Notes: a model not told the origin generated them from the sequence alone. A stretch of DNA of 64,000 nt from Alphaproteobacteria bacterium (GCA_965243135.1 OZ251539.1:3584001-3648000), one strand, 5' to 3'. Shown: positions 1 through 64,000, numbered from the stretch's first letter. Translations and numbers: made by a program.

Positions 1-2240
1 AACTCGATCATCGTCCCCACCAGATAGGGAACCTCGACGCCCCGCTCGCGGCATGCCTCCGCCGCGACGGCGTCGATCCGCTCCCGCAACAGGTCGAACT
101 CCCGCCGGTCCGAAACCAGCGGAACCATGATCTCCGGCGCGACCGGCGTCTCCGGCAAGACCTCCGCCGCCGCCTCGAAGATCGCCCGGACCTGCATCTC
201 CGTGATCTCCGGATAGGAGATCCCCAGGCGGCAGCCGCGAAGCCCGAGCATGGGATTGACCTCGGCGAGATCGTCGGCGCGCCGGCGCAGCGCCTCGATC
301 TCGATGCCGGCGGCCTCGGCGACCTCGCGCATCTCCTCGTCCGTGCGCGGCAGGAACTCGTGAAGCGGCGGGTCGAGCAGGCGAATCGTCACCGGCCGCC
401 CTTCCATGATGCGGAACAGCTCCGCGAAATCCCGCCGCTGCATCGGCAGCAGCTTCCCGAGCGCCGCACGCCGCCCGTCCCCGTCGGCGGCGAGAATCAT
501 CTCCCTGACCGCCACGAGGCCCTCGGCGTCGAAGAACATGTGCTCGGTGCGGCACAACCCGATGCCCTCCGCGCCGAACCCGACTGCCGTCCGCGCGTCT
601 TCCGGAGTCTCCGCGTTGGCGCGGACGCCCAGACGCCGGATCTCGTCGGCCCATCCCATGACCGTCGCGAAATCCCCCGACAGCTCCGGCTGCAGCGTCG
701 GCGCCTCTCCGATCATCACCTCGCCCGACGCTCCGTCGATGGTGATCTTTTCGCCGGCGAAAACGCTGTGCCCGTGCGCGGCGAGGCTTCGCGCCTGGTA
801 ATCGATCCGGAGGTCTCCCGCGCCGACCACGCAGGGACGCCCCATGCCGCGGGCGACGACCGCGGCATGGCTGGTCATCCCGCCGCGGCTGGTGAGAATG
901 CCTTGGGCCGCGTGCATGCCGTGTATGTCGTCCGGGCTGGTCTCGATCCGCACCAGGATGACCTTCTCGCCGTTCGCCGCGGCCGCTTCGGCCTCCCCGG
1001 CGGTGAACGCCGCCCTGCCGGACGCGGCGCCGGGCGACGCCGGCAGACCGCGGACCAGAACGCGGCGTTCCGCGTCCGGATCCAGAACCGGATGCAGAAG
1101 CTGGTCCAGGGACTCGGGCTCGAGACGCGACACCGCCTCGGCCTTCGAAACCAGACCCTCGGCCGCCATGTCGCAGGCGATCTTCAGCGCGGCCCGCGCC
1201 GTCCGCTTGCCCGAACGGGTCTGCAGCATCCACAGCCTGCCGCGCTGCACCGTGAATTCGATGTCCTGCATGTCCCGAAAATGCCGCTCCAGGCTGTCCC
1301 TGGCGGCGCGCAGCCGCTCGAACGCCTCCGGCATGACCTCTTCCAGCGAAGGCCCTTCGCCGCCCGCCGCGAGGGGCAGCGGCGTGCGGATTCCGGCGAC
1401 GACGTCCTCTCCCTGGGCGTTGAGCAGATACTCGCCGTAGAAGACGTTCTCGCCGGTGGAGGGATCGCGGGTGAACGCGACCCCCGTCGCGCAATCGTCG
1501 CCCATGTTTCCGAACGCCATCGCCTGCACGGTCACCGCCGTGCCCGGGCTGTCCGGGATTCCGTGCAGCGCGCGGTAGGTCTCGGCGCGCTCGTTGCGCC
1601 AGCTCCCGAATACGGCGTCGATGGCGCCCCAGAGCTGGTCGCGGGGATTCTGGGGAAAGGCCTGCCCGGTTTCCGCTTCGATCAGTTCCTTGAACCCCTC
1701 CGCGAGCTCCCTCCAGTCTTCTGCGCCGAGGTCGGAATCGTGCGCGGCGTCCGCCTTCCGGGCGTCGATCATCTCCTCGAAACGGCCGTGATCGACCCCG
1801 AGGACGACGCTGCCGTACATCTGAACGAAACGCCGGTAGCTGTCCCACGCGAAGCGCGAATCCCCGCTCTTCGCGGCCAACCCCGGAACCGTCTCGTCGT
1901 TCAGCCCCAGGTTCAGCACCGTGTCGAGCATGCCCGGCATCGATACCGGCGCGCCCGAACGGACCGAAACCAGAAGCGGGTCGTCCGCGGCGCCGAACGC
2001 GGCGCCCGTCGCCCGCTCGACGTGCGCGAGCGCCTCGTCGACCTGTCCGGCGAGATCGTCCGGATACCCTCCGCGGTTCCAGGCGGCGCAGACCTCGGTC
2101 GTGATCGTGAATCCGGGCGGCACCGGGAGGCCGAGCGACGACATCTCGGCGAGATTGGCGCCCTTGCCGCCGAGCAAGTCCTCCATCCCCGCCCGGCCCT
2201 CGGCGTTCCCGTCGCCGAACAGATAGACCCGCTTCGTCAT
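1..2240 (-). CDS. ppdK: pyruvate, phosphate dikinase (runs off left edge)
   Basis: Manual translation from ATG at 2240: MTKRVYLFGDGNAEGRAGMEDLLGGKGANLAEMSSLGLPVPPGFTITTEVC, later GGMTSHAAVVARG (phospho-His motif) and EVNPMLGLRGCRLGI. Not in the ORF track because it is open at the window edge. Confidence 0.97.
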   Translation of the reverse strand, partial: MTKRVYLFGDGNAEGRAGMEDLLGGKGANLAEMSSLGLPVPPGFTITTEVCAAWNRGGYPDDLAGQVDEALAHVERATGAAFGAADDPLLVSVRSGAPVSMPGMLDTVLNLGLNDETVPGLAAKSGDSRFAWDSYRRFVQMYGSVVLGVDHGRFEEMIDARKADAAHDSDLGAEDWRELAEGFKELIEAETGQAFPQNPRDQLWGAIDAVFGSWRNERAETYRALHGIPDSPGTAVTVQAMAFGNMGDDCATGVAFTRDPSTGENVFYGEYLLNAQGEDVVAGIRTPLPLAAGGEGPSLEEVMPEAFERLRAARDSLERHFRDMQDIEFTVQRGRLWMLQTRSGKRTARAALKIACDMAAEGLVSKAEAVSRLEPESLDQLLHPVLDPDAERRVLVRGLPASPGAASGRAAFTAGEAEAAAANGEKVILVRIETSPDDIHGMHAAQGILTSRGGMTSHAAVVARGMGRPCVVGAGDLRIDYQARSLAAHGHSVFAGEKITIDGASGEVMIGEAPTLQPELSGDFATVMGWADEIRRLGVRANAETPEDARTAVGFGAEGIGLCRTEHMFFDAEGLVAVREMILAADGDGRRAALGKLLPMQRRDFAELFRIMEGRPVTIRLLDPPLHEFLPRTDEEMREVAEAAGIEIEALRRRADDLAEVNPMLGLRGCRLGISYPEITEMQVRAIFEAAAEVLPETPVAPEIMVPLVSDRREFDLLRERIDAVAAEACRERGVEVPYLVGTMIE

Positions 2241-4312
2241 GACCCCTCGATCAGCGAGAAGTCGGCGATCCCGCCGAGCGTGGAACGGAACCTCGAAAGC
2301 AGGCGAAGGCGGTTGGCGCGAACGTCCGCGTCCTCCGCATTGACCGTCACGCGATCGAAGAACCGGTCGACGGGACCGCGAAGCGCGGCCATCGACTTCA
2401 TCGCCTCGACGTAGTTCTCCTCCGCGATCGCCGACTTCGCGGACGCGGAAGCGCCGTCGAGCGCGGCTTCGAGAAAACGCTCCTCCTCGAGCGACAGGCG
2501 GTCCCGATCGATGTCGCCGTGGTAAGAGGCGCCGTCCTTCTTCTCTTCCATCGTCACGATGCTGTTCGCCCTCCGGTACGCCGAGAGAAGGTCGCCGCCC
2601 TCGTCGGTGTCGAGGAAACCGGACAGCGCGTGAACGCGCGAAAGCAGGCGGACGAGATCGTCCTCCCCGTCCAGCGCGGCGGCGATGTGGTCGTGGCGAA
2701 CCCCCTGGTCCCTCAGGTGAACCTTCAGCCTGTCGGCGAAGAATTCCCGAAGCTCCGTCTGCGCGCTCCGGCTGTCGTCCCGCCCCCCGGAGATCGATTC
2801 GGGATAGCCGTCCAGCGCCGTTTGGAACGCCTCCTGCAGCGGCACGCGCAACCCGTTCTCCAGTATCAGGCGGATGACGCCGAGCGCGGCGCGGCGCAAC
2901 GCATAGGGATCGCGGGAACCGGTCGGCGTCTCGCCGATCGCGAAGAACCCCGCCAGCGTGTCGAGCTTGTCCGCGAGAGCCACGGCCGCCGAAACCGGCG
3001 CGTCCGGACAATTGTCCGACGGTCCGGCGGGAGAGTAATGATCGGCGATCGCGAGGGCGACGGCCGCGTTCTCCCCGTGAGCGAGCGCGTACTGCCGTCC
3101 CATCGCGCCCTGCAGTTCGGGAAACTCGCCGACCATTTCGGTGACGAGGTCCGCCTTGGCGAGCCGGCCCGCCCGCATGGCTTCGTCCGGTTTGCAGCCG
3201 GGCACGAAAGAGGCGAGCGCGCCCGACAGGGCCGACAGGCGCTCCGCTTTCTGCGCCATCGAACCGAGCTTCGCGTGAAACGCGCTGTCGGCGAGGCGGT
3301 CGAGGCGGCTCTCCAGCGGCGCCTTGCGGTCCTGGTCCCAGAAGAACGCGGCGTCGGAGAGCCGGGCCCGCAGCACGCGCTCGTTGCCGGCGACGATCGC
3401 CGCGCCGCCGTCCGAGGCTTCGGTATTGGCGATGACCACGAAACGCGGCGCCAGAGAGCCGCCCGGCTTCGACAGCGAGAAGTATTTCTGATGCGCGCGC
3501 ATCGACGTGACCAGCACCTCTTCCGGCAGCTTCATGAACGCGGAGTCGAACTTCCCGCACAGGGCGACGGGCCATTCGACGAGTCCCGCCACCTCTTCGA
3601 GAAGGCCGGGATCCTCGCGCAGGACGAGCCCCTCGGCCTTCGCCGCCTCGGCCGCCTTCCGGGAAATGATCGCCTTCCGCTCCTCCCGGTCGAGAACGAC
3701 GAAAGCCTCGCGAAGCTTCCTCTCGTAATCGGCGAAGCCGGATACCCTGAAGGGATCCGGCGCGAGAAACCGGTGTCCCCGCGTCTCGTTCCCGGCCGGC
3801 GCGCCGAGGTCGGCAAGGCGTATCCCTTCGCCGCCGAACGCGCACAACGCGCTTTCCAGCGGCCGCACCCACCGCATGTCGCCCGATCCCCAACGCATGG
3901 ATTTGGGCCACGCTATTTTCCGGATCGCGCCGGGCAGCAGTTCCGGCAGCACGGATGCCGTGTCTCGGCCTTCCGTCTCGACGACGGCGAACAGAAACCG
4001 GCCCTTTGCGGTCTCGCGCTCCTCGCATTGTTCCCGCGTCGCGCCCGCGGACCGAAGAAACCCGGCGACAGCCTTTTCCGGCGCGTCGACGCGGGGGCCG
4101 CGGCGCTCCTCCCGCAGGTCCGGTTGCCGCTCGGGAACGTCTTCGACCGCCAGCGCCAGCCGCCGGGGCGTGACGCATGCGCGCGCCGCGCCGTGCTCCA
4201 GTCCGGCCTCGCGCAATGCGGCCGTGACCGCTCGCTTCAGCTCTTCGGCCGCGCGCGCCTGCATGCGCGCCGGGATTTCTTCCGAAAGAAGCTCGACCAG
4301 GAGTTCCGGCAT
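2237..4312 (-). CDS. glyS: glycine--tRNA ligase beta subunit
   Basis: MPELLVELLSEEIPARMQ, TPRRLAL, WPKSMRWG, GNERVLRARLSDAAFFW, GSRDPYALRRAA; downstream of glyQ. Confidence 0.97.
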   Translation of the reverse strand: MPELLVELLSEEIPARMQARAAEELKRAVTAALREAGLEHGAARACVTPRRLALAVEDVPERQPDLREERRGPRVDAPEKAVAGFLRSAGATREQCEERETAKGRFLFAVVETEGRDTASVLPELLPGAIRKIAWPKSMRWGSGDMRWVRPLESALCAFGGEGIRLADLGAPAGNETRGHRFLAPDPFRVSGFADYERKLREAFVVLDREERKAIISRKAAEAAKAEGLVLREDPGLLEEVAGLVEWPVALCGKFDSAFMKLPEEVLVTSMRAHQKYFSLSKPGGSLAPRFVVIANTEASDGGAAIVAGNERVLRARLSDAAFFWDQDRKAPLESRLDRLADSAFHAKLGSMAQKAERLSALSGALASFVPGCKPDEAMRAGRLAKADLVTEMVGEFPELQGAMGRQYALAHGENAAVALAIADHYSPAGPSDNCPDAPVSAAVALADKLDTLAGFFAIGETPTGSRDPYALRRAALGVIRLILENGLRVPLQEAFQTALDGYPESISGGRDDSRSAQTELREFFADRLKVHLRDQGVRHDHIAAALDGEDDLVRLLSRVHALSGFLDTDEGGDLLSAYRRANSIVTMEEKKDGASYHGDIDRDRLSLEEERFLEAALDGASASAKSAIAEENYVEAMKSMAALRGPVDRFFDRVTVNAEDADVRANRLRLLSRFRSTLGGIADFSLIEGS

Positions 4313-4314
4313 TT

Positions 4315-5178
4315 CTAGGCCCCGCTAGCCAGCCAGGTCTCGCAGCAACCCTTGGCGAGGGCGCGCACCCGGCCGATATAGGACGCGCGTTCGGTCACGC
4401 TGATGGCGTTGCGGGCGTCGAGCAGGTTGAAGACGTGGCTCGCCTTGATGCACTGGTCGTAGGCCGGCAACGCCAGCTTTCTCTTCAGAAGCCTTCCGCA
4501 TTCCTTTTCGGCGAAGGAGAATTGCCGAAGCAGCGTCTCGACGTCCGCGATCTCGAAATTGTACTCCGAATGCTCCTTCTCGGCGCGTAGGAAGACGTCG
4601 CCATAGGTGACTCCCGCTCCGTTGAAGTCGAGGTCGTAGACGTTCTCGACGCCCTGGACGTACATCGCCAACCGCTCGAGACCGTAGGTCAACTCCACCG
4701 GCACCGGGTCGCACTCGATGCCGCCCACCTGCTGAAAATACGTGAACTGCGTGACCTCCATCCCGTCGCACCACACTTCCCACCCCAGGCCCGTCGCGCC
4801 GAGCGTCGGGCTTTCCCAATCGTCCTCGACGAATCGGATGTCGTGCCGGTCGGGATCGATTCCGAGCATGCGGAGGCTGCGGAGATAGAGCTCCTGGCTG
4901 TCCGCCGGCGACGGCTTGAGAATGACCTGATACTGGTAATAGTGCTGCAGGCGGTTCGGGTTGTCGCCGTAACGGCCGTCGGCCGGGCGCCGCGAGGGCT
5001 GCACGTAGGCGGCCCTCCAGCTGTCGGGGCCGAGCGCCCGCAACGTCGTGGCCGGATGGAAGGTGCCGGCGCCCATCTCGATGTCGTAGGGCTGGAGAAT
5101 CACGCAGCCCTGCGCCGCCCAGTAAGCGTGCAGCTTCAGGATCAGCGCCTGAAACGAGATGTCCTGCCCGTCCGTCAT
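4315..5178 (-). CDS. glyQ: glycine--tRNA ligase alpha subunit
   Basis: [57 protein letters not shown]; ATG at 5178 preferred. Confidence 0.97.
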
Positions 5179-5237
5179 GTTGCAGCGCACAATACGACAG
5201 GGACCCCGGAAGGGTCAATGCGGCGGAAAACGCCGCG

Positions 5238-5450
5238 TCAGCCGGAATAGGGGCATCCGTCCCGGCCGCAGTCGTCCTGCTCCGCCGGAACGTAGGCGTC
5301 GCAGACCGAACAGGGGCGCATGTCCTTGATTCCGTCGCGCCGCCGGCGGCCGGCCTCCACCTGGCGCGCCTTGTTGCGGCGGGTGATCGCCGCGAAGCCG
5401 TACCAGACTCCGATCACGATCAGGGCGAGGACGAGCCATTTCAGAATCAT
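5238..5450 (-). CDS. small membrane protein with C-terminal Cys cluster
   Basis: N-terminal TM helix, then DMRPCSVCDAYVP...CGRDGCPY; in operon between the S49 peptidase and glyQ. Confidence 0.7.
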   Translation of the reverse strand: MILKWLVLALIVIGVWYGFAAITRRNKARQVEAGRRRRDGIKDMRPCSVCDAYVPAEQDDCGRDGCPYSG

Positions 5451-5460
5451 CTTCCGGTCC

Positions 5461-6309
5461 TCACGGTCGAAATCGCTGCCGCAGAGCCCATTCGTCCAGC
5501 GCCGCGACGAATTCGCCGGGATCGAAGGCCACGCCCCTGCGGAAGCGCGTCACAAAGCTCTGCCTGACGGCGAACCGCCGGAATCTGACCTTTTCGCCGA
5601 ACCGCCGGCGCATTTCCGACCGCAGTTCGCCGAGGCCGTCGATCAGGCCGAGTTCGGCCGCCCTCCTGCCGGTCCAGACGTCGGCCGTCAGAAGCGTCTC
5701 GTCGTCGACGAGCAGCCTGTCGCCCCGCCGTTCCCGGACATGCAGGCGGAAGTTCTCGAGGATTTCCGCATGAAGCTCCCCGAGACGCTCGACGTCCGCC
5801 TCCTTCTCGTCGCGGAACGGGTCGAGCATGCTCTTTCGTTCGCCGGTAACGTGAACCCGCCTCTCGACGCCGATCCGTTCGAGCAGGTTCGCGAATCCGA
5901 AACCGGCGAATATCACGCCGACGGAGCCGACGATCGAACTGGCGTCGGCGAAAATCTCCTCGCCGGCGCAAGCGATCCAGTATCCTCCCGAAACCGCGAG
6001 ATCCTCGCAGAACGCGACGACGGGAACTTCCTTTTCCTCGGCCAGGTCGCGAATGCGCCGGGCGATCAGGGCGCTTTGAACCGGAGATCCTCCGGGCGAG
6101 TTCACGACGACCGCGGCGGCCTTGAGATTCTTCGTCTCGAACAGCTTCCTGATCGGGGCCTCGTAAGCGGCGAGGGTGAGACCGGAGCGTCCGGGCCGAC
6201 CTCCCCCGATGACTCCCTCGAGCCGCAATACGCCGACGACCGGATGCGGACTCCGCCACGGCCCTTTCAGCAGGCTCGCGGCCCGCTTGCCCAAATCCTC
6301 CAGGTTCAT
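5461..6309 (-). CDS. S49 family peptidase (SppA/SohB-like)
   Basis: VNSPGGSPVQS, AVSGGYWIACAG, SIVGSVGVI. Confidence 0.92.
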   Translation of the reverse strand: MNLEDLGKRAASLLKGPWRSPHPVVGVLRLEGVIGGGRPGRSGLTLAAYEAPIRKLFETKNLKAAAVVVNSPGGSPVQSALIARRIRDLAEEKEVPVVAFCEDLAVSGGYWIACAGEEIFADASSIVGSVGVIFAGFGFANLLERIGVERRVHVTGERKSMLDPFRDEKEADVERLGELHAEILENFRLHVRERRGDRLLVDDETLLTADVWTGRRAAELGLIDGLGELRSEMRRRFGEKVRFRRFAVRQSFVTRFRRGVAFDPGEFVAALDEWALRQRFRP

Positions 6310-6316
6310 GCCGGAT

Positions 6317-7090
6317 TTATATCACGCCGCCGGGCGGAATGCAGGCGACGGCGAGAGCGCCGCCGCGAAGAACCGCGTCCGCTTCGGGCGTGAAGCCCCC
6401 GTCGTCTTCGTGAACGATCATCCCCGCCGCCACGACCGTCGGGGCGCGGCTTCCCTTGCGGGCGCGCACCACGACTCGTTTGGCGGCGCGCCCGCGTTTG
6501 GGCCAAAGAGGAAAGACGACGATGCCGCCCGCCCTCCGGCAAAGCAGGTGCAGAATCTCGTCCAGCCGGTCGGCGCGGTGAAGAAGCGTCAATGTCCCGC
6601 CGGGCTTCGCCATCCGCAGCATGAAGTCGATCCATTCCCCGAGGCCGAGGTTTCCTTCCACATGCGAGAAAGCCTTCGCGCCGTCGGGCGGAGGATCGCT
6701 GCGCGCGGCGTCGAGATGAGGGGGATTCGCCATCACGTGGTCGAAGCCGCCGGGGGCGACCCGCGGCGGCGGCCGACCCAGATCGCCGACCATCACGTCG
6801 ACCTGCGCCGCCAAACCGTTCAGCCGCGCATTGTCGTTGGCCAGCCTCGCCAGCGCGGGCTGCAATTCGATTCCCGCGACGCGGCAGCCCGGCACGCGCC
6901 GGGCGAGGCAGATGGCGGCGGTTCCGTGACCCGCCCCCGCCTCGAAAACCCATTGGTCAGGACGGGCGTCGACTGCCGCGGCGAGCATCACCGGGTCGAC
7001 GGCGGCGCGATACCCGGATGCCGGTTGACGCAGCCGGACGCTTCCGCCGAGGAACAGATCCTCCGTGCAGGCTGGGAGCGCGTCAGGCAA
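6317..7090 (-). CDS. SAM-dependent methyltransferase, tRNA1(Val) A37 N6 (TrmN6)-like
   Basis: LRQPASGYRAAVDPVMLAAAV, EAGAGHG, DHVMANPPH. Confidence 0.88.
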   Translation of the reverse strand: MPDALPACTEDLFLGGSVRLRQPASGYRAAVDPVMLAAAVDARPDQWVFEAGAGHGTAAICLARRVPGCRVAGIELQPALARLANDNARLNGLAAQVDVMVGDLGRPPPRVAPGGFDHVMANPPHLDAARSDPPPDGAKAFSHVEGNLGLGEWIDFMLRMAKPGGTLTLLHRADRLDEILHLLCRRAGGIVVFPLWPKRGRAAKRVVVRARKGSRAPTVVAAGMIVHEDDGGFTPEADAVLRGGALAVACIPPGGVI

Positions 7091-7289
7091 TCCCCGCCTC
7101 CTCCATCAGGGCCGCCGCGCGCTTGTGGTCCTCGTCCGCGACCATCAGGCGCCGGGGAATGGCGCCGGCGCTGCCCTCGAGCACGCTCATGTGTCCGTCG
7201 AGGACGAAAGTCTCGATTCGCTCGGCTCTGAGCAGCGCCTCGGTCCAGGACAAAAGCACCGCGTCGTTCGTTCTCAACAATTCCCTCAC
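7083..7289 (-). CDS. DUF2007-like small protein
   Basis: MRELLRTNDAVLLSW..ALL..E.IETFVLDGHMSVLEGSAGAIPRRLMV; usual position divergent from ispB. Confidence 0.85.
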   Translation of the reverse strand: MRELLRTNDAVLLSWTEALLRAERIETFVLDGHMSVLEGSAGAIPRRLMVADEDHKRAAALMEEAGIA

Positions 7290-7361
7290 GGCACCTTGAC
7301 CGGAAAATTCCCGCCCTTATGTTGTGCTTCCCTGCGGCGATCGTCAAGGATCGGGGAATAC

Positions 7362-8372
7362 GTGAACGCTGTCATCGAGCTGGAGCCGATCCGCCAACCC
7401 TCCCTGGACGCGCTGACGGAACTGACCGCGGACGACATCCGGCGCGTCAACCAGACCATCCTCCACCGCATGGAAAGCCCGGTGATCCTGATTCCCCAGG
7501 TCGCGGGCCACCTCATCGCGGCCGGCGGCAAGCGGCTGCGCCCGATGCTGACGCTCGCCGGCGCCCGGCTGTGCGGCTACGAAGGAGACGGGCACATCGC
7601 TCTGGCGGCCTGCGTGGAATTCATCCATACGGCGACCCTGTTGCACGACGACGTCGTCGACGAGAGCCATCTTCGCCGCGGATCGGCCACGGCCAATTCC
7701 GTCTGGGACAACAAATCGAGCGTTCTCGTCGGGGATTTCCTGTTCAGCCGCGCCTTCGAACTGATGGTCGAAGACGGCAATCTCGACGTATTGGGAATCC
7801 TGTCGCGAGCCTGCTCCGTGATGGCCGAAGGCGAGGTGCTCCAGCTGGCCACGGCGAACGATACCGAGACCTCGGAGACGGATTACCTGCAGGTCATCGA
7901 GTCGAAGACCGCCAGACTGTTTTCCGCCGCGGCGGAAGTCGGCGCGGTCGCAGCCGGGCGCCACGGGGAAGAACGGCGGTCGCTCGCGGAATTCGGGCGC
8001 AATCTCGGGATGGCGTTCCAGCTCGTCGACGACGTGCTCGACTACTCGGCGCGGCAGACGACGCTCGGCAAGTCGGTCGGGGACGATTTCCGGGAAGGCA
8101 AGATCACGTTGCCGATCGTCCTGGCCTTCCGGGACGGCGACGACGAGGAAAAGGCGTTCTGGCGCCGCACTCTGGAGGATCTCGAGCAGAAGAAGGGGGA
8201 TTTCCGGCGCGCGGTCGCCATGCTGGAGCGTGCGGGCGCGCTCGCGGCGACCGTCGCGCGCGCGCGAGACTACGCCGCGAAAGCGCGCGCGGCCCTCGAC
8301 GTGTTCCCTGATGGAGAGATTCGAGCGGCGCTGACCGAAGCGGTGGCGTTCGCGGTCGACCGGTCCTATTGA
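7362..8372 (+). CDS. ispB: polyprenyl (octa/decaprenyl) diphosphate synthase
   Basis: GGKRLRP, LLHDDVVD (FARM), FQLVDDVLD (SARM), GKSVGDDFREGKITLP; GTG start at 7362. Confidence 0.93.
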   Translation: MNAVIELEPIRQPSLDALTELTADDIRRVNQTILHRMESPVILIPQVAGHLIAAGGKRLRPMLTLAGARLCGYEGDGHIALAACVEFIHTATLLHDDVVDESHLRRGSATANSVWDNKSSVLVGDFLFSRAFELMVEDGNLDVLGILSRACSVMAEGEVLQLATANDTETSETDYLQVIESKTARLFSAAAEVGAVAAGRHGEERRSLAEFGRNLGMAFQLVDDVLDYSARQTTLGKSVGDDFREGKITLPIVLAFRDGDDEEKAFWRRTLEDLEQKKGDFRRAVAMLERAGALAATVARARDYAAKARAALDVFPDGEIRAALTEAVAFAVDRSY

Positions 8373-8851
8373 ACCCTACCCGGCCAGCCTCCGTTCCGGG
8401 CCTTTAGGCAGGCGGCGGTTCCCGGAAGCCGGCGTCGTCGACATGCAGCCGCAAAGCGGGCCATGGCGCGCCGAAGGCGAACGTCCCGCCGGCGCGGCGA
8501 TTCGCCGACACGCACCAATACAGCCTTCGCGGCAGAGATTGCCGGCTGCCTGCGCTTCGGCAGGATTTCCCAAAAAAATAGACCGCCGCCCCGCAACGGA
8601 ACGCCTGCTCGAAGAAAGGGGATTCTCGGAAGTGGAGTCGAAATCCGGGGAGGGCATAGCCGCAGCATCTGATTACAAAGGGTCGGAAAATATACAACAC
8701 GTTCGCGCCCTGTCTCCAAACCGAAAAATGGCGGATTTCTTTGTTCAGCGGCGCCAAACGTGGTACAGTGGCGCGTGTTTTGGGGGAACCAGGGTGTCCC
8801 ATGCAGCCATCGAACACTATGTCGCAACGTACGTCGAGAAAGTAGCGAGCC

Positions 8852-9061
8852 GTGAATAATCGCAAAGACGCTCTTGAAAATTCCGGAGGCGTTGCCATAC
8901 GATCGCCCGGCAACAACAAGGATGAAGCACCTGCCTCTACCCATGATTTGGATTGGAGCGCACGAATCGCACGCGCGAAAGAAGCCAGAATAGAAGGAAA
9001 AAAGGCGCGCGAAGGCAAACCTCTAACTTTCCGCATGACACGTAAATTGACAATCAAATGA
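8852..9061 (+). CDS. small basic hypothetical protein coupled to the downstream protease gene
   Basis: 69-aa ORF; its TGA overlaps the ATG (ATGA, 9058-9061) of the Clp-fold protease pseudogene. Confidence 0.55.
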   Translation: MNNRKDALENSGGVAIRSPGNNKDEAPASTHDLDWSARIARAKEARIEGKKAREGKPLTFRMTRKLTIK

Positions 9062-9897
9062 CCTAGGACAATAAAGTTACTTCGTCCAATCGAAGCCCGT
9101 TATACGAAGCTCTAAATGCATCGCGTTATGATCGTCAAGATATCATTCGAAGCTATCAGAACGACTATTCTTGCCGTTTAATTACGATGATCGACGTGAT
9201 TTTCCCTGATAGCGTCACACTGCTCGAAGAAACTTTGCATAACGCCGATCCTTCACAGGATCTCCATATTATGCTGTCGACTCCGGGCGGAGACAGAGAA
9301 ACGGCGATCCGGCTTATCCAGCAAGTGCAGTCACGTTGCAAAAAGCTTACGGTTATCGTACCCGACCAAGCCAAGAGCGCCGGGACCCTTTTCGCACTTG
9401 GTGCACATCACATGGGGCCGACAAGCGATCTTGGTCCGGTCGACCCGCAATTCCAGCTTGCTGATGGCTCGTTAGCTGCGGGAAGAGCGATAATCGCCGC
9501 CGTCGAAGATGCCGAACGACGAATTCAGGCCAACCCTTAAACCTATACTCTTCATGCCTCGCTTTTGGCCGACATCTCGGCGCTTATGGTGCAGCAAGCG
9601 AGAGACGCACTCACTCGAGCTTCCGATCAACTGAAAGAAGCCTTGGCATGCGTCCCGGAACGCACGGAGGACGATGTCGACAACCTTGCAGAACAGCTAC
9701 ATAGGCATTTAATAGACGATACCCCCAGTCACGCCGCTACAATTCCAGCCGCCCAAGCGGCCAAATTCGGGTTGCCCGTCAAACAGCTAAATTCCAACGA
9801 CCCTCAATGGAAAACAATTTGGCGTTTATGGACAAAATACAAGGCATTGGGCGAAAACCGGATATATGAAGGCGAAATAGCATCAGTCGTCATTTAA
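9058..9897 (+). pseudogene. SDH_sah / ClpP-class serine protease pseudogene (two in-frame stops)
   Basis: One frame from ATG 9058 with TAG at codon 3 and TAA at 9538-9540; motifs LSTPGGD, VPDQAKSAGTLFALGA, MGPTSDLGPVDPQ, SHAATI. Confidence 0.8.
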
Positions 9898-10440
9898 CTT
9901 AATGCCGCCTCGGAAGTCCTCGCGAATCGTTGTTTCTGGTATCAAGCGCATCGGATTACCGGCATCTCTTCAGGCCGTCGGCATCCTCGCGACTCGCTTT
10001 TCATGGCGGAACAGGCCGTTCGCGCTCCGGGCAGGGTGCCGGAGCCGGAATCAAGCGACGGAGATGCGAACGTCTGGATCTGTGCGCTCCAAGCCTCCGC
10101 GAGCGTTGCGAAGCAGTGAAGCCAACTCCAGACCTCCTGACATGGTGCCCAGAGCTTGAGGATTATACTTAGTTTTTTCTCAATGCGCCGTAAATTGGAA
10201 TTTACTATCCTTGGGTGCCTCGTCCGAACGACGGATGCCCTCGCCCACCGATTCCAGTCCGTGTCCCGGGCGCGTAATGCGCCGCGTAAACTCTGTGCAA
10301 CGACCACTCTCGAATGATGATAAACGCCATCGCAGCTTGACAATGGAAATTTTGCTTTTGAAAATAAATCCAGAGTTTGGCAATATGGGACCAACACATT
10401 ATGGAATGCGCCAACACCGGATACTCGGAGGAGCCGTAAG

Positions 10441-10870
10441 GTGAACTCACGCGGTATGACGGAAATCAGCTTCCGGCGTCCCGACCAAGCTAACCTTCGC
10501 CGCACGTTCAGCGCCGCGTATTACGCCGTATTTCATTGCCTGGCAGGCACCGCCGCGAACCTGCTCGTCGGCAGGAGCCGCAGCTATGCCTGGCGCCGGC
10601 GCGCCCTCGAACACGGAAAAGCGAAAAACGCCTGCGGACGCGAGAAAGCTATTGAGCGGTTCCAACCGGGGATCCAGTGCTTCGCCGAAACGTTCGTCAT
10701 CTTGCAGGACGCACGGCGCGGACTACGCACTTGAAGGGCGCTACTACAAACCGGACGTACTGACGGACATCGACCAAGCCGAAAACGCCATTGTTCAGTT
10801 CGAGCGGACCGACCTCCCAAATCGACGCGATTTCGCCGCCCATGTGCTGTTCAGGGTGCGACCGTCATAG
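10441..10870 (+). pseudogene. HEPN-like protein, frameshifted near 10713
   Basis: RRPDQANLRRTFSAAYYAVFHCLA...ALEHG...FVILQDAR/HGADY...FAAHVLF split over two frames; GGAGGAG RBS upstream. Confidence 0.7.
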
Positions 10871-10911
10871 GAGCTCTCGGCGTTTTCTATTCGGAAGAAG
10901 GAAAGTTGGAC

Positions 10912-11040
10912 ATGAACAAGGAGAACATCCGCGAGATTGCCGAGGCAGCATTCAAGGCGCGCTTCGGCGACGTCAAGGTCGTCAGGATCAACGTAAAGCC
11001 CCGCTTCGACAACGACCCCGTGGTGGACGTGAACATCATC
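10912..11040 (+). pseudogene. truncated partner (antitoxin-like) of the HEPN-like gene
   Basis: MNKENIREIAEAAFKARFGDVKVVRINVKPRFDNDPVVDVNII reads as coding, then the signal is lost. Confidence 0.45.
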
Positions 11041-11359
11041 GAAAATCCCGGCGTGGAGAATTCGCAGTTTTCCGTACCTGAGGAAAGAAATTTCGCGCCC
11101 CCGAAAGCTGTCCGTATTTCAAGACATCAGGAAAACCGCAAGAGTCCCTGCAAGGTTTTCGGAAGACTTTCCACCGCTCGGAACCGAACGTCGAGATCCG
11201 AGGCATGTAGCCGGAGGCGGCGGACAGCGAGGAGTCGCCATCAACAGTCAGGACGGTTTCCGGCAGAGGAAGCCAGACAGGATGCCTCGGCGAAAACGCC
11301 GCCGGCCGTCGGGCAGACCTGAACGATGGCTCGCCCTGTCGGGCGCTCGTCGACCAACA

Positions 11360-11383
11360 GCCGCGACTGCGTTAACCGCCCTG
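11360..11383. mobile_element. possible ISAs1-family terminal repeat relic
   Basis: GACTGCGTTAACCGCCCTG; its reverse complement begins CAGGGCGGTT, resembling ISAs1-type ends (from memory). Confidence 0.35.
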
Positions 11384-11465
11384 ACCTCGGCTCAGCCTCG
11401 GAAAACGAAATTTGCCCGGACCCGAGTGAGCCATGCCGGAAGCCGCTTGCGCCTCTGAGACCGGA

Positions 11466-11818
11466 TCAGGAGCGCTTGTCATTATCGCAGGCATCGGGCA
11501 GCCGGGACTTCAACTTTTCCGCCAGACTGCGCGCACGTTCGGCAATCTCCGGCGGCACTCTCTTCGAGGCGCTTATGGCGATCAAGGCCTGCTCAGCCCG
11601 ACCAACCCTGATGACGCCCGTCGCGAATGCTGTGCGCAACTTGCACGTGGTGTATTTTGGCTCCCTCCATCTCAACTCTTCGGCCACTTCGTCGCGGGAC
11701 AAGGACAAATTGGCGAACAGATCGAAATGCGTCACGAAGCACGCCTTGCCAATCGATCTCAAATCGCTTTCCAGCTTATCGCCGGTCATTGAAGAATTCT
11801 TCGCCATTTCGTTTCTCC
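11466..11818 (-). CDS. hypothetical protein
   Basis: 3' part of the 242-aa ORF (MAKNSSMTGDKLESDLRSIGKACFVTHFDLF...) looks globular; start uncertain. Confidence 0.4.
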
Positions 11819-11981
11819 ATTTGACGGGGTGCATGCCAGACGGAAGAAAAATAAAGTCCGCTTGGCGAAGTTCAAGGGATGGATACCCCAAGACGATCCC
11901 GCGCGAATTTTGCGTTGCATTCCCGGAGTTCTTCACTGGTTTCCTCCAGATTTCGCGAACCGATCCGGTTACTCCCGGGCC

Positions 11982-12125
11982 ATGGCTTCGAGCGAGACTT
12001 GGGACATGGAGGATTTTTCGGCGGCGAAAGTCCGCCTCGCTCGACCGGACGAGCGGGACGCTCTCGTTCGACGAAACCGTTACCTGGAGTTCAGGTGTTT
12101 CGCCGCTTGCGACACATGTCGTCAT
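11982..12125 (+). pseudogene. N-terminal relic of a DUF4338-type (IS-associated) protein
   Basis: MASSETWDMEDFSAAKVRLARPDERDALVRRNRYLEFRCFA parallels W.EFVARYHYLG of the intact DUF4338 at 17625. Confidence 0.5.
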
Positions 12126-12194
12126 GTGCGCCGTCCGCTGGACCCTCCAGAAGTAGGCCCGCACGCACCGGAAGGATTTCCAGCACCGGACCAA

Positions 12195-12467
12195 CTACAG
12201 GTACTTGATGGCACCGACAATGAAACCTGTCACGACAATCGTCGTCATCCTGGTTTCGAGGCGAGCGACCTCGGCTTTCCTTGGCGAGGGCGTCGACCTT
12301 GCCGTTGAGGCTCGCGAATCCGGTGTTGACCTCGTTGTCGACGCGCAAGATGTCGCCTTTGGTGGCGGTGCCTTCCATCACCGCATGGCGTTCGTTTCCG
12401 TCTGCTTCGGGTCGGCGACCTCCGGGTCGCGCATTGCGTTGAGCTTGTCGAACGTGCTTGCAACCAT
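12195..12467 (-). pseudogene. CCDC90/DUF1640-like coiled-coil membrane protein, frameshifted
   Basis: RBS GGAGG, then MVASTFDKLNAMRD.. / AVMEGTATKGDILRV.. / VARLETRMTTIVVTGFIVGAIKYL* in three frames. Confidence 0.6.
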
Positions 12468-12859
12468 GGTCGCCTCCTGCTTTGCGAGCGGAGCAGGGCA
12501 GGATTGTCGCGGAGCGACAGGTACGCTCGCCCCGTGCTCTTCCCCGCCGCCCGTCCGCCGTCACGGAAACCGCCGACTGCCTGTCGCGTTGAGAAACGCA
12601 GCGGCCTGCAAGCGCTCTTCGGCATGCGACACACATCCCGACTGCCCCAGGCCCAACCGCCACAACGAAACGGTCTCCAGTCAATTCGAAATGCCCCCCT
12701 ATCAACTCCCGGGGCACTGGCCAAATCCTCCGGAAGGCGGAGGAATTTCGCTTGGCGATGGAGAGCGCGTTCGGCGAAGCGGCAAGGAGCATTCCGTCGG
12801 GCGATGGCCTTGGTCCCGAAGAAACGTACGGACAGCGAGGCGGCGCATTTGCGCCGGGC

Positions 12860-13197
12860 GCTGGAGACGGCCGCGAGCGTCGGAGAGAAGCCCCGTGGCC
12901 GCAGGTTGGCCGGGACACGTTCGGGCGGAGCAGCGAGCGCCAACCCCCGGTGCCGGACGGCCCGCCGCGACGGGGCGGCACCGGGGTACGCCGGCCGAAC
13001 GCCACGCCACACCCTGACTTGCCTGTTGTCGAGGAGGGTCAGCCCCAGATCCCTGCGTATCTCAAAGCTGCGGCAAACCATGGGCCTCGAACGGAGGGAA
13101 AGAGACGAATCTCGTCGAGGCACAGGTTCGCGCCTATGTTCGGAGAGCGGAAACGGTTGCGTCCAGCCTGTGATTGCCGGCCGGGAAAGGAAGTCGA
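12860..13197 (+). mobile_element. degenerate IS66 transposase fragment (paralog of 15882)
   Basis: RDTFGRSSER, PDLPVVEE, CGKPWASNG, RLRPACDC match RDLYGRSSER, PDLPVREE, CGKAWVSNG, RLRPACAC of the full copy. Confidence 0.7.
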
Positions 13198-13491
13198 CTG
13201 CCTGGCGGGCGCCGCCGCTATCCTGCTCGTCGGCAGGAGCCGCGAAATAGGCAATAGCGCGCCACCGGGCATGACCTGCGTCCCGAGGAAATCAAGACTG
13301 TTTCGCCGAAGGTCGGAGCGATACCCGATTCTCCGCAACAGGCTATTCACCTCGTAATGCGACCGAGCGGAACTGTCCTTGCACAAGCCTCACGAAATGC
13401 ACAGAATGGACCCTAAGGCCGCCTATTATGTACTCTAATGCCATTTCGTGGTATAGTTTGCCGTCAATGTCGCTTAATGGAGAGAAATCGT

Positions 13492-14862
13492 ATGCTGTTG
13501 CAGATCGGTGCCGCCAACCATCGCTCTATCCGCGATTACCAAGAACTGCTTCTGAGCACGTCCAAGCGTATCAAGGACGAAAGGCTGACCACTCCCGTAC
13601 CGACGCTGAACGAGACAGTGGTGCCCGTCGCCGCCATCTACGGTTCTAATGCGGCGGGAAAATCCAATCTCATCGACGCCATCGACGACATGCGCGATGC
13701 GATTGTTGGGTCTCACGCCTCCCTGGGGCCATCAGACCGCATCCCGCGACAGCCGTTTTTGCTCGACGATTCGAGCGAGACGGCTCCAACGCTGTTCGAA
13801 TGCAGCTTCACCTTGCCTGATCAACTGGTGGACGAACGGAAGCCGGATGAAAGCGTGTACGAATACGGCTTCGAGTTCACCAATACGGAGTTTTGCAAGG
13901 AGTGGCTCCGCCGGACAGTACGCAAGGAAAGACAGAGTACCCGGACGCTGTTCGAGCGGGAAACACGGAATGATCAGGTTCATGTCCATTTTGGAACTGA
14001 ATTGCGGGGTGAAAATAGGACGATCGCCAACGTCACCCGCCGGAACAGCCTCTTCCTTTCGGCCGCGGCACAAAATAACCATCCTCAGCTCACTCGCCTG
14101 TATAAGTATTTTGAGGAAAATTGGGAAATCATTCTGGAGATAGACGCCGCCGATCCTTTCATCGCAGATTATCTTTCCGACTATAATCATATGAATCAGC
14201 TTGTTGAATTAATCAATCAATCTGACCTCGGAATAAAGAATGTCAAGATAGAAAGCGAAAAAATCAAGGATGAAAATTTGGAGTTCTATCGTGATCTAAC
14301 AGAGACAATTTCGAGACATTATCAACGTATTGGAAAATCTCTACCAACCGAATCTTTGCTCCAAAAGATGCGTGATAGCAAAAAAATGAAATTCATCCAC
14401 GCAGCGACTGAAGGCTCAGTTCGCGATTTTGACTACAGTTTGGAGAGTAAGGGAACCCGAACATTGATTTCACTCCTCATTCCGGCTCTAGAAGCACTGT
14501 CGGATGGATCTCTTTTCGTGATCGACGAGTTGGACACTAGCTTGCACCCGGATTTGACCCGGGCTTTCGTATCACTCTTCAGCAAGAGAGAGTCCAACCC
14601 GAATGGCGCGCAACTCATTTTTTCAACCCACGACGTGGCCCTTCTTGGAACCGAGTTGATTAGGCAGGACGAAATCTGGATAACCGACAAAGATCATGAA
14701 GGCGCGTCTACGTTTACCCCGCTGACGGATTTCAAGCTGCGCTCACGGGTAGATTTCGAGAAAGCGTACAGAAACGGGCGTTTCGGAGGAGTGCCTTCTA
14801 CCAATGAATTCCTTTCCTTCGCGGATCAAACGGCGCGACGTACCGAGCGCAATACATCATGA
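13492..14862 (+). CDS. AAA_21/ABC-type ATPase (RloA/AbiLi-like)
   Basis: AIYGSNAAGKSNL (Walker A), ESKGTR signature, VIDELDTSLHP (Walker B/D-loop), QLIFSTHD, YRNGRFGGVP. Confidence 0.9.
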   Translation: MLLQIGAANHRSIRDYQELLLSTSKRIKDERLTTPVPTLNETVVPVAAIYGSNAAGKSNLIDAIDDMRDAIVGSHASLGPSDRIPRQPFLLDDSSETAPTLFECSFTLPDQLVDERKPDESVYEYGFEFTNTEFCKEWLRRTVRKERQSTRTLFERETRNDQVHVHFGTELRGENRTIANVTRRNSLFLSAAAQNNHPQLTRLYKYFEENWEIILEIDAADPFIADYLSDYNHMNQLVELINQSDLGIKNVKIESEKIKDENLEFYRDLTETISRHYQRIGKSLPTESLLQKMRDSKKMKFIHAATEGSVRDFDYSLESKGTRTLISLLIPALEALSDGSLFVIDELDTSLHPDLTRAFVSLFSKRESNPNGAQLIFSTHDVALLGTELIRQDEIWITDKDHEGASTFTPLTDFKLRSRVDFEKAYRNGRFGGVPSTNEFLSFADQTARRTERNTS

Positions 14863-15470
14863 GCCGTCTAAGGCGTCGATACGCCACTCGCACTCCGGTC
14901 GCGCGTATCGTAGTTGTAACCGAAGGAATTTCCACCGAGCCCGGGTACCTCAAAGCATTCTACAGAATTTACGGAAATCGTTCTTCCGCAAAGATAGTAC
15001 CAATTGGCGTAGCAGGCGATCCGCTGTCAGTCGTGAAACGTGCAATCAAAGAAACAACAAAAGTTCGGCACGACCATCTTGGCATGCGGGATTCTGTTTG
15101 GGCTATGTTCGATCAAGACGACCATCCTCATTTTGAAGAAGCGAAAAAGGTGGCGTTGAAATATAAAATTCAGTTCGTCGTCTCGAACCCTTGTTTCGAG
15201 CTTTGGGGTATACTTCATTATCGTTATCATGATGCTCCGGATGACTGCGATAAATGTCAGAGAATTCTGGAGGGGATATGTCAATCTTATGATCGGAGCA
15301 GAGGAAAACTGTTTGCTGACGAGCAGGCGATCAGAGATGGATATTTTAAGGCCGTTAAAAGAGCCAAGAAATTGCTCGGGCGTCGAATTATGCAAAGATG
15401 TCCTGGAGGGAATCCTTCCACGACCATACATGAGTTAACGGAGCATATACGACTCTTCCCGGAAAATTAA
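14859..15470 (+). CDS. RloB (AbiLii-like) domain protein
   Basis: VVTEGISTEPGYL, VWAMFDQD, SNPCFELWGILHY, NPSTTIHEL; ATGA overlap with the ATPase. Confidence 0.9.
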   Translation: MSRLRRRYATRTPVARIVVVTEGISTEPGYLKAFYRIYGNRSSAKIVPIGVAGDPLSVVKRAIKETTKVRHDHLGMRDSVWAMFDQDDHPHFEEAKKVALKYKIQFVVSNPCFELWGILHYRYHDAPDDCDKCQRILEGICQSYDRSRGKLFADEQAIRDGYFKAVKRAKKLLGRRIMQRCPGGNPSTTIHELTEHIRLFPEN

Positions 15471-15881
15471 ACCGCTGATTTGAGTTTGTAGAACAACACG
15501 CCGAGTGCGGTCTCTAAGCAGCCACGTTGAAATGTTGCAAAGAAGTCAGGTAAAGTAGATAATGTCCGGGCAATCGTCCCGTGTCCACACGCCACTACGA
15601 CTCGACCGAACATTGCCGACATGGACGGTCGCGACATGGCACGCCGTAAGCGCGGACGATAGCGCGTAAGCGTTCGCTCGTCAAGTGACGGTTTTTTTGA
15701 GGAGCCGGCTTCGGTTCCGGGTTCGGCCTGACTTCCTTGACCGGGTACGGCGGCGTCGCGCCACGTCTGACAGGTAGCCCGGCAACAGGTTGTGGCGCAG
15801 CGTCTCGCGGGCGGAGCGGCCTGTCCAGCCGGGCAAAATTTTTAGCTGGAAACCGGATTTTAGTTCTTGTATACGAACACC

Positions 15882-17628
15882 ATGGTGTTCGAATCTGCAG
15901 GCGCACTTCTCGGAACCGAGCTGTCGGGCGACGGCCAGACTCCACTTGCGTCGTTGCTCCGGGAGAACGTGGCCCTCCTTCGGGAGAACGCGGCCCTCCT
16001 CCGGGAGATTGCAGGGCGCGACCGGGAGAACGCGGCCCTCCTCCGGCAGATTGGAGAGCGCGACCGGGAGAACGCGGCCCTCCTCCGGCAGATTGGAGAG
16101 CGCGACCGGGAGAACGCGGCCCTCCTCCGGGAGAACGCGGTTCTCGCCCGGGAGATTGGAGAGCGCGACCGGGCGCTGACCAAGGGAACGTCGCTGGCGA
16201 GGCCGGAAGCTGCGGAGAGCGGCGTAGAGAACGTGAAAGCCCGCAACCGCAGGCTCGCCCGGGATCTGTACGGGCGCAGCAGCGAGCGGCCGCCTGTGGC
16301 CTCCGGCGGATGCCGGGGGCGCCGTTCGGGAACGCCGTCGCACGGCCGCACGCCGTTTCCGGACCTGCCCGTCCGCGAGGAGGATTCGGTCCCGGACGAT
16401 CGCAAGTGCAATGACTGCGGCAAGGCCTGGGTCTCGAACGGCTACAACGAGACGTACGTCCTCGAGTACAGGATCGTCCCCTATGTTCGGCATGTTCGGC
16501 GACATCGGCTGCGCCCGGCCTGCGCCTGCGGGCAGGAAAAGGAGGTCGTTGGTCCGGCCCCGGAGCGGGTGTTTCCGAATACCCGATACGGAGTGTCCGT
16601 CTGGGCGTTCGTTCTGGCGGAGAGGTTCGGGCAGCACCGTCCGCTGCGTTCGATCTGCCGTGCGTTGCGCCAGCACGGGCTTCCGGTCGCGCCCGGCACG
16701 CTGGCGGATGCGCAGCGACGCCTGCTGCCGCTGTTCGAGCGGCTCGACGAAGAGATCTCCCGGCATCTGTGGGAAGCTCCGGTCGTCAACGGCGACGAAA
16801 CGGGGTGGCGAATACGGGAGTTGGGCGAGAAAGACGGTGGCAGCGCCCGCGCCTGGGTGTGGATCGCCCGGTCCCACGACGCGACGCGCACCGTCACCGT
16901 CGCGCAGCGCGGAAGCCGCCCGCGAACTGTTCGGAGGCCTCGGCTCGCCCGAGCAAGCGGCTTACCTGGTCTGCGACCGTTACTCCGCTTACCGGAAACT
17001 GGCACGCGCCATGGACGGCGACATCGTTCTTTCATATTGCTGGGTCCATGCCAGGCGAGACTTCGTCAACCTCGAGACCGGCTACCCGAACCTCGCGCCG
17101 TTCGCCCGGAAGTGGGTCGGCCACATCGCGAAACTGTACAGGTTCAACTCCGAGCGTCTGGCGGACCCGAACGACGCGACCGCCCAACGGCGGCTTGCAA
17201 GGTTCGTCAAAGCGTTCTTTGCGGCAGCGAAAAAGGCGCGGGACGCGCTCCCGGAGAGCGCGGCGCAACGCGGCCCTCTGGACTCCCTGATGCGCCACCG
17301 CGACGGTCTGACCGTGTTCGTGGACAACGCGTCCGTTCCCATGGACAACAACGCCGCCGAGCGCGGCCTGCGCGGCATTGCGGTCGGCCGCAAGCTCTCG
17401 TTCGGGTCGCACAGCGTGGACGGAGCGCGGCTGGCCGGCATGCTTTATTCCATCTTCGGCACGCTCGAGATGAACGGCGTCTCGCCTTACCCTTGGCTGT
17501 CCGCCTACCTCGCCGCCTGCGCCCGGCACGGCGGTCCGCCGCCGGAAGGCCCGGCCGCCTGGCTGCCGTGGGGCGCCGACGGAGAGCGCCTCCGTTCCTG
17601 GAGGACCGCTCTCCCCCAGGGACCGTGA
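15882..17628 (+). pseudogene. tnpC: IS66 transposase TnpC, frameshifted near 16895
   Basis: Coiled coil, CNDCG..CAC zinc finger and NGDETGW in frame 1; CDRYSAY, CWVHARRDF, DNNAAERGLR..GRK in frame 2. Confidence 0.88.
15955..16172 (+). repeat. 21/42-bp tandem repeats encoding heptads (RENAALL / RQIGERD)
   Basis: CGGGAGAACGCGGCCCTCCT and AGATTGGAGAGCGCGACCGG units recur in the tnpC 5' region. Confidence 0.9.
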
Positions 17629-18497
17629 ACGTCAGCCCCCGCCGCTACTGCGGGCGCGACTTCTCCGAGGACGAGCTTGGCACGATCCGCGCCTTGATCG
17701 AAAGGGGCGGCCTCACCCGCCGAGCGCTGTCGCAGGAGGTCTGCCGGCTTCTCGACTGGCGCAAGCCCAACGGCGGCCTCAAGGACATGAGCGCGCGCGT
17801 CGCCATGCTGCGCATGCATCGCGACGGCCTGATCGTCCTGCCGCCGCCAAGGCAAACGCCGTCCGTCCGCCGTCCGCCCGTGCCCGGCCCCGCAACCGAC
17901 CAGCCTCCGGTCCCGACTCCCGAACGTCTCGCCGACGTCCAACCCGTCGTTGTCGATCCCTGCCGGAACGCGAGCGAAGGCCGCCTCTGGAACGAGTTCG
18001 TCGCTCGCTATCATTACCTCGGCCACTCGACGCTGCCCGGCGCGCAGATGCGCTACTTCGTCCGGACCGCCGACGGCGAAGCCCTCGCCGTCCTCGGCTT
18101 CGGTGCCGCAGCCTGGAAGATCGCGCCGCGGGACAAGTGCGTGGGATGGGATCCCGAGACCCGCCGCCGCAATCTGCCGCTGGTGGTCAACAACGCCAGA
18201 TTCCTGATCTTGCCATGGGTCCGGATCAGGAACCTCGCGTCCCATGTCCTCACCCTGGTCGAACGGCGGCTGCCCGACGACTGGGAGCACCGCTACGCAT
18301 TGCGTCCGGTCCTGCTCGAAACCTTCTGCGAAACGCCGCGATTCGCAGGAACCTGCTACCGGGCGGCCAACTGGATCAAGGTCGGCGCAACCCAAGGCCG
18401 CGGCAAGCTCGACATCCGGCGCGAACGCGCTCTCCCGGTCAAGGATATCTGGCTGAAGCCCCTGCGGCGGGACTGGAAGCGAATCCTCAAAAAATAG
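17625..18497 (+). CDS. DUF4338 (Druantia DruA-like) protein
   Basis: GTG start overlapping the tnpC stop (GTGA); YCGRDFS, LWNEFVARYHYLG, NNARFLILPWV, LLETFCE..RFAGTCYRAANWIKVG.TQGRGKLD. Confidence 0.88.
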   Translation: MNVSPRRYCGRDFSEDELGTIRALIERGGLTRRALSQEVCRLLDWRKPNGGLKDMSARVAMLRMHRDGLIVLPPPRQTPSVRRPPVPGPATDQPPVPTPERLADVQPVVVDPCRNASEGRLWNEFVARYHYLGHSTLPGAQMRYFVRTADGEALAVLGFGAAAWKIAPRDKCVGWDPETRRRNLPLVVNNARFLILPWVRIRNLASHVLTLVERRLPDDWEHRYALRPVLLETFCETPRFAGTCYRAANWIKVGATQGRGKLDIRRERALPVKDIWLKPLRRDWKRILKK

Positions 18498-18581
18498 ACC
18501 GTCACTCCACGACCGAACGCTTACGATAGCGCTTCGTCGACGCCTCAAGCGGACATCCCGAAACTCGCCGAAGCTTTACCG

Positions 18582-19745
18582 TTATTGCGTTTCGGACAAG
18601 CGCCGACTCGGTACGGTCTTCTTGGGATCAACGAACGGTATTGCGGCGGTTCGGCCTTTAACTCGGCCGGAGGCCGTGCCGATTTCCAACGCATTGCCGG
18701 GGGCCGCCAGCTCGATCGGAACCCAGACGTAGCCGATGTTCTTTTCCAGGCGCGGCGACCAGACGATCGAAGTGACCTTCCCGACCTCTTCGCCGTCGCG
18801 ATACGCAGGGGCGGCGGCCGGCGCCTCCCCGACCTGAGCATCGTTTTCGAGTTCGATACCGACAAGTTTGCGGCTCACTCCCTCAGCCTTGATGCGCATC
18901 AGCGCTTCCTTGCCGATATAGTCCGCGTTCTGCTCCTCTACGAGACGCTCAAGCCCCGCGATCTCGTACGGATTGTTTTCGATATCGAAGTCGGCGCCGT
19001 AACGGAATATCCCGGCCTCGATACGGCGGATCTGCGAGGGAGCTATCGGCCGGATGCGGTAGGGTTCGCCCGCTTCCATGATCCGGTTCCACAATTCATC
19101 GCCCCGGCTGGCGTCGCGAAGATAGATCTCGTATCCCAATTCGGCGCTCCAGCCGGTCCGGCTGATGACGACCGGAATGCCGTCGAGGTCCGTCTCCATG
19201 ATCCAGTAGTAACGAATGCCGAGGACCGCATCGCCGAATAGCTGCGACATCACCTCTTTCGATTTCGGCCCCTGCACTTGAACCGGATAGACTTCCGGTT
19301 CGCGAACCTTGACGTTCAGCCCGCAGCCCACCGCATAGCCGCGTGCCCACAGCCCGGCATCGGAATCGGAAAGCGCGAGCCACCACTGGTTTTCGCCAAG
19401 ACGCAGAAGGACCGGCTCGTTGACGATGCCGCCGTCCTCGGCGGTGATCAGCACGTACTTTCCCTGACCGATCGCGCATTTGGTCAGATCGCGAGGCGTC
19501 AACCTGTTGGTGAACTCCGACGCGTCCGGTCCCGTGATCTCGACGATTCGCTCGACGCTAACGTCCCACAGCGTCACGTCGTTGGTCAGACTGCGGTATT
19601 CCTCGACCGGATCGTCGTAGTAGTCGGGAATGTACATGTGGTTGTAGATCCCCCAGGCTCTGCAGCCGGCGCGGCGCGTGGCCTCGAAGAAAGGGGATTT
19701 TCGATAGCGGGGGCGGAAGTAGAATTCGGCCTTCGTCTCGCTCAT
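18582..19745 (-). CDS. GcvT-family aminomethyltransferase, DmdA (DMSP demethylase)-like
   Basis: RYRKSPFF..GIYNHMYIP, LWDVSVER.VEITGPDA, GGIVNEPVLLRL, SRTGWSAELGYEIY, WSPRLEKNIG. Confidence 0.8.
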   Translation of the reverse strand: MSETKAEFYFRPRYRKSPFFEATRRAGCRAWGIYNHMYIPDYYDDPVEEYRSLTNDVTLWDVSVERIVEITGPDASEFTNRLTPRDLTKCAIGQGKYVLITAEDGGIVNEPVLLRLGENQWWLALSDSDAGLWARGYAVGCGLNVKVREPEVYPVQVQGPKSKEVMSQLFGDAVLGIRYYWIMETDLDGIPVVISRTGWSAELGYEIYLRDASRGDELWNRIMEAGEPYRIRPIAPSQIRRIEAGIFRYGADFDIENNPYEIAGLERLVEEQNADYIGKEALMRIKAEGVSRKLVGIELENDAQVGEAPAAAPAYRDGEEVGKVTSIVWSPRLEKNIGYVWVPIELAAPGNALEIGTASGRVKGRTAAIPFVDPKKTVPSRRLSETQ

Positions 19746-20001
19746 TGTCAGACGCTCCCATTCGCTGTGAACGCGCCACCAAAACGAATTACGCCGCCGG
19801 GAAGTGGGACGGCCGCCAACGCGAGTCTATCGGAGCGGCTTAAAAAATTTATGCGTGATGTCGATTCCTGTGGATAACGCTGGCGAGGGCCATGCCGTCC
19901 CGGAGAGCGGGTGGAGGCCGCCTTCAGGGACAGCTGTTGCGAACGTACCTTATCGCGGAGCTATGGAAGGCGGGTTAGTCCTGCCTGCGCTTCCTGGACC
20001 C

Positions 20002-20027
20002 GTAAGCGTTCGCTACCTTGGGGACGA
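20002..20027 (+). mobile_element. orphan IS66-type terminal repeat
   Basis: GTAAGCGTTCGCTACCTTGGGGACG: first 13 nt identical to the IS left end at 15666, with GACG at the same offset. Confidence 0.6.
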
Positions 20028-20759
20028 AAAAATTTCGTCTGGGGACTGGGCATGCGGTCCTGCTTGAGCTCTTTTGCGAAAGCCCCTTCACGGGTGCGCG
20101 CTGCCGCCCACCCGTCACCAGAACCAGCTTCATGCCCTCGACCGTGCCACCTGCGTCCAGAACGTCGTGCACCGGGGCGCAGCGGCGTTTGACATCCGCC
20201 GTGCCTTAGCGGCTACATATGGCGAGAGGCGTACCAAACTCTCATGATTGGAGCCTGTTCACCCCGTAGCATGTAACTTCGGGTATCGCTGTTCGGGCGT
20301 CGCGGCGTGAAGACAGGACGACACGGGGCAGCCCTCAGCGTCACGCTCCCGAACTCTCGAACGGCGAGCGCCGCCGCGAAAAAATCTTCGATTCGCGGAA
20401 CGGTTTCGTGCAGCCAGCGGCTCGGGATTAGTTCCACAACAAGGAGGCAGGAGCGGTCGAGGGTCTGGATTTGGCACCATGCATCGCTTGGTCACGATGC
20501 TGGATGAGGAGCATCCACCGACATCGAGCTGCAGGTTCCGAGCACCCGATGCCTGGCCTCGGAAAGCTACGCTCGGTGCATCCCAGAAAGGAGATCAGCC
20601 GTATGACCGACTTCGCGTTGGGGCAATCCACCCGCAAGGTTGGCGAGATCTTGTTGGCCTGCCGCCTTCGCACCTTGACTCACCGGCCAACCCGTCCTGA
20701 TATTGCCCCCGTGATGGAGATTGCCGACCGCCCGCACCGCGCGTCAAAGTTGATAGGGA

Positions 20760-20911
20760 TTGGAAAATTGACGGACAAAAAATACCGAGTGATACGTCAA
20801 TTTATAAAACTTCTTGGAAAAGATTCAGATTTTGAGAAATCGATTTCTTGTTCTACCGATATTTCAGCAAGAGTAAGGAAGCAATTCAAGATGATCGACG
20901 AACTGATATAA
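20760..20911 (+). pseudogene. C-terminal remnant of an upstream (DUF262-like) gene
   Basis: AT-rich coding tail FIKLLGKDSDFEKSISCSTDISARVRKQFKMIDELI* ending 11 nt before the ATPase; family assigned from recalled similarity and context. Confidence 0.45.
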
Positions 20912-20922
20912 GGTTGCCTGTG

Positions 20923-22023
20923 ATGCTTCAGAAAATTGGGATGAAAAACTTCAAGTGCTTCGAAGTCCAGGATCTGTCTTGTGCACCTCTAACCGTCCTA
21001 TGTGGCTTGAACGGTACGGGAAAAAGCAGTGTTATTCAGGCGCTCCTTGTGTTGCGCCAGTCAGCTGTTTCCAATGGTCTCAGCAAAGGACATTTAACTC
21101 TCGAAGGGGATTTAATCAATATCGGTACCGGACGCGATGTCCTGTTCGAAGAGGCAAAATCGGATATCATTGGATTCGAACTATGTGATTCAAATATTCA
21201 AGAGACTTGCATGTTACATTTTTCCTACTCTAGAAATTTTGATCGGCTGAGCAGAATTGATCACGAACCTGCGATGGAATGGATGAAAATTCCGCCTATG
21301 GGCGGCAATCTTGCGTATGTCAGCGCGGAACGTATTGGTCCATACAAGACGTACATCCAACCCGAAATTCGTATCAGCAAGCTCGGAATTGACGACCATT
21401 ACACTATCGATCATCTTCGCGACCGGCAAGATCAGGTTTTTCATTCAGGCGATTCACGCAACGCTGGCCTGCCGCACTTGAGGCTGTCCGATGTAATGGA
21501 CTACTGGCTACAGGAGGTCGCGCCTAGCGCGCATCTTGCACTTGAAACATCTCCCGATTCAGACGCGATCATTGCCGGTTTTTCATTTGATCTCCCAAGC
21601 GACGTGAAAACCAGACGGTATCGGACCACTAACTTCGGCTTCGGCCTATCCTACGTGCTTCCGGTTTTAGATGCGTTGTTGTCGCCCGCCGGTACGTTGT
21701 GTTTGATCGAAAATCCGGAGGCCCATCTTCATCCCAGAGGACAAACCAGATTAGCCGAACTGGCCGTTCGTGCATCCCGAGCAGGCGTACAGGTCATCGT
21801 CGAAACTCACAGCGACTATTTCGTGGACGGCATCCGCATCGCCGTCCGAAACGGCTTGATTCCGCCCGATACTACCGCATTTCATTATTTCGAACGCAAC
21901 GCTGGAAAGATTGTTGTTTCTTCACCGCAGCTGGATACGGACGGCCGTTTGTCTTCGCATCCGACGGGCTTTTTGGATCAACACGAGGAGAATATGGCCA
22001 AGCTTATTGCGCCGATATCTTGA
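20923..22023 (+). CDS. AAA ATPase with DUF3696-type C-terminus
   Basis: KNFKCF, LTVLCGLNGTGKSSVIQALL, NFGFGLSYVLPVL, IENPEAHLHPRGQ, VETHSD, GRLSSHPTGFLDQ. Confidence 0.88.
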   Translation: MLQKIGMKNFKCFEVQDLSCAPLTVLCGLNGTGKSSVIQALLVLRQSAVSNGLSKGHLTLEGDLINIGTGRDVLFEEAKSDIIGFELCDSNIQETCMLHFSYSRNFDRLSRIDHEPAMEWMKIPPMGGNLAYVSAERIGPYKTYIQPEIRISKLGIDDHYTIDHLRDRQDQVFHSGDSRNAGLPHLRLSDVMDYWLQEVAPSAHLALETSPDSDAIIAGFSFDLPSDVKTRRYRTTNFGFGLSYVLPVLDALLSPAGTLCLIENPEAHLHPRGQTRLAELAVRASRAGVQVIVETHSDYFVDGIRIAVRNGLIPPDTTAFHYFERNAGKIVVSSPQLDTDGRLSSHPTGFLDQHEENMAKLIAPIS

Positions 22024-22024
22024 C

Positions 22025-22339
22025 ATGAGAGGACTAAATCTCGATCATCCTAGTGTCTATGAGACCGAATCCAATAATCCTGAAATTCTCGATTCGTTCT
22101 AGAACGTTATGAGAGGCATAACCTCTATCATAGATTATGGAATCGTAGAAAAATATCTGCGGGCGAAAACAGGTCTAACTTTCCTTGATACTTACGGACG
22201 AACGCGTCATGATCTGGCTCTCGAACCTCAACGAGGTGGTTACTGGAACGAATCCAGTTCTCGTTGGATTGACACCCAAAATTCCGCTGTCGAACGAATT
22301 AAGAGACACCGCTTCAAGTTTGAAGTGCAACATGCGTGA
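22025..22339 (+). pseudogene. partner gene of the DUF3696 ATPase with an internal stop
   Basis: ATG 1 nt after the ATPase stop; in-frame TAG at 22100-22102, and the same frame continues (MRGITSIIDYGIVEKYLRA). Confidence 0.45.
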
Positions 22340-22414
22340 TGGCCGACCGACCGTTTGCAGCAAGATGTTGCGGAGAGGTCAGGCGATGCGGATAGTAAGT
22401 CCAAAACGGAGATT

Positions 22415-23345
22415 GGACCAACAGCTATCATCGCCTGACCCGCAACGAACGTTGGCAGATGATTAAGGAAAGCGGCGAGGCCGCGAACTGATCCGCAACG
22501 CAAGCCAGCGCGACCAGGCCGGCCGGGCGCCACAGCGCGGCTTCGGCGCAGCCTCGGAACCCCGGAGCGTTGGGGGAAGTCGACGAGAGGCTGGCTCCGC
22601 GGTGGAGTCCGGACTCGGGATCCCGTGTGCACGGACATGATAATCGATGGAAACATTTGGAGAACCCGATCGAAATACGATAGGGTCCTGCCAGCGGCCA
22701 CGAGTTCACTGGTTGCCTTCAGGGCCAAACCATGGTGCTGCGGGACCATGCTGAAAAAACAGTATTCCCGGCCCGATCACCCTCAGGCGTGAGAGGAAAC
22801 GGAAACGCCCTCCTTCCAGGCGTGGCATCCTCGATTATTTTGCACCTGAAACTGCCGATTATCGTGACTGCTCACAGGTCGAGCGGTCGGCCACGAGTGG
22901 CAAGCGCGTGTGGAACGGGCTGGCGGAACACTGCGTCTGCGGCGGTGCGGCAAGAAGCGGAACTCGCGCGCCAAAGGGCAGGCGGGCCGCGGCCGGGTGG
23001 ACATACGCCCGAAGATCGTCGAGGAGAAGTCGCGGGTCGGGGACTGGAGGGGGACACGGGTTCGCGCCACCGGGGTGCCGTACCGTCGCTGGTGGACCGC
23101 CCTTCCATGTTCACGTTTCTGGCCCTGCTCGGCGGCAGGACGGCCAAGGAAGCGGGCCACGCATGTGTCCCGTACAAGGGGTTCGTGCGCACGACTACAA
23201 CGGCAAGGAGTTTGCAGCCCACAGGGCGGTTGCCAAGGCTCTGGAAGCGTTGTTCTTCTTCGCGCAGCCGCGCGGGAGCGCGGCCTGAACGAGCACGGGC
23301 TGGTCCGCCAGCACAAGGCGACCGACTTTCGCACCCCTCCGCCTT
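22415..23345 (+). mobile_element. IS30-family transposase relic, multiply frameshifted and interrupted
   Basis: SYHRLTRNERWQ, ERLAPRWSP, RRCGKKRN..GRGRVDIRPKIVEEKSRVGDW, DYNGKEFAAH, GLNEHGLVRQ..TDFR. Confidence 0.8.
22624..22878. mobile_element. MITE-like insertion inside the IS30 relic
   Basis: TGTGCACGGACATGATAATCG (22626) vs rc of 22856-22876 TGTGAGCAGTCACGATAATCG, 16/21 match; splits the IS30 similarity. Confidence 0.55.
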
Positions 23346-23910
23346 GACATCTTGACTTACGCCGGCCCGGCCCGATAATGCCCTCACGAGAGGGATTGTC
23401 GACCGTCGGCGTCGCGCTTCGGAGTTGATAGGCGGCGGCGATACCGATCTGGAACGCTTTGGAGAGAGAAATGGGAAAAATTGTCCCTTGGGACAGCCCA
23501 AGGCGTAACCACGGTGCGGCAACATCGGATTTCGCGAAGATCGCCGCCGACGTGCAGTCGCGTGGTCTGCCCAAACCAGGGAGTAGCGGCAACTTCCAGA
23601 TCACGATCCGGAATCCTTCCTAATCAAGTCGCCCGTGCACGGTGTACCTCGGAAAGCGCAGAAGGGAACGGGATCACCAACCCGGCGAACCTTGGTACAT
23701 CGAGTGGGAAACGCCGGGATCTCTTCCAAGAGCTCAGCGCATGAGAAAATATTGTTTTGCCAATCCGATCGATGTGATCAAGTGGCTCCGAACTTCCAAC
23801 TTCTGATTGTCATTCCGATTGCCGATGACGCTCCCTGCTGTTTCTTTCCGCAAATCACGTCCGATGCTTTATTGAGAGAAAATTGACCGTGAATTTGGTC
23901 CGTTATGGCA

Positions 23911-24170
23911 ATGAATACTCCAATATATGTAATCAACCTTGATACGGATGGCGTCGATAACGAAACGTCTAAATCATCTAAAACTCCTTTTTAAGCGTTT
24001 TCCGCCTACCGAGGGAAAAATATACCAGACCGTCCACAATCGGACTTTCCCAATCGGCCTTGTTCCCTTCAGGATGGAGAAGTCGGCTGCTATGCGAGTT
24101 ATCTTGATTGATTGAAGCGTTTCATTGATACCGGACCGCCCAGAGATAATACTGGAAGTCGAAATACATC
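23911..24170 (+). pseudogene. glycosyltransferase family 25 relic
   Basis: MNTPIYVINLDTD, KRFSAYRG, LQDGEVGCYASYL with stops and frameshifts. Confidence 0.6.
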
Positions 24171-24672
24171 GGACCGCATCTACCCCCTCCGATCATGTGC
24201 CGACAATCGCTAGTCCGTCATGTTCTACGCTCGTGGTTTGCGGCAGCTTTGTTTCGGTCCCGCTACGCGGGCTTGACTTGGATTGTGGTTCATGTGGCTG
24301 TATTCTGCCGTGAATGACGAATGGTTCTAGAACCACGTCATTCAGGATCTGCAATGCCTGCATCGCTCGGGCTGCCGGCGAACGAACCGTTCGTTTTTCA
24401 TGGCGGGGCATGCCGTTCGCGCTTCGGGCTGTATAGGGTCGCCGAAAGCGAACTCAAGCCGTAGCGAGGTCAACGCGCTTCTCGCGGTTTGTGCTCGACA
24501 GAGATGTCAGCGGGCGCTGCGATAGCCAACCTGCTCCCGCTGTCTCGTCCAGCGGGCGGCGGAGTATGGTTTGGTAGCCATGGCGGCGGCTCAGTGTCCG
24601 GCACGATGAAGTTCTCGGCAAATTCCGGCTCCGTTTCGGAGCGTCTATGACATGCGGGCGACAGCCCGCCGA

Positions 24673-27078
24673 TCACGATCTCAGCCGCAGATTCTTGGGA
24701 TCGTAAAGCGCCTCGCCGAGCACCTTCGCTGCGCGCCGATCGCCAAGTATCGTCACTTCGAGTTCGGTGCCCGGCTCCGCGAAACCCGGTTCGACGTATG
24801 CGAAGGCGATGCTCCGGCGCACGGCATGGCCGTAGGCGCCGCTCGTGGTGAGGCCGACGACGCGGCCGCCGGCGTACACCGGTTCGTTGCCGTGAGCGTC
24901 CGCGTCCGCGGCGTCGACGGCAAGGTAAGCCAGACGGGTATCGCCCCCGTTGCGGGCGCGCTCGGCGAACGCCTCCTTGCCGATGAACGGGCTTGCCGGA
25001 TCGACGAACCGCTCCAGCCCGCTCTCGACCGGCGTGATCTCGGTCGTGAGCTCCAGCCCCCATTCCTTGTACGCCTTCTCCATCCGAAGCGAATTGACGG
25101 CGTACAACCCGAAATCCCGAACGTCGTACGCGGCTCCGGCCTCCATCACCGCATCGTAGAGCTCCGGCATGCGGGCCGCCGGATGATGAAGTTCCCAGCC
25201 GAGCTCGCCCACGTAGGAAACCCTCAGCGCCCGCGTCGGAATCCCGGCGACTTCGATCTCTCGCGCAGACAGCCAGGGGAACGCTTCGTTTCCGAGGTCC
25301 GCGCCGGTCAGGCTGGCCAACAGTTCCCGGGACCGCGGACCGGCCACCGCGAGGACGCAGTAATCGTCGGTCACGTCGTCGATCGCCGCGTCCTCGCCAG
25401 CGCGGCGGTGAAGCGCCAGCCAGTCGCGGTCGTGGAGACGCGCCGCGGAAGCCGATAGCAGATAGAACCGGTCCCCGCCGAGCCGCGTGATCGTGAACTC
25501 GCTTTCGATGCCGCCGAGTTCGGTGAGCGCATGGGCGAGAACGATGCGGCCGTCGCGCGGCGGCCGGTTGGCGACGACCCGGTCGAGAAAGGCGGCCGCA
25601 TCGCGCCCCGAGACCTCGAACTTCGCGAAGCTGGACAGATCGAGCGCGCCTGCGCGCTCGCGCACCGCTCTGCATTCCTCCGCCACCGGTTCGAACCAGT
25701 TCATGCGGCGAAAGCCGTAGCGCTCCCCGGCGCCTTCCTTGTCGAACCACTTCGCCCGTTCCCAGCCGAAGGTCTCGGCGAACGCGGCGCCCCGCGCCGC
25801 CAGCCTGTCGTGGATCGGCGCGGTCCTGACCGGACGCCCGGCTTCCCGGTGCTCGCCCGGATAATGCACCTGATACATCTGGTGGTACTCGTCGATCGCC
25901 TTCGCCACGCCGTAATCGCCGACCGCCCAGTCGCCGAAACGCCTGGCCTCCATTTCGCGCACGTTGATCTCGGTCTGGCCGTGAACCATCCACTGAGCCA
26001 GATACTTCCCGGCGCCGGGGCCCTGCGTGATCCCGATGCCGGCGCCGCAGCACATCCAGAAGTTCGGCAAGGCCGGACCGATGAGAAACCCGCTGTCGGG
26101 CGTATGGGTGATCGGTCCGCTGACGACCCGGCGGATGCCGGCGTTCGCGAACGCGGGGATCCGTTCGGCCGCGAGCTCGAGCCACGGAAATAGCCGGTCG
26201 ATGTCGGGCGGCAGCAGTTCGGTGTCGAACGACCAGTCTATCCCGTCGAGCGCCCACGCCTGCGCGCCCTCCGTCTCGTAGGGACCGACGATCAGGCCGT
26301 CCTGCTCCTGGCGATAGTAGCAGGAAGCGCGAGGATCCCGGACGACCGGCGGCTCCCGTTCGAGAGCCGCCACGGAGTCGAGGTTTTCCGTGACCAGATA
26401 CTGATGGACCATGTTCACGATCGGCACCTTGAGGCCGACCATCGCGCCGATCCGGGGCGCGAACCCTCCGGCGGCGTTGACCACGTGCTCGGCGGCAATG
26501 GTTCCGTGCTCGGTCGCGACGTCCCATGTCCCGTCGGAACGCCGGCCGATGTCGAGGACCCGGTTGCGGAGATGGATCTCCGCTCCGCCCGCGCGGGCGC
26601 CCGCGGCCATCGCCATCGTGCTGCTGGCGGGATCGGTGTGGCCGTCGCCCGGAGTGTAGGCGCCCAGCAGCACGCCCTCCGTATCGAGCAGAGGGTGCAG
26701 TTCGGCGATCTCGGCGGGGCCGACGAGGTGGCACTCCGCTCCGACGCAGCGCAGAACGCCCTGAACGTAGCGAAACCAGTCGGCCTCGTCCTGGTTGGTC
26801 GCGAGCCGGATCGAGCCGCATCCGTGCCAGCCGGTCGCCTGACCGGTCTCCTCCTCCAGCCTCTTATAGAGCTGGGAGGCGTAATGGTGGACCTTGGCCA
26901 TGTTGAGGCTGCCGATGAAATGCGGCGTCAGTCCGGCGGCGTGCCAGGTGGACCCCGAGGTGAGTTCGCCCTTTTCCACCAGGACGAGGTCCGACCACCC
27001 CTCCCTGGCCAGATGATAAAGGGCGGAGACTCCCATGACGCCGCCGCCGATGACGACGACGCGCGCATGCGACTTCAT
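24673..27078 (-). CDS. FAD-dependent oxidoreductase/GcvT fusion (dimethylglycine/sarcosine dehydrogenase family)
   Basis: VVIGGGVMG, TSGSTWHAAG, GWERAKWF, RVSYVGELGWELH, NSLRMEKAY, LYDPKNLRLRS. Confidence 0.92.
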   Translation of the reverse strand: MKSHARVVVIGGGVMGVSALYHLAREGWSDLVLVEKGELTSGSTWHAAGLTPHFIGSLNMAKVHHYASQLYKRLEEETGQATGWHGCGSIRLATNQDEADWFRYVQGVLRCVGAECHLVGPAEIAELHPLLDTEGVLLGAYTPGDGHTDPASSTMAMAAGARAGGAEIHLRNRVLDIGRRSDGTWDVATEHGTIAAEHVVNAAGGFAPRIGAMVGLKVPIVNMVHQYLVTENLDSVAALEREPPVVRDPRASCYYRQEQDGLIVGPYETEGAQAWALDGIDWSFDTELLPPDIDRLFPWLELAAERIPAFANAGIRRVVSGPITHTPDSGFLIGPALPNFWMCCGAGIGITQGPGAGKYLAQWMVHGQTEINVREMEARRFGDWAVGDYGVAKAIDEYHQMYQVHYPGEHREAGRPVRTAPIHDRLAARGAAFAETFGWERAKWFDKEGAGERYGFRRMNWFEPVAEECRAVRERAGALDLSSFAKFEVSGRDAAAFLDRVVANRPPRDGRIVLAHALTELGGIESEFTITRLGGDRFYLLSASAARLHDRDWLALHRRAGEDAAIDDVTDDYCVLAVAGPRSRELLASLTGADLGNEAFPWLSAREIEVAGIPTRALRVSYVGELGWELHHPAARMPELYDAVMEAGAAYDVRDFGLYAVNSLRMEKAYKEWGLELTTEITPVESGLERFVDPASPFIGKEAFAERARNGGDTRLAYLAVDAADADAHGNEPVYAGGRVVGLTTSGAYGHAVRRSIAFAYVEPGFAEPGTELEVTILGDRRAAKVLGEALYDPKNLRLRS

Positions 27079-27154
27079 CGACGGAGCCCCTGCGCTTGGC
27101 GCCGTTCTTCGGCGCCTTCGGGAGTCATTTCGCCGGCCCCTCCGTTCCCGCGCC

Positions 27155-28246
27155 TCAGAAACTGACCTTGCTGTAGATGTGCTTCTCCAGCGCGGCGGCG
27201 TATGCCCCCTCGTCGGCCCCGACCTTGTCGACGATGCCTTCCCACTTCCTGAGCATCGCGAGGTGTCGCTCGATCAGCCGCTCGGGATCCTTTACGCCGC
27301 GTTTTCGCATGTCCGCCGCAACGGCGTCCTTCTCGGAATCGCGGTACTTCCGCAACGCGTCGACAATGTCCGTTCCGGGCTTGCGAAACCGAATGCCCTC
27401 GTTCTTCAACGTCGCGGTGATCTCCGCGCCGCGCGTCTGGTAGGCATTGGTGTAGCGCGCCGACCATACGGGCAGCATTTTCTTGAGCTCGGCCTTCTGC
27501 GCCGCGTTCATCTTCGCCAGCGAATCGCGGTTGACCACGAACCATCCGAGTCCGTGGAAAACCCCAAGGTCGTGGTCCATGACCGTCTTGGCGATGTCTT
27601 TCAACCTGAGCGTCGTCATCCAGTCGATCGGACCGAAGGTGCAGTCGATCTGTCCCTTTTGCATCGCCTGGTTGATCGCGGGCGGGTTCATGTTGACGCC
27701 GATGCCGCCCAGCGCGGCGATCATCCGGGTCGCCATGCCGCCGGTCACCCGCGACCGGCGGCCCTTGAGGTCGGCCAGGCTCTCGATCGGCTTCCGGCAG
27801 ATGAGCTTCCACGGAGTCGCTCCGAAACCGGCCAGCCAGACCGCGTTGTAGCGCGCGAGATCGGCGCGGCATTCGGGGCAATCGAGAAGGATGGTCTCGT
27901 CCGTCGCGGCCTGAGCCGAACGCCCGTCCCGGGCGAACGGCAGCAGATCGGGCAGCATCGCGAGATGAGGTATCTCGCTCGCATTGATCGAGGGCACGAT
28001 GAAGCCTGCATCGACCACGCCGTCGCGGATTCCGCCGAGCGTCGCCCGCGCCCCGAGAAGCTGCCCGCCGGAATACACCTTCATCTTGACGGCGCCCGCC
28101 GTGCGTTTCTCCAGATCCTGCGCGAACTTGGGAAGAATCTGCCCTTCCATCGATTTCGGCGGCATCCAGTTGTTGTATTTGAAGTCGACGGCCAGCGCCG
28201 GAACGGCGGCCCACGACAAGAGAGCAAGCAGCAGCAGTCGTTTCAT
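27155..28246 (-). CDS. TRAP transporter substrate-binding protein (DctP family)
   Basis: Signal peptide; YSGGQLLG..TLGGIRDGVVDAG; DLKGRRSRVTG. Confidence 0.88.
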   Translation of the reverse strand: MKRLLLLALLSWAAVPALAVDFKYNNWMPPKSMEGQILPKFAQDLEKRTAGAVKMKVYSGGQLLGARATLGGIRDGVVDAGFIVPSINASEIPHLAMLPDLLPFARDGRSAQAATDETILLDCPECRADLARYNAVWLAGFGATPWKLICRKPIESLADLKGRRSRVTGGMATRMIAALGGIGVNMNPPAINQAMQKGQIDCTFGPIDWMTTLRLKDIAKTVMDHDLGVFHGLGWFVVNRDSLAKMNAAQKAELKKMLPVWSARYTNAYQTRGAEITATLKNEGIRFRKPGTDIVDALRKYRDSEKDAVAADMRKRGVKDPERLIERHLAMLRKWEGIVDKVGADEGAYAAALEKHIYSKVSF

Positions 28247-28277
28247 GTCCGGTTTCCTCCCTCGGTACGCCCCTATC

Positions 28278-29585
28278 CTATGGCATAAGACTGGGCAGAT
28301 ACAGCGAAATGCCGGGAAAGGCGATCAACGCCGCGACGATCGCGGCCTCGCACCCGAGAAACCAGAGCACCCCCCTGAATATCGTCTCCAGCGGCACCTC
28401 GTCGCCCACGATCGTCTTGACGGCATAGACGTTGAGTCCGACCGGCGGCGTCATCAGGCCTATCTCGACGTACTTGACGATCAGTATTCCGATCCATACC
28501 GGGTGCAGCGCGAGCGCGTCGAACAGCGGCAACATGATCGGGAGCGTGAGCAGCATCAGGCCGATCGGATCCAGAAACATGCCGAGGACGAGATAGATCA
28601 GCGAGGCGCCGACGACCAGCAGAATCGGATCGACCGCCCAATCGCCCATCAAGCCGGCCAGGTACCCCGGCATTCCGCTCAGCGCCATGAACCGCGTCAG
28701 CAGAATCGCGCCGACGGCGACGAAGAAGATCGTGGCCGTGCTTTCGATCGCCTCGAGCACGCTCCGGCGCAGGACGCGCCAAGACATGCGGCCCTGCAGC
28801 GAAGCGACGACGAAAGCCAGAAAGGCGCCGAACGCGCCCGCTTCGGTTGGCGAAACCACGCCGCCATAAATCCCGCCGATGACCGCGACGACCAGCACGG
28901 GAAGCGGCCATATGGTGCCCAGCACCGCAAGCTTTTCGCGCATGTCCGCCCGTTCGCCAGTGCGCGGCGCAAGGCGCGGCGCAAGGCGGCAGCGCCCAAC
29001 GATCATGACCGCGTAGACTCCGGCGGTGAGCAGCCCCGGCAAAATGCCAGCAATGAAGAGCTGCGCGACGGATTGCTCGGAGAAGACCGCGTAGAGGATC
29101 ATCAGCACGCTCGGCGGGATCATCGAGCCGAGATTGCCGGCCGACGCCACGACGCCCGTCGCAAGGCCTTTGTCGTAGCCGTAGCGCAGCATCTCGGGAA
29201 TCGCGATCCTGCCCATCGCCACCGTAGTCGCCAGACTCGAGCCGGAGGCGGCGGCGAAGCCGGCGCAGGCGAAATTGCTGGCGACCGCGAGTCCGCCGGG
29301 AAGAAAGCCGAGCCACAACCGCGCCGCGCGATAGAGCGTGGCCGTCATGCCGGAATGGTGGGCGATGGTCCCCATCAGAAGGAACATCGGAATCGCCGAC
29401 AGTTCCCACCGCGCCGAAAATTCGAACGGCAGCACGCCCAGCAAGCCGAACGCGGGCCCGGTTCCGAGGAATCCGATCAAGCCCGCGAGGGCGACGAGCC
29501 CGAGCGCCAACCCCACCGGAACGCGAAAGGCGATCAGAACCAGGATCGCCGCGACGCCGGCGAAGCCGGCCGCTACGTCGGACAC
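28278..29585 (-). CDS. TRAP transporter large permease (DctM)
   Basis: SAIPMFLLMG, ASGSSLAT, LGSMIPPSVLMILY, SPTEAGAFGA, EIGLMTPPVGLN. Confidence 0.92.
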   Translation of the reverse strand: MSDVAAGFAGVAAILVLIAFRVPVGLALGLVALAGLIGFLGTGPAFGLLGVLPFEFSARWELSAIPMFLLMGTIAHHSGMTATLYRAARLWLGFLPGGLAVASNFACAGFAAASGSSLATTVAMGRIAIPEMLRYGYDKGLATGVVASAGNLGSMIPPSVLMILYAVFSEQSVAQLFIAGILPGLLTAGVYAVMIVGRCRLAPRLAPRTGERADMREKLAVLGTIWPLPVLVVAVIGGIYGGVVSPTEAGAFGAFLAFVVASLQGRMSWRVLRRSVLEAIESTATIFFVAVGAILLTRFMALSGMPGYLAGLMGDWAVDPILLVVGASLIYLVLGMFLDPIGLMLLTLPIMLPLFDALALHPVWIGILIVKYVEIGLMTPPVGLNVYAVKTIVGDEVPLETIFRGVLWFLGCEAAIVAALIAFPGISLYLPSLMP

Positions 29586-29587
29586 GT

Positions 29588-30085
29588 TCAGCGTCGGCCG
29601 GCGGCGGGGAACGCCAAACGAACCGCCTGCAGGAACGCATAGCAGCCCATTGCCCCGACGCCGACGGGAACGAACCAACGGGCAGGAAAGATGTACACGA
29701 AGTAGCCTGACGTCTGGACCGATTCCACGATGTCCAGGCTTCTCAGCGCGTCGATGGAGGAACGCCAGACCAGCAAACCGGCGAAACCGGCCATCGCAAG
29801 ATAAGTCAGCGCGCCGGTTATCCGGAGCGTCGCCGGAGACAAGAAGCGAACGAGCAGTTCCGCCGCTATATGCCCGTCGGCGCGCTGCACATGGGCGAGC
29901 GGAAAGAAGATCAGTCCGACCATGTAGTAGTGCGCGACGATCTCCAACGTTCCCGCGACCGGAAAATTGAACAGGAACTTGGCGATTACGTCGACGACCA
30001 CGTGCAAAGCCATCAACACGCCGACGACGATGCCGAGGTCGACCAGGCGATCCGCTACGGCATCGAGCGCCCGCTGGAGGGTCAT
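29588..30085 (-). CDS. TRAP transporter small permease (DctQ)
   Basis: 4 TM helices; DVIAKFLFNFPVAGTLEIV, GHIAAELL. Confidence 0.85.
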   Translation of the reverse strand: MTLQRALDAVADRLVDLGIVVGVLMALHVVVDVIAKFLFNFPVAGTLEIVAHYYMVGLIFFPLAHVQRADGHIAAELLVRFLSPATLRITGALTYLAMAGFAGLLVWRSSIDALRSLDIVESVQTSGYFVYIFPARWFVPVGVGAMGCYAFLQAVRLAFPAAGRR

Positions 30086-30362
30086 CGAGATCTCCCGGAT
30101 CATGCCGGACGCGGCGCGTCTACCGCATGCGGAATTCAATACGAAAAACCGACGGGACGCCAGCCGAATCCGCGGCGCCGGTTTCACGAGCGAAACCGGC
30201 GCCGCGCGTCGTCCTGCGCAATGACGCTTGCCGGACATCCCAGCCGCCGGACTCGCAGTGCGGCGGCGCAAGCTCCAGAGCCGCCTACCCAACCCCGCCC
30301 GGCGCATGTCGTTCCCTGGCGACCCCGGCATCGCCGGGCGCCGCCGGAACGCCCGGCGACCG

Positions 30363-31742
30363 TCAGAGGGCCGGGCGCGCGGAGAACCCGACGATTTGCT
30401 CGACCCTTTCCGCGACAGCGAGCAATTTCCCGTCCGAACCCGCCGGACCGTCGAGTTCCATGCCCACGGGCAACCCGCCCGGCGTCAGGCCGACGGGAAG
30501 GCTGACGCCGGGAATTCCCGCATTGCTGCCGGGATCGGTGTTGCGGATGTACGTTTCGAAAGTCGGCGCCCGCCTCCCGTTGAGTTCGACCGTCTCGTCG
30601 TCGCCGATCGGCCGCGCCGATATCGGAGACGTGGGGAAAATCATGGCGTCGACCTCCTCGAAGCAACCGTGGTAGGCCATCTGCAGCCTCGGCCGCGCGA
30701 CGTTGAGGGCGTGCAAGTACGCCTCTTCGGGAACACCGCCCTTGCCGATCTGCGCTCCGAAAATCGCCTTGACGTCCGCGCTGCCGATGCCGTTCAGCAC
30801 GTCCCGCATCGACAGCCCGATGCCGCTCTCGGCGAAATAACGCGGCAGGTCGCGCGCGAACTCGAACAGCGCGACTGGAAAGCCCACCTCGGCGTTGAGG
30901 TCCGCGAGGGCGGGCACGCGAAGCTCCACGAGCCGAATTCCGGAGTTCGCGAGCAGGTCCAGCACCCGCTCCGCTTCATCCGACACCGCAGGCTCCAGAT
31001 CGCCGTAGAATTGCTCTCTGGGGACGCCGAGACTGATCCGCCGGGGCGCCCGTCGGTCACGCGCCCTGCCCGCCATCGCCGAGTCCAGCAGGCGGACATC
31101 GGCGACGCTGCGCGCCATCGGGCCGGCGGTATCCCGCGTATGCGAAATTGGAACGATTCCGGCGCCCGAATAGCGGCCGACCGTAGGTCGGAACCCGACG
31201 ATGCCGCAGAGGGCCGCCGGCAGGCGAACGGAGGCGCCGGTGTCCGTCCCGATTCCGCCGGGCATCATGCGCGCGGCCACGGCGACCGCCACCCCGCCGC
31301 TCGAACCCCCGGGGATCATCGATGGATCGTAAGGATTGCGCGCCGCGCCGGTCACGGCGTTGTTGTTCGTAACTCCGAACGCGAGTTCGTGCATGTTGCC
31401 CTTGCCGCCGAGCAGCGCGCCGGCATTGAACAACGCCGCAGCGACGGGCGCGTTTCCGGACGCGACGAAATTCTTCAGCGCGCCGGTCGCGGCGCCGGTC
31501 GGAAGCGCCGCCGTATTGATGTTGTCCTTGAAAACCAGGGGGATCCCTCCGAGCGGCAGCCCGGCGTCCGCTTCTTCGGCCGCCTCCATCAGGGCGTCCC
31601 AGTCGCAGGAAACCAAGGCGTTGAGCCCAACCTGCGCATCGCATCGTTCGATCAGCGCTTCCGCATATTCGCGGGCGGAAACCTTGTCGCCTCTCAGCGC
31701 CGCCAACGCTTCCAGGATGGTCAGTTCGGTCAGGTCCGGCAT
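30363..31742 (-). CDS. amidase-signature enzyme (indoleacetamide/mandelamide hydrolase-like)
   Basis: VFKDNI (Lys), KGNMHELAFG, PGGSSGG, GTDTGASVRLPAALCG, RNTDPGSNAGIPG. Confidence 0.9.
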   Translation of the reverse strand: MPDLTELTILEALAALRGDKVSAREYAEALIERCDAQVGLNALVSCDWDALMEAAEEADAGLPLGGIPLVFKDNINTAALPTGAATGALKNFVASGNAPVAAALFNAGALLGGKGNMHELAFGVTNNNAVTGAARNPYDPSMIPGGSSGGVAVAVAARMMPGGIGTDTGASVRLPAALCGIVGFRPTVGRYSGAGIVPISHTRDTAGPMARSVADVRLLDSAMAGRARDRRAPRRISLGVPREQFYGDLEPAVSDEAERVLDLLANSGIRLVELRVPALADLNAEVGFPVALFEFARDLPRYFAESGIGLSMRDVLNGIGSADVKAIFGAQIGKGGVPEEAYLHALNVARPRLQMAYHGCFEEVDAMIFPTSPISARPIGDDETVELNGRRAPTFETYIRNTDPGSNAGIPGVSLPVGLTPGGLPVGMELDGPAGSDGKLLAVAERVEQIVGFSARPAL

Positions 31743-32297
31743 CCGCTTCTCCCGCCATTTTTCGGTCATCATGGCCGTTCGGCTCGAACGTCGTCAATCC
31801 GAATCCCGCGAATCGCCGTTCTCGCCGCGTCGCCGGGATCTCGCCATCGCTCCGCCAACGCGGCTGCGGGCCCGCTCGTGGGCGGCCCGAAGGCGCGGGA
31901 TCCGGAGTTCGCTGCAGATCCGGCTTCCCCTCGACTTCGGGTCGCCGTCCGGAAAAACATTGCGAAGCCGAGCTCTCGCGCGCGGAGCGGCCGCGCGCCA
32001 TTCGCCGCTTTGCTTCGGCATGTATTTTTAGCGGCGTTGGTCGCCCGTTCGGGCACGCCCATCTTGCCGCCCGACCCCGCCGCAACGGCCTGAGCGGGCG
32101 GTCGCCCGACTCGCGCACCCTGCATTCAAACTTGAAAGGATCCCAGGCAAAGCCGCAACGGAGGTCGGACGGCTCCTGCGGCGATGCGCGGGGCAGGTGC
32201 CGACGGCCTCGTCCGGTTCGCGGACTGCCGGGCCCGCCGCGCCGTCAGGGACGCCGCGCGGAGTCGAAAGGCGCGTTCAAGCGCCTCCCGGCCCGCG

Positions 32298-33359
32298 TCA
32301 CTGGACGGTTTCGCTCGCGCCTTCGCGGAACAGGCCGAGCTTCTCCTGAACCGGCTGGTCGGTGAAACTGAACAGAAACGCGTCGTCGTCCGCCTCGTGG
32401 CGATGCGGATACCAGGCCGGCACGACGAAGGTGTCCTTCTCCTTCCAGGAGATGGTCTGGTCGCCGATACGCGTGCGCCCGGCGCCTTCGACCACGGAAT
32501 AGACCCAAGCTGCCGTCGTTTGGTAGATGTCTCCGGAAAAGCCCGCCGGAAGCCGCTGCATGTAGGTTGCGATCGTCGGCATGACCGGACCGCCGGTCGC
32601 CGGGTTGATGTAGGCGAGCTTGATTCCGTGACGCGGATCGACCTCGCCGCTCTCCGCCAGCCGCTCCAGAGCGGCCCGCGTCTTCGCGTAGGGGTAGTGG
32701 AAGACGGGCGAATTTCCGGTGTCGAACGTCGCGCCGACCGGCAGCATGTTGACGCCGTAACGCGAGATGTTGTCTCCGACCGGCCGCCCCGCCGGAAACT
32801 CCGTTTCCGGATACGGTTCCGCGAACACCGGGCCGAGATGGCGGACCAGCGGGATGTCGAGCCCGTCCAGCCAGACGACGGGCGCTTCGCCGTCATGGCC
32901 GTGATCGTGCCATACCCAGGACGGGGTGAGGATCAGGTCGCCCACTTCCATGTACGCCTTCTCGCCGTTGATCGCGGTGTAGGCTCCGGAACCTTCGACG
33001 ATGAACCGCAGCGCGGCGGGAGAATGCCGGTGCGCCGGCGCGACTTCGCCGGGCATGATCAACTGCAACCCTGCATAAAGGGCTTCGGTTATGCAGGAGC
33101 GGCCCTCGAGCGTCGGATTCTCGAGCACCATGACGCGCCGCTCCGCTTCTTCGGCGGAGATGACGTCGGCCGCCTCCATGATGAAGGGACGGCACTCGGC
33201 GTAGTCCCACTTGTGCGGCGTGGCTGCGGTTACCGGTTCGACCGCGAGAAGATCTTGCAGCACCTCCCATAACGGAGTCATGTTTTTCGCCGCCATCCGC
33301 GCGTAGAAGTCGGCCCGCGTGTTCGTCATCCGGGGCTTTTCATGCAGAGCCCTGTTCAT
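32298..33359 (-). CDS. gtdA: gentisate 1,2-dioxygenase (bicupin)
   Basis: PLWEVL, ERRVMVLENP, LYAGLQLIMPGEVAPAHRH..ALRFIVEG, WHDHG, WLDGLDIP, YINPATGG; RBS GGGAGA before ATG 33359. Confidence 0.9.
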   Translation of the reverse strand: MNRALHEKPRMTNTRADFYARMAAKNMTPLWEVLQDLLAVEPVTAATPHKWDYAECRPFIMEAADVISAEEAERRVMVLENPTLEGRSCITEALYAGLQLIMPGEVAPAHRHSPAALRFIVEGSGAYTAINGEKAYMEVGDLILTPSWVWHDHGHDGEAPVVWLDGLDIPLVRHLGPVFAEPYPETEFPAGRPVGDNISRYGVNMLPVGATFDTGNSPVFHYPYAKTRAALERLAESGEVDPRHGIKLAYINPATGGPVMPTIATYMQRLPAGFSGDIYQTTAAWVYSVVEGAGRTRIGDQTISWKEKDTFVVPAWYPHRHEADDDAFLFSFTDQPVQEKLGLFREGASETVQ

Positions 33360-33907
33360 GGCGTGTCTCCCTGTTCGACCGGCCGGCATTCTAACCCGCA
33401 TCGTCCGCCGGCTCCACACCGGACGGCGGGATGCGTCCGGGCGACAGGTCCATGCACCGGATGGCCCGTCCGGTTTGTCCGGTTTTTTTTGAGCGCCTCC
33501 AAACCACGGAGGCGCGGCGGACGGAACGGCTGCAGGAGCCGAGAAGTTCGAAGGGACGTCGCACCCGCGCGTCCAGTCAAGGCGAATCGGGGCAGGCGTT
33601 TCGGAGCGCATGTTCCTTCCCGGCGTTCCTTTCCAGCGTCGACGTTTTCTCGCGGGGCGTCCCTCTCGCCGGGGTCTTGCCCGGCGCGTCCGTTCGCCGC
33701 AGGGACGGCGGCGGACTGTCCGGCCTCCGCGGAAACGGCGGTCTTGAAAATTCGCGGTTTTCCGCGCCCGACGCGGGGAGATTCTCCGTCCTTCGAAGGC
33801 CGTCGGAATTTCAGGACGCCAGGAACGGCGGCCGCCCTCGACAAGGCGCAGGCCGAACCCGCGGCGCGAGCGGCGGCCTTTCGCGGAGGCGGCCGTCGGA
33901 AAGCCGT

Positions 33908-36295
33908 TCAGGCGGCTTCGCAATCGAACCCGACGACGTTGCGTTCTTGGCGGCTGAACTCCACCCCGATCAGGTGGACCGAACGCCCGAGACGGCGGTA
34001 CTTGTCCGCGTAGCCCTTCTCCCGCAGCTGCGCGAGCGCGGTCCCCTCCCGCCCGCGCTCCACCACCTTGAACTCGAACAGGTAGACGCGCCCGCCGGCG
34101 CGGATCGCCATGTCGGCGCGCCCCAGGCTGCCGCTGTCCTCGGCCACCGGCTCGAAGCCCTCCATCAGGAAGCAGCTGTGGATGACGCTCGCGTAGTGGG
34201 CCTCGTACTTCGCGACGGGGCTGTTCATGTACCATTGGTGCGGGATGGCGGCGAAGACGCCGCGGAACAGGGTCCCGAGGCGCTCGAAGTCGTTCGCCTC
34301 CAGCAGTTCGCCCAGCCGCAGGCGCGCCGTCTTCTTGCGCGCCTCGACCGGGAGCAGTTCTTCCAGCAGGGCCTCGCCCAGGCTCTGGCGCACCTCGAGG
34401 TTCGGATAGTCCAGCCGGTAGCGCCCGTCCTCCTCGCCCGCGATGGGTAGAGTCGAGGACTGGCGCGTTAGCTTTAGGGTCCGGTGGATGTTCCGTCGCT
34501 TTCGCTCCGGGCCTCAGTCCGGCTCCCGTGGCCACGTTTCCAGTCCCCGCTCTCCGAACCGGACGTGCGGATTTCCCGCGCCTCCAGCAGGATCATGCGT
34601 CTCGCCCACGGATGGATTGTCAGCGTTCCCAAAAAACGGCCGGTTTTCCGGACCCGGGAGTTGCACCGTCTCCCATATTTTCCGCCTGTTCTCGCTTTCC
34701 AACCCGTCGCCGAGCCTGTTTACGCCTCGACGACCCCGGCCTCTCGACCGGGTTCCTTCGCTTGTGACGCTTCCGGGATCTCTGGCATGTAGTCGGTTGT
34801 TAGGCATAGCCAATCTCCGAGCCCTTCTCCCTTGCGGCGCCCTTCCTCGCCTGAGGCCCCTTTCCTCCGCCGGCGTTACCCGGCTTCTCCGGTACTACGG
34901 GCCTCTCCGCCACCCTGCCGGCCCGGCCTGCCCCTCGCGGGGTTCCGGTTGACTCGTGCGCGTCACCGACAGGGCTTCCCGTGTTGCTGCTTCCTTCATC
35001 TTCCATGCGTGCCGACATCACTACCCCGGCGGAAACGGTCGGTGCTTTTGTCGTTCTCTTCCCGACCGTCGGCGGCTTTCCCCTAACCTCAGGAGGGTCA
35101 GCTTCCGCATTGACCGTTTCGAGGCCTGCTCAATGTTCACTACTCGTTTCGGCCCGCGTGTTCGCTGAGCGGCCTTCGCCGCCCTTTCCCAGAGTGCTTC
35201 AGCCTACATCGTTACCTCCGTAAACCGCCCTGGCCGCTACCAACCGGAACGACAGTTGTTGGGTGGGATTCGCACCCACCAGAAGAAAGCGCCTTTCCAC
35301 GGCGCACTGAGGTAGCCGGTCTGGAACAGAAGCGCCTCGACATTGTCCACGTCGAAGGCCGAGAGCAGGCTCTCGCTGCCGATCATGCCGTCCAGGTCGG
35401 GCGTGGGCAGGTCGCGGCGCGTCAGCGTCTCGACCAGGAAGGTCGGCGTGCCGCTCAGGAACCAGTAGTTGCCGAACTTGCGTTTGTCGAACAGCAGCAG
35501 GATGTCGAACGGGTTGTAGATCTTTTCCGGTCCGAGCCAGTTGTAGCCGTTGTACCAGCGCCGGACCTCGTCCCGGTCCAGGCCCTCGAGTTCCGGGGCG
35601 AAGACCGCGTCCAGTTCGTCGTCCGTGTAGCCGCAGATATCGCCGTAGCGCTCGTCCAGCGTGATGTCGTTCAGGTTGTTCAGGCCAGAGAACAGGCCCG
35701 CTTTCGAGAATTTGCTCACCCCCGTCAGGAAAACGAAGCGGAGCTGCCTGTCGCAAGCCACCCCGTACAAGCTGCGCAGGAAATTGCGGTTGGCCAGCGC
35801 CAGTTCCCGGTCGCCGAGCGCGTCCAGAATCGGCTTGTCGTATTCGTCCACCAGAACGACCACCTTCTGCCCTGTGCGCTCGTGCAGCGTCCTTATCAGG
35901 CGCCGGAAACGGACCGCTGCCCCGGCGGGGCCCGGTTCGAGGCCGGCCTGCATCTCCGCCTCTTCCAGCTGCGCTTCCACGGTTTCCCGAACCCCGTCCG
36001 GAGTGTCGAAATCGCCCACGCCGCTGAAATCCAGCCGCACGACCGGGTGGCGCGCCGACCAGTCCCACTTGCCGTGCACGGCGAGGCCCCGGAACAACTC
36101 CTCGCTTCCCTCGAACAGCTCCTGCAGCGTGTCCACCAGCAGGCTCTTGCCGAACCGGCGCGGACGCGACAGGAAGTAATACTTGCCCCTCTCGACGAGG
36201 CGGCGCACATGGTCCGTCTTGTCGACGTAGTAGCAATCCATCCCCCGGATCTCCCGGAGGGAGGTCATGCCGATCGGAAGCATGCGTCTCGTCAT
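33908..36295 (-). CDS. AAA-ATPase-like + PD-(D/E)XK nuclease, copy 1, split by a group II intron (exons 36295-35308 and 34446-33908)
   Basis: Joined exons are 1527 nt = 508 aa, colinear with copies 2 and 3 (YYVDKT, SRPRRFGKS, VDEYDKP, TGYLTI, RADMAI..FEFKV..ALAQ). Confidence 0.85.
34447..35307 (-). mobile_element. ORF-less group II intron, 861 nt
   Basis: Starts GTGCG and ends CCTCGACTCTAC; DV-like GCGGGAAATCCGCACGTCCGGTTC plus long DVI; EBS1 TGAGGT matches exon end ACCTCA; removal restores the host frame; no RT motifs. Confidence 0.93.
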
Positions 36296-36549
36296 CCGAA
36301 GAGAGTAGGCCGCAGTGCCGGAACCGTCAAGGAAGAGACGGCCGCGAGCGTGATTGCGTTCGGGCCGCGGCGGGAATTCTCGCCTCCTTTCCAGCCGCCG
36401 CGACCGAGCGCGCTACGACAGGCTTTTCCTGAGCGACAGGGTAGTCAAGGCAACGACTGCGCCAAGCCGAAGCGGGGAAGCGTGTCGCGGCGGCCAGCCC
36501 CTTCGGTAACGATGCTGCCTCGATGCATCTTCCGCGCGGGGCGGACGCC

Positions 36550-37617
36550 TCAGCGGGAATCGCTGCGGAGCTTTATCAAATAACGGAAGAGATCCAGGTA
36601 GCGTTGTATGATGGCCTGTCTTGAGAACTCGGTTTCGAAACGCCGACGTCCCGATGTCGCCAAATTTCGACGGAGCTCCGGGTTTTCGATTAAACGAAAA
36701 ATCGACTTCGCCAGCGCTTCCGTGTCGTCGATCGGAGTTAGCAAACCATCCAACCCGTCCCTGATCAGCCACGCCGGTCCTTTCGAAGCGCACGCCACGA
36801 TCGGCGTTCGGGACGCCCATGATTCGACGATAACGATGCCGAAAGACTCATGCCTCGAAGGGTGAACAACAATATCGGCGCTCGCAATCAGATTCGAAAT
36901 ATCTTCGCGCCAACCGAGGAAACGAATCCTCGAACCTATCCCGATATCCCGCGCCTGTTTCACAAGGCGCGCTCGTTCATCTCCCTCTCCGGCAAGCAAG
37001 AGAAAAACGCCTTCAAGGAGTTTCATCGCATGTAGAAGGACATCGAACCTTTTTGCCGGAGCCAACCTGCCGGCGGCCAACAGCAAAGGGGCGTCCTCAG
37101 GAATATCGAGAGAGTCACGGGGGAGGGGGCTTTCATTTCCAGGTTCATTGATCGGAAAATTGGGAATAAAACTTATCCTTTCTCTAGGCCAGCCATTGTC
37201 GACCGCGAATTGAAGAATATCCGGAGTTACCGCAATCAAATGATCGGAATTATTGATTTGCCTCCTGACATTGTAGTACCCGTCGAGCCGCCCAACCCTC
37301 ACGGCGGAATGTTCGGCAAATCTGGATGCATGACCATTCATCACTGCAGCTCTTGTCTTCCATGAAAGTATGATATCCGGTCGGAATCTATCGATCTCCT
37401 TCGCAATATATGGAATGGATTTGAAATCGAACCACCGTCCCAACGGAAGGGTGACCGTTTCCACCTCAGCCGCTTGGAGCCGCGTAGTGAACGACGCGTG
37501 ATCGCGAACGAACGTACGCTGCGTTATCCCTTGTTTCTGGAAGCTTTCGGCGCATTTGACGAATAATTCTTGCACGCCGCCGAATGGATCTCCTGTCAGC
37601 GTTTGCAACAACCTCAT
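36550..37617 (-). CDS. GT4 (GT-B) glycosyltransferase, copy 1
   Basis: GGVQE, AGRLAPAKRFD, FLGWRED, PSRHESFGIVIVE (EX7E); AT-richer than its flanks. Confidence 0.9.
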   Translation of the reverse strand: MRLLQTLTGDPFGGVQELFVKCAESFQKQGITQRTFVRDHASFTTRLQAAEVETVTLPLGRWFDFKSIPYIAKEIDRFRPDIILSWKTRAAVMNGHASRFAEHSAVRVGRLDGYYNVRRQINNSDHLIAVTPDILQFAVDNGWPRERISFIPNFPINEPGNESPLPRDSLDIPEDAPLLLAAGRLAPAKRFDVLLHAMKLLEGVFLLLAGEGDERARLVKQARDIGIGSRIRFLGWREDISNLIASADIVVHPSRHESFGIVIVESWASRTPIVACASKGPAWLIRDGLDGLLTPIDDTEALAKSIFRLIENPELRRNLATSGRRRFETEFSRQAIIQRYLDLFRYLIKLRSDSR

Positions 37618-37997
37618 TTGGACGAACCCTGCATTTTATTATTCAAAATTACCTCGCTATAGAAGATAAAGTATCGGACAACCACCTGCGATATCGTTTG
37701 GCGTCGTTAACGGACGACCGGTCCACATACCCCGTCCGGATTTAGAACGCTCCCAGACCAAGGAGGCGGCAGCGTCCGGGCGGATTGCCCGAGACGGTTT
37801 CCGCGGAAACGGCGGTCTCGAAAATTCGCGGTTTTCCGCTCTCGAAGCGGGGAAATTCTCCCTCCCTTGAAGGCCGTCGCCATTTCAGGACGCCAGGAAC
37901 GGCGGCCGCCCTCGGCGAGGCGCTGGCCGCCCCGAACATGCGACAGCCTTTCGCGGAGGCGGCTGCCGAAATGTCCGAACGGGACACTCGCCCGGCT

Positions 37998-39542
37998 TCA
38001 GGCGGCCTCGCAATCGAACCCGACGACGTTGCGCTCCTCGCGGCTGAACTCCACCCCGATCAGGTGCACCGAACGACCGAGATGGCGGTACTTGTCCGCG
38101 TAACCCTTCTCCCGCAGCTGCGCGAGCGCGACCCCCTCCCGCCCGTGCTCCACCACCTTGAACTCGAACAGGTAGACGCGCCCGTCGGCGCGGATCGCCA
38201 TGTCGGCGCGCCCCCGGCTGCCGCTGTCCTCCGCGACCGGCTCGAGGCCCTCCATCAGGAAGCAACTGTGGATGACGCTCGCGTAGTGGGCCTCGTACTT
38301 CGCGACCGGGCTGTTCATGTACCACTGGTGCGGAATGGCGGCGAAGACGCCGCGGAACAGGGTCCCGAGGCGCTCGAAGTCGTTCGCTTTCAGCAGTTCG
38401 CCCAGCCGCAGGTTCTCCGTTTCCTCGCGGGCCTCGTTCGGGAGCAACTCTCCCAGCAGGGCTTCGCCCAGGCTTTGGCGCACCTCGAGGTTCGGGTAGT
38501 CCAGCCTGTAACGTCTCCCGCCGTCCTCCTCGCCGGCGATGGTCAGGTAGCCGGTCTGGAACAGAAGCGCCTCGACCGAGATCCTGTCCACGTCGAAGGT
38601 CGAGAGCAGGCTCTCGCTGCCGATCATGCCGTCCAGGCGGGGAGTGGGCAGGTTGCGGCGCGTCAGCGTCTCGACCAGGAAGGTCGGCGTGCCGCTCAGG
38701 AACCAGTGGTTGCCGAACTCGCCCGTTTCGAAGAGAAGGAGGATGTCGAACGGGTTGTAGAGCTTGTCCGCGCCGCGCCAGTTGTAGCCGTTGTACCAGC
38801 GGCGGATCTCGTCCCGGTCCAGGCCCTCGAGTTCGGGGGCGAAGACCGCGTCCAGCTCCGAGTCCGTGTAGCCGCAGATGGAGCCGAAACGGGGGTCGAG
38901 GGTGACGTCGCGCAGGTTGTTCAGGCCCGAGAACAGGCCCGCCTGCGAGAACTTGCTCACCCCCGTCAGGAAAACGAAACGGAGATGCCTGTCGCAGGCC
39001 TTGATCACCCCGTACAGGCTGCGCAGGAAGTCGCGGTTGGCCAGCGCCAGCTCCCGGTCGCCGAGCGCGTCCAGAATCGGCTTGTCGTATTCGTCCACCA
39101 GAACGACCGCCTGCCGCCCGGTGCGCTCGTGCAGCGTCCTTATCAGGCGCCGGAAACGGATCGCCGCCCCGGCGGGGCCCGGTTCGAGGCCGGCTTGCAT
39201 CTCCGTCTCTTCCAGCTGCGCTTCCACGGTTTCCCGAGCCCCGTCCGGGCCGTCGAAACGGCCCACGCCGCTGAAATCCAGCCGCACGACCGGATGGCGC
39301 GCCGACCAGTCCCACCCGTCGTGCACGGCGAGGCCCCGGAACAACTCCTCGCTTCCTTCGAACAGCTCCTGCAGCGTGTCCACCAGCAGGCTCTTGCCGA
39401 ACCGGCGCGGACGCGACAGGAAATTGTACTTGCCCCTCTCGACGAGACGGCGCGCATGGTCCGTCTTGTCGACGTAGTAGCAGTCCATTTTCCGGATCTC
39501 CCGGAGGGAGGTCATGCCGGTCGGAAGCATGCGTTTCGTCAT
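37998..39542 (-). CDS. AAA-ATPase-like + PD-(D/E)XK nuclease, copy 2
   Basis: RPRRFGKS Walker A, VDEYDKP, GRADMAI..FEFKV..AL.Q. Confidence 0.92.
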   Translation of the reverse strand: MTKRMLPTGMTSLREIRKMDCYYVDKTDHARRLVERGKYNFLSRPRRFGKSLLVDTLQELFEGSEELFRGLAVHDGWDWSARHPVVRLDFSGVGRFDGPDGARETVEAQLEETEMQAGLEPGPAGAAIRFRRLIRTLHERTGRQAVVLVDEYDKPILDALGDRELALANRDFLRSLYGVIKACDRHLRFVFLTGVSKFSQAGLFSGLNNLRDVTLDPRFGSICGYTDSELDAVFAPELEGLDRDEIRRWYNGYNWRGADKLYNPFDILLLFETGEFGNHWFLSGTPTFLVETLTRRNLPTPRLDGMIGSESLLSTFDVDRISVEALLFQTGYLTIAGEEDGGRRYRLDYPNLEVRQSLGEALLGELLPNEAREETENLRLGELLKANDFERLGTLFRGVFAAIPHQWYMNSPVAKYEAHYASVIHSCFLMEGLEPVAEDSGSRGRADMAIRADGRVYLFEFKVVEHGREGVALAQLREKGYADKYRHLGRSVHLIGVEFSREERNVVGFDCEAA

Positions 39543-39869
39543 TCGAAGAGGATAGGCCGCCGCGCCGGAACCGTCAAGGCGGCGGCCGCGAGCGTAATTT
39601 CCAGTTCATTTTTCCGGTTTTGCGATTCGATAACCGCCCCCGCCTCAAGGACCGGAAAACGCCCTGTCGCATGATTGCGTTCGGGCAACGGCGGGAATTC
39701 TCGCCTCCTGTCCAGCCGCCGCGACCGAGAATGCTACGACAGGCTTTCCCCGAGCGACAGGGTAGCCAAGGCAACGACTGCGCCAAACCGAAACCGGGAA
39801 GCGTGTCGCGGCGGCCAGTCCCACGGAAACGATGCCGCCTCGACGCATCTCTCGCGCAGGGCGGCCGCC

Positions 39870-40937
39870 TCAGCGGGAATTGCTTCGGAGCTTCATCAAA
39901 TCACGGAAGAGATCCAGGTAGCGTTGTATAATGGCCGACCTTGAGAACTCGGCTTCGAAACGCCGACGTCCCGATGCCGCCAAATTTCGACGGAGCTCCG
40001 GGTTTTCGATTAAACGAAAAATCGACTTCGCCAGCGCTTCCGCGTCGTCGATCGGAGTTAGCAAACCATCCAATCCGTCCCTGATCAGCCACGCCGGTCC
40101 TTTCGAAGCGCACGCCACGATCGGCGTTCGAGACGCCCATGATTCGACGATAACGATGCCGAAAGGCTCATGCCTCGAAGGGTGAACAACAATATCCGCG
40201 CTCGCAATCAGATTCGAAATATCTCCGCGCCAACCGAGGAAACGAACCCTCGAACCTATCCCGATATCCCGCGCCTGTTTCACAAGACGCGCTCGTTCAT
40301 CTCCCTCTCCGGCAAGCAAGAGAAAAACGCCTTCAAGGAGTTTCATCGCATGTAGAAGAACATCGAACCCTTTTGCCGGAGCCAACCTGCCGACGGCCAA
40401 CAGCAAAGGGGCGTCCTCAGGAATATCGAGAGAGTCACGGGGGAGGAGGATTTCATTTCCAGGTTCATTGATCGGAAAATTGGGAATAAAACTTATCCTT
40501 TCTGTAGGCCAGACATTGTCGACCGCGAATTGAAGAATATCCGGAGTTACCGCAATCAAATGATCGGAATTATTGATTTGCCTCCTGACATTGTAGTATC
40601 CGTCGAGCCGCCCAACCCTCACGGCGGAATGTTCGGCAAATCTGGATGCATGACCATTCATCACCGCAGCTCTTGTTTTCCATGAAAGTATGATATCCGG
40701 TCGGAATCTATCGATCTCCTTCGCAATGTATGGAATGGATTTGAAATCGAACCACCGTCCCAACGGAAGGGTGACCGTTTCCACCCCAGCCGCTTGGAGC
40801 CGCGTAGTGAACGACGCGTGATCGCGAACGAACGTACGCTGCGTTATCCTTTGTTTCTGGAAGATTTCGGCGCATTTGACGAATAATTCTTGCACGCCTC
40901 CGAATGGATCTCCTGTCAGCGTTTGCAACAACCTCAT
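39870..40937 (-). CDS. GT4 glycosyltransferase, copy 2
   Basis: Near-identical to copy 1; VGRLAPAKGFD, HEPFGIVIVE. Confidence 0.9.
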   Translation of the reverse strand: MRLLQTLTGDPFGGVQELFVKCAEIFQKQRITQRTFVRDHASFTTRLQAAGVETVTLPLGRWFDFKSIPYIAKEIDRFRPDIILSWKTRAAVMNGHASRFAEHSAVRVGRLDGYYNVRRQINNSDHLIAVTPDILQFAVDNVWPTERISFIPNFPINEPGNEILLPRDSLDIPEDAPLLLAVGRLAPAKGFDVLLHAMKLLEGVFLLLAGEGDERARLVKQARDIGIGSRVRFLGWRGDISNLIASADIVVHPSRHEPFGIVIVESWASRTPIVACASKGPAWLIRDGLDGLLTPIDDAEALAKSIFRLIENPELRRNLAASGRRRFEAEFSRSAIIQRYLDLFRDLMKLRSNSR

Positions 40938-41507
40938 TTGGACAAACCCTGCATTTTATTTTTCAAAATTACCTCGCTATAGAAGATAAAGTATCGGACA
41001 ACGACCTGCGATATCGTTTGGCGTCGTTAACGGACGACCGGTCCACATGCCCCGTCCGGATTTAGAACGCTCCCAGACCAAGGAGGCGGACGGAGCGGCT
41101 GCAGGGACCGAGGAAGTTCGAAGCGGCGTCGCGCCCGTCACCGGGTCAAGGCGAATCGGGGCAGGCGTTTCGAAGCGCATGTTCCTTCCCGGCCTCCCTT
41201 TTCAGCGTCGACGTTTTCTCGCGGAGCGTCCCTCTCGCCGGAGTCTTGCCCGGCGCGTCCGTTCGCCGCAGGAGCGGCGTCCGGGCGGATTGCCCGAGAC
41301 GGTTTCTGCGGAAACGGCGGTCTCGAAAATTCACGGTTTTCCGAGCCCAAAGCAGGGAAATTCTCCCTCCCTTGAAGGCCGTCGCCATTTCAGGACGCCA
41401 GGAACGGCGGCCGCCCTCGGCGAGGCGCTGGCCGCCCCGAACATGCGACGGCCTTTCGCGGAGGCGGCTGCCGAAATGTCCGAACGGAACATCGAACTCG
41501 TCCGGCT

Positions 41508-43046
41508 TCAGGCGGCCTCGCAATCGAACCCGACGACATTGCGCTCTTCGCGGCTGAACTCCACCCCGATCAGGTGGACCGAACGCCCGAGGTGGCGGTA
41601 CTTGTCCGCGTAGCCCTTCTCCCGCAGCTGCGCGAGCGCGGTCCCTTCCCGCCCGCGCTCCACCACCTTGAACTCGAACAGGTAGACGCGCCCGCCGGCG
41701 CGGATCGCCATGTCGGCGCGCCCCCGGCTGCCGCTGTCCTCGGCCACCGGCTCGAAGCCCTCCATCAGGAAGCAACTGTGGATGACGCTCGCGTAGTGGG
41801 CCTCGTACTTCGCGACCGGGCTGTTCATGTACCACTGGTGCGGGATGGCGGCGAAGACGCCGCGGAACAGGGTTTCGAGGCGCTTGAAGTCGTTCGCCTC
41901 CAGCAATTCGCCCAGCCGCAGGTTCTCCGTCTCCTCGCGGGCCTCGACCGGGAGCAGTTCTTCCAGCAGGGCCTCGCCCAGGCTCTGGCGCACCTCGAGG
42001 TTCGGGTAGCCCAGCCGGTAGCGCCCGTCCTCCTCGCCGACGATGGTGAGGTAGCCGGTCTGGAACAGAAGCGCCTCGACCGAGATTCTGTCCACGTCGA
42101 AGGTCGAGAGCAGGCTCTCGCTGCCGATCATGCCGTCCAGGCGGGGAGTGGGCAGGTTGCGGCGCACCAGCGTCTCGACCAGAAAGGTCGGCGTGCCGCT
42201 CTCGAACCAGTAGTTGCCGAACCTGCGCTCGGCGAACAGCAGCAGGAGGCCGAATGGATTGTAGAGCTTCTCCGGCCCGCGCCAGTTGTAGCCGTTGTAC
42301 CAGCGGCGGACCTCGTCCCGGTCCAGGCCCTCCAGTTCCGGGGCGAAGACCGCGTCCAGCTCGTCGTCGGTGCAGCCGCAGATGTCCGAGAACTCCGGCA
42401 CCAGCGTGATGTCGCGCAGGTTGTTCAGGCCAGAGAACAGGCCCGCCTTCGAGAATTTGCTCACCCCCGTCAGGAAAACGAAACGGAGCTGCCTGTCGCA
42501 GGCCTTGATCACCCCGTACAGGCTGCGCAGGAAGTCGCGGTTGGCCAGCGCCAGCTCCCGGTCGCCGAGCGCGTCCAGGATCGGCTTGTCGTATTCGTCC
42601 ACCAGGACGACCGTTCGCTGCCCGGTGCGCTCGTGCAGCGTCCTTATCAGGCGCCGGAAACGAACCGCCGCCCCGGCGGGACCCGGTTCGAGGCCGGCCT
42701 GCATCTCCGTCTCTTCCAGCTGCGCTTCCACGGTTTCCCGAACTCCGTCCGGGCCGTCGAAACGGCCCACGCCGCTGAAATCCAGCCGCACGACCGGGTG
42801 GCGCGCCGACCAGTCCCACCTGCCGTGCACGGCGAGGCCCCGGAACAACTCCTCGCTTCCTTCGAACAGCTCCTGCAGCGTGTCCACCAGCAGGGTCTTG
42901 CCGAACCGGCGCGGACGCGACAGGAAATAGTACTTGCCCATCTCGACCAGGCGGCGCGCATGGTCCGTCTTGTCGACGTAGTAGCAGTCCATCCCCCGAA
43001 TCTCCCGGAGGGAGGAAAAGCCGATCGGAAGCATGCGTTTCGTCAT
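41508..43046 (-). CDS. AAA-ATPase-like + PD-(D/E)XK nuclease, copy 3
   Basis: Same motifs (RPRRFGKT); intact 512 aa. Confidence 0.92.
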   Translation of the reverse strand: MTKRMLPIGFSSLREIRGMDCYYVDKTDHARRLVEMGKYYFLSRPRRFGKTLLVDTLQELFEGSEELFRGLAVHGRWDWSARHPVVRLDFSGVGRFDGPDGVRETVEAQLEETEMQAGLEPGPAGAAVRFRRLIRTLHERTGQRTVVLVDEYDKPILDALGDRELALANRDFLRSLYGVIKACDRQLRFVFLTGVSKFSKAGLFSGLNNLRDITLVPEFSDICGCTDDELDAVFAPELEGLDRDEVRRWYNGYNWRGPEKLYNPFGLLLLFAERRFGNYWFESGTPTFLVETLVRRNLPTPRLDGMIGSESLLSTFDVDRISVEALLFQTGYLTIVGEEDGRYRLGYPNLEVRQSLGEALLEELLPVEAREETENLRLGELLEANDFKRLETLFRGVFAAIPHQWYMNSPVAKYEAHYASVIHSCFLMEGFEPVAEDSGSRGRADMAIRAGGRVYLFEFKVVERGREGTALAQLREKGYADKYRHLGRSVHLIGVEFSREERNVVGFDCEAA

Positions 43047-43246
43047 TCGAAGAGGGTAGGCCGCCGCGCCGGAGACGTCAAGGAGGAGGCGGTCGCAAGC
43101 GTGATTAACCGACGATATGACCGGTCCATATGGCCTGTCCGGTTTTGGAACGCCTCAGGGAAGCGGCGGCGGGAAAGCGCATCTTCGTCCGGCGGAACGT
43201 CGCGCGACGGAAGCCCTCGCGCTGGAAAGCAGGGTCTGCGTCGGCT

Positions 43247-44206
43247 TCACGCGCCGTGATAGGCGCGGTACCACTCGACGAATTTCGGGATCCCGTCCTC
43301 GATCGGGGTCGTCGGCGCGTAGCCGAGATCCCTCTCGGTCGCGCCGATGTCGGCCCAGGTTTCCTGCACGTCGCCGGGCTGCATCGGCTCCAGGATCCTT
43401 TCGGCGCGCCTGCCGAGCGCCTTCTCAAGGAGTTCGATCATCCGCGTCAGCGACTCGGACCGTCCGGCGCCGACGTTGTAGAGCCGGTGCGGCGCCTCGG
43501 CGGGTGGCGGATTGTCCAGCGCCGCGACGACGCCGGTCACGACGTCGTCGACGAAAGTGAAATCCCGCTTCATGTCGCCGCGATTGAAGACGCGGATCGG
43601 ACGGCCTTCGAGGATCGCCTCCGTGAAGAGGTAGAGCGCCATGTCCGGCCGTCCCCACGGCCCGTACGCGGTGAAGAAGCGCAACCCGGTCTGCGGCAGG
43701 CCGTAGAGGTGGCCGTAGCAATGGCTCATGTGCTCGTCGGCCAGCTTGGTCGCCGCGTAGAGCGAAACCGGCCTGTCGACCCGGTCCTCGACGGAGAAGG
43801 GAAGGCTGTCGTTGCCTCCGTAGACCGAACTGGAACTCGCGTAGACCAGATGTTCGAAGGACGGCGAGCGGCGGCACAGCTCCAGGACGGCCAGATGGCC
43901 CGTCAGATTCGATCCGACATAGGCGAACGGGCGATCGATCGAATGACGGACGCCCGCCTGGGCCGCGAGGTGAACGACGCGCCCGGCGCCGCCGAGAGCC
44001 GCCAGCGCCGCCGGGTCGGCCAGATCGATCCGGTGGAATTCGAAGTCCTTCCGGCTCGTCAACAGCGCCAGCCGCGCCTTCTTGAGCGCGACGCTGTAGT
44101 AGTCGTTCAGGTTGTCCAGCCCGACGACCCGCTCGCCGCGCTCCAGAAGGCGGAGGGCGGCATGGTATCCGATGAACCCTGCGACGCCGGTTACGAGAAC
44201 CGTCAC
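43247..44206 (-). CDS. NAD-dependent epimerase (UDP-glucuronate 4-epimerase type)
   Basis: TGVAGFIG, HLAAQAGVRHS, YASSSSVYG, YAATK, YGPWGRPDMA. Confidence 0.92.
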   Translation of the reverse strand: MTVLVTGVAGFIGYHAALRLLERGERVVGLDNLNDYYSVALKKARLALLTSRKDFEFHRIDLADPAALAALGGAGRVVHLAAQAGVRHSIDRPFAYVGSNLTGHLAVLELCRRSPSFEHLVYASSSSVYGGNDSLPFSVEDRVDRPVSLYAATKLADEHMSHCYGHLYGLPQTGLRFFTAYGPWGRPDMALYLFTEAILEGRPIRVFNRGDMKRDFTFVDDVVTGVVAALDNPPPAEAPHRLYNVGAGRSESLTRMIELLEKALGRRAERILEPMQPGDVQETWADIGATERDLGYAPTTPIEDGIPKFVEWYRAYHGA

Positions 44207-44258
44207 GCGGCGTCTCCCGGCGCCTCGACCGCGGCGGCGGACCGCCGGGCGGCGGCCA

Positions 44259-45323
44259 CTAGGCGGAAGATCCGGCGAACGCCGGAATGACCTTTTCCCC
44301 GAACAGCTTCACCGAGCGCTCCGCGTCCTCGTAAGCCATGTCGTTGAAATTGACCTGGAGCGAAGCGTCGTCGAACCCTCCGACCTGCCTGTCGTAGTCG
44401 CGGATCTGCTCGATCAGGGCCTCGGGAGTCCCGACCCATGCGGCGCCCTTTTCGACCTGGCTCTCGAAGGTCTCGCGGTCGAGGGCGGCGATCATCTTGT
44501 CGTATCCCTTGTAGGCGTCCGATCGCGTGCCGCCGACCCAGTCGCTCGCCGCGTCGACGAGGGACTTGAGGTACCGGTTGAGCGGATCGCGAGCCGCCCG
44601 CACCGCCTCGTCCTTGGTCTCGGCGCAGTACATGTGGAACGCCAGCATGACGCGGCCGTCGCCTTCGTGACCCGCGGACTTCCACGCTTCGCGGTAAATG
44701 CCGATCAGTTCGGCCATGTGCGACCCGCCGATCGGAATCGCCATGATCCGGTTGCCCACGCGCCCCGCTTTCTCGAACGACTCCGGCGTGGTGAACGCGG
44801 CGGTCCAGAACGGCGGGCGCGGCTTGCTGGTGGGCCTGGGCAGGGAGGTGACGTTTCTGAAGCTGTGGAACCGCCCTTCGTGGGTCGCGTTCTCCCGGGT
44901 CAGCAGAAGGTCGACCTGCTCCATGCCCTCGTCGAACCGCGCCACGCTCTCGTCGAGCTCGATGCCGAAGCGGTCGTATTCGTGCGGCAGGAAGGCCCTC
45001 GCGAAACCGATCTCGGCGCGCCCGCCGGTGATCGCGTCGAGCATGCCGATCTCGCCCGCCAGCTTGAGCGGATTGTTGAATACGGGCAGCACCGCGCCGG
45101 TGACGATGCGCGCCTGCCGGGCCCGCTGCGACAACGCCGTCAGGAAGACCACCGGATTTGGGCTGTACCCGCCGTAGGGATGGAAATAGTGCTCGACCGT
45201 CCGAAGATGCGTGTAGCCCAAGGCGTCGGCGTATTCCGCCAGCCGCAAGCATTCGTCGAAATACTGCGCTCCCGATTTCTGGTCCGGCCCCACGTCCGGG
45301 AAAAACTGAATTCCGAATTCCAT
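44259..45323 (-). CDS. LLM-class (luciferase-like) flavin-dependent oxidoreductase
   Basis: MEFGIQFFP, VEHYFHPYGGYSPNP, PLKLAGEIGMLD..GGR, WVGTPE. Confidence 0.88.
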   Translation of the reverse strand: MEFGIQFFPDVGPDQKSGAQYFDECLRLAEYADALGYTHLRTVEHYFHPYGGYSPNPVVFLTALSQRARQARIVTGAVLPVFNNPLKLAGEIGMLDAITGGRAEIGFARAFLPHEYDRFGIELDESVARFDEGMEQVDLLLTRENATHEGRFHSFRNVTSLPRPTSKPRPPFWTAAFTTPESFEKAGRVGNRIMAIPIGGSHMAELIGIYREAWKSAGHEGDGRVMLAFHMYCAETKDEAVRAARDPLNRYLKSLVDAASDWVGGTRSDAYKGYDKMIAALDRETFESQVEKGAAWVGTPEALIEQIRDYDRQVGGFDDASLQVNFNDMAYEDAERSVKLFGEKVIPAFAGSSA

Positions 45324-45419
45324 CGCCGTCTCCCGCTTTCCCGCGCCTCGTCCCGCCCGGACTTTACGACGCAAATTGATCCGTGTACAGATCAATTTGC
45401 CGGAGGACGGGCAGCGGAC

Positions 45420-45887
45420 ATGGACGAGGCGGTCGGGAACCTGAGGCGGCGGGTCGCGAGCTACCCGCTGGGCGAAGCGCCGGGCCACCTGATCCGGCGA
45501 TGCCAGCAGCGCGCCATCGACCTCTTCGTCGAGGAGGTCGGGGACGGCGGCCCGACGCCGCGGCAGTTCGCCGTGCTGCTGACCGTGTACCAGAAGCCCG
45601 GGATGATGCAGGCCGATCTGGTCCGCGTCACCGGCATCGACCGCAGCACCCTCGCCGAAATCATCCGCAGGTTGACGGACCGCGGCCAGCTCGCGCGCGT
45701 CCGAACGGCGGCGGACCGCCGCGCCAACGCGCTGACTCTGACCCCCGCGGGAGAAGCCGCGCTGCTGGCCGCGTTCGAGGCCGCCGAGCGGGCGCAACGC
45801 CGCATCCTCGAACCCGTCGCGCCGGACCGCCGGGGCGATGCGATGGCCGTGCTCGCGCTGCTGGCCGGGCTGCCGCCGCATGCCTGA
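45420..45887 (+). CDS. MarR-family regulator (HcaR/PcaV-like)
   Basis: PGHLIRRCQQ, TPRQFAVL, GIDRSTLAEIIRRL, DRRANALTLTPAG; divergent from the LLM gene. Confidence 0.9.
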   Translation: MDEAVGNLRRRVASYPLGEAPGHLIRRCQQRAIDLFVEEVGDGGPTPRQFAVLLTVYQKPGMMQADLVRVTGIDRSTLAEIIRRLTDRGQLARVRTAADRRANALTLTPAGEAALLAAFEAAERAQRRILEPVAPDRRGDAMAVLALLAGLPPHA

Positions 45888-48800
45888 ATCGGAGGCCGGA
45901 CGGCCCGCCCTGATTCCGGGCAGCGAGGTTACGATGGTCGGAACCGTCAAGAGCCCGCGGCGCCATTCCTCCCGGAACGGCCCCTTCGCAACGGCGACCC
46001 TGCTCGCCGACGACGGACGCGAGGTCCGCGCCGTCTGGTGGGACGCGGAAACGGCGCCGGCCGCCGATTGGCGCGTGGCGGTGCGCGGCGAGGTCAAGCT
46101 GCGCGACAGCGCTCCCCAGATCCAGGCGCGCAGAACCGAGCGGCTCGAACCGACGCGCCATCCCCTCGCCTCCGTCGCCCGCTTCTATCTCGGCTGCGTC
46201 GAAGCCGAAGCGGCCGACGAATTGCGCCTGCGGACCGGCGAGCCGTCCCACGTCCTTCTCGCCCACGGCGCCAGTCCGCTGTACGGTCCGAGAGTTCTTC
46301 CCGATTCCGCAGATTCCTGGTGCCGCAACCGCCAAGAGGCGATCGGCGAGACGATCGTCGCAGGCTGGCCGCTGGCGGCGGGAGTGGACGTCAAGGGCTT
46401 CGCCTTGTCGCCCCTTCTCGTGTCCGATGCGGAGATCGAACGCCGGGACGACGGTTGGATCTGTCGGTGCAGATCCGTCAGCCTCAACCCCTACGCCCTC
46501 GACCTTCTGGGCGTCGAGCGCGAGGAGCGCGACGATCTGGTCCGTCGGACCGCAGGCGATCCGGCCGTCGAAGAAGCCGCGTCGCCGGGGCGGCGGGCGG
46601 CGGCCATTCTCGAAACGCTCCGCGCCTTCGGCGTCGAGGCCCTGGGGGATCCCCAAGCTCTTTCGCCGCCGGGCGACGAACCCGGCATCCATAACGCCGC
46701 GGCGCTCGCGACGTCCACCGGAGCGGCCACGGCCAGCTGGATGCTGATTCAGGATCTCCTGGCTCTGGCGAACGATCCCCGGCTCATGGAGAAAGGGCCG
46801 GCCGCGGTCTTCGCGGGGATTTCGCCGGTCCCGCCGACGCCGACGCCGGACTCCCATCCGTCTCTCCTGCCGTCGACGCTGGCTCAGGATCGAGCGGTGC
46901 ACGCCGCGATGAAAAACGTGCTCACCGTCGTGACCGGTCCGCCGGGCACGGGAAAATCGCAAATGATCGTGAACGCCGTGGCGGCGGCCGTCGTCCGCGG
47001 CGAAAGCGTCCTCCTGGCGTCCAAGAACAACCACGCCGTGGACGTCGTGATCGAGCGGCTTCGGAAAATCTCTCCGGCCGCCGCCGTCGCGCGGGCGGGA
47101 TCCGCGAGCCGGCAGGAGGAACTCGCGAAAACGGTTCGCGAGGCGGCGAACGCCATGCGCCGGTCGAGCGGCGTTTGGGAGCCGTCCGAGAAATGGCTCG
47201 AAGCGAAAAAGCGCGTCGAGGAGGTGCATCGTCTCCTGGGCAACCGGATCCAGGCCGAACGCGAACTGGACGAAGCCCGGCGGGCGCTGGACTCCGCCCT
47301 TCCGGAACTGCCGGCGGGCGCGCCCCTCGACGTCGATTGCGACGCGCTCTCGGCCGCTGTCGCCGACGCCGCGAGGGCGCTCGGCCGTTTCGGCGACCGC
47401 CCCGGCATTTTCCGGAGACGCCGCCGTCACGCGGAACGGCTCGCCCGGGCCCGCGACGCCCTCGATCGGGTGTCCGCCCTGATGGGCGGCATCGCGACGG
47501 AGGACTGCCTCTCCTCGGTCGCCGACCGTCCGATCCGAACCGCGCAGCCGCGGCGCGATTTCCGTTCGATCGAAGATCTCGCCGGGCGGCTTCGCGACGT
47601 TTCCGCCGTCGGGCGCGCGGCGAAAGCCGCCGCCTCCCGGCTTGCGAAGTTGCCGCTTCCTCACCAGTTGGAGGACCGGCTGCGCGACCTGGCCGACGAC
47701 CGGGTCGCCGCGGGCCGGGCCGTTTTCGACGCGCACTGGAAACGGATCGTCCGAGAGAGGTCCGTCGATGCCGCCGACAAACTGGCCGCCGCGCTGGACG
47801 ATTCGCAGAAATCGGGCGCGCGCCGGGCGCGGGCGCTGATCGCCGAATCGCTCCCCGCGATCCCGATATGGGGCGTCACCAACCTGTCGGCGCGGACCAA
47901 CCTGCCGCTGCGGCAGGGACTGTTCGACCTGGTCGTCGTGGACGAAGCTTCCCAGTGCGACATCGCGTCCGCGCTGCCGCTGCTCGTCCGCGGGAAACGC
48001 GCGCTGATCATCGGGGACCGGCGGCAGCTCGTTCACATCTGCTCTCTCGGCCGCGCCCGCGAACGAATCATCGGAGAGCGCTGCGGACTTACGGCCGATC
48101 AGCTGGCGGAGTTCAGCTATCGCGACCGCAGCTGCTTCGATCTCGCGGCCGGACGCGCCGGCCGGTCGTCGATCTTTCTCGACCGGCATTTCCGTTCGCA
48201 TCCGGCGATTTCCGGTTTCGCCAACGAGCGTTTCTACGATCGCCGCATGCAATTGTGCGCCGAGGCGCGGCCGCCCGAAGGGCTTTCGGCGATCCAGTGG
48301 ATCCGGCATCCCGGAGACAGCCGTCCGGGTCCGCGAGGGAGAAGCAGAATGAATCCGGAAGAGGCCGCCGCCGTCGAGAGCGAGGTCGCGCGGGACCTGC
48401 CTTTTCTGGACGAAATCGGCCTCTCCGTCGGGGTGGTCACGCCGTACCGCGCTCAGGTGGACAAGATTGCCGGGCTCCTGTCGAAGCGGGGCGTCGGACC
48501 CGATCGGGTCAACGTCGCGACCGCCCACGGGTTCCAGGGCGACGAACGGGACGTCATCTATTTTTCTCCCGTCGTCGGGCCGTCGATGACGGAACGCCAG
48601 ACCGCCTTCGCCGCGGATCCGAATCTCGTGAACGTCGCATTGACGCGCGCTCGCAGACGGCTGGTGATCGTCGGCAACTTCGACGCCTGCGCGGCCTACG
48701 ACAACCCGCTCCGCGATCTCGCGCGCTACGCGGATCACCTCGAAAGCAAAATGGAAGACAATCCGCTGCGCCTGGCGCTCGGCGAGGCGCTTCTGCAGCG

Positions 48801-49035
48801 CGGCATCCTCGCGGCGGCGGGACGGAGCGTCGGGAGCGACCCCGTGGATCTGGCGATAATCGGCGACCGCGTCCGCATCGACGTCGAGTGCGCGCCGTTT
48901 CCGCCCGGCGGCGATTCCGCGCGGGACAGGCGCGTCGAGGCCGCGGGCTGGAAGGTCCTGCGTTTCGACGGCCGGCGGCTCGGCCACGATCTCGACGGCT
49001 GCGTCGAGACGATACTGAACGCCCTCGGCGCCTGA
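45880..49035 (+). CDS. SF1 (Upf1/DNA2-like) helicase with N-terminal OB fold and C-terminal DUF559/Vsr-like domain
   Basis: GPPGTGKS, VDEASQ, GDRRQL, HFRSHPAI, TPYRAQ, HGFQGDERD, NVALTRAR; C-terminal VDLAI..IDVEC..RDRRVEAAGWKVLRF. Confidence 0.88.
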   Translation: MPESEAGRPALIPGSEVTMVGTVKSPRRHSSRNGPFATATLLADDGREVRAVWWDAETAPAADWRVAVRGEVKLRDSAPQIQARRTERLEPTRHPLASVARFYLGCVEAEAADELRLRTGEPSHVLLAHGASPLYGPRVLPDSADSWCRNRQEAIGETIVAGWPLAAGVDVKGFALSPLLVSDAEIERRDDGWICRCRSVSLNPYALDLLGVEREERDDLVRRTAGDPAVEEAASPGRRAAAILETLRAFGVEALGDPQALSPPGDEPGIHNAAALATSTGAATASWMLIQDLLALANDPRLMEKGPAAVFAGISPVPPTPTPDSHPSLLPSTLAQDRAVHAAMKNVLTVVTGPPGTGKSQMIVNAVAAAVVRGESVLLASKNNHAVDVVIERLRKISPAAAVARAGSASRQEELAKTVREAANAMRRSSGVWEPSEKWLEAKKRVEEVHRLLGNRIQAERELDEARRALDSALPELPAGAPLDVDCDALSAAVADAARALGRFGDRPGIFRRRRRHAERLARARDALDRVSALMGGIATEDCLSSVADRPIRTAQPRRDFRSIEDLAGRLRDVSAVGRAAKAAASRLAKLPLPHQLEDRLRDLADDRVAAGRAVFDAHWKRIVRERSVDAADKLAAALDDSQKSGARRARALIAESLPAIPIWGVTNLSARTNLPLRQGLFDLVVVDEASQCDIASALPLLVRGKRALIIGDRRQLVHICSLGRARERIIGERCGLTADQLAEFSYRDRSCFDLAAGRAGRSSIFLDRHFRSHPAISGFANERFYDRRMQLCAEARPPEGLSAIQWIRHPGDSRPGPRGRSRMNPEEAAAVESEVARDLPFLDEIGLSVGVVTPYRAQVDKIAGLLSKRGVGPDRVNVATAHGFQGDERDVIYFSPVVGPSMTERQTAFAADPNLVNVALTRARRRLVIVGNFDACAAYDNPLRDLARYADHLESKMEDNPLRLALGEALLQRGILAAAGRSVGSDPVDLAIIGDRVRIDVECAPFPPGGDSARDRRVEAAGWKVLRFDGRRLGHDLDGCVETILNALGA

Positions 49036-49161
49036 GGCGGCCTGCGCGCAACGCCGACGTCCGCCGGTCGCTCGCGCCGACGAACGAAGAGCGGTTTCCG
49101 TTTCGCTATGCGTTTCTGCTATTCTGAAGGCGGCAAAAGTCAGATAAGGGAGAAATCGGCC

Positions 49162-50160
49162 ATGAAGTCCGTCCTGCACGCAGTCCTCGCGGCTGCCCTC
49201 GCAGTAAGCATTCCCGCGACCGCGGGCGCGCAGGTGAAGCGCATCACGATCGGCACCAATCCCCAAGGGTCGACCTATTTTCTGCTCGGCAGCGGCTTTG
49301 CGAAGCTCTTTCAGGAAAAGCTCGAGATCCGCTCGACCGCGCAGCCCCACGCCGGTTCGTCGGTCTACCTTCCGCTGATGGAAGCCGGCGAAATAACCCT
49401 CGGCATGAACTCGTCCCTCGATTCCGGCCTCGCGTACGGCGGCAAGGATCCGTACAAGAACGCGACCCGGAAGGTGCGGGCGATCGCCCGCGTCTGGATC
49501 CTGCCGTACGCGTACATGGTCAAGGAGAGCTCCGGCATCAAGAGCCTCACCGATCTGAAGGGCAAGCGGGTGGTCGTCAAGTTCAAGACCAACGTGTCGC
49601 TCGCCCAGGCCAACCGGACGATACTGAGCTCGGCCGGCCTCGCGATGGACGACATTACCGCGGTCGAATCGGGCGGCGTCGTCGCCAGCATCGGCATGGT
49701 CGTCCAGGGCCGCGTCGACGCGGCGCCCATTGCCACCGGGATGCCGGCGCTGCGCAAGGCGCATGCGACGGTGCCGGGCGGCCTTCGCATCCTGGCGGTC
49801 GGCCCCAAGGGCACCGACGAGTTTCTCGAGGCGGGAATGGCGGGCCTCTACACGGTCACCGAGAAGCCCAACAACCGCAAGCCGTTCGTGCGCGGCGAAA
49901 CGAAGATCGCGGCGTTCGATTCCTACCTCAACGCGGGCACGCAGGTTTCGAACGAAGACGCCTACCGCATGGCGAAGGCGATCTACGAAAACTGGAAACA
50001 GATGCAGAAGGACTATCCGCCTCTCCGCGGGACCCGGCAAGCGGGGCTCGCGCCCGCGAACAATCCGCTTCCGTATCACCCCGGCGCCGCCAAATACTAC
50101 AAGGAAGCGGGCATCTACGCCGACGCCAACGCGAAGCGGGACGCGATGTTGATGAAGTAG
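49162..50160 (+). CDS. TAXI-family TRAP solute receptor
   Basis: Signal peptide; IGTNPQGSTYF, IKSLTDLKGKRV, PYHPGAAKYYKE. Confidence 0.92.
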   Translation: MKSVLHAVLAAALAVSIPATAGAQVKRITIGTNPQGSTYFLLGSGFAKLFQEKLEIRSTAQPHAGSSVYLPLMEAGEITLGMNSSLDSGLAYGGKDPYKNATRKVRAIARVWILPYAYMVKESSGIKSLTDLKGKRVVVKFKTNVSLAQANRTILSSAGLAMDDITAVESGGVVASIGMVVQGRVDAAPIATGMPALRKAHATVPGGLRILAVGPKGTDEFLEAGMAGLYTVTEKPNNRKPFVRGETKIAAFDSYLNAGTQVSNEDAYRMAKAIYENWKQMQKDYPPLRGTRQAGLAPANNPLPYHPGAAKYYKEAGIYADANAKRDAMLMK

Positions 50161-50169
50161 GGGCGCGGC

Positions 50170-52047
50170 ATGGAGAGACTCGCAGGAGCGCTCCTGCGAG
50201 TCTGCCTCGCGGCCGTTCCGCTCGCCGGGATCGGCTGGATCCTCGCGATAACCGATTACTTCGGGTTCGCCCTGACCTTTCAGCAGGCTCTCGGCGTCAT
50301 TCTCGGGTTCGCCTGCGCTTGCGCGTTTCTCAGATATCCGTATCGCGAGAGAGCGGGCGCTCTCGAGCTGGCGCTGTCCCTGACCGCCTTTCTGTGCTGG
50401 TTCTGGATGGCGTACAACTTCGAGGACTGGATCGTGACCGCGCACGAGCGCACGCCTGACAAGTGGGTGCCCGGCGCGCTCGCCCTCGTCCTGATGATGG
50501 AGGGCTTGCGCAAGGCGGCCGGCAAGGTCATCGCCGGCCTCGTCTGGGTCTTGATCCTTTACGCCTTTCTGGGGAACCACCTGCCGGGCGTACTGGAGGC
50601 GGAAGTCTTCCCGCCGACGAAGACGGTCACCTACTACTACGCGGACAACAACGGGGTGCCGGGACTCGTCCTGCAGGTCGTGGTCAACCTCGTGCTCGCG
50701 TTCATCATCTTCGGAAAGCTGATGGAGGTGAGCGGCGGCACCGCGTTCCTGAACGACATCGCCATGGGATGGATGGGGCACAGGCGGGGCGGCCCCGCGA
50801 AAGTGGCGGTGCTCGCGTCGAGCGCCTTCGGCACCATCTCCGGCTCGACCGTGGCGAACATCATGTCGACCGGCATCGTCACCATTCCGCTGATGAAACG
50901 AACGGGCTTCCGCCGGGAGTACGCCGGCGCGATCGAGGCCGTCGCCTCGAACGGAGGGCAGATCGCGCCGCCGGTGATGGGCGCGACAGCCTTCATCATC
51001 GCCGAGTTCCTCGAGATTCCCTACCAGGACGTCGTCGTCGCGGCCGCGATCCCGGCCGCCATCTATTTCCTCGTCCTTTTCCTGCAGGTCGACGCCGTGG
51101 CCCGCCGCTTCGACATAAAGGGGCTGCCCCGCTCGGAACTGCCCAACGTGCGGCGCGTTCTCAAAACCGGATGGATCTTCATCCTGCCGATCGTCGTTCT
51201 GCTTTATTTCCTGTTCTGGCTCGGATACAACCCGGGCCTTTCGGCGCTCTATTCGGCGGCGAGCCTGATCGTGCTGATGACCGTGCGCGACCGGCGGCCG
51301 CCGACCGCGGAGCACTGGAAGAACTTCGTGCTCGGCTCCGGAGAAATCCTGGTTCCGCTCATCCTGATCGGCGGCGCGGCGGGCATCATTCTCGGCGTGC
51401 TCAACTCCACCGGCCTCGCTTTTCAGCTCAGTCTGATCCTGGCCGCGATCGGCGAAAGCAACGGCGTTCTCGTCATGCTGATGCTCACCTCGCTGATCTG
51501 CATCGTGCTCGGAATGGGGATGCCCACGGCGACGGTCTATATCGTGCTCGTCTCCGTCATCGGCCCGGCCCTGATCAAGATGGGACTCGTGCCCATCGGC
51601 GCGCATCTCTTCCTGTTCTATTTCGGCCTGATCAGCATGCTCACGCCGCCGGTGGCGATCGCGTCGATGGTCGCCGCCGAGATGGCGGGCGCCAACATGT
51701 GGCGGACCGGCTTCATCGGCGTGCAGCTCGCGGCGACGGCCTATCTCCTGCCCTATCTCTGGGCGTTCAACCCCGCCCTGCTGTTCGAAGGCGGCCTCTT
51801 CGCCATCGTCTGCGCCGTGACGACCGCGGCGACGGCCGGCCTGCTGCTCGCGCATTCCCTGACGGTATTCGGGAACGGCGGCGTTATCGGCTGGACGTCG
51901 TCCGCCGCGATGTACGCCGCCTGCATCGTCGTCGGATCCTCCACCGTCTGGCTGGGAGCCGACTCTCCGTTCACGCTAGCCGTGGCCGCCGCCGGTTGCG
52001 TCGTCGTCCATCTCGTGTTGCGGCGCGCGCGGTCGGCGCCTTCCTGA
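50170..52047 (+). CDS. TRAP fused 4TM/12TM permease (TAXI type)
   Basis: GGPAKVAVLAS, GSTVANI, EAVASNGGQIAPPVMGA, LGMGMPT, LTPPVAIA. Confidence 0.92.
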   Translation: MERLAGALLRVCLAAVPLAGIGWILAITDYFGFALTFQQALGVILGFACACAFLRYPYRERAGALELALSLTAFLCWFWMAYNFEDWIVTAHERTPDKWVPGALALVLMMEGLRKAAGKVIAGLVWVLILYAFLGNHLPGVLEAEVFPPTKTVTYYYADNNGVPGLVLQVVVNLVLAFIIFGKLMEVSGGTAFLNDIAMGWMGHRRGGPAKVAVLASSAFGTISGSTVANIMSTGIVTIPLMKRTGFRREYAGAIEAVASNGGQIAPPVMGATAFIIAEFLEIPYQDVVVAAAIPAAIYFLVLFLQVDAVARRFDIKGLPRSELPNVRRVLKTGWIFILPIVVLLYFLFWLGYNPGLSALYSAASLIVLMTVRDRRPPTAEHWKNFVLGSGEILVPLILIGGAAGIILGVLNSTGLAFQLSLILAAIGESNGVLVMLMLTSLICIVLGMGMPTATVYIVLVSVIGPALIKMGLVPIGAHLFLFYFGLISMLTPPVAIASMVAAEMAGANMWRTGFIGVQLAATAYLLPYLWAFNPALLFEGGLFAIVCAVTTAATAGLLLAHSLTVFGNGGVIGWTSSAAMYAACIVVGSSTVWLGADSPFTLAVAAAGCVVVHLVLRRARSAPS

Positions 52048-52065
52048 GCGGCCGGCGCGCGGAAA

Positions 52066-52092
52066 ACGGACGCGCCGCCCCGGCGCGTCCGT
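52066..52092. terminator. hairpin between convergent genes
   Basis: ACGGACGCGCCG-CCC-CGGCGCGTCCGT, 12-bp perfect stem; upstream AAAA gives a U-tract on the minus strand. Confidence 0.6.
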
Positions 52093-52667
52093 CAGCTTCC
52101 GGGCATCAGGTCGGCGACGTCGACTCCTTCGCCCACGCGGTGAAGCGGCCGGCCGGAATCGGCGACGGCGACAATCACGACGATTTCGTCCGACCGCGGC
52201 GCGTCGGGCAGCGAGACTTCCATCGCGTCGAAGTGCGAGAACGTCCACATTTCCGCCTTGTGGTGCAGCGGACAGTCGATCGCGGCGCCGGGACCCGCGA
52301 CCTTCGCGGCGGACGGGATGATGGAAGGAGCCGGGCCCATGACGGCGCGCAACGGCTTCCCCAGCGTCGGATGCAGAACGGCGGCCGCATGCTCCCTTTC
52401 GCCGCTCTCGCCGACGATGGCGGCCTTGCCGAAGCTTTCGACCCGGCCGGCTTCGACGCCGAGCGCCTCCATCGCCTTGCGTCCGAGCAGGTCGCCGAGC
52501 TCCGCTCCCGCCGCCTCGAGTTCTTCGAGATCCCTGGAGTACCGGCCGGCATAGGGGTTTCGCATCACCGCGACAGCGGCGCACTGCCGTGTCGGCGGAT
52601 CGACCGCCTCGCCCTGTTCCGTTCGCACTTCCTCCACCACGGTGACGATTTTCCTGATTTCCGGCAT
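52092..52667 (-). CDS. amino acid synthesis family protein (DUF1185)
   Basis: IRKIVTVVEE, NPYAGRY..DL, ESFGKAAIVG..GEREH, SHFDAMEV..DAPRSDEI. Confidence 0.88.
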   Translation of the reverse strand: MPEIRKIVTVVEEVRTEQGEAVDPPTRQCAAVAVMRNPYAGRYSRDLEELEAAGAELGDLLGRKAMEALGVEAGRVESFGKAAIVGESGEREHAAAVLHPTLGKPLRAVMGPAPSIIPSAAKVAGPGAAIDCPLHHKAEMWTFSHFDAMEVSLPDAPRSDEIVVIVAVADSGRPLHRVGEGVDVADLMPGS

Positions 52668-53068
52668 GGGAACCTCCCTTCTCGATCGCCCTCCGTGCGG
52701 AGCGCGTTCACGCAGTATCGCACCGTCGTCCGGGGGCGACGAGTCGGACTCGACCGGAGCCCGCCTCGCGTCGTTCGACAAGGCCCGGACGAAACGGCCG
52801 TCGGCCCAGCGAGCTGCCGTATGCCCGCGCATTTCGGCTATCGCTTCAGAAAACGCAACGGATCCGTCCGTTTGGGTATGAACTCCGCATTGCCAAGTCG
52901 CTTCCGATAATGCTAACTTTAAGTGTTCTCTCTCCAAATGTTGTGGGGTGACCGTACCAACACGATGCTGCCGGGGAGGAACACGCCGGAGCTGATGGAA
53001 GATTGCATTGGCGCCTGCGAGAATATGCTCCAAGTGACTTTGATGAATTCTGGGGACCGTGACAAGGA

Positions 53069-54670
53069 ATGGCGATGAAGAAGCCTGCCGACACCGCGCC
53101 GGAATCTTCGGCACACAGGTCACACAGGTCACACAGGTCACACAGGTCACACCCAGACGTTCGCATCGACGTCGAGAATTTCGGCCCCATCGAAAAGGGG
53201 CAAATAGACCTTCGCCCCCTGACGGTATTCATCGGTCCCAGCAACACCGGCAAAACATATTTCGCCGTTCTCATATACGCCTTGCACCGAGTTCTCCAAG
53301 GGTTTCACAGATTCCCCATCCAAGGCAACTATCCATTTCTTCTAGAAGACGATTTCGACATTTCAAACGATGAATTTTTGCGCATTGTGCTCAAGCTTAT
53401 GAACGATGGACAATCATTTCATTTTTCCGACCTTCCGAAAAGTCTTGCGAACAGCATAAGTTCCGCATCCGGCAATCCTGATCTTTTGCAAAAAGAACTA
53501 ATAAATGAGTTATGTAGGTGTTTCAATGCCGATTCATTTAACGCTCTTTCAAGAGTCGGGCGATCACCCGTAGAAACAAAGATTTCCCTGATCGTCAAGG
53601 AAAAAGAAAAGAGTCTTTGGCAGTTTTCCATGAGAAAATTCAAAGACGAATGCAGATCGAGCGGGAAAATCGAAAATATCGATATTTTCTCGAATTCACA
53701 AGATATAGGTGGTGAAAATCAGGAAGAAATAATGCGCCTTTTTTTCCGGATTCTGATCAACGGAAGGCCGAGCGATACAGCAAAAGAATCATATAATCGC
53801 ATCAAGACAATCGTGGGGCTTCTATCCAGCTCGACGCCTCCGAGAATCCAAAAACAGTATTATCTTCCCGCATCCAGAAGCGGCATCATGCTATGCCACA
53901 GAAATATCGCAACTACCTTGCTGTCGCGGTCCTCCGAAGCGGGTCTCTTTCCCGAATTTCCCGGCATAGTTGCCGATTTTCTGCAACATCTAATCCTTCA
54001 GGAGGACGATCCAACTCCTCGAACGGGCGTTCCGGACCAGGAAATACAGGAAAAACCCGCTGAAGATCTCGCCGATTACCTGGAACGGGAGATGTTGGGC
54101 GGGCGAATAGAAGTCATTCGCTCGCGCCCGCACGAATTTCCGCATTTCGCTTACCGATTTCATGACACGGATCACGGCATCCGCTTGAACATGGCGTCAT
54201 CTATGGTTTCGGAACTGGCGCCGATCGTTCTTTTTCTTCGCCGTTGCGTCGTAAAAGGCGACATGCTCGTTATCGAGGAGCCGGAAGCTCATCTGCATCC
54301 GGCAGCCCAAGCTGACTTGGCAACGCTTCTGGTTCGGCTCATTCACCGCGGAATTAGGGTGTTGATTACGACGCACAGCGAGTGGTTGCTGCAAGCCCTT
54401 GGAAACCTTATGTTCGAAGGAAAAATAAAGGAAAAATCGGAAGAAAGAGGAGCGGGATTTTCTAATTCTCTAACTCCGAAAGACATTGGAATATGGCTTT
54501 TCGACAAAGAGGATGGAGATCAGGGAACGGTGGTGAAAGAAGTGAATCTGGATCCATACCGAGGAATTGAAACGCCGGATTACGAAAAAGTATCGGATGC
54601 GCTATACGGCCGTACCGCGGCGCTTCAAAATCTTCTGGAGTTCCTTGATGACGATTTCGAAAAGGAATAG
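53069..54670 (+). CDS. AAA_21/ABC-type ATPase
   Basis: ENFGPI, FIGPSNTGKTY, ASSMVSELAP, IEEPEAHLHPAAQ, ITTHSEW; AT-rich. Confidence 0.9.
   Translation: MAMKKPADTAPESSAHRSHRSHRSHRSHPDVRIDVENFGPIEKGQIDLRPLTVFIGPSNTGKTYFAVLIYALHRVLQGFHRFPIQGNYPFLLEDDFDISNDEFLRIVLKLMNDGQSFHFSDLPKSLANSISSASGNPDLLQKELINELCRCFNADSFNALSRVGRSPVETKISLIVKEKEKSLWQFSMRKFKDECRSSGKIENIDIFSNSQDIGGENQEEIMRLFFRILINGRPSDTAKESYNRIKTIVGLLSSSTPPRIQKQYYLPASRSGIMLCHRNIATTLLSRSSEAGLFPEFPGIVADFLQHLILQEDDPTPRTGVPDQEIQEKPAEDLADYLEREMLGGRIEVIRSRPHEFPHFAYRFHDTDHGIRLNMASSMVSELAPIVLFLRRCVVKGDMLVIEEPEAHLHPAAQADLATLLVRLIHRGIRVLITTHSEWLLQALGNLMFEGKIKEKSEERGAGFSNSLTPKDIGIWLFDKEDGDQGTVVKEVNLDPYRGIETPDYEKVSDALYGRTAALQNLLEFLDDDFEKE
53112..53152 (+). 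repeat. 9-bp tandem repeat (CACACAGGT) x4.5
   Basis: Seen directly; encodes HRS repeats in the ATPase N-terminus. Confidence 0.95.
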
Positions 54671-55166
54671 TAGGCATATTTTGGATGACGTTCGATCGTC
54701 GATCGGCAGGGAAAACTTGGCATCGTCATGCAGCCGGGATGGATGCCGCGTGCATTTGGACAAGATCGCCGGCGATCGGGTGATCGCGGATATGGACCTT
54801 GCCTTTGATGCGCATCAAATGAACGGTCAGCGATGCGATTTTGTTTTCTATACCGTCGGTTTGAACGGATATCTTCTTGCGCTTCCTATGGAACTCAAGA
54901 GCGGAGATGTCAGAGCTTCGGACGTTCTTATGCAACTCCAAGGAGGTGTAGATTTCGTGAAATCCGTTACGCCGCAGGCCGTTTGTCATCCTGTTTTGTT
55001 TCACGGAGGATCCCTGAGAAAGCCAGAACACGTTGCTCTTCGGAAACGGAAGTTTCCCGTCAATGAACATCGTATTTCCGTTACTGTGGCCCGATGCGAT
55101 CACGGTGGAAATTTGGCGCAGTGCCTGAAGATCATTGAGGGCCGGGTTTCAAAATTTTTGAACTAA
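54648..55166 (+). CDS. putative PD-(D/E)XK nuclease-like partner of the ATPase
   Basis: Overlaps the ATPase 3' end; RCDFVF...MELKSG....QLQGG pattern. Confidence 0.6.
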   Translation: MTISKRNSRHILDDVRSSIGRENLASSCSRDGCRVHLDKIAGDRVIADMDLAFDAHQMNGQRCDFVFYTVGLNGYLLALPMELKSGDVRASDVLMQLQGGVDFVKSVTPQAVCHPVLFHGGSLRKPEHVALRKRKFPVNEHRISVTVARCDHGGNLAQCLKIIEGRVSKFLN

Positions 55167-55174
55167 CCTGTTCT

Positions 55175-55429
55175 ATGGATATCGTCCCTCCAGATGTTGC
55201 GGTCCGTGATACTATGTCACAACCTCTCCGGGGAGGAGGCGTCCACGGAGTTGACAGGGGAAAATTTTTCGATAGCGTCACTAATGGCTGGATCGATTAT
55301 TCGCAAAATCGTGTCTTGGTGGAGCTGTTTTTTTTGCGCTCTCGTTTCATCCAATATTGGTCGCAGAGCTGTACTGAAGAAGACCAAGACATCGACCTTC
55401 TGAAACGACGTGCGGAAATCTCGCGATGA
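55175..55429 (+). pseudogene. short or truncated ORF coupled to the MTase (possible restriction endonuclease remnant)
   Basis: Stop overlaps the MTase ATG (ATGA 55426-55429); no recognisable motif. Confidence 0.35.
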
Positions 55430-56556
55430 CGACTTTGCCGCTATTTGAAGACATCGTGAATGCGCTGCCGACGGAAGGGATAAAGTACGCCGGTTCGAAA
55501 CTCAAGCTTCTGCCCTGCATTCTCGATCTGGCGCGACAAACGCACGCGAGAAGCGTCCTCGACGGGTTTTCCGGGTCGACCCGGGTTTCTCAAGCGTTCG
55601 CCAAATCGGGTTATCGAGTCGTCAGCAACGATATTGCTGTCTGGTCGGAAGTTCTCGGGACTTGCTATCTTGGGAACCGCGAACCGGGAGATCGCTATTC
55701 GAGACTGATTCATGGCTTGAATGACGTGCCGCCGAAAGACGGCTGGTTTACGGAACATTACGGCGGAGAGCCGAATGGCGGCGTGGCCGTCGACGATGAC
55801 GGCTTCAAGAAACCCTGGCAGATTCACAACGCTCGTAAACTGGACGGGATCCGCGAGGAAATCGACAACCTTTCCTTGTCTCCCGTCGAAAAAGCGGTTG
55901 CTTTGACGAGCTTGATATTGGGCTTGGACCGCGTGGACAGCACACTTGGCCATCATGTTTCGTACCTTAGATGCTGGTCTCCTCGATCGTATAACGAATT
56001 GCGCCTCGAAGTGCCGAAGTTGTTTATTTCCAACTCGGGAAACGAGGTCGTTCGAGGAAACGTGTTCGACATTGTCGATCGCAAGGTCGACCTTGCGTAT
56101 TTCGATCCGCCGTACGGATCGAACAACGAAAAAATGCCGCCGTCGCGAGTTCGATACGCGTCGTACTATCATCTGTGGACCACCGTTTGTCTGAACGATA
56201 AGCCGGAATTGTTCGGCAAATCGATGCGCAGGAAGGATACGTCGGATACCGTCGCGGCATCCGAGTTTGAAGAATTCAAGAGGAATCCTCGCTCGGGCCG
56301 GTTCCTGGCGGTCGAAGCGGTGGAGCGGTTGATCCGGTCTGCGGCGGCGCGTTGGGTGATTCTATCGTACAGTTCCGGCGGTCGCGCCACCGCGGACGAA
56401 CTGGACGGCATTCTGTCCGCGAACGGCAAGATCGTCGAAATTCTCGAGATTGACTACAAGCGCAACGTCATGGCGGGAATGAAATGGACCGATGAATGGG
56501 TGCGCGACGCGGAAATTCCCAATAGGGAATTCCTGTTCCTGATTGACAGGGGATGA
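55426..56556 (+). CDS. DNA adenine methyltransferase (D12/Dam-like class)
   Basis: IKYAGSKLKLL, VLDGFSGSTRVS (motif I), YFDPPY (motif IV), ILSYS. Confidence 0.9.
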   Translation: MTTLPLFEDIVNALPTEGIKYAGSKLKLLPCILDLARQTHARSVLDGFSGSTRVSQAFAKSGYRVVSNDIAVWSEVLGTCYLGNREPGDRYSRLIHGLNDVPPKDGWFTEHYGGEPNGGVAVDDDGFKKPWQIHNARKLDGIREEIDNLSLSPVEKAVALTSLILGLDRVDSTLGHHVSYLRCWSPRSYNELRLEVPKLFISNSGNEVVRGNVFDIVDRKVDLAYFDPPYGSNNEKMPPSRVRYASYYHLWTTVCLNDKPELFGKSMRRKDTSDTVAASEFEEFKRNPRSGRFLAVEAVERLIRSAAARWVILSYSSGGRATADELDGILSANGKIVEILEIDYKRNVMAGMKWTDEWVRDAEIPNREFLFLIDRG

Positions 56557-56602
56557 GCGCGGCGCGCCGGCCGGTTGGCGGACGCGGTCGGGTTTCGGGC
56601 GG

Positions 56603-56628
56603 GCGGCGTTCCGCGCCGCTTTTTCTTT
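56603..56628 (+). terminator. Rho-independent terminator after the MTase
   Basis: GCGGCG-TTCCG-CGCCGC followed by TTTTTCTTT. Confidence 0.6.
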
Positions 56629-56643
56629 GCCGGCCGCGGATCC

Positions 56644-57468
56644 CTAACGGCCCCACCAATAGATGCAGCAGAACAGGAATAGCCACACCACGTCCACGAA
56701 ATGCCAGTACCAGGCCGCCGCCTCGAACCCGAAATGATGGTCGGGCCGGAAATGCCCCGCGCGGGCGCGGAAGAAGCAGACGATCAGGAAGATCGTGCCG
56801 ACCAGCACGTGAAACCCGTGGAAGCCGGTCGCCATGAAGAAGGTCGACGGATAAATTCCTTCGCGGAATCCGAACGCCGCGTGGGTGTACTCGTAAACCT
56901 GAACGCCGGTGAAGCAGATGCCCAGGAAGATCGTGAGGCCCAGCCCCTGCAGCATGTGCTTGCGGTCGCCTTCGCGCAACGCGTGGTGCGCCCAGGTGAC
57001 GGTCACGCCCGACATCAGAAGGATGAGCGTGTTGAGAAAGGGCAGATCCCAGGTGTCGAAGGTCTGCACGCCGGGCGGCGGCCACTGCCCCTCGATCTGC
57101 GCCGGAGGAAACAGCGCCGCGTTGAAATAGGCCCAGAACCACGCCACGAAGAACATGACCTCGGAGGCGATGAAAAGCGCCATGCCGTAACGCAATCCGA
57201 TCTGAACCACCGGATTGTGGTAGCCTTCGTATTCGGCTTCCCGGATGACGTCCCAGAACCAGCCGGCCATCGTTCCGAGGATCCCGGCGAAGCCCAGAAT
57301 GAGGACCCAGGACACGCCCTCGTGCATGTAGAGCACGGCGCCCACCGTAAGAACGAGCGCCGAAACCGCGCCGATCGCCGGCCAGGGGCTGGGGTCGACC
57401 AGATGATAGGGGTGCTTGTGGCCGTGAAAGTCGGCGGCGCTGGTGCCGGAATCCGCTGGCGGTGCCAT
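56644..57468 (-). CDS. coxC: cytochrome c oxidase subunit III
   Basis: HPYHLVDPSPWP, LFIASEVMFF, TGFHGFHV, AAWYWHFVDVVWLFL. Confidence 0.96.
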   Translation of the reverse strand: MAPPADSGTSAADFHGHKHPYHLVDPSPWPAIGAVSALVLTVGAVLYMHEGVSWVLILGFAGILGTMAGWFWDVIREAEYEGYHNPVVQIGLRYGMALFIASEVMFFVAWFWAYFNAALFPPAQIEGQWPPPGVQTFDTWDLPFLNTLILLMSGVTVTWAHHALREGDRKHMLQGLGLTIFLGICFTGVQVYEYTHAAFGFREGIYPSTFFMATGFHGFHVLVGTIFLIVCFFRARAGHFRPDHHFGFEAAAWYWHFVDVVWLFLFCCIYWWGR

Positions 57469-57486
57469 CTGCTGACGCTCCGTTGT

Positions 57487-58056
57487 TTAACTGTCGGCGG
57501 AAGCCTGCGCCGCGGACGGGCCGGCCTCCTCCTCGCTGCGAAAGAACGTGTAGGAAAGCGTGATCGTCGTCACGTCGTCCAGGCCCGGGTCCTCGGCGAT
57601 GGCCGGATCGATGAAAAAGGCGACCGGCATGTCCGCTGACGCTCCCGCTTCGAGCCGCTGCTCGGTAAAGCAGAAGCATTCGATCTTGTTGAAGTACAGC
57701 CCCGCTTTCAGCGGCGTGACGTTGAACGTGGCGGTGCCCGCGACGACGGACTTGGAGATGTTGCGCGCCCGGTAGAACGCAAGCGCCTGCTCGCCGACGC
57801 GGATGTCGACGTCGCCCTGGGACGGCGCGAAGCTCCACGGCAGGTCCGGAGCCACGTCGGCGTTGAACCGGACCGTGATCCGGCGATCCAGAATTCGCGC
57901 GGGCGCCGCGTCCGCGACCTGCGTGGTTCCGCCGTATCCCGTGACCTGGCAGAATATCCTGTACAGCGGCGCGGCGGCGAAGGCCGCGGCCGTCATGCAC
58001 CCGGCCGCGGCGAGGGCGACGAGGAAGGTGCGGCGGTTGCGGGTCGCGGCCGCCAT
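57487..58056 (-). CDS. ctaG: cytochrome c oxidase assembly protein Cox11/CtaG
   Basis: PLYRIFCQVTGYGGT, YFNKIECFCF. Confidence 0.95.
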   Translation of the reverse strand: MAAATRNRRTFLVALAAAGCMTAAAFAAAPLYRIFCQVTGYGGTTQVADAAPARILDRRITVRFNADVAPDLPWSFAPSQGDVDIRVGEQALAFYRARNISKSVVAGTATFNVTPLKAGLYFNKIECFCFTEQRLEAGASADMPVAFFIDPAIAEDPGLDDVTTITLSYTFFRSEEEAGPSAAQASADS

Positions 58057-58057
58057 G

Positions 58058-58180
58058 TCAGCTCCCCGCGCCCATGCGGACGACGGACATCACGTAGAAC
58101 AGGGCCGCAAGCGCGAAGATGACCGCGGCCAGGGCGATATTGCGGCCGCGCCGCCTGCGATGCATCTCCGAACGAGCCAT
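58058..58180 (-). CDS. small CoxF-like membrane protein
   Basis: MARSEMHRRRRGRNIALAAVIFALAALFYVMSVVRMG, between ctaB and ctaG. Confidence 0.7.
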   Translation of the reverse strand: MARSEMHRRRRGRNIALAAVIFALAALFYVMSVVRMGAGS

Positions 58181-59082
58181 CACCCCCGCCCGACCGCGCT
58201 GTCGACGATAAGGCCGGCGAACAGCAGGAAAAGGTAAAGGATGGAAAAGCCGAACATGCGGCGCGCCGCGCGCTCCGACTCGTCCCGCCGCAGGCCGATC
58301 GCCAGCCGCAGGAAGACGATGCCGAGCGCCAGGGCGAGCAGCCCCCACGCGCCGCTCGCCGTCCCGACCCACCACGGAACGAGGGACACCGGGAGCAGCA
58401 GCGCCGTATAGAGGAGGATCTGGCGGCGCGTCTCGCGGTCGCCCGCCACCACCGGCAGCATCGGCACGCCGGCCCGCGCGTATTCGTCGCGCCTGTAGAG
58501 CGACAGCGCCCAGAAATGCGGCGGCGTCCACATGAAGATCAGCGCGAACAGCGCGACCGCGCCCGCCCCGACCTCGCCGGTGACCGCCGCCCAGCCGATC
58601 ATCGGCGGAAACGCTCCGGCCGCGCCGCCGATCACGATGTTCCACGCGGTGCGCCGCTTGAGCCAGATCGTGTAGACGAACACGTAGAAGCCGATGGCGA
58701 GCGCCAGAAGGGCGGCGGCGGTCCAGTTGACGCCGAGCGCCATCACCATGACGGACGCGCCGGCGAGAATCACGCCGAACGGCAGCGCGGCTTCGGGCCG
58801 CATGCGGCCGGCGGGCAGAGGCCGGTTGCGGGTGCGCTCCATCCTCGCGTCGATGTCGCGTTCGAACCACATGTTGATCGCGCCCGACGCGCCCGCGGCC
58901 ACCGCGATGGCCAGCACCGCGACGGCCGCGATCACCGGATGGATCCCGCCCGGCGCCGCGACGACGCCGGCGGCGCCCGTGAACGCGACGAGGGACATCA
59001 CCCGCGGTTTGAGCAGGGCGAAGAAATCCGCCACCGCGGCTTCCTGCCGCAGGACGGCCCCCGTTCCGCCGACTCCGGTCAT
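58180..59082 (-). CDS. ctaB: heme o synthase (protoheme IX farnesyltransferase)
   Basis: LLKPRVMSL, DIDARMERTRNRPL, NIVIGGAAGAFPP, WTPPHFWAL. Confidence 0.95.
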   Translation of the reverse strand: MTGVGGTGAVLRQEAAVADFFALLKPRVMSLVAFTGAAGVVAAPGGIHPVIAAVAVLAIAVAAGASGAINMWFERDIDARMERTRNRPLPAGRMRPEAALPFGVILAGASVMVMALGVNWTAAALLALAIGFYVFVYTIWLKRRTAWNIVIGGAAGAFPPMIGWAAVTGEVGAGAVALFALIFMWTPPHFWALSLYRRDEYARAGVPMLPVVAGDRETRRQILLYTALLLPVSLVPWWVGTASGAWGLLALALGIVFLRLAIGLRRDESERAARRMFGFSILYLFLLFAGLIVDSAVGRG

Positions 59083-59098
59083 CTCCGCCGCCGCTCCG

Positions 59099-61551
<2,453 letters not shown>

Positions 61552-61804
61552 CGTGTCTGATCCTGATTCGTCTGCGCCGCCGCTGTCGTCCGACCCGTCG
61601 AACCAGCGTGCCGGAAATCGAACTCCAAAAACGAAAATAACCTATTTCGATGCCCGTATACAAGACGGACGCGTCGCCGCGGGGCGGACGGCGAACCCGG
61701 CCCCGCCGCCGCGGCGCGCGGCGCGGCGAAGCGGGACCGCCGCGATCGACGCCGGACCGGCCCGCGCCCCGAAAATCGCGCGGCCGGCCGGCGGCCTCGG
61801 ACAA

Positions 61805-61833
61805 TTGACATTCGCGGCGCGAGGCGTCATTTT
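61805..61833 (+). promoter_or_regulatory. sigma70-type promoter of tRNA-Leu
   Basis: TTGACA (61805), 17-nt spacer, CATTTT, ending 13 nt before the tRNA. Confidence 0.6.
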
Positions 61834-61846
61834 ACCCGCAACGGAC

Positions 61847-61933
61847 GCCCAGGTGGCGGAATTGGTAGACGCGCAGGTTTCAGGTACCTGTGGCCGCAAG
61901 GTCGTGGAAGTTCGAGTCTTCTCCTGGGCACCA
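61847..61933 (+). tRNA. tRNA-Leu(CAG)
   Basis: GCCCAGG acceptor stem, CAGGT-TTCAGGT-ACCTG anticodon arm, long variable arm, GTTCGAGT T-loop, encoded CCA. Confidence 0.96.
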
Positions 61934-62123
61934 GGCTCCGGCGGTTTTTTCCGGCGCCCCGCCGGTCGTCTTTTCGGCGAGCGTCCGGACCGCGCCTCCG
62001 ACGGGAGAGCGGACAGCCGGCGCCGTTCGGCGCGTTCCCGCGGAACCTCCCGCTTTGCCGGCGGCGGAAGGCGGCTCGGCGTCGTCCGTCGGATTTCAGG
62101 GGCCAGGGTCTGCGGAGCCCGCC

Positions 62124-63095
62124 ATGGGGAACGAGATTGCGAACACGGCGGATGCGCTCGCCTCCGCGCGGCGCGTCCTCGAAACGGAAATCGCCGGCCT
62201 CCGGGCGCTGTCCCGCGGGCTGGACGCGGGGTTCGCGCGCGCCATCGACACGCTCGAGCGGGCGACCGGGCGCATCGTGGTCACCGGCATCGGCAAGAGC
62301 GGCCACGTCGCGCGCAAGATCGCCGCGACGCTCGCGTCCACCGGCACTCCGGCCCAGTACGTCCATCCGGCCGAAGCCAGCCACGGCGACCTTGGAATGA
62401 TCACCGCCGACGACGCGGTCGTCGCGCTTTCCAATTCCGGCGAGACCGCGGAACTCGCCGCCATCGTCGATTACGCCAAGTTCATGAGCATCGCCCTGGT
62501 CTCGATCACCGCCCGCGCCGACAGCACCATGGCCAGGGCCGCCGACGTGCCGCTGATCATTCCGGACGGCCCCGAAGCCTGCCCGATGAAGCTTGCGCCC
62601 ACGACGTCGACCACGGTCATGCTGGCGCTCGGAGACGCCATCGCCGTATCGCTCTTCGAGCGCCGCGGGTTCTCGCCGGAAGACTTCCGCGCGCTGCATC
62701 CGGGAGGCCAGCTGGGCCTCCGCCTGATCCCGGTGCGCGACATCATGCATTCGGGCGAGGATCTGCCGCTCGTCCCGCTGGAAGCGGGAATGACCGAAGC
62801 GGTCATCGAGATGAGCGGCAAGCGCTTCGGTTGCGTCGGCGTCGTCGATTCGAAACGCCTCGTCGGCATCATCACCGACGGCGATTTGCGCCGCCACATC
62901 AGAAAAGATATCTTCGCCATGACGGCCGCGGACGTCATGACGGAAAATCCGAAGACCGCCGACGAGGATGCTCTTGCCGCCCAAGTGTTCGGGATGATGA
63001 ACGACAACAAGATCACGAACGCTTTCGTCGTCCGGAACGGCGCTCCGGTCGGAATCGTCCATATTCACGACATCCTTCGAGCCGGAATTTCCTGA
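62124..63095 (+). CDS. kdsD: arabinose-5-phosphate isomerase (KpsF/GutQ, SIS+CBS)
   Basis: TGIGKSGHVARKIAATLASTGTP, EASHGDLG, APTTSTT, HPGGQLG, ITDGDLRR. Confidence 0.94.
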   Translation: MGNEIANTADALASARRVLETEIAGLRALSRGLDAGFARAIDTLERATGRIVVTGIGKSGHVARKIAATLASTGTPAQYVHPAEASHGDLGMITADDAVVALSNSGETAELAAIVDYAKFMSIALVSITARADSTMARAADVPLIIPDGPEACPMKLAPTTSTTVMLALGDAIAVSLFERRGFSPEDFRALHPGGQLGLRLIPVRDIMHSGEDLPLVPLEAGMTEAVIEMSGKRFGCVGVVDSKRLVGIITDGDLRRHIRKDIFAMTAADVMTENPKTADEDALAAQVFGMMNDNKITNAFVVRNGAPVGIVHIHDILRAGIS

Positions 63096-63098
63096 GCG

Positions 63099-63746
63099 AT
63101 GACGGAGAGCCGTACGGAGCGAACCCTGAACGCCGGCGCCTCGCTGCCGCGCGACAGGGCGAACTACGGCAGGGTGGTCCGCGCCGCGAAATTTTCGCTG
63201 CTCGCAGCCGCGACGGCGGTCGTTCTGCTCGTCGTCGTCTGGTCGGGAATCGAAACCCGGCCGCAGCGAGCCGCGCCGAAGCTCGCCGACGTCTGGACCT
63301 CCGGCGGCCAGGGCGCCGCCAACGCGCGCTTCTTCGGCGTCGACCGGCGGCAACGTCCTTTCTCCGTCTCGGCCGCAAGGGTCGTGCAGACGGGCAAGAC
63401 CGACGAGGGACCGGTCGATCTCGACGGCGTGAAGGCGGAGATCGCTCCCCGCGACGGCCCCCCCGTGGTGTTGACGTCGTCGAAAGGCAGGTATCGACGC
63501 GACGCGGAGTTGCTGGATCTCTCGCAGAAAGTCCGTTTGTCCCGCGACCGCGAATACGAACTCCGGACCGAGCGCGCGCGGATAGAGTTTCGCAAAGGCA
63601 CGGCGTCGGGGAACGCCGAGGTGCGGGGCGAAGGCGCGTTCGGTTCCGTCGTCGCGGACGGCTTCAGGATCGCGGAGAACGGCGCCAAGATCGTGTTTTC
63701 GGGTCGTTCCCGCCTGCTTCTGCCGCCGTCGGGATCGTTCCGTTGA
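63099..63746 (+). CDS. lptC: LPS export protein LptC
   Basis: Single N-terminal TM, ARFFGVD..RPFSVSA, beta-jellyroll-like tail; between kdsD and lptA. Confidence 0.8.
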   Translation: MTESRTERTLNAGASLPRDRANYGRVVRAAKFSLLAAATAVVLLVVVWSGIETRPQRAAPKLADVWTSGGQGAANARFFGVDRRQRPFSVSAARVVQTGKTDEGPVDLDGVKAEIAPRDGPPVVLTSSKGRYRRDAELLDLSQKVRLSRDREYELRTERARIEFRKGTASGNAEVRGEGAFGSVVADGFRIAENGAKIVFSGRSRLLLPPSGSFR

Positions 63747-64000
63747 GCGCGGCTGCGCGCGTTCTCGCCGCGGCCGCCGCGGCCGCGCTCGCCCTGCCGG
63801 CCTTCGGGCAGGCGCTGCCGCGCGCTTCCGGCGGCGAGGCCGTCGAGATCGCCGCCCGGCAAGGCATAGAGTGGCACAGGGACGGCAGAAAATACGTCGC
63901 GCGCGGCGACGTGAGGGCTTCCCAGGGAGACGTGGTGGTCTACGCCGACGTCCTTACGGCGCATTATTACGAAGCCGAGGACGGCAGCACGTCGATCTGG
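63743..64000 (+). CDS. lptA: LPS transport periplasmic protein LptA (partial)
   Basis: TTG start overlapping the lptC stop; signal peptide then VEIAARQGIEWHRDGRKYVARGDVRASQGD..YADVLTAHY. Confidence 0.8.
   Translation, partial: MSAAARVLAAAAAAALALPAFGQALPRASGGEAVEIAARQGIEWHRDGRKYVARGDVRASQGDVVVYADVLTAHYYEAEDGSTSIW

Follow-up and report, generated by a model that had tools for sequence, protein, structure and literature searches.

Direct repeats of insertion sequence ends and DUF1703 paralogs probably underlie a tandem glycosyltransferase locus in an alphaproteobacterium

The analysed window, the whole stretch of 64,000 nucleotides from an Alphaproteobacteria bacterium (GCA_965243135.1, OZ251539.1:3584001-3648000), contains an insertion of 9.9 kb between two conserved, co-directional genes, those for an epimerase and for gentisate 1,2-dioxygenase (gtdA). 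The insertion encompasses three AAA-ATPase_like/PDDEXK_9 (DUF1703) genes, two GT4 glycosyltransferase (GT) genes and a short motif, M, at four junctions; all genes at the locus are on the minus strand. The locus is made of four kinds of repeated DNA, namely DUF1703 paralogs, left ends of an insertion sequence denoted here IS-A, IS-B-like end fragments and a group II intron. Judging from the sequence comparisons, an IS-delimited and probably horizontally acquired GT gene was most likely duplicated by homologous recombination between direct repeats. Recombination between repeats accounts for the structure of the locus without a new mobility mechanism. The features are as follows.

32298..33362, minus: gtdA, conserved left flank (TIGR02272, 496.6 bits, exceeding its cut-off)
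33440..33631, plus: degenerate putative IS-A end and transposase 5' remnant, first part of X1 (81.5% identity of 33487-33631 to the copy in unit 3 by blastn; 30-copy alignment)
33632..33907, minus: remainder of X1, middle repeat and conserved AAA1 downstream flank (repeat comparison)
33908..34446, minus: AAA1 exon 2, PDDEXK_9 domain (PF08011, E 4e-17)
34447..35307, minus: ORF-less group II intron of 861 nt, sense orientation (RF02003, 75.1 bits, gathering score 49)
35308..36295, minus: AAA1 exon 1, AAA-ATPase_like domain (PF09820, E 1.6e-57)
36296..36357, minus: AAA1 upstream region, conserved family-wide, promoter-like (alignment, conservation across 130 copies)
36383..36566, minus: IS-B-like end fragment of unit 1, overlapping the last codons and stop of GT1 (about 30 genome matches of 178-179 nt, about 74% identity)
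36550..37617, minus: GT1, GT4 glycosyltransferase, 355 aa (PF00534, E 5.5e-37)
37702..37769, plus: putative outer end of IS-A (M of unit 2), cut short after about 68 nt (pattern match, 30-copy alignment)
37770..37997, minus: X2, shortened middle repeat and AAA2 downstream flank
37998..39542, minus: AAA2, intact DUF1703 gene, 514 aa (PF09820, E 1.1e-57; PF08011, E 8.5e-16)
39643..39886, minus: IS-B-like end fragment of unit 2, overlapping the GT2 stop codon
39870..40937, minus: GT2, GT4 glycosyltransferase, 355 aa (PF00534, E 3.3e-39)
41022..41200, plus: putative IS-A outer end (M, unit 3) and transposase 5' remnant (X3 positions 1 to about 140)
41201..41507, minus: remainder of X3, middle repeat and conserved AAA3 downstream flank
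41508..43046, minus: AAA3, intact DUF1703 gene, 512 aa (profile match)
43047..43100, minus: AAA3 upstream region, conserved, promoter-like, abutting the IS-A end
43101..43153, plus: putative outer end of IS-A (right-hand M), the epimerase stop codon lying about 95 nt away
43247..44206, minus: NAD-dependent epimerase/dehydratase, conserved right flank (PF01370, E 2.6e-51)

The order of AAA, GT and M given in the initial annotation holds (AAA1 33908-36295, GT1 36550-37617, AAA2 37998-39542, GT2 39870-40937, AAA3 41508-43046), as does its description of units bounded by direct repeats of M. The period of the tandem M-X-AAA-GT unit is 3320 nt. In unit 3, the AAA upstream region directly abuts M, as had been claimed, and resembles a GT-free junction; units 1 and 2 have about 1.34 kb at this place (36358-37701 in unit 1). 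Unit 3 might have lost the GT or might never have contained one. The segment X, which had been taken for a uniform non-coding stretch of ~450 nt, is in fact composite, combining the apparent remains of a transposase 5' end with a middle repeat and with ~70-100 nt of conserved sequence downstream of the AAA gene. Its length is ~420 nt in unit 1, 448 nt in unit 3 and 248 nt in unit 2, where roughly 185 nt are deleted. The downstream flank of AAA3 includes an imperfect inverted repeat with 32-nt arms (41366-41397 and 41433-41464).

Motif M appears to form the outer end of a decayed, ISNCY-like insertion sequence, IS-A, rather than a dedicated attachment site, and positions 1-126 of X appear to be the start of the IS-A transposase gene. 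Written in IUPAC code, the M consensus has exact matches at 37717-37750, 41037-41070 and 43120-43153, and the copy near 33440 is degenerate, in agreement with the initial annotation. The whole genome contains seven matches with up to three mismatches and none to the reversed control pattern. The repeat consisting of M and the 5' part of X is present in 30 copies that align over about 200 nt, with one sharply defined terminus, and extends inwards into an element of about 0.92 kb whose reverse strand encodes the N-terminus of an HTH-type transposase. The match of this protein to the ISNCY family (NF033594, E 8.3e-25) reaches 87.7 bits, below the curated cut-off of 250 because the IS-A copies are frameshifted. 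Both ends of IS-A start with TGTCA and share GTACC at positions 26-30, as read by eye; the pair was not reported by a blastn-short inverted-repeat search. Typically, IS-A copies are located 8-90 nt upstream of genes, similarly to the degenerate copy about 75 nt from the gtdA start. As the initial annotation had proposed to check, pieces of M and X do recur next to other AAA paralogs: in 7 of the 27 non-local copies, another AAA start follows at a distance of 59-97 nt. The other 20 are outside this fixed position, and 18 of the 27 precede unrelated genes, with no AAA start within 1.5 kb downstream. The distance between the IS-A end and a -35-like box is 18-19 nt in five of the seven AAA copies examined, a regularity that could point to specificity in either the insertion site or the joint. 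One of these IS-A copies, at 3014010, shares 96.8% identity with a copy located away from any AAA gene. The similarity of the neighbouring AAA genes does not exceed 90%, which is at odds with simple co-duplication.

On each side, the GT segment appears to end at an IS terminus. The two GT copies score 134.6 and 127.4 bits with PF00534, above the gathering score, which assigns them to GT4; no NCBIfam equivalog reaches its cut-off for GT. They are 96.9% identical at the nucleotide level and are the only GT copies in the whole genome, so the GT, ending at apparent IS termini on both sides, is not a recurrent cargo. The segment is AT-richer, as noted earlier (GC 0.49-0.55 at 36800-37600 and 40200-41000, against 0.64-0.70 around; about 50% GC for the GT, against about 67% nearby), and the best match in congeners is partial, with 36% identity. 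Horizontal acquisition of this low-GC GT4 gene is probable. Immediately after each GT, a stretch of 178-238 nt matches about 30 copies of IS-B, and the match starts ~6 nt inside the IS-B terminal repeat. IS-B is an IS4-like element of 1651 nt that has 27 near-full copies and target duplications of 7-8 bp. All GT homologs align only to residues 1-344/349 of 355, and the GT stop codon lies within the repeat, that is, it is supplied by the IS-B-end remnant. The earlier claim that no transposase is found nearby requires revision: M with positions 1-126 of X, and the spacer after each GT, seem to be IS remnants. Foreign genes can be captured between IS copies in the manner of composite transposons, and the low-GC GT between the termini of two IS elements resembles such a capture. 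However, the ends come from different IS families and both are truncated remnants, so the GT segment cannot now move as a transposon.

All three AAA genes belong to the DUF1703 family, with an N-terminal PF09820 and a C-terminal PF08011 domain above the gathering scores (195.6 and 58.3 bits for AAA2, 195.6 and 61.1 for AAA3, 195.0 and 62.5 for the two parts of AAA1). The genome contains 170 DUF1703 loci in 77 separate places, with tandem arrays of up to 15. Nearly full copies number about 130, at 74-95% nucleotide identity, and 107 of the 128 full-span copies are open, with 64-94% amino acid identity to AAA2. Conservation begins sharply at the promoter-like region, which in AAA1 contains TTGACG and TACTCT separated by 17 nt, with the ATG about 8 nt further on. 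A variant Walker A motif (R-x-R-R-F-G-K-S/T) is present in 105 and the Walker B motif (D-E-Y/F-D) in 102 of the 107 open copies; both motifs are described by Knizewski et al. 2007 (PMC1913061). A D...(D/E)xK nuclease pattern, identified by pattern match only, is found in 98 of the 107, starting at residue 439 in AAA2. A study of Cardinium cCpun (PMC6387759) describes 25 DUF1703 paralogs with a mean identity of 39%, and at least 10 copies in only 9.8% of species. The two genomes share the two-domain architecture, the lineage-specific expansion and recombination among paralogs; they differ in that here there are 170 loci with 107 open full-length genes, the paralogs are far more alike, and many of them form tandem arrays of up to 15.

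The epimerase and gtdA genes are adjacent in all three congeners that hold an epimerase ortholog (G001, G002 and G004; 65-72% identity), with a gap of about 85 to 600 nt. The initial annotation anticipated an empty locus with a single M; the empty site exists, but M was not found in the four congeners and is therefore not an ancestral single site. M and X recur elsewhere in the genome and the site is empty in congeners; hence M and X were not found confined to this locus with one ancestral AAA-GT pair in relatives, which is what the annotation had named as evidence against itself. In the proposed history, the GT would have been acquired horizontally, delimited by IS termini, and the M-X-AAA-GT unit then duplicated in tandem by homologous, RecA-type recombination between the bounding direct repeats, either IS ends or AAA paralogs or both. 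Later gene conversion with distant paralogs would have yielded mosaic AAA copies. Along the units, sliding identity is a patchwork without a single switch point, and in the tree of 128 copies the nearest paralogs are all distant ones (c1993700 for AAA1, c24708 for AAA2 and c1263026 for AAA3). Where direct repeats, for example IS copies or paralogs, flank a gene, homologous recombination between them can duplicate and amplify it in tandem. The locus conforms to this textbook pattern in that direct repeats bound units of uniform period, a passenger gene is duplicated, and similar duplications are present elsewhere in the genome: other AAA arrays contain a 5.0-kb duplication at 97.1% identity and several of 1.7-2.8 kb at 95-97%, with the ordinary genes ArgJ and MFS duplicated. 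In contrast to the textbook case, the repeats here are truncated IS ends of only 68-190 nt and 1.5-kb paralogs. No copy-number variant, circle or empty form was seen in the contigs, which are short-read only and break at repeats.

The strongest competitor, although an unlikely one, is a Campbell-type build-up, in which circles from other AAA arrays, or foreign DNA with the same IS, integrated serially by single crossovers at the IS-A upstream of gtdA, so that the units were imported. Each unit does begin with an IS-A end, the usual position of IS-A 8-90 nt upstream of genes is the one seen at gtdA, IS ends occur on both sides of the GT, and distant paralogs are the closest relatives of all three AAA genes; the mosaic identity is, however, equally explained by gene conversion. 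Moreover, GT1 and GT2, together with the M-proximal 101 nt, are 97% identical and found nowhere else, so at least the GT unit was duplicated locally. Even less probable is the original proposal, in which M-X-AAA would be a cassette that amplifies itself or integrates at specific sites and can take up cargo in an optional slot where M meets AAA. Some unrecognised activity, for instance that of the DUF1703 ATPase-nuclease itself, would move it. The direct M repeats bounding every unit, the vacant site in congeners, a family of 170 loci spread over 77 places with conservation starting sharply at the promoter, the seven M-X copies 59-97 nt upstream of other AAA starts and the 18-19-nt spacing to the -35-like box in five of seven copies all favour it. 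Yet M would be the terminus of an IS with about 30 copies, 18 of 27 non-local ones lying away from AAA starts, and it is absent from the four congeners. It precedes only about 8 of 130 AAA copies, and sequence shared with unit 3 continues further than about 75 nt upstream in no more than 4 of the 130. The GT is found only here, a second IS end bounds its other side, and neither a target duplication nor a recombinase gene was found.

Integron arrays rely on the IntI integrase and attI/attC sites. The locus is reminiscent of them in its serial units, recurring short motif with imperfect inverted repeats and variable content per unit. It differs in lacking an integrase, in that M looks like an IS terminus with transposase coding sequence and not attC, and in having the same gene in every unit and IS ends, not cassette boundaries, at the GT. 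Membership among integrons or site-specific cassettes was rejected, given this nature of M and the scanned ORFs of 29.5-52 kb, in which no recombinase domain was detected; no att-type site was found either. An AAA-carrying transposon-like unit was also discarded: comparing upstream with downstream flanks for 130 AAA copies gave a median of 9 nt for the longest direct repeat, and a control with mismatched flanks gave 8 nt. No target duplication was found, and the long flanking direct repeats stem from tandem arrays. Finally, about 130 near-full copies at 74-95% nucleotide identity could confuse an assembler into joining dispersed paralogs as tandem units, but the probability of such a mis-join is close to negligible. 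The genome forms one contig of 6.1 Mb, the sequences specific to the units occur nowhere else in it, and contigs from three further studies bridge GT1-M-X2 (set X6, 37325-37870), GT2-M-X3 (set X9, 39577-41187) and AAA3-M-epimerase (set X6, 43045-43290). Unique-to-repeat junctions are covered by contigs from four runs in four studies, and GT1-specific and GT2-specific variants are both present in contig sets X1, X4 and X6. The locus is not an assembly artefact.

The recombination favoured here for the locus leaves the family at large aside: dispersal of DUF1703 genes to 77 places falls outside what unequal crossing-over explains. Speculatively, and with rather little likelihood, these genes might be gene-sized selfish elements, each a unit of ~1.7 kb from promoter to downstream hairpin that copies itself by its own ATPase-nuclease through cut-and-repair akin to homing. 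If true, this would explain the 170 loci at 77 places, the sharp conservation boundaries and the strongly lineage-specific copy numbers, which range from 0 to about 130 within one genus; the IS ends and the group II intron would then use the family as a multicopy landing pad.

The intron inside AAA1 had been overlooked in the initial annotation. It starts with GTGCG and finishes with CTAC, which fits the 5' GUGYG and 3' AY ends, and the spliced frame is open for 508 aa. A domain V/VI match at the exact 3' end (RF00029, 34447-34596) is weak: its 16.3 bits (E 2.1) stay below the gathering score of 40. Full-length relatives of 1.9 kb encode RVT_1 (E 2.7e-24) and GIIM (E 1.6e-18) domains. In Thermosynechococcus, ORF-less group II introns are reportedly mobilised in trans and have come to occupy many positions within a single genome. 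The 861-nt derivative is similar in lacking the reverse-transcriptase gene and in its near-identical copies, which agree at 96.8-99.3% although the paralogs that contain them reach only 84-93% identity. Unlike the Thermosynechococcus introns, it targets one conserved site in a protein-coding multigene family, and all four full-length copies in the genome have a broken reverse-transcriptase frame.

The array lies between a gentisate 1,2-dioxygenase gene and an NAD-dependent epimerase gene and consists of five genes on the minus strand. Three of these (AAA1, AAA2 and AAA3) belong to the DUF1703 family, with PF09820 (AAA-ATPase_like) and PF08011 (PDDEXK_9) both scoring above the gathering thresholds, and the other two (GT1 and GT2) are glycosyltransferase genes assigned to GT4 by PF00534:

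32298-33362, minus strand, gentisate 1,2-dioxygenase, left flank (TIGR02272, above cut-off)
33908-36295, minus strand, AAA1, split DUF1703 gene
36550-37617, minus strand, GT1, 355 aa
37998-39542, minus strand, AAA2, 514 aa
39870-40937, minus strand, GT2, 355 aa
41508-43046, minus strand, AAA3, 512 aa
43247-44206, minus strand, NAD-dependent epimerase, right flank

The gene order and the tandem arrangement proposed in the initial annotation are borne out, the direct repeats in the array being spaced at 3241-3510 nt, which confirms tandem units of the form M-X-AAA-GT, where M is a junction motif of about 45 bp and X the stretch that follows it. Exact matches to the M consensus are present at 37717-37750, 41037-41070 and 43120-43153, and the copy near 33440 is degenerate, as had been noted; with up to three mismatches, the consensus has seven matches genome-wide versus none for a reversed control pattern. 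The GT segments are indeed AT-richer (GC of 0.49-0.55 versus 0.64-0.70 in the surroundings), and the AAA upstream region directly adjoins M in unit 3, with ~1.34 kb in between in units 1 and 2, where the AAA-upstream/M junction displays only scattered microhomology between the two sequences. X had been described as a conserved stretch of ~450 bp, but the lengths are unequal (~420, 248 and 448 nt in units 1, 2 and 3, respectively) and X is composite. An Rfam search of 31-46 kb, with E-values up to 1, detected no RNA family at M or X; a scan for sigma-70 promoters and terminators yielded a promoter-like site of AAA2 as its sole find, and terminator-like sites are not enriched (9 versus 11.2 in shuffles). 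To the right of the locus, a large ORF of an SF1 helicase-like protein (AAA_11/AAA_12, 1065 aa; window 45838-49035, plus strand) adjoins a MarR-like ORF, with overlapping reading frames in this GC-rich stretch.

A 191-nt query spanning M and the beginning of X matches 31 places in the genome, four of them local and 27 elsewhere. The aligned copies have ~200 nt in common and a single sharp terminus, and the repeat runs inwards into an element of ~0.92 kb (IS-A) whose reverse strand encodes the N-terminus of an HTH-type transposase. The best copy of IS-A matches NF033594 (ISNCY) with an E-value of 8.3e-25; the match stays below the curated cut-off, the copies being frameshifted. Furthermore, positions 1 to ~126 of X3, the X of unit 3, translate on the plus strand into a degraded version of the same transposase N-terminus. 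The sharp terminus, the inward extension and the translation of X3 together identify M as the outer end of a decayed insertion sequence whose transposase gene begins in the adjoining part of X; a role of M as a terminator was rejected on these grounds. At least 15 other DUF1703 genes have a copy of the middle part of X (window 41201-41400, ~200 nt; 69-89% identity) in their vicinity, upstream of some and downstream of others. An imperfect inverted repeat (window 41366-41464; 32-nt arms, 35 nt apart) is located in the conserved flank, ~45 nt past the stop codon of AAA3. A portion of this repeat, GCCGCCTCCGCGAAAG, is ~80% conserved among the paralogs; there is no T-run behind it.

Seven of the 27 non-local M+X copies precede another AAA start by 59-97 nt, with the relative orientation unchanged; the IS end is 18-19 nt from a -35-like box in five of seven AAA copies examined. 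The other 20 copies are not found at this distance, and 18 of them lack an AAA start within 1.5 kb downstream, residing mostly 8-90 nt before unrelated ORFs. The IS-A ends may have inserted independently upstream of the AAA genes. Their mutual identity (52-81%) is lower than that of the AAA genes next to them (76-90%), which favours co-duplication of the ends with the genes, but one IS copy shares 96.8% identity with a copy that has no AAA gene nearby. Several ISNCY-like ends are located just upstream of genes that, judging from their N-termini, appear to be foreign or defence-related (G000:C1 3678387-3679697, 2087534-2089813 and 5913908-5914789 in the source genome), one of these foreign-looking genes having a GC3 of 0.35.

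On the far side of the GT genes, the first 178-238 nt after each gene have ~30 matches in the genome, at ~74% identity, and all these places are the end of another insertion sequence, 1651 nt in length (IS-B). This element is present in 27 near-full copies that are 89.8-100% identical, with terminal inverted repeats and target duplications of 7-8 bp, and is apparently active; its ORF of 485 aa has no Pfam match and a weak match to the IS4 model of NCBIfam. The match begins ~6 nt inside the IS-B terminal repeat and includes the GT stop codon, consistent with the alignment of GT homologs to residues 1-344/349 of 355 only. With an IS-A end on one side and an IS-B end on the other, the GT "cargo" evidently sits between the termini of two different insertion sequences. 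In this genome, the GT is found only at this locus, and the best match in congeners is partial, at 36% identity. Full-length relatives with 43-48% identity are encoded in 13 genomes from other genera of the same family, and the best match among species-representative genomes is 47% identical. Outside the source genome, the closest matches in a large protein collection reach 83% identity (two clusters, with contigs of 4,055 and 1,494 nt) and then 66%, all on metagenome contigs. This distribution, along with the low GC content, points to probable horizontal acquisition of the GT.

The gtdA-epimerase locus is empty in three congeners, G001, G002 and G004, where the two genes are adjacent, roughly 85-600 nt apart; in the source genome, the distance is 9.9 kb. 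Protein identity to the congeners is only 65-72%, too low for reading insertion boundaries base by base. The single M anticipated at such an empty site was not found in any of the four congeners searched, and in the fourth, G003, no epimerase ortholog was detected at E-values up to 1e-20. None of the three local AAA genes has another of them as its nearest relative in a 128-copy tree, where their smallest common clade comprises 32 copies, and identity varies in patches along the units. GT1 shares 96.9% identity with GT2, and the 101-nt stretch from GT to M, which is unique to this locus, is 97% identical. The simplest account would involve arrival of the GT with or between IS elements beside an AAA gene, duplication of the M-X-AAA-GT unit via homologous recombination at the direct repeats on either side of it, and later gene conversion that would have overwritten the AAA copies in patches. 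For AAA2, an origin through one clean unequal crossover that fused an AAA1-like with an AAA3-like part was rejected as the sole event, the sliding identity showing no single switch. The region upstream of AAA2 contains an extra 74 nt (window 39600-39675) that resemble a second, degenerate AAA promoter-proximal segment and may have been left by older recombination between the 5' ends of paralogs. Other DUF1703 arrays contain comparable duplications: one is 5.0 kb long and 97.1% identical, several others of 1.7-2.8 kb reach 95-97%, and ArgJ and MFS genes are duplicated between AAA copies. The two 15-member arrays (G000:C1 1905893-1952695 and 2880452-2905513) contain nested segmental duplications, and ArgJ, MFS transporter and 8xMP genes lie among their paralogs as fragments or duplicates. 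No direct repeats longer than the control flank the AAA units, and no recombinase domain was detected in the ORFs scanned around the array. Thus, the initial observation was largely right, but a self-amplifying or site-specifically integrating, repeat-bounded cassette with a cargo slot explains the locus less well than IS remnants and recombination do. The module itself is of low novelty and serves as a worked example of IS scraps and paralogs imitating an integron-like module; the novelty of the scale of the DUF1703 family and of the intron spread is moderate.

The genome assembly is a single 6.1-Mb contig. It was compared with contigs from four sequencing runs of four studies, some labelled sponge metagenome, in which near-identical sequence is present; these contigs are uninformative on copy number. 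Contigs of run X6 cover GT1-M-X2 (37325-37870) and AAA3-M-epimerase (43045-43290), one of run X9 covers GT2-M-X3 (39577-41187) at about 94% identity, and runs X1, X4 and X6 each contain GT1-specific as well as GT2-specific pieces; X1 is possibly the sample from which the genome came. None of the contigs from the four runs shows a joint across the array as a whole or across a GT unit. The joints observed all connect paralogous AAA positions, with short sides of 21-43 nt, and were taken as repeat noise.

A tblastn search with AAA2 yielded 237 matches that collapse into 170 loci, amounting to ~3% of the genome; 98 of these loci are uninterrupted and full-length, 32 are split and 40 are partial. 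By blastn, 126 matches reach a length of 1300 nt or more, with 74-95% identity. The 170 loci fall into 77 clusters, namely the two 15-member arrays, followed by clusters of 7, 6, 6 and 5, smaller ones and 43 singletons. Among 128 full-span copies, 107 have open frames; 105 of these retain the variant Walker A motif described for DUF1703 in the available text of PMC1913061, 102 the Walker B motif and 98 the D...(D/E)xK pattern. The median dN/dS among the open copies is 0.54 (range 0.31-0.75; 123 pairs), and most copies, retaining the ATPase and nuclease motifs, are under relaxed purifying selection and maintained as working genes. No hypervariable segment was detected (lowest mean conservation of 0.61 in 15-residue windows across the 107 proteins), and AAA2 has no match among PADLOC, NCBIfam and PDB sequences. 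The conserved region has an abrupt 5' limit, a -35-like TTGACG situated ~42 nt ahead of the ATG, and tapers off ~70 nt past the stop codon; the last 50-75 nt upstream are common to unit 3 and 102-119 of 130 copies, and beyond ~100 nt at most 4 of 130 remain alike. The element TTGACG-17 nt-TAC(C/T)CT, present at window 36296-36357, 39543-39600 and 43047-43100 and in ~120 of 130 paralogs genome-wide, is far better conserved than the neighbouring DNA. The ATG follows the second hexamer by only ~8 nt, so that the element would yield a leaderless mRNA.

Among 31 genomes, counting the source genome, five have DUF1703 matches: there are 21 matches in G004, 11 pieces in G002, 2 pieces in G003 and 9 matches in the same-order genome G030. 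The congener G001, 93% complete, has none, so the number of copies per genome within the genus ranges from none to about 130. With 170 loci, the genome has one of the largest DUF1703 expansions by comparison with the literature; the largest that we found named there is that of Cardinium cCpun, with 25 paralogs for which the available text of PMC6387759 reports recombination and no known function. The scale of the expansion, the retained motifs and the intron spread make this organism a good system for studying both the function of DUF1703 proteins and the multiplication of the family.

The split in AAA1 is caused by a group II intron. Homology with AAA2 stops at 35308 and picks up again at 34446; the intervening 861 nt (window 34447-35307) begin with GTGCG, end with CTAC and match the Rfam family group-II-D1D4-4 with 75.1 bits (gathering score 49), with a weak domain V/VI match, of 16.3 bits and below gathering, located exactly at the 3' end. 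Upon removal of the insert, AAA1 becomes an open frame of 508 codons. The insertion site, CTACCTCA | CCATCG, is identical in other DUF1703 paralogs. Among 13 intron copies examined, six have both AAA exons at that site, two have the 3' exon only and five are elsewhere; other copies are located at G000:C1 1150704-1151571, 1934092-1934958, 2889578-2890374, 4119187-4120047 and 2665261-2668831. Five ORF-less introns within AAA genes are 90.9-99.3% identical, with flanking exons at 84-94%; for four of them, the introns are 96.8-99.3% identical and the exons only 84-93%. The intron therefore entered paralogs that had already diverged. With at least six paralogs occupied at one and the same position, this ORF-less intron offers a clean natural example of how an intron spreads within a multigene family. 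RVT_1 and GIIM domains are encoded in four intron copies of 1.9-3.6 kb, none with an uninterrupted frame, and the only three GIIM occurrences genome-wide fall within these long copies. A copy of IS-B (G000:C1 2666222-2667872, locus L019) lies inside an intron reverse-transcriptase gene, the intron itself being inside a DUF1703 gene, in a triple nesting.
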